Positions 1 through 53,098 of a stretch of DNA of 53,098 nucleotides are shown here, piece after piece (the stretch's first letter is position 1; each line of letters begins with the position of its first letter). The translations under genes and the position numbers were made by a program. The notes under the pieces are model-generated. The model ran no database searches. It was given only the letters and a program-made list of their open reading frames with translations, and was not told the origin of the DNA. Source of the DNA: a virus (taxonomy: Duplodnaviria > Caudoviricetes); IMG/VR virus record IMGVR_UViG_3300025637_000017, positions 1 to 53,098 of that record; one strand, 5' to 3'.

Positions 1-29
1 GCTATTTTCAGCGATTGTCAAGCTATTTT

Positions 30-57
30 TTGCCATTATTCCGCTTTATTTTATACT
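30..57 (+). promoter_or_regulatory. Sigma70-like promoter TTGCCA-N16-TATACT
   Basis: Hexamers read directly; same 16-bp spacing as the other promoters in this genome. Confidence 0.55.
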
Positions 58-73
58 GTATATACGTACAGTA
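54..73. promoter_or_regulatory. LexA (SOS) box
   Basis: TACTGTATATACGTACAGTA, 18/20 to the E. coli consensus TACTGTATATATATACAGTA; CTGT-N8-ACAG intact; overlaps the -10 and +1. Confidence 0.75.
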
Positions 74-78
74 TCGGA

Positions 79-313
79 CCATTCACCAAACTTATGTCCG
101 CCATTCACTAAATGAATCATGGGCGATCGGGTACTATTCACCAAATCAATGACAAAGCCCACCCCCATTCACGAAATCAATAGTCCTCACGGATTCACTT
201 TCACCCATATTTCCACAGATGCAAGTTGCACTTTGCTCCCACCGAAGTTGCACTTTCGTTGCCGCGGTTCCACAGATGCAAGTTGCACTTTCATTCGGTC
301 GAAGTTGCACTTT
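79..313. repeat. Iteron-like repeat array
   Basis: ATTCAC at 81, 103, 136, 167, 193; AAGTTGCACTTT at 223, 245, 280, 302; 24-bp TTCCACAGATGCAAGTTGCACTTT twice. Confidence 0.85.
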
Positions 314-323
314 CATGTAGACG

Positions 324-356
324 AAAAAAAGCCCTCTCTGAATTAACGGAGAGGGC
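324..356 (-). terminator. Rho-independent terminator
   Basis: GCCCTCTC/GAGAGGGC stem followed by T7 on the minus strand, downstream of 406..816. Confidence 0.8.
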
Positions 357-405
357 GAACGTGCTCTTCAACAAACACAAAGGTAAAACTTTTCTTAAAA
401 ATAAA

Positions 406-816
406 CTATTCGTGATCGATTACTGCTATAAGTTGCTTAGCTAGATCATCTTTGATCAGTGATATCATCTTTCGATGAGCGCCATGGGTCCTGTTTGTTG
501 CCGCTAACCAGTCCTCTCTTCTCTTGGACCTACTTTTTCTGGGCGTGAGATACTCTACAAACAAGGCTGATCTCCTTTCCTCAGACAAGGTCCTTATCCT
601 GTCCTCGAGCACTGTTACCAGTTCCTGTTGCCTGTCGGTCGGTACTGGCGGTGGAGTGTAGACATTATTCTGGGCGTTGTTGTTCTTAACGAGCTCTCCT
701 AGCCAAGATCTATGCCCCAGCTCTCTTAAACTACCTCTATTAGAGCTCAGCACCTGATGCGACCACTCCTCCAGAAGATCGTTCAAGAGCCGTCTTGATG
801 GGTCCTTACTAGTCAT
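406..816 (-). CDS. Putative antiterminator Q-like protein
   Basis: 136 aa; LLEEW N-terminal helix, I..L....L...Y segment and HTH-like C-terminus resemble phage 21-type Q; a promoter/terminator late leader is present at 49817..50011. Confidence 0.45.
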   Translation of the reverse strand: MTSKDPSRRLLNDLLEEWSHQVLSSNRGSLRELGHRSWLGELVKNNNAQNNVYTPPPVPTDRQQELVTVLEDRIRTLSEERRSALFVEYLTPRKSRSKRREDWLAATNRTHGAHRKMISLIKDDLAKQLIAVIDHE

Positions 817-1110
817 CTACAGCGATTGGGTTCTGGTAATGACTTCCGCAGTATCCTCAGACTGACCAGATCTCTTCCGATAATGGATATCAACATTATG
901 TACGCACATGCCGTCGGATATTCTGGTGAACTTGTTCACTGCGTCCGTGATCGCTTGATCCATTTCGGCCTTCGCTCTGCGGACCACCCTCAAAGACACA
1001 AGGTCAGGTTGGGATTTGGTTTTTGGTTTTTCGATTTCCGAAAACGAATTTCGAATTTCTTTTTTTGAATTTCGAAAATCTTTTTTGGTTTTTTGAATTT
1101 CAGATTTCAT
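817..1110 (-). CDS. Hypothetical protein (start uncertain)
   Basis: ORF abuts the Q-like gene; N-terminus lies in a low-complexity A-tract region. Confidence 0.5.
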   Translation of the reverse strand: MKSEIQKTKKDFRNSKKEIRNSFSEIEKPKTKSQPDLVSLRVVRRAKAEMDQAITDAVNKFTRISDGMCVHNVDIHYRKRSGQSEDTAEVITRTQSL

Positions 1111-1154
1111 TTTTGGTTTTCCTAATTTGGTTTTTGTGATTCGAGTTTCGAAAA

Positions 1155-1280
1155 CTAAAGACCGTTATCGTCGTCGTTGTTCGAGTGTATCCAATAACTG
1201 ATGCACCAAGCCGCTCCAAACCAAACAACCGCTACAAGTGAGCTCATAGTGATAAAAGAAACATAATCCAGACCGTTCAT
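1155..1280 (-). CDS. Small membrane protein
   Basis: GAGG upstream of ATG; one hydrophobic helix; 3' part of ORF 1155..1430. Confidence 0.45.
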   Translation of the reverse strand: MNGLDYVSFITMSSLVAVVWFGAAWCISYWIHSNNDDDNGL

Positions 1281-1316
1281 AACTTCCTCTCTTTGCATAA
1301 TAAATGCTATGTGTTT

Positions 1317-1435
1317 TGAGCTATATGTAAACCACAAACAGCTCATATGGTATTCGTCCGCCCCATGATAACGGTCGGGCGGTTGACCGATCTGACTTCC
1401 CCTCGGATACGCCAAGAGGTCGGCTATCAATACCA
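1317..1435 (-). ncRNA. Candidate structured RNA (multi-stem with pseudoknot, plus downstream hairpin)
   Basis: Complementary segments read by eye; G-U pairs favour the minus strand. Confidence 0.35.
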
Positions 1436-1436
1436 G

Positions 1437-2054
1437 TTAGATTCCTTCTTTTCCTTCTTTCGGATAAATTCTGTCAGCCATAGTTTTCACCTTTTCAACT
1501 GGCTTTTTCTTCCACGCCAAGTATGGCAGATCGTTTCCCTTCTGATAAACTCTAGCGTAGAGCATAAGCATCTGCAAGTTGCACATTACGTGCGCCCAGT
1601 GGGGCTGACCACTATCATCATCGTTCTTGTAAGGATCATCCTTCATCTTCAGAAGGTGTCTTGCTGCACAACCAAACGGGACGCTCCATGGCATTCCCTT
1701 AGCCCAGTTCCAAGCTTTGTATTTCCGTTTACCAAACTCCCAAACGTGCGCTACCGAGTCGTACCCAGAGTATTCAGATATTGTTAGGTTTGATTTTGCT
1801 GCGAGCTGGAGCATTATTTTGTCTCCGAGTACTCTAATGAACTCAATATCTCCAGTGAGCTGAAAGTCCGATAGGTTCCTCCAACACTCGCGGAGCACAG
1901 GATCCTTGAACTGGGGCCCGCCCATATCCTTGAGTATGATCAACGAGTAGTCTGGTTTACCAGAGTTGTATCTGGCTCCAGTACCGATATCATCCGAATC
2001 GATATCCCCAACACAGTTCTCTTTGTTCCAAGCTTCTGCTGTCTCTGAATCCAT
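1437..2054 (-). CDS. dATP/dGTP diphosphohydrolase (DUF5664 family)
   Basis: GARYNSGKPDYSLI, FGKRKY..WNWAKG, ARHL, DDDSGQPHWAHVMCN motifs. Confidence 0.85.
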   Translation of the reverse strand: MDSETAEAWNKENCVGDIDSDDIGTGARYNSGKPDYSLIILKDMGGPQFKDPVLRECWRNLSDFQLTGDIEFIRVLGDKIMLQLAAKSNLTISEYSGYDSVAHVWEFGKRKYKAWNWAKGMPWSVPFGCAARHLLKMKDDPYKNDDDSGQPHWAHVMCNLQMLMLYARVYQKGNDLPYLAWKKKPVEKVKTMADRIYPKEGKEGI

Positions 2055-2132
2055 AACTAGTGCCTTTATGTTTTGAAGGAGAGTAGTTTACAACATTACT
2101 CTGCCCGCGGCAACCAAAACCTTCTCTGATCC

Positions 2133-2510
2133 CAGAGTACAAAACTCGTTTTTCAAAAAAACCTTTTGAAATCAATGACTTACGTAAGAATTACCTCTCA
2201 AAGTACACAAAGTACAAAAGTACAGGAAGTTTTGTACTCGTTTTGTACTCTCTTTTTCCCTTTAAAATCAAGGACTTACGAGCGCAAAACCGCCAGAGTA
2301 CAAAACTTTTCGAAAAAAGCCCAAAAAAGTTTAAATTCTAGATTCTGTTTATAGAACCCTATAACCCTTATTATATATTTCTAAAGTTTAAAAGTAGTAA
2401 TAGAAGTGTACTCTATGTCCTCGTTCTCCTAACTCCTTGATTTTAAAGGGTTTTTCGAGAGTACAAGAAGAGTACAAAAGTACACGAAAGTTTTGTACTC
2501 TTGTACTCTA
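2133..2510. other. Putative replication origin
   Basis: Non-coding; 13 GTAC-centred repeats in both orientations (GAGTACAA/TTGTACTC); AT-rich centre; IHF-consensus sites at 2170, 2266 and 2430 (-). Confidence 0.6.
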
Positions 2511-2727
2511 ATGGACAAATGTCAGCTAAAACCCCTCACAAACATAAACTCGTTGTAATAAACCATACACATGTCCAGTAGCCAAGAATCAAGGACCTCG
2601 GACCAAAACTCAAAAAAGGAGCTCCGATTTCCAAAAAACTTGTCCCAAGCACCCCGCAGCCAGTCATAAGAAACTCGGACCAAGAACCACTTTTTTACCA
2701 AAAAGAACCAAGAACCCTGAAATAATA

Positions 2728-2767
2728 GTAAAACAGTTCTTTACTTAAAGTAAGCTTCGTGTATACT
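2728..2767 (+). promoter_or_regulatory. Early promoter TTTACT-N16-TATACT with GTAAA-N7-TTTAC palindrome
   Basis: Directly upstream of the 2800 gene cluster; near copy at 5218..5257. Confidence 0.7.
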
Positions 2768-2799
2768 GTACCTTCAGTTAAAGTTTATCGGAGAAACAA

Positions 2800-3054
2800 A
2801 TGAAGAGATTGACCAGCCACAGAATCAACACTGCTATAAAGGAAGTAACGGGTGTTGATGCTAAGGTATTTCTAGAGCCGAACGTGAGCGCACATTTCTA
2901 CAGTGACGACGAGCGCACCTCGGAGATCTTATCTAGGACCGATACGGGTGTTATGGTAGCTCGTTACTCCCACCTAACTCTAGAACAGTGGGTTGATAGC
3001 TTTAAACTAATCTGGAACAACGCACAGAACGTGTTAAAAGGAGAATCAGAATGA
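2800..3054 (+). CDS. Hypothetical protein
   Basis: GGAG RBS; first gene after the promoter. Confidence 0.75.
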   Translation: MKRLTSHRINTAIKEVTGVDAKVFLEPNVSAHFYSDDERTSEILSRTDTGVMVARYSHLTLEQWVDSFKLIWNNAQNVLKGESE

Positions 3055-3296
3055 ACAGAGTATGGATAGAGTTAGAGATTCAGGACAGCGATGAGAAGAA
3101 CCACTCGGTCGCGAAATTAGCGAGCAACATGATTCGTAGACTCTGCCCAGATGCGGAGAACTCGAAGCGAGACACATTCTGGTTCTGCCAAGATAACCAA
3201 CAGTTCTGTGTTGTGATCGATCAAGCTGGCGGTTTCCAAAGACTGAACGACAACGGTCATTGGTTCAACCTTGATCACCTAGGACGGGAGGCGTAA
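3051..3296 (+). CDS. Hypothetical protein
   Basis: AGGAG RBS, ATGA overlap. Confidence 0.75.
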   Translation: MNRVWIELEIQDSDEKNHSVAKLASNMIRRLCPDAENSKRDTFWFCQDNQQFCVVIDQAGGFQRLNDNGHWFNLDHLGREA

Positions 3297-3514
3297 TGAA
3301 AACCAAACAAGAAATCAAGCACGCACTAAGAACGGGGAAGCCAGTTATTTGTTATGGTCCCCTGATGAACGGCGAGTTCTACGTAGATGATAAGGAGGGC
3401 CTGAGGGTTGCTTATGATGGTCATGGGAGCGAGCCCGCGGCGCCTAGGCACTATAAGTGCGCTGTTATCGGTCACGGATCAAGGAAAGAGATCCGCGGGA
3501 GAGTGGAAGCATGA
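3296..3514 (+). CDS. Hypothetical protein
   Basis: GGAGG RBS, TAATG overlap. Confidence 0.7.
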   Translation: MKTKQEIKHALRTGKPVICYGPLMNGEFYVDDKEGLRVAYDGHGSEPAAPRHYKCAVIGHGSRKEIRGRVEA

Positions 3515-3834
3515 ACGCAGCAGAAGCATACATCCTCGCTGATGAGCTCTCACAAATCAGGCATCGCCTGAAGAAACTTGAGCAAAAACAAGAGGTTAGA
3601 GAAGAAACTAAACGAAACATCTACCTAGTCACAAGAGTGGATGAGGTCGATTATGATCAGTACGAGAGTTTCGTTTGTTCCGCTATTAATGTACGGGAGG
3701 CCCTTTATATGTCTCCACGCGGTCACGAGCGTGAGTTCCCAGTTAATAGGGACACGGATCTTGAGGTTGAGTTAATCGGTGCCTACTTCGGGACCGAGAG
3801 CAAGATAATACACGCATCTTTTAACGCAGGGTAA
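3511..3834 (+). CDS. Hypothetical protein
   Basis: ATGA overlap; start reassigned to MNAAE. Confidence 0.7.
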   Translation: MNAAEAYILADELSQIRHRLKKLEQKQEVREETKRNIYLVTRVDEVDYDQYESFVCSAINVREALYMSPRGHEREFPVNRDTDLEVELIGAYFGTESKIIHASFNAG

Positions 3835-3850
3835 TTACCAAGGACAAGAA

Positions 3851-4177
3851 ATGAAGAACGCAATTCAAAACGCGATCAGAGTAGCTTGTACTGCCCAGAT
3901 CAGAAGGAACGATACTGGCGAGACCCGACTACACTCGACGGAGCTGTTTATTTTTGAGGGTGACACAGAGATCCACACCTTCAACTGGAGAGAAGGAAAT
4001 AATTCTTGCGACTGTAATCGATACCTGTACTTCGCCCGCGCTGGAGGAAACGACGTCAAATGGGATGATGAGGGAGCCACCTGTTCTGATGGGCTCTATT
4101 CCGTGAACCTTTATAGGGTCAGCGACGGACAATGCTTTTACAGCGAGTTCGAGACTGACCCAACAAAAACCTTTTAA
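3851..4177 (+). CDS. Hypothetical protein with WxEGNxSCDCNR motif
   Basis: AAGGA RBS; Cys motif suggests metal binding. Confidence 0.75.
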   Translation: MKNAIQNAIRVACTAQIRRNDTGETRLHSTELFIFEGDTEIHTFNWREGNNSCDCNRYLYFARAGGNDVKWDDEGATCSDGLYSVNLYRVSDGQCFYSEFETDPTKTF

Positions 4178-4221
4178 AAACAACAACTTAGAACCTAAAA
4201 CCAAAACACAAAAACCGAGGA

Positions 4222-4722
4222 ATGAGAATGAAAAACCCAACAAGCGATCAATTTAAGAGAGTGATAGCGAACTTCGATAAGGTGCTTCCGCACGCTCAGC
4301 TAGAGAACCACCTTGATATGTATGAAACATCTATAGCCGACTCAGAGGATGAGATATGCGGAACCCCGATGTGCCACGGTGGATGGTATGCGGCAGCTAA
4401 CAATGTTTTTGGAGACTCGGGGCCCTTCGCCCCGTTCGAGTACGAGGATGGGGCAGAGTTGCTGGCGAAGCACCTAGGCTTCGAGGAGCAGCTGGAGTTA
4501 GAGGATTGGGCTAGCTTAGCCTCGGTCTGGGGCAACACCTACGGCGAGGAAATGTTCTCGAGCCGAAACGCATTCAGTCCAGAGGAGGATCCAGAACCCG
4601 TGAGCTCTCTGTACCAGATCCGTAATTGGTGGGCGCAGGTTCATAACAGGGTTTGCCCGAACGCGGACCCAATACCCGAGATACCTTTAAATTCACTCTT
4701 ACCCAAGGAGCTAGAAGCATGA
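4222..4722 (+). CDS. Hypothetical protein, paralog of 11312..11827
   Basis: Shared ICGTPMCHxGWY, WGN..G.EMFSS and IRNWWAxVHNR motifs. Confidence 0.8.
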   Translation: MRMKNPTSDQFKRVIANFDKVLPHAQLENHLDMYETSIADSEDEICGTPMCHGGWYAAANNVFGDSGPFAPFEYEDGAELLAKHLGFEEQLELEDWASLASVWGNTYGEEMFSSRNAFSPEEDPEPVSSLYQIRNWWAQVHNRVCPNADPIPEIPLNSLLPKELEA

Positions 4723-4973
4723 AAGAAATGCCGATCAGATCCCAAGCGACACTGAGGATCGAGTTTAATCTGGGTTGTGATGTAGTGGACGCAATAGAGG
4801 AAGCTAAGCACAAGGCACGAGCACTCGATTTCGCGATAGTTGAGTTCAGCTTCAATGGTGTTGTGCTTAGAGTAAACCGATACTCGGACGTCGACGTATT
4901 AGTAGACGCGTACAGGGACGCTCTCCGTAACGGTAAGCAGTTCGCCAGCGCTTGGGTTGCGGGGTTACATTGA
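4719..4973 (+). CDS. Hypothetical protein
   Basis: AAGGAG RBS, ATGA overlap. Confidence 0.7.
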   Translation: MKEMPIRSQATLRIEFNLGCDVVDAIEEAKHKARALDFAIVEFSFNGVVLRVNRYSDVDVLVDAYRDALRNGKQFASAWVAGLH

Positions 4974-5215
4974 AGATCAGGAGAAGGCATAAACCAAGGA
5001 ACAAGCGCCCTGCTCTGAGAGAGAGTCAGCTACGCACACTTCTCAAGCGATTCGGTGAGCTCTTCCTGCCAACGCTCGTGGAGGCTTACTGGGAGAGGGC
5101 CCTGATCGCTTTCGGAGCGAACGAACAGGAGGCGACTCGTTTAGCGAAGGAAATGCGTGAGGAGTATCTAGAAACGTACACCTCTATGTTCCCGAAACTG
5201 GCTTCGGGAACATAG
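4970..5215 (+). CDS. Hypothetical protein
   Basis: TTG start overlapping the upstream stop; fills the gap. Confidence 0.55.
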   Translation: MKIRRRHKPRNKRPALRESQLRTLLKRFGELFLPTLVEAYWERALIAFGANEQEATRLAKEMREEYLETYTSMFPKLASGT

Positions 5216-5217
5216 AG

Positions 5218-5257
5218 GTAAAATAATTCTTTACTTAGTTCTGTTTTCGTGTATACT
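5218..5257 (+). promoter_or_regulatory. Early promoter TTTACT-N16-TATACT with GTAAA-N7-TTTAC palindrome
   Basis: Near copy of 2728..2767. Confidence 0.7.
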
Positions 5258-5289
5258 ACTCAAATAGATTAACGAATCGGAGAAAAAGC

Positions 5290-5550
5290 ATGTCATTAGG
5301 GCAGAGCAATATTGTAGCTACTCAGGTAAAGGCACACGACGCGATCGTTTCAGAGGGCAGAAACTACTACGTGCTCGGCACGATGCGCTTCGATGACCCC
5401 GTTACGGGAAAGCGCCACGTTATCCTGCGAGCGGTACCCTGCGGGATCTATCGGGAGAGCTATCTGGAGGATCCGCACAACGCTATAGCTCTGAGCTTAG
5501 GGGAGTGGGATAAGGTAATAAGGTTTCATCTTCGAGCGAAGCTCGGTTAA
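5290..5550 (+). CDS. Hypothetical protein
   Basis: GGAG RBS after promoter. Confidence 0.7.
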   Translation: MSLGQSNIVATQVKAHDAIVSEGRNYYVLGTMRFDDPVTGKRHVILRAVPCGIYRESYLEDPHNAIALSLGEWDKVIRFHLRAKLG

Positions 5551-5564
5551 ACAGGAGAAAAAGA

Positions 5565-5783
5565 ATGGTCGACAAGAACGATTTTAAGATAAAAGGAACT
5601 ATTACTGGGAGGGTTCCACCCACACCTCCCAGACCTTTCGTACCATCGAACTCGATCATACAAGGTATAGTAGCTGGAGCAATCAATCTAAGAGAGAAGT
5701 TTGGTAACAGGTTTGAGGATAATGGGCAGTGCAAGTACTGTGACCAGTTCGCTTGCGGGTGTGTTTGCAAGCTAGATTATTAA
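5565..5783 (+). CDS. Hypothetical protein with Cys-rich C-terminus
   Basis: AGGAG RBS; CKYC...CGCVC. Confidence 0.6.
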   Translation: MVDKNDFKIKGTITGRVPPTPPRPFVPSNSIIQGIVAGAINLREKFGNRFEDNGQCKYCDQFACGCVCKLDY

Positions 5784-5795
5784 CGGAGAAAAAGA

Positions 5796-6227
5796 ATGAT
5801 CGATACCACAGGAAAAACGTTACAAGAGGTCAGTGATGAGATCGCTGGCAAGTTGATAGAGCAGGGTAGCCGTTGCGTGCGTTCGGAGAACAGCGAGTTC
5901 CCGAACGCGGACGTCAGGTGTGCCTACTCGGACGGTGAGGGGAACCACTGTGCTATAGGCTGGTTACTGGATCCGAAGAATGAGGCAGTAATGTCCTTCG
6001 GCGGTGGTCTGGACTCAATGTCTTTAGCGGAGTTGATTTCGGAGGAGCCTAATAAGGAATTTATTTCGGAGAATCGGGAGGCGCTTATTGTTATCCAAAG
6101 GATCCATGACCACCCGAGGAAGGAGGGAAGGAGAGACAACCTCGGCGTATTAGCAATAGAGCACGGACTAGACACAAGCGCTTGGTTACCTTGGGTCGAG
6201 CTAGGAGAGGAGAGACCCTTCGCATGA
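5796..6227 (+). CDS. Hypothetical protein (CAY...CAIGW motif)
   Basis: GGAG RBS; Cys motif and Q..HD motif. Confidence 0.75.
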   Translation: MIDTTGKTLQEVSDEIAGKLIEQGSRCVRSENSEFPNADVRCAYSDGEGNHCAIGWLLDPKNEAVMSFGGGLDSMSLAELISEEPNKEFISENREALIVIQRIHDHPRKEGRRDNLGVLAIEHGLDTSAWLPWVELGEERPFA

Positions 6228-6727
6228 GCGTATACTTCACTTCCGACCTGCACCTAGGACACCTGCTCGCCTCGGATAAAAGAGGCTTCAAGGACATTAG
6301 AGTGCATGATGAGACCGTACTGGCATCATTAGCGGTTATCGATAATAAGCGAACCGTGCTCTATATTCTTGGCGATGTTGCCATGGACCCCAAGATGCTA
6401 CCGCGGCTTAAGGAACTCAAGTGCCGTAAGATATTGGTCCGAGGAAACCACGATACCTATAAGCTCTCGGAGTACTTAGATGTGTTCGAAGAGATCCATG
6501 GGTTCGTAAAGTATAAGGGTATGTGGCTAAGCCATTGCCCTATCCACCCACAAGAAATGTTTCGTGCGGAGGTTAATGTTCATGGGCACATCCATAAGGG
6601 TGCCCTGACTAAGCCTCTGGGGTTTCCTTACATCAATGTTAACTGGGACTTCTGGCATAGACCGCTAAGCCTTGACGAGGTTAAGGTCTTAATAGAATCA
6701 CGATCAGATGGGCTACTGGAGAATTAA
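6224..6727 (+). CDS. Calcineurin-like metallophosphoesterase
   Basis: SDLHLGH, LGD, GNHD, LSH, HGHIH motifs. Confidence 0.9.
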   Translation: MSVYFTSDLHLGHLLASDKRGFKDIRVHDETVLASLAVIDNKRTVLYILGDVAMDPKMLPRLKELKCRKILVRGNHDTYKLSEYLDVFEEIHGFVKYKGMWLSHCPIHPQEMFRAEVNVHGHIHKGALTKPLGFPYINVNWDFWHRPLSLDEVKVLIESRSDGLLEN

Positions 6728-6950
6728 AATGATCAATAAAATAAGAACTTGGTTCAAGGACCGAGCAGCGCGAAAAGCGGCGGAGATAGCTCGCTCCAAG
6801 GCGCTCATCCACGGGATAATGTTCCATGGGCTAGGCTCGGATAGAAAGTACAACGTGGATCGGCTCCCAGAATGGGACTACCCCTACTACCCCGAGCGCC
6901 CGACAAAGAGCTTATCCGAGCGCATAGAAGAGGAGAAAAACGATGAATAG
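6708..6950 (+). CDS. Hypothetical protein (probable start 6729)
   Basis: GGAG upstream of the MINK ATG. Confidence 0.6.
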   Translation: MGYWRIKMINKIRTWFKDRAARKAAEIARSKALIHGIMFHGLGSDRKYNVDRLPEWDYPYYPERPTKSLSERIEEEKNDE

Positions 6951-7806
6951 ATTAGAACATTTGATGCAGGTCCTAGGAGAGGAGTGTGGGGAGCTGGCTG
7001 TCAGAGCGAGCAAGATCAACCGATTCGGTTTGTCGGATAGGCTGAGTGGCGTGAGCAACCAAGATCGCTTGATAGAGGAGTTCAATGATCTTCTTGCGGT
7101 AGCGGAGCTTTTGAATGCGGAGTTTGATCTGAATCTTTTTCGGGATTACCGTATGGTCGACAAGAAGAAGGCTAAGGTCCTCAAGTACATGCAGTACGCC
7201 AAGGACCAAGGCACCCTGAACCCGTTTCGGGTTATTGATCGGGATCTTCCAGATGAGGATTACAAGAGTAGCTTGGCGATTGCTGAAGAGCTGATGGACC
7301 AGAGCAGATCAGCAGATTATTACTGCAACGGCGCGGGGGATTTGGAGCGCGAAGGATCGGAAACCATCGAGGCTCTGGTAGATGATCTAATACAGCGAGA
7401 CCGAGACGATGCGGATAGACTGGCAAGTACCGAGGAAGCGCTCACCGAGGAAGAGAACAAACTACCTGCTCGGATCAAGCTCGGTCGAAAGTTGCGGGAG
7501 GGGCAGAACTTCGAACCTCACGCGCAGGAGAATTTGCAGAACATACCGCGGGACAGTGAGCTCGGTCGTAAGATGACAAGTACGACCCAAACAGGATCCT
7601 ACGATATCTGGTGTGAAGGGTTCATCGCTACGGGGCAGGAAGGACCCGCTATGCTTATGGCAAAGAACGTCGAGGCGAGTTCCTTCGAGGAGGCTTGCAA
7701 TAAGTTTTTTCTTCTTAACGACACTCTTTATCTCGCAGAGAAACTGACTCACTGGGGGCGTAAGCTTTTTGATAATGAGGCAGACGCCCGAAAACGTTTT
7801 GGGTAG
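6943..7806 (+). CDS. MazG-like NTP pyrophosphohydrolase domain with C-terminal extensions
   Basis: EECGEL...SK..RFG...EEFNDLLAV in the first ~90 aa. Confidence 0.7.
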   Translation: MNRLEHLMQVLGEECGELAVRASKINRFGLSDRLSGVSNQDRLIEEFNDLLAVAELLNAEFDLNLFRDYRMVDKKKAKVLKYMQYAKDQGTLNPFRVIDRDLPDEDYKSSLAIAEELMDQSRSADYYCNGAGDLEREGSETIEALVDDLIQRDRDDADRLASTEEALTEEENKLPARIKLGRKLREGQNFEPHAQENLQNIPRDSELGRKMTSTTQTGSYDIWCEGFIATGQEGPAMLMAKNVEASSFEEACNKFFLLNDTLYLAEKLTHWGRKLFDNEADARKRFG

Positions 7807-7852
7807 GAGAATAAACATCACAGGAATTACGATTGATAAAAAGCAACAACCA

Positions 7853-7963
7853 CAAGCAATAAAACTCAAGCATAAAGTAATGAAACACAACAAGCGAACT
7901 AACGCACAGCACAATAAGCGAAATTAGGCAAGGCTAACCATTTTGCATGAATTTTGAACGGAG
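7853..7963. repeat. Intergenic direct repeat, copy 1 (copy 2 at 9781..9897)
   Basis: Identical blocks of 34, 19 and 24 bp. Confidence 0.85.
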
Positions 7964-7969
7964 TGAGAT

Positions 7970-8347
7970 ATGAGAAACGAACACAAGATAGCCCTAATCA
8001 AGCACTACATAAGCCAGCCTAATTGTGTTGGCGTTGAGGTGGAGTGGGCAAATCAGAGGTCTTGCTTGACTTTCAAGCACGTTCTAACTGCCGATTGCAA
8101 TAACAACGAAAATATATTTTATATTGATGGACTTATTGAGGTTAATTTTAATGACAACCTTAAAATCATTGGCAACCCAAAGCCGATAGCCATAGAGCTA
8201 GATGATCTTAAGGTTGGTGATAGGGTTTGGGCTAATGGGAGAATGGGTGAGGTCGAGGATTTTACGTTAGGCTCTTATGATGTGTCTTTTAACGAAGATG
8301 ATTGGGGTGAATTTGAACGCCACGAACTAATCAAGGTGATGAAATGA
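7970..8347 (+). CDS. Hypothetical protein, possible C-terminal SH3/KOW-like barrel
   Basis: GGAG RBS; LKVGDRV...GEV...YDVSF pattern. Confidence 0.65.
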   Translation: MRNEHKIALIKHYISQPNCVGVEVEWANQRSCLTFKHVLTADCNNNENIFYIDGLIEVNFNDNLKIIGNPKPIAIELDDLKVGDRVWANGRMGEVEDFTLGSYDVSFNEDDWGEFERHELIKVMK

Positions 8348-8598
8348 CATTAATAGACTTAGACGCAATACAAGAAACACTTAGCGAGGTAGCTAAAAAG
8401 AAGCACGAGCGGTTGAGCGTAGCAGATGAAATCATAGCGATGATTGAGGCTCAAAAAGCATTTTATGAGGAAGCGGTAAGAGTTTCATCGCCACCAATTA
8501 AAAAGAGTTTCATTGAAAGGTCTAGCGCAATCAGTAGCGCGCTAGAGCAAGCCAAAGCAATCAAGGCTAAGAGTGAGGTGAGCGATGAAACGAATTGA
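8344..8598 (+). CDS. Hypothetical protein
   Basis: ATGA overlap; helical. Confidence 0.7.
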   Translation: MTLIDLDAIQETLSEVAKKKHERLSVADEIIAMIEAQKAFYEEAVRVSSPPIKKSFIERSSAISSALEQAKAIKAKSEVSDETN

Positions 8599-9025
8599 TA
8601 TGAGTGTTTTTGTGGGGCAGGATTTTGATTGTGAGTTTGCCGTGGAATTTCCAGCACACTATTGCCACATAGGCAAGCTTATGCGCATAAATAAGGGGTC
8701 ATCCAGAGTTTATGGCGCATTTGATACCGTGAAGGGTAGGCGATATTTTCCTTGCCGCCCAAGACTAAACCACTGGCACTTTAATGATGGCTCTATGGTC
8801 TTGCCTGATGGGTTGGTGGTTGAGTGCATTGACTATGAAGGCGTGGGAGGATCTATTATCAGAAATAGTGACGATATTAAGCAGTCCCTAGAATGGAAAG
8901 AAGAAGAGGTTTTCCTCTATGAAGGGGACTCTGAGTATTACTTGTCACCAGTAACAATAGTCGCAGTCAAAATACTAGGATTGCAGGAAGGCTACGAGCA
9001 TGAAGGCATGGAGGTGCGCGAGTGA
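8585..9025 (+). CDS. Hypothetical protein, paralog of 9903..10340
   Basis: MSxFxGxxFDCEF and CRPRLN motifs. Confidence 0.75.
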   Translation: MKRIDMSVFVGQDFDCEFAVEFPAHYCHIGKLMRINKGSSRVYGAFDTVKGRRYFPCRPRLNHWHFNDGSMVLPDGLVVECIDYEGVGGSIIRNSDDIKQSLEWKEEEVFLYEGDSEYYLSPVTIVAVKILGLQEGYEHEGMEVRE

Positions 9026-9206
9026 GTAGCGCGGACATAGAGAACTGGCTCGACGTGGAGCAAATGAGAGCAATCATGGGGGTTGAACTACCCACCTTCC
9101 GAAATCAACGCGTAAGAGACATTTTGAGGATCTGCCTAACGAGCTTAAGCCGACTGTATTGGCTGTGACAAAGCTAGAGCACAAGGCCCAGGAACTGATG
9201 AAGTGA
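9022..9206 (+). pseudogene. Possible frameshifted remnant of an HNH endonuclease C-terminus
   Basis: Start-less frame encodes FEDLPNELKPTVLAVTKLEHKAQEL, resembling phage HNH tails from memory. Confidence 0.3.
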
Positions 9207-9261
9207 TCGATGTACGCCCAAACCCACACACTTAACGCTAAACGTATCGCCGAGGTATAAC

Positions 9262-9777
9262 ATGAAGCACGAAATTAAGAACAATTTTGGTAAAACTATT
9301 TACACCACAGAGGTTGATGGACGCAAGCACAAAACCCTGCAAGCAAAACTTAAACAGGCCGTTTTTATGGCGGTAAGTGACGGCGCAAACCTTGGAGGCG
9401 CAAACCTTGGAGGCGCATACCTTGAAGGCGCATACCTTACAGGCGCATACCGTAGAGGCGCATACCTTGAAGGCGCATACCTTAATGTCCCTGTCATTAA
9501 GAACATTCACCAAGAAATACAGAAAGCGACCAAACACAAAGGCGCACTTAAAATGGGCGATTGGCATTGCGGCACAAGCCATTGTCGTGCTGGTTGGGCG
9601 GTGCATCTTGCAGGGGATGCTGGGTATGAGCTTGAAAAGAAAACATCAACAGCTACAGCCGCTTATCTCATATATCGCAAAAGCTCAGATTTGCCTTTTG
9701 CTTTGAATTTCTACGCGAGTAACGAGGATGCCTTAGCCGAGATTAACCGAATGGCTGAGATTGAAGCATCAGCTTAG
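9262..9777 (+). CDS. Pentapeptide-repeat protein with C-terminal WHCGTxHCRAGW domain
   Basis: GANLG/GAYLE repeats. Confidence 0.85.
   Translation: MKHEIKNNFGKTIYTTEVDGRKHKTLQAKLKQAVFMAVSDGANLGGANLGGAYLEGAYLTGAYRRGAYLEGAYLNVPVIKNIHQEIQKATKHKGALKMGDWHCGTSHCRAGWAVHLAGDAGYELEKKTSTATAAYLIYRKSSDLPFALNFYASNEDALAEINRMAEIEASA
9382..9484 (+). repeat. 15-bp tandem repeat x7 (coding)
   Basis: GGCGCAWACCTTGRA-type units encoding the pentapeptides. Confidence 0.9.
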
Positions 9778-9780
9778 GCG

Positions 9781-9897
9781 CAAGCAATAAAACTCAAGCA
9801 TAAAGTAATGAAACTCGAACATAAGCGAATAACGGCACAGCACAATAAGCGAATGCTAGACACGAACATAACAATTTTGCATGAATTTTGAACGGAG
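9781..9897. repeat. Intergenic direct repeat, copy 2
   Basis: See 7853..7963. Confidence 0.85.
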
Positions 9898-9902
9898 AGA
9901 GT

Positions 9903-10340
9903 ATGAGTAACGAAATGAAAACACCAAATATGAGCGCGTTTATTGGTAGTGGGTTTGATTGTGAGTTTTTCTATGACCGAAAGCGCCCGATGCTGTCGCA
10001 CCCAACCATCGGTCAGTTAACGGAAATTGACTCATTGAATTTTAGGTGTGAAGGCATGGGGATGTTTGATGGTTGCCGCCCACGCCTAAACAAGCCACAA
10101 GTGCTAGATGATTATAGTGTTTTGCCTAGAGGCTTTCAGTATGTCATCAGGTTCAGCAACTACAAGATACTCAACGGTGCGCCAGTAACGAGTGACGTTC
10201 ATCAATGGGAGTCACTTCGCAATATGATTGGAAATGACAATTACGACATTGAATGGGTGGTAATAATTGGAGTAACCGAAGAATACCGCGAGTGGGGCGA
10301 ATCGGTAGGCATGGAATGGGTGAGCGATGAAACAGCTTAA
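9903..10340 (+). CDS. Hypothetical protein, paralog of 8585..9025
   Basis: FDCEF and CRPRLN motifs; GGAG RBS. Confidence 0.75.
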   Translation: MSNEMKTPNMSAFIGSGFDCEFFYDRKRPMLSHPTIGQLTEIDSLNFRCEGMGMFDGCRPRLNKPQVLDDYSVLPRGFQYVIRFSNYKILNGAPVTSDVHQWESLRNMIGNDNYDIEWVVIIGVTEEYREWGESVGMEWVSDETA

Positions 10341-10698
10341 AAACCTAGATCATAGCTTTGATCTAAACGTTTCAGAGATTGGCGTAACAATTAGGATGGG
10401 TGACAAGTGGCGACTGCCAAAAGGTGAGGTTTTTCTCTTGGTTGAACAATACTCAGACGGAAGCCGAGACAGAATGGCTGGCAGTGGTGTGGCAGTTGAT
10501 TCTTGGTGCGGGGCTTTTGAAGAAATACCAGATAGCTTGCTCGCCTTGGAACACAACAAATCAGCCAGAGATAAGACCGTATTGTTTGGAATGATGAAGG
10601 CTGGGTATGGTGAGCAGTTTGATGAAACCAGCATAGTTACTGCCTTTACATACAGGCGTTTAGTAAAGAGTGAGGTTAGCGATGAATCAAACAGGTAA
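10327..10698 (+). CDS. Hypothetical protein, possibly ASCH/PUA-like
   Basis: GVTIRMGDKW...G pattern; family call weak. Confidence 0.5.
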   Translation: MKQLKNLDHSFDLNVSEIGVTIRMGDKWRLPKGEVFLLVEQYSDGSRDRMAGSGVAVDSWCGAFEEIPDSLLALEHNKSARDKTVLFGMMKAGYGEQFDETSIVTAFTYRRLVKSEVSDESNR

Positions 10699-10734
10699 AA
10701 TAAAACTTTACTCTTAACCAAATATGTGTATAAT
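10695..10734 (+). promoter_or_regulatory. Promoter TTTACT-N16-TATAAT with GTAAA-N7-TTTAC palindrome
   Basis: Consensus -10; same architecture as 2728 and 5218. Confidence 0.75.
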
Positions 10735-10767
10735 ACGCATATAGCAACCAGAACCAAGGACCATGAA

Positions 10768-10971
10768 ATGAGCACCGAATTAATCGAGACAAGAACAAGA
10801 CAACGTAACGCTATCGAGAACGGCATCCATGAGTGCTTCGGGCACCTTCGTAGTCTTGGGCTTGATAGCACTCACCACACCCCCGAAATGGAGACGGCGA
10901 GACTCGCGATGTGGTCCGCTTACCATTCCCTTAGTGAAGAAATAGAGCGGCTAGAAGCGCAGAGGAAATAA
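10768..10971 (+). CDS. Hypothetical protein
   Basis: AAGGA RBS after promoter. Confidence 0.65.
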   Translation: MSTELIETRTRQRNAIENGIHECFGHLRSLGLDSTHHTPEMETARLAMWSAYHSLSEEIERLEAQRK

Positions 10972-10972
10972 C

Positions 10973-11269
10973 ATGAAACCATCAACCTACCACCACTACA
11001 AGGCTATCACAGAGGAAGAGGAAACAATTATGGATAACATAGACCAGCTACATTTTGAGTTATTAAGGGCGGATCGGGCGCTACGCAAGAACAGGCTCAA
11101 CTACAACAACACCACACTACTGGTGGAGTCTTTCGCCAAGGAGCACCCTGATCAGGGGATCCCTCTGGACCTGATACTCGAGCAGGGCGCCGCGTATATG
11201 GCTATGCTCACCTTCACGTATGAAGTAGAGCGCCTCGAGAAAGAGATCGCTGAGCTAGAAAGAGCTTAG
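10973..11269 (+). CDS. Hypothetical protein
   Basis: GAGGA RBS. Confidence 0.7.
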   Translation: MKPSTYHHYKAITEEEETIMDNIDQLHFELLRADRALRKNRLNYNNTTLLVESFAKEHPDQGIPLDLILEQGAAYMAMLTFTYEVERLEKEIAELERA

Positions 11270-11311
11270 TTTTTCACCAGTACATTTAAGTACATTACAA
11301 GGAGCTTTAAT

Positions 11312-11827
11312 ATGAATCACCCAACAAGTAATCACCCAACAAGTAATCACCCAACAAGTAATCAGCTACGAAAGGTTGTTCTCAACTTTGATAAAGCTAT
11401 CAGTTTAGCGAAAGTCGATGCGCCTGTGAACATGCAGAGCACCTCGATAGCCTACGAGGATAATATCTGCGGAACCCCAATGTGTCACGCGGGGTGGTAC
11501 TTAATATCTGTTAAGGCGGGAGCTATGCGGGAGTGGGCGCGGGACAACTCTGATCGATGGGACTTCCCCACCTACATTGATGGAGTGGGAGCGCTTTCTA
11601 AGGACCTAGGGTTTACTACACGCCACCAGCTAGTGTACTACTACGAAGCTCGCCCAGAGCTCTGGGGTAACGATTGCGGTATAGAAATGTTCTCAAGTGA
11701 GTCGGCGTTCTTTACGGAAGACGAGTCTTATTACGAGGGTAAGCTTACCTTATCCGTGATACGCAATTGGTGGGCAGGCGTGCATAACCGTACGTTCCCA
11801 GACCAAGATCCTATTCAGGAGATCTAG
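11312..11827 (+). CDS. Hypothetical protein, paralog of 4222..4722
   Basis: Shared motifs; AAGGAG RBS. Confidence 0.8.
   Translation: MNHPTSNHPTSNHPTSNQLRKVVLNFDKAISLAKVDAPVNMQSTSIAYEDNICGTPMCHAGWYLISVKAGAMREWARDNSDRWDFPTYIDGVGALSKDLGFTTRHQLVYYYEARPELWGNDCGIEMFSSESAFFTEDESYYEGKLTLSVIRNWWAGVHNRTFPDQDPIQEI
11315..11364 (+). repeat. 15-bp tandem repeat x3 (AATCACCCAACAAGT)
   Basis: Exact copies encoding NHPTS x3. Confidence 0.9.
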
Positions 11828-12172
11828 ATGAACCTACTGCAGAAAATAAAAGCTACCCTGATAAACAGGATGCTCAAGAAGGAGGGTCTTCAGGACAGCC
11901 AGTGGGGGCAACAAATCAAAATTGCACTTAGAAGAGGACACTTCACCAGAGAGGAGGGCTTAGGCAGCCTCTGTTGGGACACCTGCGCTACGGCAGACCT
12001 TCTATCCGATGATTGCCCCGAGCTACTCAAGGACCCTGTGCTATCGACACAGGGGTTTGTGTTCACGCACCATGTGCTTAATGATAACTTTTATCGTTCG
12101 GCGAGAACACTCGTAGCGATCAACAAACGAGTTCGCCAGCTCAAGGGCCTAGAGCTTTGGGACAAGCTGTAA
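11828..12172 (+). CDS. Hypothetical protein
   Basis: AGGAG RBS; abuts upstream stop. Confidence 0.7.
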   Translation: MNLLQKIKATLINRMLKKEGLQDSQWGQQIKIALRRGHFTREEGLGSLCWDTCATADLLSDDCPELLKDPVLSTQGFVFTHHVLNDNFYRSARTLVAINKRVRQLKGLELWDKL

Positions 12173-12184
12173 CTAAATAAACGT

Positions 12185-12212
12185 TTGACAATAAGTAAAA
12201 TAACTGTATACT
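12185..12212 (+). promoter_or_regulatory. Promoter TTGACA-N16-TATACT
   Basis: Consensus -35; intergenic. Confidence 0.75.
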
Positions 12213-12245
12213 ACGCTATATACCAACAAGGAACTGGAGCAACTA

Positions 12246-12545
12246 ATGAAAGTCAGCCTAATACATCAACCAAAGGTCCGCTCTAGTTTATCGGAGGGGC
12301 CAGTAGTTACTATTAAACAGAACAAGTACGCTTATGATGAGGGGGTTCAGGTCTCATTAGAGAACATCGATTACCTTATAACAGAGCTACAGAAAGCTAA
12401 AGAAACATTAACCAAGCACAAAGATTTCGCGGAGAAGATGCATGCAACCAAACTACAACAATCAGAAGCTACCAACCACGAACCCGCTAATAAGCAAACT
12501 CGCGGCGTTGTTCTTGCTACTAACGATATTAGCTTATCCGATTAA
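12246..12545 (+). CDS. Hypothetical protein
   Basis: GGAG RBS after promoter. Confidence 0.65.
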   Translation: MKVSLIHQPKVRSSLSEGPVVTIKQNKYAYDEGVQVSLENIDYLITELQKAKETLTKHKDFAEKMHATKLQQSEATNHEPANKQTRGVVLATNDISLSD

Positions 12546-12666
12546 CCTATATAAATTAACCCAGTGTGATTTCACTGGCGATAATTATCGGTGTGAGTTA
12601 CTCCACGCTATCGGTGTAATACCCCCAACCCAGATCTTCGTGGTGTGGGCAGGAACAGATAAATAA
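12442..12666 (+). CDS. Small membrane protein
   Basis: Hydrophobic helix; N.YKL..CDF...CE..H.IG pattern. Confidence 0.6.
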   Translation: MQPNYNNQKLPTTNPLISKLAALFLLLTILAYPINLYKLTQCDFTGDNYRCELLHAIGVIPPTQIFVVWAGTDK

Positions 12667-12697
12667 CCTTTAAAAACAACGAGTTAGGAGAAAAATA

Positions 12698-13021
12698 ATG
12701 AGCCTGATCCAAGAAGAAGTGATAGAGGAGCTTAGCGCTGAAGTAGAGCACCTTAAAGAGGAGCTGAAAACAGCTCTTACATTAATAGCGGAAATAGACG
12801 CCGCTAATCAGAGCCTAGTGAAACTCTCACTGGTCCTTGAGACTGAGCAGGACGTACTAGAGAGTGCCCAGAAAACACTCGAGCGAATAGGGCAGAGCTA
12901 TCCTCGGGACGAATTTTTTGTTAAGGAGTTCTTCCCGTTCTATGCTGATTATGATGAGTACCTGCTTAGGGCGCTCGCGGGGTGTATGTATAACTACTCT
13001 ATCGAGGTTCTCGAAGAATGA
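12698..13021 (+). CDS. Hypothetical coiled-coil protein
   Basis: AGGAG RBS. Confidence 0.7.
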   Translation: MSLIQEEVIEELSAEVEHLKEELKTALTLIAEIDAANQSLVKLSLVLETEQDVLESAQKTLERIGQSYPRDEFFVKEFFPFYADYDEYLLRALAGCMYNYSIEVLEE

Positions 13022-13416
13022 TCTGCCCTAACCAAAAGTGTCTCTCTTCCAAGAATAAGGTTGTGGAGAGCAGTAAAGAGGGGGCGACCGTTATTCGAAG
13101 ACGGGAGTGCAAATGTTGCGAGACAAGGTTCAACACCTGTGAGGTTATGGTCTCCCAGAGAGGAACCAGAATCAGTAGCTCTGATAGCGTGGGGTTAGGA
13201 CGTACCCGAAGATCTCAACGAAGAGCAGGTATTGAGGCGGTTGTTGCTTCCATGGAGACGGATACTAATAGGGCCAAATTGCAGGCGGCTCGAAAAGTCA
13301 AAACCGCCAGAAGAAGGGACCAAGAGGATGTGTCACGCTATTACAGCGATGAGTATGTCGATACGATGGTGTCGGACGATGATGTTAAGGATTTAATGGA
13401 ACTGTTTGGAGAATAA
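13018..13416 (+). CDS. NrdR-like N-terminal zinc-ribbon protein
   Basis: MICP...C.....KVVES......IRRRECKCC..RF.T.E; no ATP-cone evident. Confidence 0.7.
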   Translation: MICPNQKCLSSKNKVVESSKEGATVIRRRECKCCETRFNTCEVMVSQRGTRISSSDSVGLGRTRRSQRRAGIEAVVASMETDTNRAKLQAARKVKTARRRDQEDVSRYYSDEYVDTMVSDDDVKDLMELFGE

Positions 13417-13693
13417 AATGAACTACCTATGGGATTGCGCTATTGATTTAAGACAAGATTTTTTGTATTGGTTAACGAGAATACACCCTGTCTGGGCTAC
13501 CCTGATAGGAGCCGTATTAATTCCGCTCAGTGCGTTGCTGATATTCGCATTGGTCTCCGCGGTAGGGATGGTCGTTCTTTGGGTGCTCTCACTGTTCGCC
13601 CCCGCATGGGTGTGCGCACTGTTCGGAGCGATCTATTTCTTTACTTGTGCTGTGATTACTTGGGCAGCTACCGCTTGTTTATGGGAGATCTAG
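13406..13693 (+). CDS. Membrane protein (probable start 13418)
   Basis: 2-3 hydrophobic helices. Confidence 0.7.
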   Translation: MENKMNYLWDCAIDLRQDFLYWLTRIHPVWATLIGAVLIPLSALLIFALVSAVGMVVLWVLSLFAPAWVCALFGAIYFFTCAVITWAATACLWEI

Positions 13694-13906
13694 TTGGTGG
13701 TGAGGGTAAGGGTGTTCTCTGCTGGCGAGTTGATCAGGGAGAAAGAAATGCCTTGGATCGATTTTGTATTTAAGCTCCTAGAGCAACACCTCCCCGACAC
13801 ATCGTTAGCGGTCGATAAGCTCACGGTAATTTTCAAAACAGGCGTAGTTAATTACGATCTAAAGCAGTACAAAATAAACGCCGCAATAATAGAGGAAACA
13901 GAATGA
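13694..13906 (+). CDS. Hypothetical protein
   Basis: Fills the gap between coupled genes. Confidence 0.55.
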   Translation: MVVRVRVFSAGELIREKEMPWIDFVFKLLEQHLPDTSLAVDKLTVIFKTGVVNYDLKQYKINAAIIEETE

Positions 13907-14331
13907 AAAATTTATTGATAGCGGTCGATTACGACGGTACCTATTCTGAGGACCCGAAGGCGTTCGACCATGTAATAACGGAGTTCGAGAGCCACGGGCA
14001 CGAGTGCATAATTGTGACCGCCAGAGACGAGAAGGTTTCTCCAGTGGTGGTGAACACTAACCTTGGTCTGAAGGTCTACTACACTTCGGGGCAGTTAAAG
14101 GATCCCTATTTGCAGGACAACCACTCGATCCGACCAGATATATGGATAGAGGACCGCCCACAATCCGTGGGGAGAGTTGATGATTGGTTATTCCACGAGG
14201 AATCAAAGCGCTGGTACAAGGAGTGCGGTTACTGTGATGAGAACGGTAAGCTCCTTATTCTGTATCAATCAAAGCACGAGGAGGTAACTTGCAATTCTTG
14301 TAACGGCGAAAAGAGGTTATTCCCAGAATGA
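13903..14331 (+). CDS. HAD-superfamily phosphatase with C-terminal zinc finger
   Basis: IAVDYDGTY, VTAR, K, IEDRP; CxxC...CxxC. Confidence 0.8.
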   Translation: MKNLLIAVDYDGTYSEDPKAFDHVITEFESHGHECIIVTARDEKVSPVVVNTNLGLKVYYTSGQLKDPYLQDNHSIRPDIWIEDRPQSVGRVDDWLFHEESKRWYKECGYCDENGKLLILYQSKHEEVTCNSCNGEKRLFPE

Positions 14332-14396
14332 TGGATAAACTAAGAGAGTGGCTCGAAGCTATTTTTGAGTACCACAAGAAACCCTATAGGTGAAGC

Positions 14397-14576
14397 GTGA
14401 GTGACAAGAGAGATAGTTTTACGGGATGCGTAATACTCCCCCTAGAGATACAGCGGGACCCCGCCACTCACGAGATAAAGATCTTACAGGACCAGAAAAT
14501 AATTAAGATCACTCCTACGATGCTACCTCTGGTGGTGGAGTCATTACAGGAAGCACTGAAACTAATCAAGGGATAA
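14397..14576 (+). CDS. Hypothetical protein (59 aa, not in ORF track)
   Basis: GTG start after AGGTGA; open frame filling the gap. Confidence 0.5.
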   Translation: MSDKRDSFTGCVILPLEIQRDPATHEIKILQDQKIIKITPTMLPLVVESLQEALKLIKG

Positions 14577-14586
14577 AGAAACCAAG

Positions 14587-14934
14587 ATGCCGAACAAAAC
14601 AACGAACTACCAACTGAAGACTCCCAGCGGAGTTGAAGAACTGGTCTACAAAACCATGCAACACGCCTCTGATAAGAAGGACGCGGCTATCGCGGAAGCA
14701 ATAGAGCACGTACTCGGGCGACCCTACCATGGGCTCTGGGAGGTGGCTGATAGAGGTCACTGGCTTATTGTTGGTCCGAGCATAGCTCCACACCACTGCT
14801 CGGAGATTTTTTATTTTGATGACCGACCACTGCTTAAGGTAGTTGGGCCTTACTATGAGGAGTCCGCGGGGATAATCGTGTCTCGTCTTTTTATAGAGAG
14901 GCTGTACGAGCATAACGATACGAAGGAGGACTAA
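14587..14934 (+). CDS. Hypothetical protein
   Basis: Co-oriented ORF in cluster. Confidence 0.65.
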   Translation: MPNKTTNYQLKTPSGVEELVYKTMQHASDKKDAAIAEAIEHVLGRPYHGLWEVADRGHWLIVGPSIAPHHCSEIFYFDDRPLLKVVGPYYEESAGIIVSRLFIERLYEHNDTKED

Positions 14935-14938
14935 CTGT

Positions 14939-15145
14939 ATGCCTAAAAGCAGCGTAGTTTTTAAGAACGATGATCCCGCTCCGATGGGTTTTAAGAGATA
15001 CCTTAAGGGTGAGCGTGCGGAGGTATTGGAGTATAAAGCTCGCTTATCGGAAGGGCGTTGGTGGAATTACAAGCTTCGGGTGAACGCTCCCGCGGGTATC
15101 TCAAGCACGGTTCTTGTAAAAAGTATTGAAGTAACGAAAGTATAA
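14939..15145 (+). CDS. Hypothetical protein
   Basis: GGAGG RBS. Confidence 0.65.
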   Translation: MPKSSVVFKNDDPAPMGFKRYLKGERAEVLEYKARLSEGRWWNYKLRVNAPAGISSTVLVKSIEVTKV

Positions 15146-15204
15146 CTGGACCCCCGAATAGATCGGTGGTAAAATAAGTTTCAACGAACGAACGGTGATT
15201 TAAA

Positions 15205-15480
15205 ATGGTAAGCTTAAAAAGAAACGAGGACGAATCCTTCTCTGAGTACAAATCACGCAGAGCAAAGGATCAGATACTAACTACCAGAGCCCTCCGAGCA
15301 CGCCCAGTAGGGGGAGGTGTTTATTCTGGTAGCACCCCTCAATACATGAAAGCTATCGATAAGTCGGGCAAGATACTGCTACCCGTGCAGTACGTTAGGG
15401 TAGCCAAGGGGATTCCGTTTAAGAGAATATCTCCTAAGTACGCGGGAAAGAACCCAACACAAATCACAGCAAAAGCGTAG
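15205..15480 (+). CDS. Small basic hypothetical protein
   Basis: KR...ESF.EYK.RR motif. Confidence 0.7.
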   Translation: MVSLKRNEDESFSEYKSRRAKDQILTTRALRARPVGGGVYSGSTPQYMKAIDKSGKILLPVQYVRVAKGIPFKRISPKYAGKNPTQITAKA

Positions 15481-15486
15481 GCTCCT

Positions 15487-17610
15487 ATGAGAGTCAGAGA
15501 ATTTGCTTCCGCGCTGGAGGCTGCGGAGTACTACGTCTCGCTCGGTTGGCAACCCATAGCGGGACGCCCCGCGGGAAAGATACCCCTAAACAAAGATTGG
15601 AAAACAGCTCCTTGGAAAGAGGGAGTGGAGCTAGCGCGATTTAATGAGAACGGTTCAGCGAACATAGGTCTGCTCTTAGGTAAGACATGCGTTGATGTTG
15701 ATCTAGACACACCTAACGCTCGGCGCTACGCTCCACTCCTCTTACCGCCAACACTATTATTAAAGAAGGACGGGATGGTCACGCATTATCTATACGATAT
15801 GCCAGTGGGCCACGATCCGATCCACACGAAGCAGTTCACGCTTCCCTCTAATAAAATGTCCTGTGAAATGCGAGGTACCGACGGTTCGGACGTATCGCAG
15901 TACACGATGGTAGGTCCGAGCACGCACCCATCTGGAGCTAAGGTCGAGCTTCTCGGGGACGCCCCCGCGGTGATAACGAGCGGAGAGTGGTTGTTCAGAC
16001 AGGTTCGCTTGATAGCGACATGTGATTTCTTAACACCCTATTGGTCCGACGGATCCCGAAACAACTTAACGCTCGGTCTCTCTGGGTTCCTTGCCAAGAA
16101 CCATTACGACGAAGAAACTATTCTCTCTGTTGTGGAAGCGCTCGGAGAAATAACGGGAGACACAGAGGATCGTTCGGCGCAAGTAAAATCAACCGTAGCG
16201 AAGCTCGAGAGCGGGGGTCGGGTAGCTGGAGAACAGACGCTCAGACAGCACCTTCCAGCTGATGCTTTCGAGGCACTTAAAAGATGGTACAGTGATCAGG
16301 TTACTAGACTAGAGGATTATGAGATCGATGAGATCGATGCGCTTCCTTTGGAACAGAGACTACCCTACCTAACCTATGTAATTGATGCGGACGTTTTCAC
16401 TACCGATGGATCTCATCTTAAATCGAATCAGATACCGATTATTTTTGGTAACGCTGCTTCACAGAAAGATATCAGGCAGGCTATGCTGAAGTGCAATAAC
16501 GTAAAGTCGTTCGGTTATTTTCCTAACAAAGAGCTGATCGTTAAGGCGGGAGTAGAGAACTACTGGAACAACTGGAGACCCACAACGCTTAGTCCTGTTG
16601 AGGGTAATGTGGAGCCATTCTTGACTCATGTAGCGAGTCTCTGTGATGGTGAGCAAGAATCGATAAGCACTCTTCTTGGTTTCATGGCGCACGCTATTAA
16701 GAAACCAGAGGAGAAGGTTCGTTGGATGCCGATATTAATCGGGGGCCAAGGATCTGGTAAGTCGACTCTCTGCGATATCATGGGTAGGTTAGTAGGCATG
16801 CATAATTATTCCGCTATAGCCGCCGCGGATATGCTAGGCAACTGGACGAGTCTACTAGAGAACAAGTTGCTCGTAGCGATCGAAGAAATGCGTATCAGTC
16901 ACTCAACACAAACCAAGGCACTCGCTAATGCATTAAAGGAAAAGGTAACTAACGATAAGGTGACGGTTAAGAGAAAATACATTAATGAGTATCAGATTGA
17001 TAACGTCACTCGGTTCATAGGTTTATCGAACCACTTGGTGCCTATCGAGATTGAAGCCTCTGATAGAAGATACTATGTGATCGTTTCGGCGAACGCTGTT
17101 AGGAACTCTGGGATGACCGTAGCTGACTCGACCAGAGATTGGATAGCTGGGTACCATGATTGGCTTTACTTTAATGGAGGGCTCGAGGCGATACTTAATT
17201 TTTTGTTAGAGTACGATACGCACCTTTTCACACCGAACAAGGCGCCACTACAATCTGACCGCCAGAAGAAGTTTAAGGAGTCGATACAAGAAACAACGAC
17301 CTCCCCTGATAGAGCGGAGGAAGCGGCGGAGGCTCTGCAGTACTTGTCTATGAACCACCCCGTCTGCGAGATCCAGACGATAAGAAATTACATGACAAGG
17401 GAGCAGGGGATAAGCAACGCTTCGAACAGGTTAGTTAACGCGGTACTTGATCACTATGGTTACAGGCGATTTAGCATAACCAAGAACGAAGCGAGCAAGC
17501 CCACTAGGAGATATTCTCTGTGTTTGCTTAGTCCTGAAAAGGAGTTCTCTATTATGTCTGACAGGGAGCTACTTGATGCCTACCTTAAACACATTGAGTC
17601 GGAGTTTTAG
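15487..17610 (+). CDS. Bifunctional primase-polymerase fused to SF3-like helicase
   Basis: N-terminal GK.P...W, NIGLLLG, DVDLD, HY.Y, PS.HP; PriCT-like G.RN..L; Walker A GGQGSGKS; Walker B IEE. Confidence 0.9.
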   Translation: MRVREFASALEAAEYYVSLGWQPIAGRPAGKIPLNKDWKTAPWKEGVELARFNENGSANIGLLLGKTCVDVDLDTPNARRYAPLLLPPTLLLKKDGMVTHYLYDMPVGHDPIHTKQFTLPSNKMSCEMRGTDGSDVSQYTMVGPSTHPSGAKVELLGDAPAVITSGEWLFRQVRLIATCDFLTPYWSDGSRNNLTLGLSGFLAKNHYDEETILSVVEALGEITGDTEDRSAQVKSTVAKLESGGRVAGEQTLRQHLPADAFEALKRWYSDQVTRLEDYEIDEIDALPLEQRLPYLTYVIDADVFTTDGSHLKSNQIPIIFGNAASQKDIRQAMLKCNNVKSFGYFPNKELIVKAGVENYWNNWRPTTLSPVEGNVEPFLTHVASLCDGEQESISTLLGFMAHAIKKPEEKVRWMPILIGGQGSGKSTLCDIMGRLVGMHNYSAIAAADMLGNWTSLLENKLLVAIEEMRISHSTQTKALANALKEKVTNDKVTVKRKYINEYQIDNVTRFIGLSNHLVPIEIEASDRRYYVIVSANAVRNSGMTVADSTRDWIAGYHDWLYFNGGLEAILNFLLEYDTHLFTPNKAPLQSDRQKKFKESIQETTTSPDRAEEAAEALQYLSMNHPVCEIQTIRNYMTREQGISNASNRLVNAVLDHYGYRRFSITKNEASKPTRRYSLCLLSPEKEFSIMSDRELLDAYLKHIESEF

Positions 17611-18492
17611 ATGCTGTTAACTAGAGCAAAGGAGTACAGTAAGGAGCACTGCTGGCAGTATGATATCCGCCTTAGGAACCGAGAGGAGGATCTTTCCGAG
17701 TCGGGTTTTACGGAGAAGTATGTGTCTTCTTTAAGGGTGAATGATTTTGATTTTAAAGAAGTTTTTGATGTAGCGGAAAAGAAGAGCTTGGTAGAATTTA
17801 TTGTTCGCCACGAGTGGCTGGGGACGTTGTCCCAGTACACAACCAACTGGTTTGCTTGCTACCATAAAGGGGTCCTTAGCGGGGTGATCTTGTTTAATAT
17901 GCCTAACGCATTTTCTAAGTATTTGGGGGAGGAGACAAAAACATTAGAGAGGCTTATTTCTAGGGGAGCTTGTATTTCTTGGTCCCCCAAGAACCTAGCC
18001 AGTTGCTTTTTGATGTGGGCTATAAAACAAATGGTTGAGAAAACTCCCTACCGCTTGTTCACGGCTTACTCCGACCCAGCGGCAAATGAACTAGGGACCA
18101 TCTATCAGGCATGCGGGTTCTATTACCTTGGGCAGACTTTTGGAGCTAAGACAAGATACATCAACCCGTATACGGGCAAGGTTGTTTCAGATAGGTACTT
18201 TAGGCAGAAGACAGCTTACAAAAAATATGCTTCTGAGTTAGGGATAAGCTGGCAAGCCTCTTGGAACCATGCGACAGGCATGAGTTGGGGCAACATGCCT
18301 TCAGAGATGGAGAAGGTTTTAAAAGATTTTGGTAAGAAGAAACAGGCGGAGTCTGATAAAATCATGGTTCCCCTAAAACATAAGTACGCCCTCGTACTTG
18401 GCGTAGATAAGAGAGAGACTAAGAAGCTTAGGGCGGAGCTCTTAAGCAGAACGAAAGTTTTTCCATACCCTAAACAAAGAGGGGAGTTTTAG
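17611..18492 (+). CDS. Mom-like GNAT-fold DNA adenine modification enzyme
   Basis: FI.RHEW, GVILF, ISR, PKNLAS, AYSDP...E.GTIYQACGF.Y.G motifs. Confidence 0.7.
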   Translation: MLLTRAKEYSKEHCWQYDIRLRNREEDLSESGFTEKYVSSLRVNDFDFKEVFDVAEKKSLVEFIVRHEWLGTLSQYTTNWFACYHKGVLSGVILFNMPNAFSKYLGEETKTLERLISRGACISWSPKNLASCFLMWAIKQMVEKTPYRLFTAYSDPAANELGTIYQACGFYYLGQTFGAKTRYINPYTGKVVSDRYFRQKTAYKKYASELGISWQASWNHATGMSWGNMPSEMEKVLKDFGKKKQAESDKIMVPLKHKYALVLGVDKRETKKLRAELLSRTKVFPYPKQRGEF

Positions 18493-18711
18493 ATGCAACA
18501 GATATATTTCGCTATGATAAACCTAATACTGGGGTTCGGTCTTGGATACGCGTTCGCTAACTGGCGGCTCCATAAGAGACACTCCGAGGAGGTAACCTAC
18601 CTTTCAGAAAAACTTTTTTACGACGCAGATAAGCTAGACGAACTTATAACCAAAACCCAAAACGATTTAAACAAACTAAAGAGAGCGCATAATACCCATG
18701 GACAAGAATAA
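18493..18711 (+). CDS. Small membrane-anchored protein
   Basis: N-terminal TM plus coiled coil. Confidence 0.65.
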   Translation: MQQIYFAMINLILGFGLGYAFANWRLHKRHSEEVTYLSEKLFYDADKLDELITKTQNDLNKLKRAHNTHGQE

Positions 18712-18934
18712 TCAAAGAAGAATCCGCGAGCTTTCGCGTACCGATAAAGAGGGTCCTGAGATTGCTTGGGACAAAGGACAACCAAAGTACCGCTTGAAGG
18801 CTGGAGCAAAGACTTTCTTGGTACGCAACCTGAGCGTATGGTGTGACTTCTACGAGGTTAACTACCAGATGCTCTCTCGTATTATCCGAGACGGGCGAAC
18901 AGAGTATCAGGGTATCGTGGTCGAGAAGCTTTAA
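18698..18934 (+). CDS. Small putative DNA-binding protein
   Basis: NLSVWC....VNYQMLSRIIR.G, HTH-like. Confidence 0.5.
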   Translation: MDKNNQRRIRELSRTDKEGPEIAWDKGQPKYRLKAGAKTFLVRNLSVWCDFYEVNYQMLSRIIRDGRTEYQGIVVEKL

Positions 18935-18936
18935 TA

Positions 18937-20385
18937 ATGGAAGCGGAGCTAATACTAAAGACCGAGCCGATGGGTCACCAAAAAAAGAACTTCGATCTTT
19001 ATAAGGGAAGACGATTCTTTGCTTTCTTCTGGGACCAAGGCACTGGTAAATCGAAAGCTATACTTGATCACGCGGCTTACGCGTACTCCAAGGGAGTTAT
19101 AGATTGTGTGATAGTGATAGCTCCGAACGGGGTTCACACTAACTGGGTAACGGATGAGATACCAAAGCACCTAGCGATAGAGAACAATATTTATCGAGCT
19201 TATTATAATGGTAAGGGTAAGAAATGGGAGGCAGACTTTGTTGATGTTATCTCTGCTCAGAATTACCGAGACAAGCTTAAGGTAATCTGTTTTCCGACAG
19301 AGGGTTTCTCTACCGCTCCTAAGCAAAAGAAGGCTCTCGAGTATTTACTAGAGAACCACAAATGCTTTGGTGTGATCGATGAGTCCGATGATATTGGTAA
19401 TCCCTCTGCGAGAAGAACAAAGTACCTCTTAAAGCAGGCGCCAAAGTTTCTTGTTCGAAGAGTAGCTACTGGCACACCCGTGGATTCGAAACCACTAGCG
19501 GCTTGGAGCCAGCTGCAGTTTCTTAGCCCAACGATATTAGGGCAGGATTACTGGAGCTTCAGGGCACGCTACAGTATAATGCGCGACAAGATAATCCTGA
19601 TCGGTAATAAAGAGGTAGCACAGAAGTTCGTTGTTAATCATAGGAATTTAGATAAGCTCGGGGATATTATAGAGAGCTGTAGTGAGAGGGTTTTGAAAGA
19701 GGACTGTATGGATCTGCCCGCTAAGTCCTACAAGCCGATCAAGCTCTCTCCGAGCGCAGAGCAGAAAAGGGTGTATAAAGAAATGTCCGATAGGGCGTTA
19801 TACATACCAGAGAACGAGGATGTTATTGTTATCGCTAAGAACGCTCTGGACCAGCTCGGTAAACTATCTAGAATCACAGGAGGTTTCGCTTATGAGGGAA
19901 TGCCGATAAAGGATAACCCCAAACTAAAGTGGGTTCTGGCGAACGTTGACAAGTACACAGTTACCTCGAAGCTCATAATATGGGCGAGGTTCGTTGATGA
20001 GATAGAACTGCTCGCTAAGAAACTAGGTAACAGGTGTGCGGTTATTTATGGAGAGGTTACGGACGATGCGAGGGAGGCAGAGAAGCAGAGGTTCTTAAAT
20101 GATCCAGATTGCGACATACTGATCTCGAACGATACGATGAGCAGGGGACACACTCTGGTGGTAGCTGCAACGAGTATCTTTTACTCCAACAGCTACTCTC
20201 TTCGGGACCGTAGGCAGATGGAGGATCGTGTGCATCGAAAGGGGCAAGAGCTCGGTTGCTTGTATATCGATCTACTAATAGAGGACACGGTTGATGAGAA
20301 GGTTCTTGAGATATTAAAGAGCAAGAAAGATGTGTCTCAGGTAGTAATGAAGGATCCCCGTACGGGGTGGGTTAACTTAAAATAA
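18937..20385 (+). CDS. SNF2-family (SF2) helicase
   Basis: DQGTGKS, IDES, TGTP, G.TL, Q.EDR.HR.GQ. Confidence 0.9.
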   Translation: MEAELILKTEPMGHQKKNFDLYKGRRFFAFFWDQGTGKSKAILDHAAYAYSKGVIDCVIVIAPNGVHTNWVTDEIPKHLAIENNIYRAYYNGKGKKWEADFVDVISAQNYRDKLKVICFPTEGFSTAPKQKKALEYLLENHKCFGVIDESDDIGNPSARRTKYLLKQAPKFLVRRVATGTPVDSKPLAAWSQLQFLSPTILGQDYWSFRARYSIMRDKIILIGNKEVAQKFVVNHRNLDKLGDIIESCSERVLKEDCMDLPAKSYKPIKLSPSAEQKRVYKEMSDRALYIPENEDVIVIAKNALDQLGKLSRITGGFAYEGMPIKDNPKLKWVLANVDKYTVTSKLIIWARFVDEIELLAKKLGNRCAVIYGEVTDDAREAEKQRFLNDPDCDILISNDTMSRGHTLVVAATSIFYSNSYSLRDRRQMEDRVHRKGQELGCLYIDLLIEDTVDEKVLEILKSKKDVSQVVMKDPRTGWVNLK

Positions 20386-20398
20386 ACGGTGAATTAGA

Positions 20399-20962
20399 AT
20401 GGCAAATAGCATTGAAGATTTAATGAGAGCGGACTCTCAGCAACTAGAAATAGAGCTTCCGTCCTCCGATAAAATGTCGGATCTATCGGATATCATACGA
20501 CAGCTTGAGAGAGCTCAACTTGAGCTAACGCAGCTCGAGGCTAAGGTAACGGAGCAAAAGAAGGTTGTTATGAAATTATCACAGGTGGACATACCTGAGC
20601 TATTTCGAGAAATGGGCAACCTAAAGAGCCTAGAATTATCTGATGGGCGGAAGGTTTCGGTCTCCGAAGACTTTTCGCTAACGATCAAGAAAGCTACCGA
20701 GCAAGAGGCCTTCCAATGGCTCCGAGATAACGGTAAAGAAGAAATCATTAAGAAGAGCTTTACGCTAGTCTTTGATAAGGGCGAAGCGGAGGAAGCAGCG
20801 AAGGCAGCTGAGACTCTGTTAGCCAACAACCTGCAATTCAGCGAAGCGGAGAAAGTACATCCTCAGACACTGAAAGCATCCCTAAGGGGAATGATCGAGA
20901 AAGGCATAACACCGCCCGACTCGTTCACTTACTACCCCTACCAAAAAACTGTAATTAAATAA
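20399..20962 (+). CDS. Conserved phage replication-module protein
   Basis: AF.WLR.NG...IIK and VHPQTLKA motifs; lies between helicase and SSB-like gene. Confidence 0.7.
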   Translation: MANSIEDLMRADSQQLEIELPSSDKMSDLSDIIRQLERAQLELTQLEAKVTEQKKVVMKLSQVDIPELFREMGNLKSLELSDGRKVSVSEDFSLTIKKATEQEAFQWLRDNGKEEIIKKSFTLVFDKGEAEEAAKAAETLLANNLQFSEAEKVHPQTLKASLRGMIEKGITPPDSFTYYPYQKTVIK

Positions 20963-20976
20963 AATAGGAAACTGTA

Positions 20977-21759
20977 ATGACTAAGAAACAAGTTGCACCA
21001 AAGAAGAACACCGATGTGGCGGTGATCAATTATTCAAACGACGCGCAGTTAGCGACCCAGTTTGATCAGGATGATCTGACCACCCCGTTTTTAAAGGTAC
21101 TCCAAAAGCTGAGCCCTGAACTAGACTCTGATCGACCAGAGTACGTTGAGGGTGCGAAAGCAGGTATGATTATTAACACCTCGACCAAGAAGGTTTTCGA
21201 CGCACCGATCGTTGTTATCATCTGCGGCTATGAGCGCCAGATGCTGGAGTGGGTACCTCGAGAAGAGGGAGGCGGGTTCCGCGGCAGTATGGATAAAAAA
21301 GAAGCACTCGCTTTACCGAAGGACGATCGAGGTCGGTTCTTACATCCGAACGGAAACCACGTTATGGATACTCGCGTATGGTACGTGCTACACGTAACAG
21401 AGGACGGCTTACAACCAGCTGTTATCGCTCTTAAGAGCACGGGCATCAAACGGTCCAAGCAGCTGGGAGATATTATTTCTGCTGTTCGTATCGGAGAGGC
21501 GCCAAACCGCTTCCGCCCAGCTGACTGGAGCCACACGTACGTGATGGATGTTACTCACGAGCAGAAGGGCAACGACACATGGAAGCTACCACAGTTCTCT
21601 ATGGGTGAGTTGATCACTGATCCAGAAACTTACCTAGCGGCAGGAGATTTCGCTAAGATTGTTTCTAGCGGCATGGCTAAGGTAGATTATTCTCAGGATG
21701 AGGATGCGCCAGCGAGCTCAGGTAGCACAAGTTATTCTGAGGAAGATGAGGACTTCTAG
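20977..21759 (+). CDS. Putative single-stranded DNA-binding/annealing protein
   Basis: PFLKVLQ.LSPE...YVEGAKAG; acidic tail ending in F. Confidence 0.6.
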   Translation: MTKKQVAPKKNTDVAVINYSNDAQLATQFDQDDLTTPFLKVLQKLSPELDSDRPEYVEGAKAGMIINTSTKKVFDAPIVVIICGYERQMLEWVPREEGGGFRGSMDKKEALALPKDDRGRFLHPNGNHVMDTRVWYVLHVTEDGLQPAVIALKSTGIKRSKQLGDIISAVRIGEAPNRFRPADWSHTYVMDVTHEQKGNDTWKLPQFSMGELITDPETYLAAGDFAKIVSSGMAKVDYSQDEDAPASSGSTSYSEEDEDF

Positions 21760-21794
21760 TATCCCCTATCTGGATATAGGATGAAGTAAGTTGG

Positions 21795-21824
21795 GAGGGG
21801 GAGCGCTTGTTCCCCCTTTCATTT
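21795..21824 (+). terminator. Terminator-like hairpin
   Basis: AGGGGGA/TCCCCCT stem followed by TTCATTT. Confidence 0.55.
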
Positions 21825-21849
21825 GAGTTGCATATAAAGAGAGAAAATT

Positions 21850-23766
21850 ATGCCAATATATAAGTTAGATATAGTCGACGGTAAGGAACTCGTCACAACA
21901 GTAAAAACACTCCCTGATCTACGAGACGCTGTTCGGATCTGCGTGGATACAGAAACCTACGACCCCAACATCAAAACAACGGGCCCTAGTGTAAGAACAG
22001 GTGGCTACATAGCGGGGGTTGGTGTTGGAGCAGAATTTGAGAACGGGGAGGTAGATGGCTGGTACCTTCCAGTTGAGCACCTAGGCTATGAGGAAGAGTG
22101 CCTAGACAAAAAAGAAATCATGGGTTGGTTACGAGAACTTCTTTCTCGGACCGACAGAGAGGTCGTGTTCGCGAACGCAATGTACGATCTGGATTACCTA
22201 TCAACACAAGAAGGTGTGGAGGTAAAGGGCAAGATCATTGATGTGCTTCTGGCGGCACCCTTAATAGATGAGAACGCTTCAAGCTACTCTTTAGAATCAG
22301 TGGCTGGTGATCTGCTCGGTGAGGGCAAGGATGGTGAGGGACTCTACGAATATTGTGCTGAGCACTTCGGCGGTAGAGCTACCAGAGCTCAGCAAGCTAA
22401 GAACATTTATCGTTGCCCGCCGAAGGTAGTAGCTACTTACGGAGTGGGTGATGTTACCCTCCCCTTAAGAGTATGGTCAGAGCAACGAAAAATAATTACC
22501 TTTCAGGGTCTTTGGGGGGTCTTCGATCTGGAGGCTTCGCTGGTACCTATGTTGCTCGCAATGAGACAACGAGGTGTGAGAGTTGATATTGGAGGAGTAG
22601 ACAAGGTTCAGGCGGAGACCGCCGAAAAAATGATCACTCTTCAAAAGAAGATCGATGAAATGGCTGGTAAGCCGATAGCCGTTTACGAACCATCCTGTCT
22701 TCTGGAAGCGTACACCAAACTAGATCTCCCGTTCGCTAGGACCGAGAAGGGTAACCCCTCTTTCGCGGCGGCTGTTCTGGAGAGATCGGAGTTCGGTAGG
22801 ATGATCAACCAACTAAAGCAAGCGACCAAGATCCATGATGTGTTTCTTGAGAGCTACATAAACAACTTCGTTATCAGAGATAGGATCCACCCAAACTTCA
22901 ATCAACTGAAGGGTGATGACTCGGGAACAGTAACGGGACGCTTCTCTTCCTCTCAGCCTAACCTACAGAACATCCCTCGAGAGAGCGCGATGAGATCTCT
23001 GTACATTCCTGAGGATGGGGAGCAATGGTACAAGCTTGATTACAATAGTGTGGAGTATCGTTTAGCGTTGCATTACGCTAAGGGAGCTGCCGCGGATAGC
23101 ATGAGAGGGTTCTATGAAGAGGATCCCTTGTTCGATGCTCACCAAATGACAGCTGATGATATTGGTATAACAAGGACCCAAGCGAAGGCGATTAACTTTG
23201 GTTTGATCTACGGGATGGGTGTAGCTAAGCTATCTGCTGAGCTAGGGGTATCTCCTGCTGAAGGAAAGAAGATCCTGTACCGCTTCCATGATAAGGTTCC
23301 GTTTATGAAGGAGCTCCTAAACAAAGCGATGAAGAGAGCCTCTGATAAAGGTTACGTGCATACACTCGCTGGTCGTCGTCGAAGGTTTGAGTTGTTTGAA
23401 CCAGCTCGCTGGACGAAGGGAGCTTTCCCTAAACCAAGAACCGAAGCACTGCATGAGTATGGTCCGAGTATTAAAAGAGCCATGACTTACAAAGCACTGA
23501 ACGCGATCGTTCAGGGAGGCGCCGCGGATATCATGAAGAAGGCTATGGTCGATGTTTATCAGTCGGGTGTCTGTGATGTTATAGGTCTCCCAATGCTCAC
23601 CGTACATGATGAACTGGATTTCAGTGCGAACGACGGTCCCGCTCATCAGGAAGCGTTACGAGAAGTAAGTAATCTAATGGAGAACGCGTTCCAGTTGAGC
23701 GTACCTCTGATCGTTGACGCGGAGTGCGGCAAGGACTGGGGCTCTGTGAAAAAGGTGAGCTTATGA
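21850..23766 (+). CDS. polA: DNA polymerase family A with 3'-5' exonuclease
   Basis: DTET, N..YD, Y...D, TGRFSS..PNLQNIP, DYNSVEYR, R..AKAINFGLIYG, VHDE. Confidence 0.95.
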   Translation: MPIYKLDIVDGKELVTTVKTLPDLRDAVRICVDTETYDPNIKTTGPSVRTGGYIAGVGVGAEFENGEVDGWYLPVEHLGYEEECLDKKEIMGWLRELLSRTDREVVFANAMYDLDYLSTQEGVEVKGKIIDVLLAAPLIDENASSYSLESVAGDLLGEGKDGEGLYEYCAEHFGGRATRAQQAKNIYRCPPKVVATYGVGDVTLPLRVWSEQRKIITFQGLWGVFDLEASLVPMLLAMRQRGVRVDIGGVDKVQAETAEKMITLQKKIDEMAGKPIAVYEPSCLLEAYTKLDLPFARTEKGNPSFAAAVLERSEFGRMINQLKQATKIHDVFLESYINNFVIRDRIHPNFNQLKGDDSGTVTGRFSSSQPNLQNIPRESAMRSLYIPEDGEQWYKLDYNSVEYRLALHYAKGAAADSMRGFYEEDPLFDAHQMTADDIGITRTQAKAINFGLIYGMGVAKLSAELGVSPAEGKKILYRFHDKVPFMKELLNKAMKRASDKGYVHTLAGRRRRFELFEPARWTKGAFPKPRTEALHEYGPSIKRAMTYKALNAIVQGGAADIMKKAMVDVYQSGVCDVIGLPMLTVHDELDFSANDGPAHQEALREVSNLMENAFQLSVPLIVDAECGKDWGSVKKVSL

Positions 23767-24200
23767 ACGAAAAAAGTTTCAAGAAACAACTCTTGCGTGG
23801 TCTCGAAGAGTACTCGGAAGAACGGAAGCTTCCTTATCACTGGCAACTCCATGAGGATGCGAGGAGCGTAGGGTTACCTGATATTAGTTATGGTGTAGCT
23901 GGAGTTAACGGATGGATAGAGGCGAAGTACTCCGACAAGAACTTTTCTCCGAGCACCGCTTTCAATCCGCCCTTCGAGCCTTTTCAAGAAGCTTGGTTGG
24001 TGGCTCGAGGGCAAGCCGCGGGGAGAGCGGACTTGGTCTGGGGCTTCCGTGATGGTCACTTAATAGTGCCTTGGGATGCCCTTCTCTCGCGAATCTTAGG
24101 GGCTACCACCACCGAAGAGCTACTGAAAAGCACGAGAGCGGGCTTCTATTTGGGTAAATTTAACCAAAAATCCATGGCAAAGCTGGTAGACGAAAGCTAG
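23763..24200 (+). CDS. VRR-NUC/resolvase-like PD-(D/E)xK nuclease
   Basis: MNE..F, GLPD, WIEAK, Q..W. Confidence 0.75.
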   Translation: MNEKSFKKQLLRGLEEYSEERKLPYHWQLHEDARSVGLPDISYGVAGVNGWIEAKYSDKNFSPSTAFNPPFEPFQEAWLVARGQAAGRADLVWGFRDGHLIVPWDALLSRILGATTTEELLKSTRAGFYLGKFNQKSMAKLVDES

Positions 24201-25759
24201 TCAAAATCAAAGATAGTTTTTCCGCGTATGTGATTTATCAAGGCGCGGGTACCATTGAAATAGATAATACCGTCGGTTAGCATCCATGTGCTATCGCCCT
24301 GTGCGTAAGTCATTTCATCCGTGCTCGTGCCTACCTGCCAACAAGATTTTTCTATCCTAGGTGTGTGAGAGTGCCCTATAAAAACAGGATAAGCGGTCTT
24401 AGCGAAACCCTTCGGACTACCCCTCGAACCGTTAGTTCCCTTGTCCCCATGATTCTGAATAAGTATCCCATAGATATCTCTGGGAGCACTTCTATCAAGG
24501 AACTCGTAGTGCGCACCACATCCCCACTCATTAAAGCACGCCTCTAGAGCCGACTGCTCCGTGCCGTACATAACCCCCGCCAACCATCCGTGAAACTTAG
24601 CGTTCGCTGGATCCTTTCTGGGATCAAAACTAGCGTGCCAGATATCGAGGTGATCGTTGTGGTTAGCGCCAACAATATAGTTCAGGGTGTCTGCGCCTAA
24701 CCGCTCTAAATAATTGGGAGCAAGCCTAACCTCATCCTCTATAAAGATCTCTTTTTTCAGGGTGCGCTCGATACGCTCCCTGAGTGTTTCGTGATGACCT
24801 CCGATACCCTGATCATGAAGGTCGTGCCAAACTTGAGCGAACGGTTTAAGCAATGAGTTAACGCGTAACTTTGAATTAGTGACCTTCGCTATTTCATGAT
24901 AAACGTGGGAGTCGCCATGGACTATCGCGGGCGCCTCTGGTACCGCTTGCATGCCCCCCTCGGTCCAGTATTCGTTTCCATAGCAGAACCCTGTACCGTC
25001 CCAAGTGAGCTGAATATAATGAAAACCGCCTCGGACAACCTTAATGTAGATAGCCGATAGCGTGTGGTATTCTTTCGCTGTCCCTCCCGCATTAGTTGCG
25101 GAGTACCTCGCCTTGTTGCAGCTCCCCGTCGTCATCATTACCTTAGGCAATAATTTCTTAGGGCTACCGACCATTTCCATGGCTAGTTGAGGGTGACCGT
25201 AAACAACACTCTTCCTGCCAGTTAAAGCATGGTTTCCAGATAGAGGGTTAACTCGGGTCGCGTTCAGTCGATGAGAGGATATTACTAGATCCTTGCTTAC
25301 ATGAAAATCATCGGTGAGAACAAACGGATGTATTTCTTGGGACCACGAACCCTGATCCTCTTTGTGAAAAGCATCAGGGTTCCTGTACCGAACTGGTATA
25401 ACAAGTAGCTGCCCATTCTTAGATTCCATAAAAAGCTCTTGGGCTTTCAGGAATGGTTTTACTAGGGGGGAGTCGTTCGTGTGCGAGGTGATTACAAAGT
25501 CTTTCTTTTTCTTCGCGGAAGCGATATCTAGAGAAGAGGGGCAATCGATATCCCAGAAAGAAGAGGACTGCTTGCCGTTAATAGCAGGGAGCTCTACCCC
25601 CAAAAACTCCTCTGCTTGGCGTCTAATACGGTGCTGTCCTCTAGGGTCGGGTGTTTTGAAGCCAGCCCTGAAACAAGCGTCGGAGAGACTAGCCGCCTCG
25701 GGCCAGATACGGACGAGCTTCTTTAACTGCTGTTCTTTCCGAGCACTTATTCCTGTCAT
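24197..25759 (-). CDS. T5 A1-like metallophosphoesterase
   Basis: NPLSG, GHPQ, TTG, HGDSH, HDLHD, NHNDHL, HGDKG.NGSRGS, GHSHTP, QVGTS. Confidence 0.75.
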   Translation of the reverse strand: MTGISARKEQQLKKLVRIWPEAASLSDACFRAGFKTPDPRGQHRIRRQAEEFLGVELPAINGKQSSSFWDIDCPSSLDIASAKKKKDFVITSHTNDSPLVKPFLKAQELFMESKNGQLLVIPVRYRNPDAFHKEDQGSWSQEIHPFVLTDDFHVSKDLVISSHRLNATRVNPLSGNHALTGRKSVVYGHPQLAMEMVGSPKKLLPKVMMTTGSCNKARYSATNAGGTAKEYHTLSAIYIKVVRGGFHYIQLTWDGTGFCYGNEYWTEGGMQAVPEAPAIVHGDSHVYHEIAKVTNSKLRVNSLLKPFAQVWHDLHDQGIGGHHETLRERIERTLKKEIFIEDEVRLAPNYLERLGADTLNYIVGANHNDHLDIWHASFDPRKDPANAKFHGWLAGVMYGTEQSALEACFNEWGCGAHYEFLDRSAPRDIYGILIQNHGDKGTNGSRGSPKGFAKTAYPVFIGHSHTPRIEKSCWQVGTSTDEMTYAQGDSTWMLTDGIIYFNGTRALINHIRGKTIFDFD

Positions 25760-25783
25760 AATAGAGGACCGTTGGGTTAGTTT

Positions 25784-26746
25784 TTAGAGGCTTGCTTGGT
25801 TTATCTGAAATCCATGCTCTGCTTTACTAAACAGCTCGCCGATAGATTTTATCCCTAGGCGCTCAGCTGTTGCTAGGACGTCAGCGATCCGTAACCCTTC
25901 GGTATCAAATCTTTCACCTTGCCCCTGTATATTCTCAGTTATAACCCACTGAGTGTTAACCGCATCCCACATACTATACTTGCGCCAATCATGGATCAAT
26001 TTAGCCGTATCACGAAATTGCGCAGGAAGGTTCTTCTTGTGAAGTAACTTTTGATAATCTGGATCAGGGATCTCAACTAAACGATTGCCCAGAGTTCTCC
26101 GTACAAAGTCAGCCGACGCCTTCATATTTTTACGGTGGTGCTCTTTGATGCTAACATCGATATGTTTATCTTGAGCATTCCAAGTACCGCCGAGCAAAGC
26201 CCAGACAAAGATATTATGGTTATGTGCGCCGCTCTTCATAGCCCAAGCGAGGTCGCAACAGGGTCCCCCAAGATCAATGTCTAGTCTTCCGAGCTTGGAC
26301 ATTTCGATTATTTTTCGCCCGAGATCGCTTGGAGCTTCTTCGTATTTAGCGTGCCCTTGGGCTATCTCAATTTGATCTAAGCCCCCCGCGTCTAGCATTA
26401 TCCTTAAATATTCGTCGCCTACGTATTTACGTGTACAAGTTGCGCCCAATACAGCAGGCACGTAGCCCGCCTGTATATTTAAAGCCAGCGCCATAGCTTG
26501 ATCCTGAGCGGCATTAGAGTCGCCCGTATTCTTCGTTATGGCGTCATCCATTTGGATAAGGTTACGCGTAGGTAGCTTAGGCTTTGAGTGCTCATAAGGT
26601 AGCCCTGCGACAGGGTCATCTGTTGGCTGAGGCTTTGAGGACTCTTTACGAGCCTTCTTTTTTGCTTTTCGATCCTGCAAGTAATTGCGAACCCAAACTA
26701 TAGCCGCTATCGCAGCGATAAGTAGAAATATTTGTGAGGTTGTCAT
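25784..26746 (-). CDS. Membrane-anchored nucleoside-hydrolase-fold protein
   Basis: TM plus basic patch, then LIQMDD..GD...D.AMAL, VLGAT, IEIAQG, GP..DLAWA, LGG..N, D.LA in nucleoside hydrolase order. Confidence 0.5.
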   Translation of the reverse strand: MTTSQIFLLIAAIAAIVWVRNYLQDRKAKKKARKESSKPQPTDDPVAGLPYEHSKPKLPTRNLIQMDDAITKNTGDSNAAQDQAMALALNIQAGYVPAVLGATCTRKYVGDEYLRIMLDAGGLDQIEIAQGHAKYEEAPSDLGRKIIEMSKLGRLDIDLGGPCCDLAWAMKSGAHNHNIFVWALLGGTWNAQDKHIDVSIKEHHRKNMKASADFVRRTLGNRLVEIPDPDYQKLLHKKNLPAQFRDTAKLIHDWRKYSMWDAVNTQWVITENIQGQGERFDTEGLRIADVLATAERLGIKSIGELFSKAEHGFQINQASL

Positions 26747-26754
26747 CGTGGTTC

Positions 26755-27150
26755 CTATTGGTTAGAACAGAAAACTGGTTCCTGATCGAGTATGGGTAGG
26801 CATTGCTCGGGTATCTCAACAGAGACTCCCTCGCCAATGCGAGTTACTAGGTTGTGGAACTGCTGTGCAGTATCACACGCGAACAATTGCCACAAGACAC
26901 GGTAGTCGTGCATGGTACAGTTGGTTCTATTGTCTCCTGTTGGCATGTCTGGAGCTGGGAAAAGCACAAGCTCCTCCGCGTATATCTCTGGAGCCTGATA
27001 AATAAGCGTAGGCTCATTCGGGGTTGTTTGGCAACCGATCAAGCTCAGCAGGATAAGGCTTGTTAGTCCAGTCTTTAGTGCTCTGCTGATAAGACTCGAA
27101 GTCGCTGTTAAGTTCCTTATACTTGCGCTGCCACTCGTTTCTTCTCTCAT
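26755..27150 (-). CDS. o-spanin (Rz1-like lipoprotein)
   Basis: Lipobox LIGC; Pro-rich; overlaps the i-spanin 3' end; GGAG RBS. Confidence 0.65.
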   Translation of the reverse strand: MREETSGSASIRNLTATSSLISRALKTGLTSLILLSLIGCQTTPNEPTLIYQAPEIYAEELVLFPAPDMPTGDNRTNCTMHDYRVLWQLFACDTAQQFHNLVTRIGEGVSVEIPEQCLPILDQEPVFCSNQ

Positions 27151-27418
27151 TGGTTTCTCCCTGTTGTTGTTCTGCAATCTTACGCTGCGCTTTTTCTTGC
27201 TCAGCCTTGAGTCGTTCTGCAGCAAGTTCTATTCTGTGTTGTTCGGTTGTTTCTGCAATTTTCTCGACCAAAACATCGTGCTGCGCTGCCTTCGTTACCA
27301 TTTCCGTAAAGTCCCAGTAAACTTTTAAAACAGCGTAAAACAACCCCCCAGCAACGATCGCAAGACCGAGGTACTTAAACCAAGAAGCTCCTATTATTCT
27401 TAATACCCAACTCATCAT
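27014..27418 (-). CDS. i-spanin (Rz-like)
   Basis: N-terminal TM plus coiled coil directly after the endolysin. Confidence 0.75.
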   Translation of the reverse strand: MMSWVLRIIGASWFKYLGLAIVAGGLFYAVLKVYWDFTEMVTKAAQHDVLVEKIAETTEQHRIELAAERLKAEQEKAQRKIAEQQQGETNERRNEWQRKYKELNSDFESYQQSTKDWTNKPYPAELDRLPNNPE

Positions 27419-27433
27419 TTATCTTCCTGAAAG

Positions 27434-28183
27434 TTATTGATCGATAAGGCACAGCTGTACTTCGTCGGTGCGCCTGTTCACTAGCCCACGGATAACCCTG
27501 CCGCCAGCTCTATTCCACCAACCGATCGCGACACATCCGCCTTGCACGTTGCCCGCCTTTAGGCGCCTTGTTGCGGTGCTCCGTCCAGCTGCCTTTATGC
27601 CCACATTGTAAGCGAGTGATGTGTAGGCTGCTTCGCGCGTAGGGACCAAATATGGTAGCGCTTCGGGTATCGCGTAAGTCAACCAGCCGTAGCGATACTC
27701 CGCAACCTCTGTACGCAGAAGCAAGTTGCACTCCTCGAGAGTCTTATGCATACCAAGATGAACCCCCCTCGTGGAGCCGTAGCAGATTGTAGGAACTCCG
27801 ACTATATCAAGGTAGGCGTTAAGCTCAACACCCTCCCATTTAGCTATCAAAGGGATAGCCGCGTCTAAGGTTTTATCTTCACTGGCACTAGCTTGAGAGG
27901 ATGCGGATAAGGCAAGCAAGAACACGACGCTCAAAACGGCTGTGATCCTGACCCATTCTATCCACACTTTATCGCCTTGCCTAAACAGCCGTCCAACCAG
28001 ACCAAACACTAAAAGAAGCGTTGCCGACCACCACAAAATTGCTGGGTCAGTGTCTATTCCTGTATAAGCAAACACTACCTCTGGCACGATCAAAACTAAA
28101 AGCCCAATCACTTGCGCCCAAAACGACATGGATAGGACTAGGACCTTTTTCCAATCTTTAATTATTAGTTTGTCTGGTCTCAT
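27434..28183 (-). CDS. GH24 lysozyme endolysin with three N-terminal TM helices
   Basis: WEG.....Y.D.VGVPTICYG (E-x8-D-x5-T), YNVG, GL.NRR..E..LC. Confidence 0.9.
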   Translation of the reverse strand: MRPDKLIIKDWKKVLVLSMSFWAQVIGLLVLIVPEVVFAYTGIDTDPAILWWSATLLLVFGLVGRLFRQGDKVWIEWVRITAVLSVVFLLALSASSQASASEDKTLDAAIPLIAKWEGVELNAYLDIVGVPTICYGSTRGVHLGMHKTLEECNLLLRTEVAEYRYGWLTYAIPEALPYLVPTREAAYTSLAYNVGIKAAGRSTATRRLKAGNVQGGCVAIGWWNRAGGRVIRGLVNRRTDEVQLCLIDQ

Positions 28184-28782
28184 CGAATCAAGTTTTTAAT
28201 TTTTCTTGCGGCTAACTTGGCATTAAACAAGGTCTCTGCGCTCATTTCGCCAGAGCATGTCGCTTGTGAAATAAAGACTATGCTGTTGCCTCTAATACCT
28301 ACCAGAGAAACCAATGAGTGAGCGACTTCTTCTTGCTTCGACGTATAAATATCTTTTAGTAAGCAAGGCGGCATGTCGCTAACCTTAAAAAGAACGTGAT
28401 CTTTTTTAAGCAAATCTCTAAGCATGTAAATGTAGTGGCTATCCACAGTAAGGTTGGAATACTTTTCTTTAATTTGATCCGCTGTTAAGTGTCCCACAAA
28501 TGCTCTGGTTCTTGGTTGAATAACGTCAACAAAGTAAGGTTGGTCTGGACTAGGGGGCCCCCCACAGTTATGTCCCTCAAACATAATCGCTCGATCAATT
28601 CCAGTATCCGCATCAGACACTTGGTGCTCTAAGATAGACATACCCTCCGCAAGCCTGCCCATATCCTGATACATTCTCTCTTTTGCACTAAAGAGGCCCT
28701 TACTTTTAGTGATTAGAGTAACGATCACAGCGACAACGATTGCTATAGCCCCACCGACAATTTCTGATGTTATTTTTTCCAT
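28180..28782 (-). CDS. Single-TM protein, candidate holin/antiholin
   Basis: N-terminal TM plus soluble domain, coupled to the endolysin. Confidence 0.45.
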   Translation of the reverse strand: MEKITSEIVGGAIAIVVAVIVTLITKSKGLFSAKERMYQDMGRLAEGMSILEHQVSDADTGIDRAIMFEGHNCGGPPSPDQPYFVDVIQPRTRAFVGHLTADQIKEKYSNLTVDSHYIYMLRDLLKKDHVLFKVSDMPPCLLKDIYTSKQEEVAHSLVSLVGIRGNSIVFISQATCSGEMSAETLFNAKLAARKIKNLIR

Positions 28783-28785
28783 TAC

Positions 28786-29100
28786 TTAAAAAGAAAACCA
28801 AAACCCACCTATGCCGTAGCCTACTGCCGACTTAAGAAGAATAACTTTAGCGCGACTAGGATTTTCTCCCAACACTGGATTGCCTTCAATGTACATATCT
28901 TTACACTCTCCATCGCAACCTTCAAGGGCATAAATCGTTTGACTAGCGTCTATAACATTAGCCACGACATATGAGCCTAATAAGATCTTATCTGTTGTCG
29001 TATAGGTTTCATCAGGCATGGGGTCCCAGTCTACATCTTTCAGGGATGCGCAAGAGGTCAGGGCTAACAGCAATAGCAAGGGTATTAGTTTTTTTATCAT
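28786..29100 (-). CDS. Lipoprotein
   Basis: Lipobox LTSC; D..QT...EGNP.LG..P motif. Confidence 0.7.
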   Translation of the reverse strand: MIKKLIPLLLLLALTSCASLKDVDWDPMPDETYTTTDKILLGSYVVANVIDASQTIYALEGCDGECKDMYIEGNPVLGENPSRAKVILLKSAVGYGIGGFWFSF

Positions 29101-29330
29101 TTCAGTTTAAGCTCTGTTAAATTTATCCATTCATAATTGTAACCATTGATACATTCACGACACCGCCTAAATTCTTCTTCTGTGCGGTAGTTGGGTTCAC
29201 CATCTCCCGTAGTTTCCCCCGCCAAGTATCGTTTATATTTTTCCTTAGCTTGCTTCGCACTCATCTCAGGTCTGTGTTTTGTGCCGCGACAATTCCAACA
29301 AGACGTTCTAACTTGTACTTGTTCAGTCAT
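29097..29330 (-). CDS. Small zinc-finger protein
   Basis: CWNCRGT...CRECING. Confidence 0.65.
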   Translation of the reverse strand: MTEQVQVRTSCWNCRGTKHRPEMSAKQAKEKYKRYLAGETTGDGEPNYRTEEEFRRCRECINGYNYEWINLTELKLK

Positions 29331-29340
29331 ATTTGTTCTC

Positions 29341-30228
29341 CTAGTTTTCTGCTTCTACCATGTAAACTTGCGCTTGATATACATTCAAGGACATATTCGA
29401 ATAATCGTTTTCCCCATATACGCAAAACTCCCAATCGCCAGTTGCGTTTAGTTTGCTTTGTGTAAGTTCTAAGGGAATCCACGCATCTTGATAGAGTGTT
29501 CCTGTTGATGATCCAGCAAAATTTATATGTCCTACAAACACTGAAGCCCCGATATCAGTCCATGTACCGCCAGAGTCCCTGTAGTATGTCTGAAACCTTG
29601 CCCTCCAGTCGTCATTGCTTCCTGACGTTTTCGCTAATCGTGAATCCAGCCGTATATACCCCCTTAGATTTGATGAACCTGATTCTGGAGTTTTTGTAAA
29701 TATGCCCGACATTTGAACCATCGACGTTCCTGTTGTCGAGTAATCTGTTGCGTCACTCAACACGTCAGTGTGCAAGACTTTGCTGTGACCTTCAAGGGTC
29801 GTGACTCTACCGCCTACGGTCGTGACCCTAGTGTCTACTGCATCCGTATAAGCTTCAAGAGTGGCATCCTCTTCGTGAGTTCTGACGCCATAAATTCTTA
29901 GATTGTCGTGGTTGGAGGCATCATAGTTGAAAACAACAGGTGCCCCTGCATTGGAGCTGCATACAGTTCTCACATACGTCAACCGATAAAGACCGCCACT
30001 GTAAGAATATGCCGCTATCATTATTTCCCAATCATAGCTATCGCTCGCAACAGGGTCAGAGTACTGCACACAGATTGGGAACTCCTCGCCTTCAGGGTCT
30101 CCCCCTACAGTCAGGGTCGCAGAGTTAAGCAGGGTCAGACTAGGCTCGACATTTGAGTTCATTATGAAGTCGCCAGAGGCGGAATCATAGTAGCCAAGTT
30201 GATGAAATCTTGTGAGTGTGTTAGACAT
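29341..30228 (-). CDS. Putative tail tip/receptor-binding protein
   Basis: Last tail gene; short coiled segment then beta-rich C-terminal domain. Confidence 0.5.
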   Translation of the reverse strand: MSNTLTRFHQLGYYDSASGDFIMNSNVEPSLTLLNSATLTVGGDPEGEEFPICVQYSDPVASDSYDWEIMIAAYSYSGGLYRLTYVRTVCSSNAGAPVVFNYDASNHDNLRIYGVRTHEEDATLEAYTDAVDTRVTTVGGRVTTLEGHSKVLHTDVLSDATDYSTTGTSMVQMSGIFTKTPESGSSNLRGYIRLDSRLAKTSGSNDDWRARFQTYYRDSGGTWTDIGASVFVGHINFAGSSTGTLYQDAWIPLELTQSKLNATGDWEFCVYGENDYSNMSLNVYQAQVYMVEAEN

Positions 30229-30982
30229 TTGAAAAAGCCTCTTTGATTGTTAGCGAGGTGCTGTAATGAGTGTACTTTGTGTGGGTTATGCCGCTCGTGG
30301 AACAGAACACAGGGAGCACATCGCTCTGGTCTAGCGCCGCGCTATTCTTATCCCTTTCAAACAAACAGAACCCCTCGATCGTAAGATCGCTCAGCAAGTA
30401 ATCCAGATCTAGTAATGTGTCTTTAGCTTGTTCCGTTAAAGAAAGAGCTTGCCCCTTACCAGAGAAAACCTTTCGCTGATATAAGGAGGCGTTAGACTGC
30501 GAAGAAGAGAACTGCGCTCCGTTTTGGAATGCCGATCCGTAACTATAGTTCATGTCGGGGGACCACCAAGTCTTTCCAAACACTACCTGCCTGAATCCCA
30601 TAGAGACGCCCCCTATACCCGTTATAGTTAGGGTATGAGAGGTACTAACCTCCTCATCTACCCTGAAGGTTATGTGGTTAGTTCTGTGGGGTCTTTCCAA
30701 GCTAGGCGCTGGTTCCGCTACGAGCCCGCTGCTGCTATCAAAAACCAGAGCCCCGTAGGTGCCCACACTCGACAAGTGTATTCGGTCCACACTGCTCGCG
30801 GCACCCGTCTTACCTGTTATCCTTAATTCATCGCAGGGGGGACTAACGAAGTTCCTATAGGGGTTGTTCGCGCCGCCCGTCATGGGAGCTTCGTTGCTCC
30901 AAGCTCCCCCTGTGTCTCTATACTCATACGTATAGAGCGCATCGGTTAGAGGCTTTACAAGAGCCATTTGAGAAGCTGCCAT
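30221..30982 (-). CDS. Tail protein (distal-tail-like)
   Basis: G..W.P..N.SYG pattern; position in tail module. Confidence 0.55.
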   Translation of the reverse strand: MAASQMALVKPLTDALYTYEYRDTGGAWSNEAPMTGGANNPYRNFVSPPCDELRITGKTGAASSVDRIHLSSVGTYGALVFDSSSGLVAEPAPSLERPHRTNHITFRVDEEVSTSHTLTITGIGGVSMGFRQVVFGKTWWSPDMNYSYGSAFQNGAQFSSSQSNASLYQRKVFSGKGQALSLTEQAKDTLLDLDYLLSDLTIEGFCLFERDKNSAALDQSDVLPVFCSTSGITHTKYTHYSTSLTIKEAFSNV

Positions 30983-33957
30983 TATATCACCCTTTCCAGT
31001 ACTTTAAAAGTTATCGTTGTTTGTCTTTCGCCAAGATCTTCGCTCAAGCCGACTATTATACAAGGTCTGTTAGGCGGAACGTCATCCGCTTTAACAACCC
31101 CCGCGTCGCCGAGTTCTATATCCCATCCAACTCCGTGAAGTGTTCCCTTAAAGACACTGTTAGGGGAAGAGTCTCTGGTTATTCTCTCTCCCAGTTCCTC
31201 TGTGGGGGCACGGTCCTGCAGAGGGCTAAGATATGTTTTTGTCTCACCATCATAAAGAGATCCGAAAGCGGAGGTTACCGCGAGGGACTTGTTGTTGTCG
31301 GCATGGTCCACATTGTAGTGGATCACATACTGGCGCTCCCTTGGCTCTGAGCTGGCGCTGACGATAGACCCCTCAACAAAGTCTCTCCCTTCAACAAGTA
31401 GAAAGTCACTGGGGTATCTCTGATAGTCAAATCGTTTTTTGACCAGAACCTTGTTTGTTGCGAGTTGTGGTATCACCATGTAATCAAGGCTCCCCAGCAT
31501 GTCAGTCAGGTGCTCAATAAGTGGTTTCTGAACTGTTATTGGGTAGGCGATATGTGGCGCATCAGTTATATCTGTTTCGATAAGGTCTTCACCAGCGGCA
31601 AGCAAACAAAGCTCTCTGGCTGCATCAATGGCATCAAAGTTGTCTGCGCGGTTCCCGCGACCAATCGCAGAGCAAAGTATTCCATCATAATCGGCGCAGA
31701 CTGCGACATAGCCTTGCTGGTCAAGGATTGCTATACCTTTAGGCAGCAGATCGCGGTACTCTTCAGCTGAGCCGTCACAATAAACGCTGGATAGTTGTTT
31801 ACGCTCTCCTTCGTCGATCACAAAAACATCGCCATCCTGTGTGATTAAATCTGAGGTCAATGTCCCAGAGGGGTCTGGTAGAACACCTCCTGATCGCTTT
31901 ATAATTACAGAGAGTTCGGTTATTTCAACGCTGTAGTCGATCGTGGGGTTTGTCGCAGACCAACCTTTGCCCACATAGTTATCTTGCCAAAAGTTTATAT
32001 ACCACCCTTGCCCACGGGTGCTGTGTGATGCATCATTGCTGTAGAGGTGAAACTCAAATTCTTTAGGCTCTTCTGTAACGCGAAACAAAGTAGGGATAGG
32101 CGTGCCCTCAAACAAAGCTCCTCGGATAACGTCAGTGCCCCCTCCAGACACTAAAGCAGCTGTGAAGCGTATCGTAGAGTTTTGCCCTCCATAAACATCA
32201 TTTGGGCCTGTGTAACGCGTGTCGTATTTAAGCATCGGCAGACCGCCCCACCCCAAGTTAGCGTCCGTTGTTAGAGAAGGCTTAAGCAAGTACCCGTTCT
32301 TGTCGTTGGTGAACGTACCGTAGGTGGCCCCTGTGCCTAAGTCCCCTCCTGTTATGGATACCGAAAATTCACCATAAGAGTATGTGACTGGTAGGGTGAG
32401 CTCAGTGTAGTTTCCAGAAAATGTTGCGCTAGCCACCGACGCATCGATGGTGCTCGGCGTACTGTTGTTGTGCTTAATGAGCTGCCCCTCATTTAAGTAA
32501 AACGATAACTCTGGAGATATCAAGGGCGGATCAGCTGTTATAGTAATTTTACATTCTTGTGGCTCAGCGATCACCGCCTCGTTAACCCAAATCGCGCACA
32601 GCGCTGAGCTAACTGTAGCATCATAATCGAAGGTTATTTCTTGCTTTCCAAAGTTCTCGAACCGCACTACATGGTTCTTAACATCCGTAACAGGGAACTC
32701 TGGAGTGATTGATGTTGGGGCAGTGCTCCAGTTCGATACCGTCTGGATCGGGTCTCGCACAGCGCGAACAACTAGCTCTAAGGTAGCTAGCTTTTCCTCA
32801 AAACTCAGGGTGACAGTCCCAGAACCGTCCGCGGCTATCTTCACCCAAGATGACCTGTGTCGTGCGGCAGTATCGGGGTCAGTGTGTAGCGCAACTATAT
32901 CGATATCCCCCGTTGTAACTATGTTCACTTTCGGGGCCGTGGCTGATTCTGCCTCCTTATCAGAGACTCGATACCAAGTGTGGTTTGGTCTGGTGTAACG
33001 GCGTACGTGGGTGTTGTCATCCGATAGACTAACGGTGATGAGTTTTCCATTAGTGCTTAGGTCGAACCCTTCAGAAATAGCAACCTTGTGAGAGTCTGCT
33101 TCAAGTGTATTATCTGCTGTAGCTTCCCAGTTAAATGTACCCTCTGTTATGGCAACGTCAGTTGTTGTTTCGGCTGATGTATTCAACCCTCGACCGTGAT
33201 ATTTTCGCGCTTCGCTGAATGCAACAAAGTCTAGCGGGCTCTCAAGTATCTGGCTTTTAGTATCCGCAACCCCATCGTGAATCTTGTATATGCCACCCCC
33301 AAGGTTCGCAGGGGTGGTTGCGATCGGTACGCCAAACTGGTACGGCAGAACATCACCTGCGTCCTCGGTGTGGTCATTAAAGTTTATGGGGAATGGCTTA
33401 TACAGACCGCTGTCCAGCGGCAGTATAGAAAGCCCCACACTATCTGAATCAACACTCTTGGCTCCGAACCGACCTGTGGCAAGAATCTCGTACTCAGAAT
33501 AATCCAATTCCACTCCACTCAGGGTATCAAGTTTCTGCGCTGCTGCGACCGCGACTGCTTCATTCTTGGGGTAGACTACTCCCCCAACCTTCATAGTGTA
33601 GTTCTTGTCCTCCCAAGTTCTGAGGCTATATTCGTCTGAGGTACGAGTGTTGAGTATTCGAGCGCTACCAAAGGACGCTCTAGCCTTGTCTCCGAGCTTA
33701 GATCCAGACTCTCGGATTAACGTAACCCCATCCTCCAATATCATGTCCGCCTGCATGCCTTTCGGTGTGCGGGTAGCTAACTTAACGTTCGCGTTGGATA
33801 CCTGTGCTTGGGGGTCAAAGGAAGTGTTACCATACTCAGCATAAGGGCCCGCAATAATATCCCCGAGCTCAATCGGGTTATCTAGGGTGTTGTTGAGGGT
33901 GGTCTCTATGACCACCACCAGCTCCTTGGCGTCCTGTAAAATTTCCTTAACGGGCAT
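30982..33957 (-). CDS. Tail tip/hub protein with central beta-rich insertion
   Basis: 991 aa after the tape measure; LP..FG, C-terminal IELGD. Confidence 0.65.
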   Translation of the reverse strand: MPVKEILQDAKELVVVIETTLNNTLDNPIELGDIIAGPYAEYGNTSFDPQAQVSNANVKLATRTPKGMQADMILEDGVTLIRESGSKLGDKARASFGSARILNTRTSDEYSLRTWEDKNYTMKVGGVVYPKNEAVAVAAAQKLDTLSGVELDYSEYEILATGRFGAKSVDSDSVGLSILPLDSGLYKPFPINFNDHTEDAGDVLPYQFGVPIATTPANLGGGIYKIHDGVADTKSQILESPLDFVAFSEARKYHGRGLNTSAETTTDVAITEGTFNWEATADNTLEADSHKVAISEGFDLSTNGKLITVSLSDDNTHVRRYTRPNHTWYRVSDKEAESATAPKVNIVTTGDIDIVALHTDPDTAARHRSSWVKIAADGSGTVTLSFEEKLATLELVVRAVRDPIQTVSNWSTAPTSITPEFPVTDVKNHVVRFENFGKQEITFDYDATVSSALCAIWVNEAVIAEPQECKITITADPPLISPELSFYLNEGQLIKHNNSTPSTIDASVASATFSGNYTELTLPVTYSYGEFSVSITGGDLGTGATYGTFTNDKNGYLLKPSLTTDANLGWGGLPMLKYDTRYTGPNDVYGGQNSTIRFTAALVSGGGTDVIRGALFEGTPIPTLFRVTEEPKEFEFHLYSNDASHSTRGQGWYINFWQDNYVGKGWSATNPTIDYSVEITELSVIIKRSGGVLPDPSGTLTSDLITQDGDVFVIDEGERKQLSSVYCDGSAEEYRDLLPKGIAILDQQGYVAVCADYDGILCSAIGRGNRADNFDAIDAARELCLLAAGEDLIETDITDAPHIAYPITVQKPLIEHLTDMLGSLDYMVIPQLATNKVLVKKRFDYQRYPSDFLLVEGRDFVEGSIVSASSEPRERQYVIHYNVDHADNNKSLAVTSAFGSLYDGETKTYLSPLQDRAPTEELGERITRDSSPNSVFKGTLHGVGWDIELGDAGVVKADDVPPNRPCIIVGLSEDLGERQTTITFKVLERVI

Positions 33958-36900
33958 AGCTTGGTCTCGCTCTCTCTATTCTAATTTCCTTGACCAACCC
34001 TTTTATAACAGTGATCAGTTCGCCTACTCCTCCCGAATTATCTGAGGCTCCCGCAGACAACAACGCGTCCAGTTTGCTCTCTATTCTTTCGATCATCCCT
34101 TTACGATTAACCGTAACAGATTCCTGACCATTAACCCCGATGGAGTACATCTGGTCCGAGGAAGAACTTATTATACCACTAGGGAGCACCGTTTCGCTAC
34201 CACTAAGTGCGCTAGAGAATACCCCTAGGCTCGGGATGTTCAAGGAGTTGGTTGTTATACCCATGCCCTGAGTAGTTACCCCGAGTCTCCTTAGCTGCTC
34301 TAAGTAATCACCTACCGCGGACCTTCCCTGTTCAGATATTGTCCTTGATAGATCCCCGAAGCGATCTGCAATACCCCCAACGGTTAGTTCTCCTATCTCT
34401 CCTATCGCCCCCATTGTGCTCTCGAAGGAAGTGATACCGTCATCGTTAAAATCAAAAAGCTTTTGCAGGTTCTCATCGCTCGCAGTAGAGAAGTTGTTCG
34501 TCCATTGATCAATGGAAACACCCGATTGCTCTACGAAATACTTCGCATCCTCTAGAGCTATACCGTAGTGCTCACTGATAGACTGGAAGAGTGCATCCGT
34601 AGAAGCCATGCCATTCTCTGATAACTCATCAAAGCGTGCGTCTATTAAACCTAGGCTGTCCCTTGCATCGAAATAAGATTGACCAAAACCTGTAGAGAAG
34701 TTCTCAAAGAAAAGGTTGCTCGGTTTAACCAAACCGTTCTGAACGGCTGTCTCAAACACCTCTCCATAGCTAACAGCCTCATCCAATCCGTCACGATAGG
34801 TCTGCCAAACTTCCATTATGTCTTCGACAGTCTTGTCTTTATCCAAGACGCGCAGAGTACCGAAATCGGAGTTCAGGCTCTCGAAGCCCGCAGCTCTTAA
34901 TGCTTCCTCGAAACCATCCAGTGAGCTCTGCGCCCCAGTGAAGAAGCCGCCATTACCGTTGGCCCCCCCATTCGCTAGGAATTGGGCATTTAGACCAGAT
35001 CCTCGTACACCAAAATCGGAACCGAACACACCTGTGTTGTTACCCGCCGCGGAACCCTTCTGGACCCCGAACAAATCAGGCAAATAATCCTCTTGGAGAA
35101 TTTGATCGTAGTCTCGCGCTCCACCCATACCCGCTAGAGTGAGTACAGCCATTGCCGCCCAACCTGCTGGTCCCATAGCACCTAGTACAGCGGAAGCTCC
35201 ACCTGTTAGAGCGGCAGTTCCCGCATATGCTCCGATAGCACCAGCACCGAATGTGGCCGCTCCACGCGCTCCACCCTGCTCGATGCCTGAGTACATTCCG
35301 TAAAGGCCGCCAGCGACACCAGCGACCGCGCCAGCCTTGCCCAACCAGCTTAAACCGTTGCCAGTTTGTGCGCCTTGCTGGGCCGCGAGTTGAGAGGCAT
35401 CAATTCCCATACCTGCAGTGCTCATGTTCGGAGGAACATACCCTGAGAAGTTTGTGTATTGTCCGAGGCTCTGAGCATAAGGAGTTGCTGCTAAATTAAG
35501 GCCGCTCGCGGTTGATCCGTAGCTTGCGGCCAACGCACCCGATAGACCTGTAGCCCCGTTAACACCGTAACTCGCGGATAAGGCTGTTCCCAGCTGTGAT
35601 GCGCCTCCCCACCACCCAGCCGTTTGCCCCACTCCATAAAGCTGCGCAGCGTTCATAGCAGCCGAGCCGTAGCCCATCACGCCGCCCTGCTTAATACCGT
35701 TGTATATTCCGAAAGCGTTGCCCGCGGCACCAAGGTATGTTCCCGCCATACCCGTATATTCTTGACCGCCTGTGAATTTCTGGTAAGCGTTATACGCGCC
35801 AAGCCCTGCGCCGCCCATCTGGACCGCACCAGAAACCTTATTGCCTCCCGTTATCTGCTGGTACCCCGCATAGAGACCAAAGGCTGCTGCCGCTCCTCCT
35901 AATACCGCGCCCGTTTGTTGCTCACTCAGACCAATATAAGAACCAAAGTCCTTCGCTAATCCTCCGAGTGAGTTGTTTCCTGTACCGCTATTTCCGCCTA
36001 GGTTGAAGCCTCCTGTGTTACCGCCAGCGTTGTTCCCCCCGAAACCGCTATTGTTAAAGTAGTTTCCTATACTGAAACCACTAAAGTCTAGGGTGCCTCC
36101 GTTGAAGAACGAGCGAAGTAATTGAATTAAACCAGAGGCTAAGAAATCCTTAACCATCCTCTTCCAGAGGTCCTTAAAGAAATCCTCTACGCTCTCACCA
36201 TCAACGATCGTGTCTATCAGTCCCTTGCTGAAACCTTCGATAGCAGAGTTGAGTTTTTCGATACCCTCTCTCTGGGCAATGAACTCCGCTTGCTGAGCTA
36301 CTAGTGCAGGGTACTTCGTCTCTAGTTCCGCGATACTAATGCCGTACTTATCAGCAACGTCCTTAAGAGTCTTGTAAACCTCCGCTGCAACAGCTCCCTC
36401 ACTAGCGGATATTCTTTGTATTTTTAGCTGGTTCTGCTGGTCTATGTTAAGCTCTTTCAGAGCCTTCCCCGCGAGCTCCGTAGCCGCTCCGCTGGAGCGC
36501 ATTGCTCCCTCAACCTGAGCCTGTGTTAAGCGTAGAGCCTTGAGTGCTTTCTCATACTGAGCGACGTCGATCTCTCCCGACTTATACTTACCGCTTAGCT
36601 CCTCTACAGCCTTCTCTACATCCTCAGTGGCTCCAGTGTGCTTAGCGAGTTCTGTGCGCAGCGCCTTTAACTTAACACTATAAACACTTACTTCCTTACC
36701 AGAAGCTTTGTGAGCTGCGTCGAGTAAAGCAATCTCTTTTCGAAGATCGGCTTCCTTTTTCTCCAGCTCCTCTGTTACAGAGAGCTCTACCTTTTTCTTC
36801 TTAGAGCTCTGATCTATTTTCTTGTTGAGCTCCTCTATATCGTTGGCGAGTGCCTTCTTGCCGTCCGCCCCGATCTTATCCATCGCGACAGAATCTTTCT

Positions 36901-38824
36901 GGAGCGCGAGTAACCCTTCTCGTTGAGTACGGAGCTTCGCTATCTCACCCGCTTCCGCGATGTAGAGGGACACTAGTTCCTCTGTTGACGCAGTGTCCCC
37001 CTCACTCGCTTTACGCTTCCGTTCCTGCACAGCTGAGAGATTTTCATAGGCTGCTAAAACAGCATCCGAAGCAATCTTTAGGTCCTTACTGGCTTTTAGC
37101 TCCCCGTAAATAGCGTGGTTGTTCTCGAAGCGGGCTTCTGTTTCGGCAAGTTTTTTCTCCGCAAGTTGTGCCGTTGCTATCGCTTCTTGGACCGCCGCCT
37201 CCGCTCCCGCCTCCGTTTGAAGGATCGCTGCTGCGACAAGCTTCTCCTTCTCGGTCAGCAACTTCAGCTCCTGTAAAGAAGCCTCCGATTGGAGATCGTC
37301 TAGCTCGATGCGCTTGATTCTGTTCTGAATCAGTTCCTGCTCTTGGAGCAGTGTCTGGTAGCTTTGCTCGGTCAGCGCTTTCTCAGCGGCGGCGAGTTTA
37401 TTTAACGACTCTGTGGTGAGGTCTATGTTGTCTACCCCATCACCAAAAACATCAAACATGTACGCCGCCTGTACCGCGAGCATAACAAGTCCTAGTGGTC
37501 CACCTAGGAACGCCATTACCCCCTTAAGGCGTGTCATCGCAGCGCTAACGAAACCAGTGGTTGCTGCTAGTGTTCGGTTAGTTGCCGCCTGCGCTGCTTG
37601 TGCCGCAGTGAGCGCTCCCGTAGCGGCTGTTAGAGAGGCTCTGTTAGCGGTCGCCTGCTTCTCTAAAACGGTTAGTCGAGCTGTTTGGGTAGCTACCGCA
37701 GCTTCTGTCTTAGCCCTTGTTAGGTTAACCTCGATCTGACGTATCTTTACCGCCAGTGATTCGCCTTCGGCAACTAGGCTCGCCCTTACAGCAGCGGTTC
37801 TTCGAACCATCGTGGCTTGCTCCGCCACCATCGCTTTCTGGTTCTCTAGTGTTGCTGCTTTCTGTGCTCTGGTAGCCGCAATATTGGAGGCGATACTTTT
37901 CCCCCAACTATCCATAGTCTTAGCGACCTTTATTGAAACCAGCCCGATAAAAGCCTGCCCCAAAAGATCCGCGTTTTCCGTCAGAGCACCTATAATAGAC
38001 ACAACCTTATCGGTAGCCCCGTACTCCTTATTGATGCTTTGGATGCCTGTGATAACAACGTTCTGTGCGCGTTGTAAAGCATCGCCAACCGTAACAGGGA
38101 TCTGCTCGAACTGTCTGCGGATCTCTGGAGCGGATTTGGCGAGAGCTGACATTATCAGCTCGGTGGTTAGCTTACCCTCGATAGACATAGCACGGAGCTC
38201 TGCCTGTGTCTTGTTGGCACCCTTAGCGATCGCGTCCATAAGACCAACCGCGTTCTCAGATAGAGAACGGAATTCGTCGCCGCGAAGCAAACCAGATGAA
38301 AGCGCTTGGCTTAACTGGAGAAGGGAAGAAGAGGTTTCTTTGGCGGAGGCACCACCAATTTTTAGAGACTTGGACACAAGCTCTGTGATTTCCGAGAGCT
38401 GCAATGAGCCCGTCGTGACGTCCCCTAATCGTTGCTTTAAGCGAACGTAAAAGGAGGTAGTGGCCTCGATCGAGGCGCGAGAATCTTGGGAGACAGCGAG
38501 TAGCTCTCTCTGAGTTGCGACCAGATCAGCGTTACCGCTGGAGACTAGTCTTAAACGACCCTCTAATAGGGTCATTGAATCGGCGGCACGTATAGCCTCT
38601 CTTGCTAAGAGACCAATGGAGATACCCCCAAACGCTTTAGCAAAAGCGCTGGAGGCATTCGTACCCACCTGCATCGAACGATTATATCTATCTAAGGACT
38701 TTTGCCCCTTTCTAGATGATTCGTCAAGCCTTTTGATTGCTGCGGTAGATCCATCTGCCGCTCGCACCATACTTGCGTTTTCCCCCGTTAATCGAAGGAG
38801 GTGCTCGTATACTGTTCTACTCAT
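33947..38824 (-). CDS. Tape measure protein
   Basis: 1625 aa; QLSQAL.SG.LRGDEF.S..EN domain; Ala-rich coiled coil; Gly-rich hydrophobic segment. Confidence 0.95.
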   Translation of the reverse strand: MSRTVYEHLLRLTGENASMVRAADGSTAAIKRLDESSRKGQKSLDRYNRSMQVGTNASSAFAKAFGGISIGLLAREAIRAADSMTLLEGRLRLVSSGNADLVATQRELLAVSQDSRASIEATTSFYVRLKQRLGDVTTGSLQLSEITELVSKSLKIGGASAKETSSSLLQLSQALSSGLLRGDEFRSLSENAVGLMDAIAKGANKTQAELRAMSIEGKLTTELIMSALAKSAPEIRRQFEQIPVTVGDALQRAQNVVITGIQSINKEYGATDKVVSIIGALTENADLLGQAFIGLVSIKVAKTMDSWGKSIASNIAATRAQKAATLENQKAMVAEQATMVRRTAAVRASLVAEGESLAVKIRQIEVNLTRAKTEAAVATQTARLTVLEKQATANRASLTAATGALTAAQAAQAATNRTLAATTGFVSAAMTRLKGVMAFLGGPLGLVMLAVQAAYMFDVFGDGVDNIDLTTESLNKLAAAEKALTEQSYQTLLQEQELIQNRIKRIELDDLQSEASLQELKLLTEKEKLVAAAILQTEAGAEAAVQEAIATAQLAEKKLAETEARFENNHAIYGELKASKDLKIASDAVLAAYENLSAVQERKRKASEGDTASTEELVSLYIAEAGEIAKLRTQREGLLALQKDSVAMDKIGADGKKALANDIEELNKKIDQSSKKKKVELSVTEELEKKEADLRKEIALLDAAHKASGKEVSVYSVKLKALRTELAKHTGATEDVEKAVEELSGKYKSGEIDVAQYEKALKALRLTQAQVEGAMRSSGAATELAGKALKELNIDQQNQLKIQRISASEGAVAAEVYKTLKDVADKYGISIAELETKYPALVAQQAEFIAQREGIEKLNSAIEGFSKGLIDTIVDGESVEDFFKDLWKRMVKDFLASGLIQLLRSFFNGGTLDFSGFSIGNYFNNSGFGGNNAGGNTGGFNLGGNSGTGNNSLGGLAKDFGSYIGLSEQQTGAVLGGAAAAFGLYAGYQQITGGNKVSGAVQMGGAGLGAYNAYQKFTGGQEYTGMAGTYLGAAGNAFGIYNGIKQGGVMGYGSAAMNAAQLYGVGQTAGWWGGASQLGTALSASYGVNGATGLSGALAASYGSTASGLNLAATPYAQSLGQYTNFSGYVPPNMSTAGMGIDASQLAAQQGAQTGNGLSWLGKAGAVAGVAGGLYGMYSGIEQGGARGAATFGAGAIGAYAGTAALTGGASAVLGAMGPAGWAAMAVLTLAGMGGARDYDQILQEDYLPDLFGVQKGSAAGNNTGVFGSDFGVRGSGLNAQFLANGGANGNGGFFTGAQSSLDGFEEALRAAGFESLNSDFGTLRVLDKDKTVEDIMEVWQTYRDGLDEAVSYGEVFETAVQNGLVKPSNLFFENFSTGFGQSYFDARDSLGLIDARFDELSENGMASTDALFQSISEHYGIALEDAKYFVEQSGVSIDQWTNNFSTASDENLQKLFDFNDDGITSFESTMGAIGEIGELTVGGIADRFGDLSRTISEQGRSAVGDYLEQLRRLGVTTQGMGITTNSLNIPSLGVFSSALSGSETVLPSGIISSSSDQMYSIGVNGQESVTVNRKGMIERIESKLDALLSAGASDNSGGVGELITVIKGLVKEIRIERARPSYAR

Positions 38825-39190
38825 GGCTTGCTCTTATATATTCGTTTTCGATTACCTGTATGTCCTCCATAATTTCTTTACGAAGTTTTTTAACAGGGTA
38901 AAAAGCTTTTAGGTAAGCTAACACCGCGCTATAATCTAGTCCCGTAGGAACCGTCCTCTTGGTCCCAGATACATAGCGCATTTGTGTCATTACCTGCTTG
39001 AACGCCATAAAGGATTCAAGGTTTTCCTCATATAGTTCGAAATCCGTGAGGGCCTTTCGATCCGTTTGCTGAGCACGATAAGTTTCCTCATCCGCACCCA
39101 TAAATACCGCTTCCTCGAGTTCGTCGTCCAGTTCCTTCTCTCGGGCTCGGTTAACAGCGGCTCCGCAGAGGAAGCGTGCCGCCCCTGCTA
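38817..39190 (-). CDS. Tail assembly chaperone, -1 frameshift C-terminal part (gpGT-like)
   Basis: Open frame from the slippery site through TQ.R...TGLDY. Confidence 0.8.
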
Positions 39191-39613
39191 GTTTTTTAAG
39201 CGTTCACCAGTAGCACTCCAGAAAGCCGCATCAAATGCGCGGTAATATGCTGGGTGATCCATGAACTGTTTTAAAATAGCTCTACTAAAAGGAACCTCTT
39301 TATCATCAGCATCGTAATACTCTTTCCAACCAACGACACCATCCATAATGAACTTCTGTCCCTCCACACCGAGCTTCTCAATATCTTTATTGATCTCCAT
39401 TCTAGCCTTCTGATCGGAAGCCAGTATTTTCTTCTGCTCCAGATCTCTTGCCCGAACCGATAGCTCCTGTGTATCTCGAACAACTTGTTCCAAGCGTTTC
39501 CGATCCACACGTTTAAAGGTTACAGTGAACTCCACGGTCTTATCTTCCGCGAGCTCAACCGTGACAGGAACATTTACATGCTCCTCAAATCCACGTAATT
39601 TAAATTTTGACAT
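39188..39613 (-). CDS. Tail assembly chaperone (gpG-like)
   Basis: V.GW....D.D..EVPFS; ends in KN; between tail tube and tape measure. Confidence 0.85.
   Translation of the reverse strand: MSKFKLRGFEEHVNVPVTVELAEDKTVEFTVTFKRVDRKRLEQVVRDTQELSVRARDLEQKKILASDQKARMEINKDIEKLGVEGQKFIMDGVVGWKEYYDADDKEVPFSRAILKQFMDHPAYYRAFDAAFWSATGERLKN
39191..39197 (-). other. -1 ribosomal slippery heptamer A AAA AAC
   Basis: TTA AAA AAC TAG; -1 frame continues without a stop. Confidence 0.85.
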
Positions 39614-39631
39614 AACAACACCGTTTACCGT

Positions 39632-39686
39632 TTGACCGTGAAATAAGGATGTGGGAGGAGTGTCACGGTCAACAACACTCCCCCCA
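39632..39686 (-). promoter_or_regulatory. Intergenic hairpin/pseudoknot between tail tube and chaperone genes
   Basis: 12-bp bulged stem; loop complementary (10 nt) to downstream sequence. Confidence 0.5.
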
Positions 39687-39697
39687 CTCTACACTAC

Positions 39698-40690
39698 TTA
39701 CGCGGCGTAGAAACCAAAATCAATCGTGTCATCTTGAACTTCAATCTGACCCTGAAGACCAACATTACCATCCTCTAGAGCGACCTCAGAGAGACCCATC
39801 AATTTGCCAGTTGCGTTCAACTTGAAGATATGCCCAACACGATTATCCATGCTCAATACAAGATCATAGAAGTTCTGTTGGATGTGATCCTCTGCCCACT
39901 CAAAAGGATTAGCTACACCATCAAAATCAAGTTGCTTGAAGGTAATATCGATTAAGATCTTCTCTTCTTGCAGACTAATATCGGCGCAGTTAGGCTTATC
40001 GATCGGAACAACCGACCAACCAAGATTAGGTATGTTGAAAGAGTGTACGCAGAGCGTCTCACTATTAAAGGTCAGAGTATTAAATGATCCGTTAGTGAAC
40101 GTTACTGGGCTAGCTGTGATAGCTGGAACAGTGGTTCCTAAAGGAGTAGAGGCAACCTCTACAGGTCGCTCATAAACACCCGTCATGTCCGTAACAACGA
40201 ACTTAGGGCGATCATCACTCAGACTAATACCCAGTTGTCCGCGAGCATTGTATGTGTCGTAGCGGTAAACCTTGTAATCTCCCACACCGTTAGTAGCTAC
40301 TCGTCGAACCATGCCGAGGCTAGCCATATCGATGTTAGATCGATCCGAAGGTGTGAACACCGCTTCGCCCGTAGCGAGAGCCATATCGTAGCCACAAGCT
40401 CGGATAACGTCAGCTGCAGGTGGATCATTAATCTCACCCGCGCCAGCATCGCCGCCACCAATAAGATCCATTTCAAAACTGAACTTATTGTATTGGGTAG
40501 TGTGCTTGGTTAGTGCGTTACGACCAGAGCCGCCGTCATAATCGATAGTAACTGTCTCACCATCATAGATGGTCGCTTCGAGATTAGAGGTACGGATAAT
40601 GTCCGTCGCATCAAAGGTCTCTTTGACGTCAACAGCTGCTTGGTTTTCGAAGTACAGTGCCTTCGACTTATCATTTATATTGGTTGTCAT
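39698..40690 (-). CDS. Major tail tube protein
   Basis: 330 aa; ..RACG....FTP and ARG motifs; upstream of chaperones. Confidence 0.8.
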   Translation of the reverse strand: MTTNINDKSKALYFENQAAVDVKETFDATDIIRTSNLEATIYDGETVTIDYDGGSGRNALTKHTTQYNKFSFEMDLIGGGDAGAGEINDPPAADVIRACGYDMALATGEAVFTPSDRSNIDMASLGMVRRVATNGVGDYKVYRYDTYNARGQLGISLSDDRPKFVVTDMTGVYERPVEVASTPLGTTVPAITASPVTFTNGSFNTLTFNSETLCVHSFNIPNLGWSVVPIDKPNCADISLQEEKILIDITFKQLDFDGVANPFEWAEDHIQQNFYDLVLSMDNRVGHIFKLNATGKLMGLSEVALEDGNVGLQGQIEVQDDTIDFGFYAA

Positions 40691-40890
40691 TACTTACCTC
40701 TTTTAGTAGTGGCTGACTTGGTTTTTTGAGAGGCGTCTTCAGACAACTCTGATTTATTCTCGGAGACCTTTGCTTCCACAACTGGTTCCTCGATCTTGGT
40801 GGCTGCAACGATATCAAAACCGCACTCTTCGCAACCTAGGGTGCTCTCTTTAACAAGTACCCCCTTTTTGTTTCTATAAATTTTTGGCAT
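40690..40890 (-). CDS. Hypothetical protein
   Basis: TAATG coupling at both ends; GGAGG RBS. Confidence 0.65.
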   Translation of the reverse strand: MPKIYRNKKGVLVKESTLGCEECGFDIVAATKIEEPVVEAKVSENKSELSEDASQKTKSATTKRGK

Positions 40891-41306
40891 TAACAGCCTC
40901 CTAGTGAATAAGTTTTATAGACCTCAACCCAGTGATAGGTTGATCCCCTTACTGTGACGATATCCCCCGATACGTAAACCATCGCGTGGTTAGGGATATC
41001 CGTCTGCTCTGGGTTGGGACGAATCCCACTAGCCCGAACAACCTTGTTTAGGTGTTTTCGTGCGTGGAACAAATCCCCCACCTTGCAGAAAATTATAAAC
41101 GCTACATTGTCCTCGCTCGCTTGCTCCTCAGTACCGTCATACACCGTCATACCTCTCGGTACGGAAGAAACGGGCTGCATATAACAGGCTGGCAGGTCTC
41201 TCATGACCGACTCCGCGGGCTCCTGAAAAGTAGCTAGATCGAAGACCTTGAAGTACTCCTCCATGTCCGCCCGAATCTCTTCTGCAAAGCTATAGTTATC
41301 TAACAC
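40890..41306 (-). CDS. Tail terminator-like protein
   Basis: LPA.Y..P motif, size and position. Confidence 0.6.
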   Translation of the reverse strand: MLDNYSFAEEIRADMEEYFKVFDLATFQEPAESVMRDLPACYMQPVSSVPRGMTVYDGTEEQASEDNVAFIIFCKVGDLFHARKHLNKVVRASGIRPNPEQTDIPNHAMVYVSGDIVTVRGSTYHWVEVYKTYSLGGC

Positions 41307-41953
41307 TAGGTTAACCCCAACCGTCTTCTAAAATGATAATCAAAACGACTATCGTAGTGTGCCTGTATATCCTTCTGAAGGACCCCTCCTCCCGATAAAG
41401 AACGAACCATTTCTGGTACCGCTATCGTTCTGAGAACCTTGATCTTAACCTTCCTTCCAGCGTACTTCGGAGAGGCTGCTTCGGCTGCGCTCAAGCGCTT
41501 CCAAATTAGCTCATCCGTTCCTCTTCCGAGTAGTCTAAAACCACCCTTAACAACCTTCGTGCCACCCGTCTTCTTAATCTTAACCCGAGGGCTTGACTTG
41601 GCGGCGGTCCCGAACCTACCTAGGTTCGGTCGGTTATCTTTATAAACAAGATCTACTTGTTCTTTTGTCCCGTAGCTTCTAGCCAAGAAGGATTTCTCCC
41701 TAACCTTAGCTGCCGAAACATTATATACTTTACGGACCTCTTTACTTACAGCTGTCCTAGTCTTATTGCCAGTGTCTCTCAAGGCGCGTCGACTAACGTC
41801 GCTCACATTCTTAGCGCCATACAACTGCACCAATTTCTTTGTGTCGTCTGCCCTGAACTGAAACATTACGTTGGCTCTACCTCGATGGTTCGAATATACC
41901 CATCGTCCATCACCTCTCTTCCCAGTGTGTAATCCTTGCCTGTTTCTAAACAA
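41306..41953 (-). CDS. Tail completion protein (lambda gpZ-like; start uncertain)
   Basis: Basic; RAL..T....RT...KEVR.VYNV. Confidence 0.7.
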   Translation of the reverse strand: MFRNRQGLHTGKRGDGRWVYSNHRGRANVMFQFRADDTKKLVQLYGAKNVSDVSRRALRDTGNKTRTAVSKEVRKVYNVSAAKVREKSFLARSYGTKEQVDLVYKDNRPNLGRFGTAAKSSPRVKIKKTGGTKVVKGGFRLLGRGTDELIWKRLSAAEAASPKYAGRKVKIKVLRTIAVPEMVRSLSGGGVLQKDIQAHYDSRFDYHFRRRLGLT

Positions 41954-42174
41954 GTGATTCTGGATCTAGAGGTATCATGTTGGGGAAGCTCCTCTGTCAG
42001 TACCTGTACCATATCAGATTGATAAATCATTTCTTGGTACTCTCCATCAAGAGTAATCGACACCTGCGTAGTTATACGAACAGGTGTCTCCTCCCCATCA
42101 CGATCAATGTACACGCCCTGAGTGCTATGTTGCCTAAAGACACTTCTAGCTACCCTTCTCTCACGGCGTGCCAT
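41866..42174 (-). CDS. Head-tail joining protein (gpFII-like)
   Basis: 102 aa after the capsid gene; DDG near C-terminus. Confidence 0.6.
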   Translation of the reverse strand: MARRERRVARSVFRQHSTQGVYIDRDGEETPVRITTQVSITLDGEYQEMIYQSDMVQVLTEELPQHDTSRSRITCLETGKDYTLGREVMDDGYIRTIEVEPT

Positions 42175-42180
42175 TATTTA

Positions 42181-43200
42181 CTACCAAGCCGCAACTACAG
42201 CAGCGTTCTGACCACCACGGACAACCGCGTTAGGACGAGTATTTAGAACCAACGGGTTGCTCTGCGTCTCGATAGTGATACCCTTGTCGAAAGGCATCGG
42301 CTCAGACTTAGAGTAAAAATCAATACCCATAGTGTTCGCAGCTTCCATGTAGTCCGCTGGCGCATAGCGCTCAATGAACATACCCTGAACGCCCTCTGGG
42401 AAACCCCAAGCTTCGTCCGCCTCGATAGTAACGCCTTCACCACCACGATACTCTTCGAACGTAATGCCCGCATAAGTAAAGCCGTTACGAAGATCATCGC
42501 GCTGCATAGAGGACTCGTTAAAACGATTCCAAGAAGCTACGACCAATGGGTGAGAGGTGAACGCATCGAAGAAATCAGCGCCACAAAGAACCCGAAGACC
42601 TCTGTAACCGACCTTACCTAGCTTAGACTCAACCAAGCGCTTGAAAGCCATACATTGGTTACGAATGTCTGTGGCGTCCGTATCAAGATCCCAGTCAAAC
42701 TGAGTCTCGGTAGTACCCATAGCATTATGGATATCCAAGATAACAGAAGAGCCGTCCGCGTCGAGCAACGTACCCTTAATGGCGCCTAAACGAAGGTTCT
42801 CCATTGTTAGGTTGATGTTACTTACGTGATCCATCAACAGCTCATCGATCTTAGCCTGAAGAGCTGCGTTTGATGGACCGCCTTCCTCACCGAACAAACG
42901 GATATCTTGAAGCTGTGCTGCAAGAATATTCGAACGCTGTGGTAAGTGGATCGTGCTGAAAGGACGAGACTCGTACTTAGTGCCTACAACAGTAGTAGGC
43001 GTTGAACCGCGAGCTTGCGAGGGTACTAAACGAACCGCATCCTGCGCAATGTCGATAGAGACAGTAGTGGTATCAATACCACGGGCCTCAAATAAATTGA
43101 GCTCCGACAATCGAGTCGGAACATACGTTTGCTTCTTGATAGCAAGCGTAAGTGAACGCATGCTAAAAGCATCATTATTAAAAATGTCTGGTTGTGCCAT
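42181..43200 (-). CDS. Major capsid protein (lambda gpE family)
   Basis: F.M.SLT.AI, T.E.LR.GAIKG..LDADG, GITFEEY, QSNPL...TRP. Confidence 0.92.
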   Translation of the reverse strand: MAQPDIFNNDAFSMRSLTLAIKKQTYVPTRLSELNLFEARGIDTTTVSIDIAQDAVRLVPSQARGSTPTTVVGTKYESRPFSTIHLPQRSNILAAQLQDIRLFGEEGGPSNAALQAKIDELLMDHVSNINLTMENLRLGAIKGTLLDADGSSVILDIHNAMGTTETQFDWDLDTDATDIRNQCMAFKRLVESKLGKVGYRGLRVLCGADFFDAFTSHPLVVASWNRFNESSMQRDDLRNGFTYAGITFEEYRGGEGVTIEADEAWGFPEGVQGMFIERYAPADYMEAANTMGIDFYSKSEPMPFDKGITIETQSNPLVLNTRPNAVVRGGQNAAVVAAW

Positions 43201-43215
43201 TAGATTTTCTCCTTG

Positions 43216-43578
43216 TTAAACTACTTTGATGCCCTGCGCTTCAAGGCGCACGGTAGCAGCTGTTATCTTGCCCGCATCAAATCCTGATGGGAATGTTAGT
43301 CTGCCGAGGGCTACCTCAGCATCCTTATCGATCACAGCAACTTGGACCAAAGTCTCGCCCTGTGGGATAGTTGTGTAGAGCACGCCAACTGGGTCCGTAT
43401 CTAAATCCACAACAGCCTTCCACTCGCCCGCTGTTAATTGTACGACAGTGCCGCTAACTACTTTCGCAGCTGGTGCGTCGAATGCCGCCTCTGGAGCGCC
43501 TTCCGTAAAGGAACGCTTTCCGTTCGCAAGTGATACAACAAACTCACCCTCATGATTACTTTCTGTTAGAACAGTCAT
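43216..43578 (-). CDS. Head decoration protein (gpD-like)
   Basis: EF.VS.ANG.RS; L...GI.V terminus; position. Confidence 0.8.
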   Translation of the reverse strand: MTVLTESNHEGEFVVSLANGKRSFTEGAPEAAFDAPAAKVVSGTVVQLTAGEWKAVVDLDTDPVGVLYTTIPQGETLVQVAVIDKDAEVALGRLTFPSGFDAGKITAATVRLEAQGIKVV

Positions 43579-43595
43579 TTATTTTCTCCGTCCGA

Positions 43596-44903
43596 TTACT
43601 TGTTAGTTTTGTTTTGGAAGCTGTACAAAAGAGCTGTCTCTTGTGCGGCAGTCATTCCAGTGTCAGCATTCTTTTTGTCCGCTTCCGCTTCCTCTGAAAT
43701 AGCTGTACTGATATCAGCTTCCTCTTTCAAGGAATTGATGATAGCGCCCGCTAGTTCCGCTGGATCAGCAAAATGCGCAGAGATAGCGGCTACTTGTGCA
43801 GCATCCATCCCAGCGGCAGTAAGCTTATCGCTCAACTTACCTAACGTGTCTAAGGAAGCCTTTACGGTATCCTCACTAGCGCCCTGCTTAATGAAGTAGC
43901 CTGCGAGGTGACTCGCTGCTTTTTCTTCACATAGGTTCACGATAGCCATTGCATCGAACGCCTTGCTTGTTTGTATGGGAGCGTCTTCAGCTGCGTTCGC
44001 GCCAGTAATAGCGGTATTAGCGGCTTGGTCGCCCTGATTAGTTTTCTTAGTCATAGTTGTAATAACCTCGTTAAATGACATAATTTCGTCAGCCAAGCCA
44101 AGCTCAACTGCTCTCGCTCCAGTGTACACCTGCGCCTCTGTGTCCATCACAGTCTGCGTAGGTAGTCCACGGTTTGTTGCAACCAGCTCAACGAACATTG
44201 ATCTCGTTTCGTCAATCCTAGTCTGTATCGAGGCTCTCACCTCGTCGGATAATGCTTCGAACGGATTAGCATCAACCTTGTGCTTTCCTGCATGAAGGAG
44301 AGTTACCTTAACTCCCTCATTAGCCAATTTCTCGGACATATCTTGGTGAGCTACTACCACACCAATAGAACCTACTACCCCCGTTCGGGGCATATAGATC
44401 GTCTCCGCGGAGCACGCTATAGCGTACGCTGCTGAGCAAGCTGTCTCTCCCACATAAGCGGCGATAGGCTTCTCGTCTCTAGAGACCGCGATAAGATCGC
44501 AGAGCTCAAATAAACCAGCAACCTCTCCTCCGCTTGAATCGATATCTAATACAATCGACTCTACTCTTGGATCGTTCAGTGCGCTCGAGAATAATCCGAG
44601 TATCCCATTGTATCCTTGCATACCCGAGCTACTGGGTATCTGACTACCCTTATTAACCAGAGTCCCGCTGATAGGGATAACACCCACACCTTCGTGTACC
44701 GTGTAACTCTCCGCTCTTGATCTTTTCGGAGCACCGTGCATTGCTTCCATAGGAGTCAATTCGGTTCCATCAGATAGAGCGATTGTTTCTAAATTATAAT
44801 CTGGTTGTTTCGCCGCAAAAGCTGCGACGAATGTTGCTAGGTATCCCTGCTCAACCAACAAAGGGGTATTAAAGATCCGCCCCGCTAAATTAAGGTGCTT
44901 CAT
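43596..44903 (-). CDS. S49 prohead protease (gpC-like), probably with nested scaffold from 44054
   Basis: IDS.GGE, ACSAAY, GSIGV, G.HK; Ala-rich C-terminus after MTKK. Confidence 0.9.
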   Translation of the reverse strand: MKHLNLAGRIFNTPLLVEQGYLATFVAAFAAKQPDYNLETIALSDGTELTPMEAMHGAPKRSRAESYTVHEGVGVIPISGTLVNKGSQIPSSSGMQGYNGILGLFSSALNDPRVESIVLDIDSSGGEVAGLFELCDLIAVSRDEKPIAAYVGETACSAAYAIACSAETIYMPRTGVVGSIGVVVAHQDMSEKLANEGVKVTLLHAGKHKVDANPFEALSDEVRASIQTRIDETRSMFVELVATNRGLPTQTVMDTEAQVYTGARAVELGLADEIMSFNEVITTMTKKTNQGDQAANTAITGANAAEDAPIQTSKAFDAMAIVNLCEEKAASHLAGYFIKQGASEDTVKASLDTLGKLSDKLTAAGMDAAQVAAISAHFADPAELAGAIINSLKEEADISTAISEEAEADKKNADTGMTAAQETALLYSFQNKTNK

Positions 44904-46418
44904 TTATTTCTCCTCATCCTCTTCGGCGGGTTCTTTCTCCTCTACAAGGAGATCGTTCTCGCTCATCAATTGTTTTTTACGAGTGGCGTGAGCTATGTTA
45001 GCCTCGAGTACCTTCGCGGAATCACAATTAAGCTTTCGAGCTTCTTTCTCGTGAGTACTTAGGTCCGCCTCTATTCTTGCTACAGCTGCCTGAGCATCCT
45101 GTAAAGGATGTACATAAGCCCAACCCTGCGGGCGCCAGTCTGTGGCTAGATATTCTTTTTTCTTGTTCGCGTAATCTGGAAGACTGATAGCTCCACTAAA
45201 CACCGCCTCATCCAACCACCATTCAGCGATCTTCTCAAGAACCTGTTGTATTAAATAAATCTCTTGGACTGCCTCAATCTCTCTCTGGAAGTCATTAAGT
45301 ATCGCTCTTAAAATACGATCATTAACGCTCTTCCAATCACCCGTAACGAGCTCATAAGGAACACCGAAAGATGCAGAGATAGCCATAAGCTGCTGTCTCA
45401 TATAGTCCGCGTAGAACTCTCCACCCGACTCACCATCAAATAAGTTCAGGTTTTCACCATCACCTAACTGGGTTATTGATCCCGCCTGAAAAGACACCGA
45501 TGGTAAGGGCTCATCCCCCATATCAAATGGTATTCCTGTTAAAGGATCTATCTGTACTCCAGTCGCTGGGTCGTATCTCGCTTCGCGCTCAATGGTACCC
45601 GTGAAGGATGCTTTGTTTTTCTTGCGCTCCAACTCATAATCATCATACGCTTCGAGGTTAGAGTTCTTGAATATACCCGAAGAAAACACGGGTAACGCTC
45701 TAAGCTGACCTGCTCGCAAGGGTATGTAGTGATGGATAACATCCTTCGCTAATATCCTTACTCTCTGGGTACCCTCACTAGTGAAGGTACCAAATGTTCT
45801 GTCCGAGGGATGCTTCTTAAAGAAGTGGTAAGCTATCCTCTCGCCGCTAGTATTCATTTCTATACTAGATATAATCTGGTTGCCGTTATTAAGAGTTCTG
45901 TTGAACGTTGGGTCCAACATGTCTGACTCAAGTAACTGGCACTGCATAGGAACAGCCATTCCTTTATAAGCGGGTCTTCTGCGACGTCTTATAAAGATCT
46001 CCCCTACCTCATTTCTGCCCCGACTTATTAGTCTCTGTGCAGCGTACAAGTGCCCCACATGTTCCGCGAACATAGTAGGTATGCTTTCCTTCCACAAGCT
46101 GTTAAGCTCGTCCCGAAGGTTCTCGTCCTCATTCTCAAACGTACAAGTTATACCTGTGCCGATCTCGTGCTTAACTAGGGACCGTAATCCGTTGCTAATA
46201 TAAGGGCCATTTCGAACCGCGTCTCTAGCTCTATCCTGAGATAGTCGAAGCTCAGGGCTAACCGCCGAGTTCGGGCCCGCTGGCTTGCCTGCCATTACTG
46301 CAGAGCGTGTTCCTCTACTAGCTGATACGTTATGCGTGCTACGAGAGTTCTGCTTGGGGGTCTCCTCAACAGCTGCTTCTGCAGAGCGTCCGAGAATATA
46401 ATCCGCTATAACACCCAT
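44904..46418 (-). CDS. Portal protein (lambda family)
   Basis: RARD..RN, IG.GI, QLLE.D.L, AY.F...HP, GVPYE..TGD...VN. Confidence 0.92.
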   Translation of the reverse strand: MGVIADYILGRSAEAAVEETPKQNSRSTHNVSASRGTRSAVMAGKPAGPNSAVSPELRLSQDRARDAVRNGPYISNGLRSLVKHEIGTGITCTFENEDENLRDELNSLWKESIPTMFAEHVGHLYAAQRLISRGRNEVGEIFIRRRRRPAYKGMAVPMQCQLLESDMLDPTFNRTLNNGNQIISSIEMNTSGERIAYHFFKKHPSDRTFGTFTSEGTQRVRILAKDVIHHYIPLRAGQLRALPVFSSGIFKNSNLEAYDDYELERKKNKASFTGTIEREARYDPATGVQIDPLTGIPFDMGDEPLPSVSFQAGSITQLGDGENLNLFDGESGGEFYADYMRQQLMAISASFGVPYELVTGDWKSVNDRILRAILNDFQREIEAVQEIYLIQQVLEKIAEWWLDEAVFSGAISLPDYANKKKEYLATDWRPQGWAYVHPLQDAQAAVARIEADLSTHEKEARKLNCDSAKVLEANIAHATRKKQLMSENDLLVEEKEPAEEDEEK

Positions 46419-46420
46419 CC

Positions 46421-46642
46421 TTATAACCCCGAGCTGATGTTAAGTCTAAAGGACTGCACGCGACTCTTAGATGGAGAATCCTTACTCTGTAGAGAAGCAA
46501 TAATTCTCTGCTCAATACGAAGCATTTCATCCAGATCTCTATACTCTACATACCGATCCTGATGCTTTGACTTAAGTTCACCAGCAGCTATTGCCTCTTG
46601 GAGATACCTTAAATCCGACTCAGTATAATTATCTACCTGCAT
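46421..46642 (-). CDS. Head completion protein (gpW-like)
   Basis: L..AIA.G......DR.VEYR.LDE. Confidence 0.8.
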   Translation of the reverse strand: MQVDNYTESDLRYLQEAIAAGELKSKHQDRYVEYRDLDEMLRIEQRIIASLQSKDSPSKSRVQSFRLNISSGL

Positions 46643-48698
46643 TATGTACCCTCCTATAAGGTCGCGCCTTCACACTTCGCCTAACTCCAGCGGAGACTAC
46701 GTTACTATTTTTTTCCATGTCCGCCGCCCATAAGGGAGGTCTGTTCCACGAAATACTGTGTCCGCCGAGTTGGTGCCAAGCGGCTAGTGCATAAACGAAT
46801 AAATCCAGTGATTCATTTGCCTTGCCTCTTATCTGTACCCAACCCTTCGCTTCTCGAATCTCCGCGTTAAGCAGCTCTTCGTAGTGTCTGTCTTTGAAAT
46901 ACTTGGGGAACTGTACGAACCCCCAACCATCGAAATCTCTGTCCAACTGACCAGCAATGTCGTCCTTAAAACGATCCGTATTGATCATCAGAACTGGCAC
47001 ATCGCCCTTACTGGAAACGTTCCTCTGTCCAGTTTGCTTTCGGGAATCAGGCCAGCTTAGAATTACCTTGTCCTGATTCTCTTTAATATTCTTCTTAACG
47101 CTGTCCCCGCCCATACCTCTGACCAGAAAACACTTTCTTTTCAAGGACATAGGGAGCTTTCTGTACCAGCTAAGAGCGTTATCATAAACACCCGCTTCGC
47201 CGCCACAATCCACAACTAGGAAGTGATTCATCAACTCCTTGCCGTCCTTAAGTTTATAAGTAGCGTTGATCTTTGCGTCTAGCAGGGACCAATCCTCTTC
47301 GTAAACCGCGGGCTGTATTCTGTCCGTCTTGCCTTCTCGATCGGTCTCGGTCAGGGTGTACCTATCAAGGTACCACGCCCTGTTTTCTGTTCCCATCCCG
47401 AACATACCAAACTCGAATCTAGATCCCTTACCACCCTGTACATCGACAGCTGTGATCAGGGTCCTAACTCCGTCTGGAACAGTGAACCTCTCTATATCCA
47501 AGGCACGTTCCTTAAGCAGCGCGAAATCCGTAGATTGTGATCTTCTAGATTTCGGTACATAAGGGTGAACGAACTCTTGGTTGTAAACGTTCTTAAGCGA
47601 GTCTTCGTCGCCCGTTCTTTCGTACTGATCCTCTGCTCTGGCGTAGGTTAACCCTATGTCAAACCAGCTATTAAAACTTGCGAACCATCCAGCGCACCAG
47701 AAGCTTGCTCTCTTAGAGACTCTTCCTTCTCCGTGCTTAACACCCTCCGAATCAATCGTCTGCCCTTCCTTTAACCAAGTTCCTGTTAAACGAAAAGCCT
47801 TCTCTTGGTCACGGGTTATGTGTTCTCCGCACAACGCGCATATCAAAGCTATTCCTGCCGCACGCTCCTCTACTGATTCATGAGGGGGTAAGTACATCGA
47901 CTCATCTGGATCAGGGCTCGGTCTAAAGTACTCCTCGCAATGAGGGCACTTAGCGTAAACCATTCTACGGTCTCCCGTATTGTACAAACCAAGGATACCC
48001 TTGGTTGGTGGTGCCTCGTGAGGTCTATCCTCGGAGGGCTTCCATGTAGGATCATCAACCTCCTTAGAAGGCGTGCTCTCTACTGCGCACATGGCTTTAC
48101 TCATGTACGTGGTCGTACGTTTCTGCATCTGATCGAAACCAGATCCTTCTCCGCCGATATCATCAGGCCACCGATCGTAATCGGTTCCTAGCATAAAGCC
48201 AATAGGCTTGCCCGCTAGCTGATTCTTACTGGGCCAACCAACGTTAAGTAGCTGCCCCGTCTTAAACTTCTTCCGCCATGTTGTATCTGCTGATCTACCA
48301 GCAAGTAACAGGCTCTTTAATTTGTCGGAGTTTGCAATCATCCGATCAAGGCGCCTTACAGAGAAATCCCCTGCGGAAGCCATATCTTTTTCAATGATCA
48401 TCGCATCCATTGGATCCGCTATGATCTTGTGTGCGGCTCCATTAAGGATCACCGATTGAGTCTTACCGTTCTGTACACCCGCCGCTAGAATCACGCTATC
48501 GTAAAACCTAGAGGTCAAGGCGTCCGCTGGTTCCCTCATCAAGGGAGCTAGTCTAGAATTGTAATAACCTGTGTACGCCTCATCCTTAAGATAAACGTAC
48601 TCTTCAGCACACTCTGTAACTGTTAATCTCTTCGGAGGACGTATTACGTCGACCGTTCTGGCTAGGGTTGCCCTAGCTGTGGCGAAGCTATTAATCAC
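46629..48698 (-). CDS. terL: Terminase large subunit (lambda gpA family)
   Basis: VQNGKT Walker A, STP, GDRR...CPHC, C..CG, AVDVQ, NE.LD..VYA; GTG start with GGAGG RBS. Confidence 0.93.
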   Translation of the reverse strand: MINSFATARATLARTVDVIRPPKRLTVTECAEEYVYLKDEAYTGYYNSRLAPLMREPADALTSRFYDSVILAAGVQNGKTQSVILNGAAHKIIADPMDAMIIEKDMASAGDFSVRRLDRMIANSDKLKSLLLAGRSADTTWRKKFKTGQLLNVGWPSKNQLAGKPIGFMLGTDYDRWPDDIGGEGSGFDQMQKRTTTYMSKAMCAVESTPSKEVDDPTWKPSEDRPHEAPPTKGILGLYNTGDRRMVYAKCPHCEEYFRPSPDPDESMYLPPHESVEERAAGIALICALCGEHITRDQEKAFRLTGTWLKEGQTIDSEGVKHGEGRVSKRASFWCAGWFASFNSWFDIGLTYARAEDQYERTGDEDSLKNVYNQEFVHPYVPKSRRSQSTDFALLKERALDIERFTVPDGVRTLITAVDVQGGKGSRFEFGMFGMGTENRAWYLDRYTLTETDREGKTDRIQPAVYEEDWSLLDAKINATYKLKDGKELMNHFLVVDCGGEAGVYDNALSWYRKLPMSLKRKCFLVRGMGGDSVKKNIKENQDKVILSWPDSRKQTGQRNVSSKGDVPVLMINTDRFKDDIAGQLDRDFDGWGFVQFPKYFKDRHYEELLNAEIREAKGWVQIRGKANESLDLFVYALAAWHQLGGHSISWNRPPLWAADMEKNSNVVSAGVRRSVKARPYRRVHNAGR

Positions 48699-49206
48699 CC
48701 TGAACTTCCTCCGACACTTCCTCCCCATCGGGATCAAGGAAGTGCTGAAGGTTATGTGCCAAAGATTGTCTTGCGTCATCTACCGATGCAAGGAACACCT
48801 TTAACTGATCAGGCTGTAACCCAACCTCATGCTCTACTCTGTCTGGAAGCGTATCTAGTGCGAACACTAACATCTTAAATGCTTCCGCTACTACGTCCCG
48901 TACTTCTTCCGCGGGTATCAATTCCCCGCAATGCTTCTCGTACGCGAGGCGCTTGTTCTCTGCGTCGTACCAATCCTTACGGTCCTTAGGATCCATCTTA
49001 TCTGGATCATTCTCTATTCCCCCAGCGTCTGCTCCCTTGACCTTCCAAGAGGGCATAACGGATAGTGCTATAGCGACTGTCTTAAACGAGTACTCTTCCC
49101 GCTTCGCAGACTTTTTGTCTGGAGCGTATCCTACAAGATACTTGATTAATGTTCGTCTATCTACTCCAGTTAGCTGGGCTAACCTGTTGACTGAAAAAGT
49201 TTCCAT
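48691..49206 (-). CDS. terS: Terminase small subunit (Nu1-like)
   Basis: N-terminal HTH; DP.KM.PK.RKDWY.AE; G.LIPA.EV. Confidence 0.85.
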   Translation of the reverse strand: METFSVNRLAQLTGVDRRTLIKYLVGYAPDKKSAKREEYSFKTVAIALSVMPSWKVKGADAGGIENDPDKMDPKDRKDWYDAENKRLAYEKHCGELIPAEEVRDVVAEAFKMLVFALDTLPDRVEHEVGLQPDQLKVFLASVDDARQSLAHNLQHFLDPDGEEVSEEVQGD

Positions 49207-49226
49207 ACATGACCGTGTGTTGGATG

Positions 49227-49610
49227 TTACGCTGCTCCCTGACTTACGCTAACAATGTAAGTCCATGTCTTATCAAAAGTATCAGCGCTGTCTGTTCCGT
49301 CTGCTTCGACGTACGGACCAACTACTCTCACATCAATTAAAACACTGGGTTCTGCGGGGACCTCCGTGGTGTCCACGGCAGGTAGGTTTAGATCGATGAC
49401 CGATATATCCCAGTCATCCTCCCGATTAGCGTTCTTAGTTAATGTGCGCCAGTCGGTGTAAGCTAGCGTGCCAACGGTAGCTCTAATGCGAGCAGTGACT
49501 ACTGCGTTATCGCTTATCTTAAACTGCTCCCCTTTAACTAGGAGTCCTGTCAAGACCACCCTTTTTTGGTAGGGTTGTCCTGTAACTAGTTTATCCAAGC
49601 TGTATTGCAT
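49227..49610 (-). CDS. Hypothetical beta-rich protein, first gene of the late operon
   Basis: I.L.L.A.DT......DV.V pattern like Ig-fold virion domains. Confidence 0.6.
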   Translation of the reverse strand: MQYSLDKLVTGQPYQKRVVLTGLLVKGEQFKISDNAVVTARIRATVGTLAYTDWRTLTKNANREDDWDISVIDLNLPAVDTTEVPAEPSVLIDVRVVGPYVEADGTDSADTFDKTWTYIVSVSQGAA

Positions 49611-49631
49611 AATCAGTGCCCTTGTGGTGTA

Positions 49632-49777
49632 AGGTGGTAACGAGACAAGTCATCAAGCATAAGGCCCATAGCCTTGGCAATCCATTACCTCGGGTTATTC
49701 CATTAAAGGCGCAGAGCCTTGGCAATCCGTTCCCTCGGGTTAGACCTTTCTATTCTTGGCAGTGTCTGTTACCACCT
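49632..49777. ncRNA. Candidate structured late-leader element with duplicated double hairpin
   Basis: Closing stem AGGTGGTAAC/GTTACCACCT; two 37-nt repeats differing only in loops. Confidence 0.45.
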
Positions 49778-49816
49778 AACTTGTGCGCGGTACCCCGCTT
49801 TATTTGTTCTTCCCCC

Positions 49817-49853
49817 AGAAACAGAAAACCCCCGCTGCGCGAACAACGAGGGT
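49817..49853 (-). terminator. Late-leader terminator (tR'-like)
   Basis: CCTCGTTG/CAGCGGGG stem then TTTTCTGTTT on the minus strand. Confidence 0.7.
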
Positions 49854-49983
49854 GCCTGTACAAGGAGGAGTCATATGAAAGAGCCCATTATGAGCGGGCT
49901 TTGGTAGGAATACCCGTATATATGTGGGTATTCCTTCATAGAACCATATTAGAGCACGGTTTGTTACTCGATGCAAGTGATTG

Positions 49984-50011
49984 ATTATAAAAGGTTTATG
50001 TTTTTGTACAA
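49984..50011 (-). promoter_or_regulatory. Late promoter TTGTAC-N16-TATAAT (pR'-like)
   Basis: Consensus -10; overlapping IHF-consensus AATCAATCACTTG. Confidence 0.6.
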
Positions 50012-50020
50012 TTTATTTCT

Positions 50021-50100
50021 AGGTCCATGGCGGACCGCGGGTTCTCGGGAACTGGCGTGCCTGCTGATTTCTAGGTGGGCTGTAAATCCTTGATTCATAA
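50021..50100. other. Candidate cos region
   Basis: GGCGGACCGCGGGTTCTCG resembles lambda cosN and flank; IHF consensus at 50083..50095; gpA-type terminase. Confidence 0.35.
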
Positions 50101-50274
50101 GGGCTTTTGAGGTGGTACCATGAGAGCGCCAAAAATATTGAGAGATCGAGCTCAATCTGCGCCCACGATCGAAAAAAAATTTTCAGGGTCCCCGTGCTTG
50201 ACATATGTCCATTATTTCTTTTTTTCCATTTCGCGGGCCGTTTTGGTCCAATTACGGACCCGTAAATTTTAGGC

Positions 50275-50300
50275 AAAAAAAACCGCCCAATTTGGGCGGT
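50275..50300 (-). terminator. Rho-independent terminator of the AT-rich operon
   Basis: ACCGCCCA/TGGGCGGT stem plus T-run on the minus strand. Confidence 0.8.
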
Positions 50301-50326
50301 ATAGGTTAAAACATTTTAGGGCTTGG

Positions 50327-50452
50327 TTATTCCTTTGGGCGCATTCCTAGCAATGCGAGCAAAACCCAAATAAATATCAATAGTATGCTCTCAATTATTC
50401 CGATGGGTTTGCTGTGCTCTGAGCTTATCGCGTCCTTATATTGGCGCGTCAT
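50327..50452 (-). CDS. Small membrane peptide (41 aa, not in ORF track)
   Basis: ATGA-coupled to upstream gene; one TM. Confidence 0.4.
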   Translation of the reverse strand: MTRQYKDAISSEHSKPIGIIESILLIFIWVLLALLGMRPKE

Positions 50453-51060
50453 AATTTCCAGCCTTCACGAACGACTAGCCAAATCACGGCCTGTAATTCA
50501 AAACCCGCAATACAGATTTGATGCGCAAGTTCTGCGGTGATACGCTCTACACGTCTGTATTGCTTAGCTGTGGGCGATTCAACTACTGCGCGGTGCTTGC
50601 CATTGTGCGCGATAGTACATGCGCGCATATGCCACCTATCAACCGTTACATGGTCGCGTGATAGTTTAGCGATGTTCATTGCAAAACTGTGTGTTTTAGG
50701 TGATACGCTTAAAAGCTGGGCTTGCTCGTTTAGTATTTTAATAGCTTTAGTTTTGTTTTGTCCATAAGTGCAAACGGTTACCGCGTGCGGGTCATTGCCT
50801 TTTGTGTACGCTTCGATAATATTAAACGCGTCTATCTTATTGCGCGACCATTTGACGCTAGGGCTTAAACACGAGACCACACAGGCCGCCACATAAGGCT
50901 CTATTTTGAATTGCTTGGCTAGAGTTTGCGTGAATGCTTGCGCCTCGCTGTACCAACTTATTCCGCGGTTTATTTGGTCATCACTTGCTGCATTGTACCA
51001 CGACAAAAGGCGGTTTTTTATTTGTCTATCACTTAGGTCTACTATTGATAATTTATGCAT
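50449..51060 (-). CDS. DUF7178-like phage early protein (possible glycosylase-like fold)
   Basis: G..WY..A, VV..LSP...W..N, PKT..F..NI, VTVDRW. Confidence 0.6.
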   Translation of the reverse strand: MHKLSIVDLSDRQIKNRLLSWYNAASDDQINRGISWYSEAQAFTQTLAKQFKIEPYVAACVVSCLSPSVKWSRNKIDAFNIIEAYTKGNDPHAVTVCTYGQNKTKAIKILNEQAQLLSVSPKTHSFAMNIAKLSRDHVTVDRWHMRACTIAHNGKHRAVVESPTAKQYRRVERITAELAHQICIAGFELQAVIWLVVREGWKL

Positions 51061-51238
51061 AACTATATCCCTCAGCTAATAACTCGCGCTCACGTTTTAA
51101 AAAAAGTTTTTTATTGCTAAATAATGCGACATCAAAAAATGGTGAGCCGTCGCCGTGTGTTTTTTCGCCGTCATGATAACTAAGTAAGTACTTACATTTA
51201 CCTACGTTGTAATTTTTTCTGTACGTTTTTTTGCTCAT
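51053..51238 (-). CDS. Conserved hypothetical protein
   Basis: NVGK.KY..SYHDG.KTH.DGSPFFD...F.NK. Confidence 0.75.
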   Translation of the reverse strand: MSKKTYRKNYNVGKCKYLLSYHDGEKTHGDGSPFFDVALFSNKKLFLKRERELLAEGYSYA

Positions 51239-51690
51239 TTTGCTCCCCCAATTGTCAAAAAATAATCACTATTGAAAACAAGTTTTTCGCCGGTGAATAA
51301 TGGCGAGTATACTAATGCGCTTAATCCGTCATCGTACTGCAATGCTATACACTCTTGATCTAATGCGAGCGTTAATAACGTTATTTTGCTTTGGGTTGTA
51401 AGCATGTCTTTTTTGACGTGCGCGCGCAGTATCAATGTACGCTCCAGTTCACCATTATAAATGCCTTCCTCTATTCGCGACGCACTATAAAAGGAATCTA
51501 ACAATACATTAGTCAAATAAATAATATCTGCATAGTCTAGTGGGTTATTCTCTAGCCCAATATTTAGTGTTATGTATTGGCCTTTGTTTTCGCGCTCTTG
51601 ATTTGCGCGCGCTATTGCTAGTCGTGCGCTTTTAGCTTGATAATCTGAGCGCGCTGCGATGTTACCGTTATAAGTTTTTAGTTCTGACAT
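51235..51690 (-). CDS. Putative SAM lyase (SAMase)-like protein
   Basis: G.Y.G..E.T ... L.QECIA pattern resembles phage SAM lyases; size and operon context. Confidence 0.45.
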   Translation of the reverse strand: MSELKTYNGNIAARSDYQAKSARLAIARANQERENKGQYITLNIGLENNPLDYADIIYLTNVLLDSFYSASRIEEGIYNGELERTLILRAHVKKDMLTTQSKITLLTLALDQECIALQYDDGLSALVYSPLFTGEKLVFNSDYFLTIGGAK

Positions 51691-51740
51691 TTTTATTTAC
51701 CTTTAAGTTATTAGTTGGTTTTATTTGTTTTAGTTTTAGT

Positions 51741-51992
51741 TTATGTATGGATAATAATTATCTGAGTATTTACGTTATGCATGATTTCCCCATCAGATAA
51801 CCCTAGCGTGTGCTCTATTAGGTCGCCACTTGTTTCACCCTCGTCGACTCCCTCAAGATAATCTTGAACCATAATTACTATGGTGGGGTCATCTCCATTG
51901 CTGTAATGCCTAATACAACTAGATATTTTATCTATATTCTGGCGAGTGGTCGCGTAATAAACAATAGCAGCTCCTTTTTGATAATTATTCAT
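51741..51992 (-). CDS. Hypothetical protein
   Basis: Start reassigned to MNNYQ. Confidence 0.55.
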   Translation of the reverse strand: MNNYQKGAAIVYYATTRQNIDKISSCIRHYSNGDDPTIVIMVQDYLEGVDEGETSGDLIEHTLGLSDGEIMHNVNTQIIIIHT

Positions 51993-51993
51993 T

Positions 51994-52131
51994 TTATTTC
52001 CCCGTGAATATGTCAATTGATTTTTGGGCAAGTTCTAAACTGTTTATATTACGCTCGATTAAACAAGCGCCAATATATATAGAATAATAACTGCCGTTTT
52101 TCTGGATTGTATAACCTTTATAATTTCTCAT
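51994..52131 (-). CDS. Hypothetical protein (45 aa, not in ORF track)
   Basis: AAGGT leader motif; YKGYTI...A.KSID. Confidence 0.55.
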   Translation of the reverse strand: MRNYKGYTIQKNGSYYSIYIGACLIERNINSLELAQKSIDIFTGK

Positions 52132-52184
52132 TTTGTTTTACCTTTTAAGTTATAGCACCCAAATTTGGGTGCTTGGTTATTGTT

Positions 52185-52454
52185 TTAAAGTCTATCTAAT
52201 TCAAATCCGCAAAGGACTCTATCATCTATTAAATGCGGTTTATATTCACCGTCATCCGCTATCATGTCATCTAGGTCAAAAAATGTAGTATTAAAATAGA
52301 CACCATTAATTCGACCATAAACACATGCGCTGTCTCCAAGCTGGGGATGCTCAAAAAATTCTATATATTGGCCTAGTTTGTTTGTAGTCGTGAAGGGAAA
52401 AGGTTTCTCTAAATCAAATAATTTGATTAATTTTGAATTGGTCACAATGTTCAT
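52185..52454 (-). CDS. Hypothetical protein
   Basis: AAGGT leader motif; EF.EHP.LGD. Confidence 0.7.
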   Translation of the reverse strand: MNIVTNSKLIKLFDLEKPFPFTTTNKLGQYIEFFEHPQLGDSACVYGRINGVYFNTTFFDLDDMIADDGEYKPHLIDDRVLCGFELDRL

Positions 52455-52471
52455 TTTGTTTTACCTTTTAA

Positions 52472-52696
<225 letters not shown>

Positions 52697-52739
52697 TTAG
52701 AAACCTTTAAGTTATTGGATTAATTTAGTACTGAATTAC

Positions 52740-52779
52740 ATAATACACGAAAAACAGTATTAGTAAACTATTATTTTAC
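52740..52779 (-). promoter_or_regulatory. Promoter TTTACT-N16-TATTAT with GTAAA-N7-TTTAC palindrome
   Basis: Spacer CTGTTTT(T)CGTG shared with the 5230 promoter. Confidence 0.7.
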
Positions 52780-52932
52780 TTTATTTTCGCGGATTAAAAG
52801 AGCGGGCACGCGTATAAAATAATTTTACTTTATTGTCAATGGAAAATATAGCGAAAGTGAGATCTATTTTTAGCAATACCTATGCCACACTAAAGTAAAA
52901 TAACAGCTTACACGGGCACTCAGGCGGTTCTA

Positions 52933-53098
52933 GCTATTTTCAGCGATTGTCAAGCTATTTTTGCCATTATTTCGCTTTATTTTATACTGTATATACGTAC
53001 AGTATCGGACCATTCACCAAACTTATGTCCGCCATTCACTAAATGAATCATGGGCGATCGGGTACTATTCACCAAATCAATGACAAAGCCCACCCCCA
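52933..53098. repeat. Terminal direct repeat, right copy
   Basis: Matches 1..167 with 2 differences. Confidence 0.9.

Follow-up and report, generated by a model that had tools for sequence, protein, structure and literature searches.

The cosB layouts described in the available part of a study of phage N15 (PMC4669245) are the closest described systems for the locus considered here. In lambda cosB, site R2 is oriented opposite to R3 and R1. N15 has a single critical site for the small terminase subunit (TerS), R3, at bp 48-59, which is "positioned similarly" to lambda R3 and whose distance is critical, and a remote inverted accessory site, rR2, lies about 200 bp away. The TerS recognition helix is the same in N15 and Monarch, yet their cosB are simple and complex, respectively. 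The ends of phage Chi have been mapped as 12-base 5′ extensions, GGTGCGCAGAGC, and its left end is separated from the terminase genes by more than 10 kb (PMC4342425). A different kind of element is represented by the put RNAs of phage HK022, which according to the accessible portion of PMC9378689 are about 70 nt long, form two long bulged stem-loops, and are found immediately past PL or about 270 nt beyond PR, both early promoters, upstream of the terminators that are suppressed.

The window analyzed here, 53,098 bp, is the whole of virus record IMGVR_UViG_3300025637_000017; its bases 1-167 are repeated at 52933-53098 with one indel. The metagenomes with DNA of this phage are labeled marine or sediment. 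A co-oriented gene array of about 25 kb (49610 to 24197) on the minus strand, the sense strand for the late genes, encodes ORF127, TerS, the large terminase subunit (TerL), and head and tail proteins including a lambda-family portal, an S49 protease and capsid protein E. Replication genes (Prim-Pol/DUF5906, SNF2 helicase and family A polymerase) are on the plus strand. The combination of a GpA-type TerL with a lambda-type portal and capsid E is cos-type head machinery. Between the preceding minus-strand gene set and ORF127 lies a noncoding leader, and at its end, 19 nt upstream of ORF127, an inverted repeat that encloses two tandem units. The element had been placed at the head of a 25-kb operon when read from sequence only; this is right as to position, for a single transcript that is putative. 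In sense-strand order the leader comprises the upstream terminator (50300-50272), a block shared with relatives (50194-50091, the common block), an TTGTACAA box, two hairpins, a terminator-like hairpin, a GC palindrome and the element, followed by ORF127:

50272-50300, minus strand: strong intrinsic terminator closing the upstream minus-strand gene set (-14.1 kcal/mol, U8)
50154-50165, minus strand: putative cosN 12-mer, matching 8/12 bases of the Chi/Seifer cohesive end and 8/12 of the first 12 bases of the Carli record
50110-50118, minus strand: site a, GTACCACCT, conserved in 3/3 phages at fixed spacing from the cosN-like core
49984-50011, minus strand: TTGTAC-N16-TATAAT, a candidate sigma-70 promoter recognized by eye that the promoter scan did not call
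49872-49940, minus strand: two leader hairpins (z -4.5)
49818-49853, minus strand: terminator-like hairpin and U-tract in the sense-strand leader (-21.2 kcal/mol, z -2.4)
49785-49798: GC-rich near-palindrome, then a T-rich run on the plus strand; weak hairpin (-5.9 kcal/mol, z -1.6)
49763-49780: arm b of the inverted repeat, carrying TTACCACCT on the plus strand at 49769-49777
49755-49761: third CTTGGCA, possibly a degenerate third unit running into arm b
49706-49750: tandem unit 2, differing from unit 1 at 8/45 positions
49661-49705: tandem unit 1, consisting of palindrome AAGGC-N5-GCCTT, GGC, imperfect palindrome AATCC-N8-GGGTT and an 8-nt tail
49629-49647: arm c, the promoter-distal arm of the inverted repeat, carrying TTACCACCT on the minus strand at 49640-49632
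49227-49610, minus strand: ORF127, first gene past the element, no family match
48691-49206, minus strand: TerS (DUF1441, phrog_141), with an HTH-like N-terminal region
46629-48779, minus strand: TerL, GpA type, with ATPase and nuclease domains

The sequence-only reading had described two 37-nt units (49661-49697 and 49706-49742) of the form AAGGC-N5-GCCTT-GGC-AATCC-N8-GGGTT, inside a perfect 10-bp stem extendable past a bulge, with a third CTTGGCA following. We recovered each of these features. The formula is present in both copies, which are identical at 33/37 positions, and the four differences (unit positions 6, 9, 24 and 27) all fall in the N5 and N8 spacers. The closing stem joins 49632-49641 to 49768-49777, and past a 1-nt bulge five more Watson-Crick pairs (49643-47/49763-67) extend it; the extra CTTGGCA is at 49755-49761. 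Outward, the stem reaches 12/13 bp with one A.A mismatch (49629-49641/49768-49780), and its pairs are 17/17 Watson-Crick with zero G.U. The tandem repeat likewise reaches 45 nt, 49661-49705 against 49706-49750 with 8 differences; our repeat search reported 44 nt at 84% with spacing 45, while Tandem Repeats Finder at score 30 returned zero rows. Both GCCTTGGCAATCC and AAGGC-N5-GCCTT occur exactly twice in the 53-kb genome, each time within the element. Differences between the units are patterned: 0/8 fall in the 20 stem positions (p about 0.005) and 7/8 on every third base (p about 0.008), a joint outcome with probability 4.5e-6 by simulation in what was a post hoc test.

Three IMG/VR fragments are identical to this phage across the element, and the sole leader difference is a SNP at 49898, which disrupts one leader-hairpin stem in 2/3 of them. 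Further relatives were found through the terminase genes: G001, a complete genome, with TerS at 76-78% and TerL at 77% to this phage, and G002, with 71% and 78%. Neither arms b and c nor the units are present in either (0/2, in 3-kb loci around the common block), and the GC near-palindrome is missing from both. Instead G001 and G002 have 6-7 kb of unrelated genes between the common upstream block and ORF127/TerS, and their leaders are short. Homologues of ORF127 are near TerS in three related phages, adjoining it in two and two ORFs apart in G002; in metagenome contig L046 there is a gene immediately upstream of the ORF127 homologue. Among the sequences compared, only this lineage has the segment from 49611 to about 49990.

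Searches with TerS, ORF127 and TerL yielded the three identical fragments together with G001, G002, L046 and L049, and the element is in none of these last four. No sequence-variant homologue of the element was found by these searches or with the unit pattern. The unit pattern gave five stretches in viral contigs, of which three are the same phage and two (L009 and L011) are chance matches in coding DNA; genome contigs gave 23 single matches in unrelated taxa, with no locus having two, about the hand-estimated number for an 18-base pattern. BLASTN in distant mode with 49400-50100 found no match among phage records.

The common block, 50091-50194, is the only noncoding block held jointly with G001 and G002, and lies about 375 bp upstream of the element. 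Its core was found once per genome in 3/3 related phages; the cos-block pattern retrieved five stretches from viral contigs, all known relatives, and none new from genome contigs. The closest cultured relatives of TerL are Casjensviridae, the group of Chi and Seifer, at 37% identity. The Seifer record begins with the Chi 12-mer and the record of Sphingomonas phage Carli with a 2-mismatch version, and it is with these that the 12-mer in the core of the block was compared. Two Logan runs, each from a different study, have DNA contigs that stop at 50150 and 50155 with no loose ends, and nine DNA runs (eight studies) contain just 0.74-0.77 of the words sampled from 49300-50400, the value expected if the runs hold everything to the left of about 50150. 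The contig ends could alternatively be assembly-graph branch points at a mosaic junction. The same block can be read as a promoter of the activator type, in which G001 and G002 have TATAAT and this phage TATTTT. We infer, at somewhat better than even odds, that cos is located in the common block; the left cohesive end of the mature genome would then probably be at about 50154-50165, on the minus strand.

Several observations touch on this block. By eye, the left ends of the DUF1441-TerS phages cdtI, yong2 and Cy-LDV1 contain nothing like it, and the mEp460 record starts at the TerS ATG by convention. A MAFFT alignment of Chi-type left ends with the common block was not robust beyond the core. 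The lack of any DNA contig to the right of 50155 in X10 and X11 is a gap in cover and uninformative, and record 4 of X10 (35 nt, 5 mismatches) is an unrelated GC-rich contig. The GC palindrome at 49785-98 was considered as cosN and rejected, 0/2 relatives having it with up to 3 mismatches allowed.

Site a lies beside the core of this block. If bp 1 is taken as 50165, it occupies bp 48-56 from the putative end, which would be the place of R3 in lambda and N15, and zero indels separate it from the core in 3/3 phages. Its motif, KTACCACCW, has three matches in 53 kb, all within 49632-50118 and on the minus, plus and minus strands: site a, arm b and arm c. Site centers are 341 and 137 bp apart. 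The 9-mer of arm b, at about bp 389-397 from the putative left end, is inverted with respect to sites a and c, and that of arm c is at about bp 526-534. We therefore read the element, tentatively and with a probability of about 0.4, as a set of accessory terminase-binding sites that would act at the DNA level in a packaging-recognition region, with TerS as the inferred ligand. Terminase-binding repeats had been offered earlier as one explanation, and this is the one we favor, with a change of parts: the candidate sites are not the 45-nt units, and are instead the closing-stem arms, which share a motif with the conserved site by the probable cos. The units themselves were tried as TerS sites and set aside, G001 being without AAGGC-N5-GCCTT at up to 1 mismatch and having a single, chance-level match to the unit 13-mer. 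Repeats in such a position have counterparts in Chi, Seifer and Carli, where motifs of 10-16 bp particular to each phage recur in direct and inverted orientation, 120-500 bp from the end; a literature search on left-end repeats of Casjensviridae found nothing relevant on their function.

Several points count against sites for terminase in the arms. The coincidence of the 9-mers was noticed post hoc, with 1.19 matches expected and 3 reached by 10/100 shuffles. Complementarity between the arms runs to 17-18 bp, double the length of the shared 9-mer, and site a matches arm c at only 13/19 positions. The TerS here is of the DUF1441 type, which may differ from the Chi TerS type. The 45-bp units and their every-third-base differences are left unexplained. 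Arms b and c are missing in 2/2 relatives, even though G001 and this phage agree at 47/56 of the N-terminal 56 TerS residues; this absence is not decisive, because N15 and Monarch differ in cosB layout despite sharing a recognition helix.

If the arms do bind terminase, TerS anchored at site a would set TerL to nick cosN, and the remote inverted pair b and c, 137 bp from center to center (about 13 helical turns), would add TerS contacts, by wrapping or looping, on the first-packaged end. A 15-bp palindrome is present in each of the two 45-bp units, which might be sites for some bending or bridging protein, or might be spacer DNA. In any mRNA made from the region the arms would pair as well, either as a by-product or as a second function.

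Transcription of the region, and what an RNA from it would look like, bear on the other explanations. On either strand the 161-nt stretch forms a better fold than its shuffles do (z -3.7 for plus, -3.0 for minus), mostly because of the long inverted repeat. Single units have no significant advantage of this kind (z -1.8 and -1.3 on plus, about 0 on minus), and we estimate that the hairpins within a unit are short enough to have arisen by chance. On the minus strand the closing stem has a pair probability of about 1.0, while the unit hairpins reach 0-0.13 in three cases and 0.5-0.7 in the fourth; the second hairpin of each unit is lost there because of C.A mismatches. On the plus strand the minimum free energy (MFE) structure includes all four hairpins and the closing stem, with pair probabilities of 0.9 for the second and fourth hairpins (H2/H4) and about 0.46 for the first and third (H1/H3). 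The duplicated double hairpin proposed in the sequence-only reading thus forms in plus-strand RNA, the antisense of the late genes, and not on the sense strand; its remark that one G-U pair favors the plus strand is borne out in that the second stem has T.G on that strand and C.A on the minus. A cmscan of 49000-50600 against Rfam, with E up to 10, gave five weak matches, none overlapping 49629-49780.

The main alternative is that the closing stem, about 18 bp, acts in the late mRNA leader, through RNase III-type processing, as a 5′ stabilizer, or by shielding long untranslated RNA from Rho, with the units mattering little. We regard this as possible, though doubtful. It draws on the location of the element between the terminator at 50300-50272 and the first late gene, because of which late transcripts must cross it unless there is a promoter inside, and none was found: sigma-54 and sigma-70 promoters within the units were poor by eye and none was found by scan. 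A promoter scan of 49500-50500 called no promoter-like site on either strand. The TTGTACAA box, within the candidate promoter at 50011-49984, is kept in relatives. The near-certain pairing of the closing stem on the sense strand favors such a role, as do the folding of the 541-nt leader (z -3.1), the terminator-like hairpin at 49853-49818, which suggests a regulated leader, and contigs from two RNA libraries that cover 49488-49729 and 49766-50048, though these contigs are strandless and may be DNA carry-over. (The stretches 48600-49487 and 49730-49765, where RNA-library contigs are lacking, are gaps in cover and uninformative.) Against it, unit hairpins are mostly unformed on the sense strand, with unit folds at z about 0, and the closing stem is without G.U pairs. 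Three fragments are identical here, and 2/2 relatives, whose leaders are short, are without the whole segment. An mRNA stem would moreover leave unexplained why the arms copy the conserved cos-proximal 9-mer. Terminase sites and a stem in the mRNA can coexist, because any transcript across the arms forms the closing stem.

The form of leader RNA first suggested, a cis-acting RNA with put of HK022 as its analogue, is not supported. Put RNAs work by way of the zinc-binding domain in the beta-prime subunit of RNA polymerase. Paired stem-loops in a phage leader were the basis of that analogy, yet here the stems are 5 bp long in units of 37-45 nt that are mostly unfolded on the sense strand and fold like shuffles; the element is at least about 200 nt past the nearest candidate promoter, itself read by eye, and about 40 nt downstream of the terminator-like hairpin at 49853-49818, so that size, stem length, strand and position all fail.

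That the element is a new structured RNA in a stronger sense, either a plus-strand antisense RNA of about 180 nt gating the packaging and late genes, or terminase sites in dual use that also form an mRNA stem, seems unlikely to us. With sites in dual use, packaging of the genome would be coupled to translation of late genes or to processing of the mRNA. Docking sites for terminase look likelier than a new regulatory RNA, and neither is proven. An antisense RNA, an insertion and a coding relic are each less likely than sites for terminase in the arms or a stem in the sense-strand leader.

Pneumococcal BOX elements have an A-B-B-C layout in which complementary end modules surround a tandem internal module of about 45 nt, and are small and intergenic. 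The present element is likewise small and intergenic, with end modules around a tandem module of about 45 nt, and might be a selfish or neutral insertion, either a miniature inverted-repeat element whose interior is the 45-nt tandem module or a functionless decaying duplication. It is a 152-bp unit bounded by inverted repeats of 13-18 bp (12/13 bp plus 5 bp), in a lineage-specific segment where relatives have 6-7 kb of unrelated genes, and CTTGTG occurs near both outer edges (49621-26 and 49780-85). However, these hexamers make no clear target-site duplication, the left one being offset by 2 nt and the right one overlapping the arm. Miniature inverted-repeat elements are multicopy within one genome or across related ones, and this element is single-copy in the phage genome; the viral contigs gave the same phage (3/5 stretches) and two chance coding matches, and the 23 matches in genome contigs were all single. 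The element differs from BOX in that no second copy of it appeared in the searched genome, viral contigs or genome contigs, and in that the arms here copy a conserved cos-proximal motif. The differences between units also avoid the stems, and we hold an insertion to be improbable.

Still less probable is a small antisense RNA from the plus strand, about 180 nt long, starting at about 49620, consisting of the closing stem and four hairpins, ending at 49785-49808 and acting on the 5′ end of the late mRNA. All four hairpins join the closing stem in the plus-strand MFE structure at the pair probabilities given above, the T.G pairs are valid on that strand only, and a small GC hairpin followed by TTTATTTGTT lies directly 3′. 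Yet the scan of 49500-50500 was promoter-free, with a single CATAAT lacking a -35 seen by eye; the 3′ hairpin is weak, 16/200 shuffles being as good; the plus-strand unit folds are not significant; Rfam gave no match; and one RNA-library contig, from 49729 to 49488, extends well beyond the proposed start. A coding sequence or relic, with the 45-nt repeat as a 15-residue repeat either in a 122-codon plus-strand ORF (49616-49984) or in a short minus-strand upstream ORF, is very improbable: the 7/8 unit differences on one codon phase fall at the third position in both candidate frames and the plus frame is open for 122 codons, but among 5.8 billion proteins there was only a self match (1 protein among the 2 candidates), the coding score per codon, -0.18 to -0.22, is one that shadow ORFs give (ORFs taken as genes, trained-on or family-matched, have about 0.02 or more), no Shine-Dalgarno was seen by eye before the GTG, the residue is changed in 4/7 altered codons in the plus frame, and the minus frame, with 4/8 changed or 5/9 counting the stop, is interrupted by that stop at 49750-52.

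If the arms are terminase sites, the phage would have a cosB whose recognition sites are spread over about 500 bp with a tandem-palindrome module between them, and close relatives with one site. They would then be a natural pair for studying the use of remote accessory sites by small terminase subunits, a question left by the N15 work, as far as the available part of that study goes (PMC4669245). The group of uncultured marine phages to which it belongs, with a terminase closest to that of Chi-type phages, also gains a putative, testable cos assignment. Should the leader RNA explanation prove true, the structure would be lineage-specific and outside known families. As one element in one phage lineage, it is of modest general importance either way.

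By analogy, the element would work most like an extended cosB, of which its membership is unproven. The direct, inverted and direct order of sites a, b and c is that of lambda R3, R2 and R1. Lambda cosB spans 120 bp with its R sites close together, whereas here two 45-bp units lie between the arms, and the extra copies are about 390 and 530 bp from the end, compared with up to about 170 in lambda and about 250 in N15. Lambda has a site for IHF between its R3 and R2, and inspection of the present locus by eye gave no match to the IHF consensus. The TerS of this phage is of the DUF1441 type, unlike those of lambda and N15, and the motif is unrelated in sequence to theirs as given in the available part of PMC4669245. 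With Chi, Seifer and Carli the phage shares a GpA-type TerL (37%), a similar cohesive-end core and several hundred noncoding bases with repeated motifs; it differs from them in motif sequence and copy number, and in the distance of the terminase genes from cos, more than 10 kb there and about 1 kb here. The likeness to N15 is twofold: arm b is remote and inverted like rR2, and one-site and multi-site layouts would occur among close relatives.

A single noncoding block, at 50091–50194 of the window, is shared with two related phages that lack the repeat element of 49629–49780 (G001, a complete genome, and G002). Its positions are:

Window, 50091–50194, minus strand
G001, 7485–7587
G002, 21539–21609

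At the core of the block is a unique 19-mer similar to Chi-type cohesive ends; the block also carries a conserved 9-mer whose spacing is fixed, and GGGG(A/T)C(C/T)CT is conserved within it about 25–30 nt upstream. The block is probably a cos site, but it can also be read as an activator-type promoter. DNA contigs from two runs in two studies end at 50150–50155, with no loose end, and in nine DNA runs (eight studies) only the part of 49300–50400 to the left of these positions is present. Either the DNA physically ends here or this is a mosaic junction. The ends of the record itself overlap by about 166 bases (1–167 against 52933–53098, differing by an indel of one base); a circular or concatemer-derived assembly is therefore probable. 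In IMG/VR the record is listed as linear. Elsewhere the window encodes a dATP/dGTP diphosphohydrolase N-terminal domain (1437–2054, minus strand) and a Mom-family protein (17611–18492, plus strand), which jointly hint at modified DNA bases.

The first gene after the element, ORF127, represents a small family of proteins without a match in Pfam or PHROG, whose members are found at:

Window, 49227–49610 (ORF127)
L004, 2597–2980
L019 (the G002 locus), 2298–2675
L046 (a metagenome contig), 244–621

In the window, in G001 and in L046, the gene just downstream of ORF127 is that of the small terminase subunit (TerS); in G002 two ORFs lie between them. Between the shared block and TerS, G001 (about 7.7–14.6 kb) and G002 (L019 1–4000) carry 6–7 kb of genes, none with a homologue in the window, where noncoding DNA of about 480 nt takes their place.

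The late leader, upstream of ORF127 on the minus strand, holds hairpins and short repeats besides the element:

49818–49853, minus strand, strong terminator-like hairpin with U-tract, about 40 nt upstream of the element
50015–50024 and 50067–50076, two copies of ATTTCTAGGT
49906–49935, palindrome with GGGTATTCC, near copy at 49692–49701 within unit 1 of the element

A terminator-like hairpin inside the leader suggests that the late genes are controlled by attenuation or antitermination. Another hairpin stem, at 49882–49900, is not strictly maintained, since a G/T difference at 49898, seen in two of three IMG/VR fragments, disrupts one of its pairs. Within the element, seven of the eight differences between the two 45-nt units (49661–49750) fall on every third base; neither of the two open frames across the units looks coding by its score, and a search with the plus-frame ORF gave no homologue.

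We found no literature describing a function for the repeats at the left ends of Chi, Seifer (Casjensviridae) and Carli (a Sphingomonas phage), the phages used for cohesive-end comparison. Their left-end noncoding regions (L067 220–505, L080 240–710 and L079 120–475) contain many copies of phage-specific 10–16-bp motifs, in both direct and inverted orientation.
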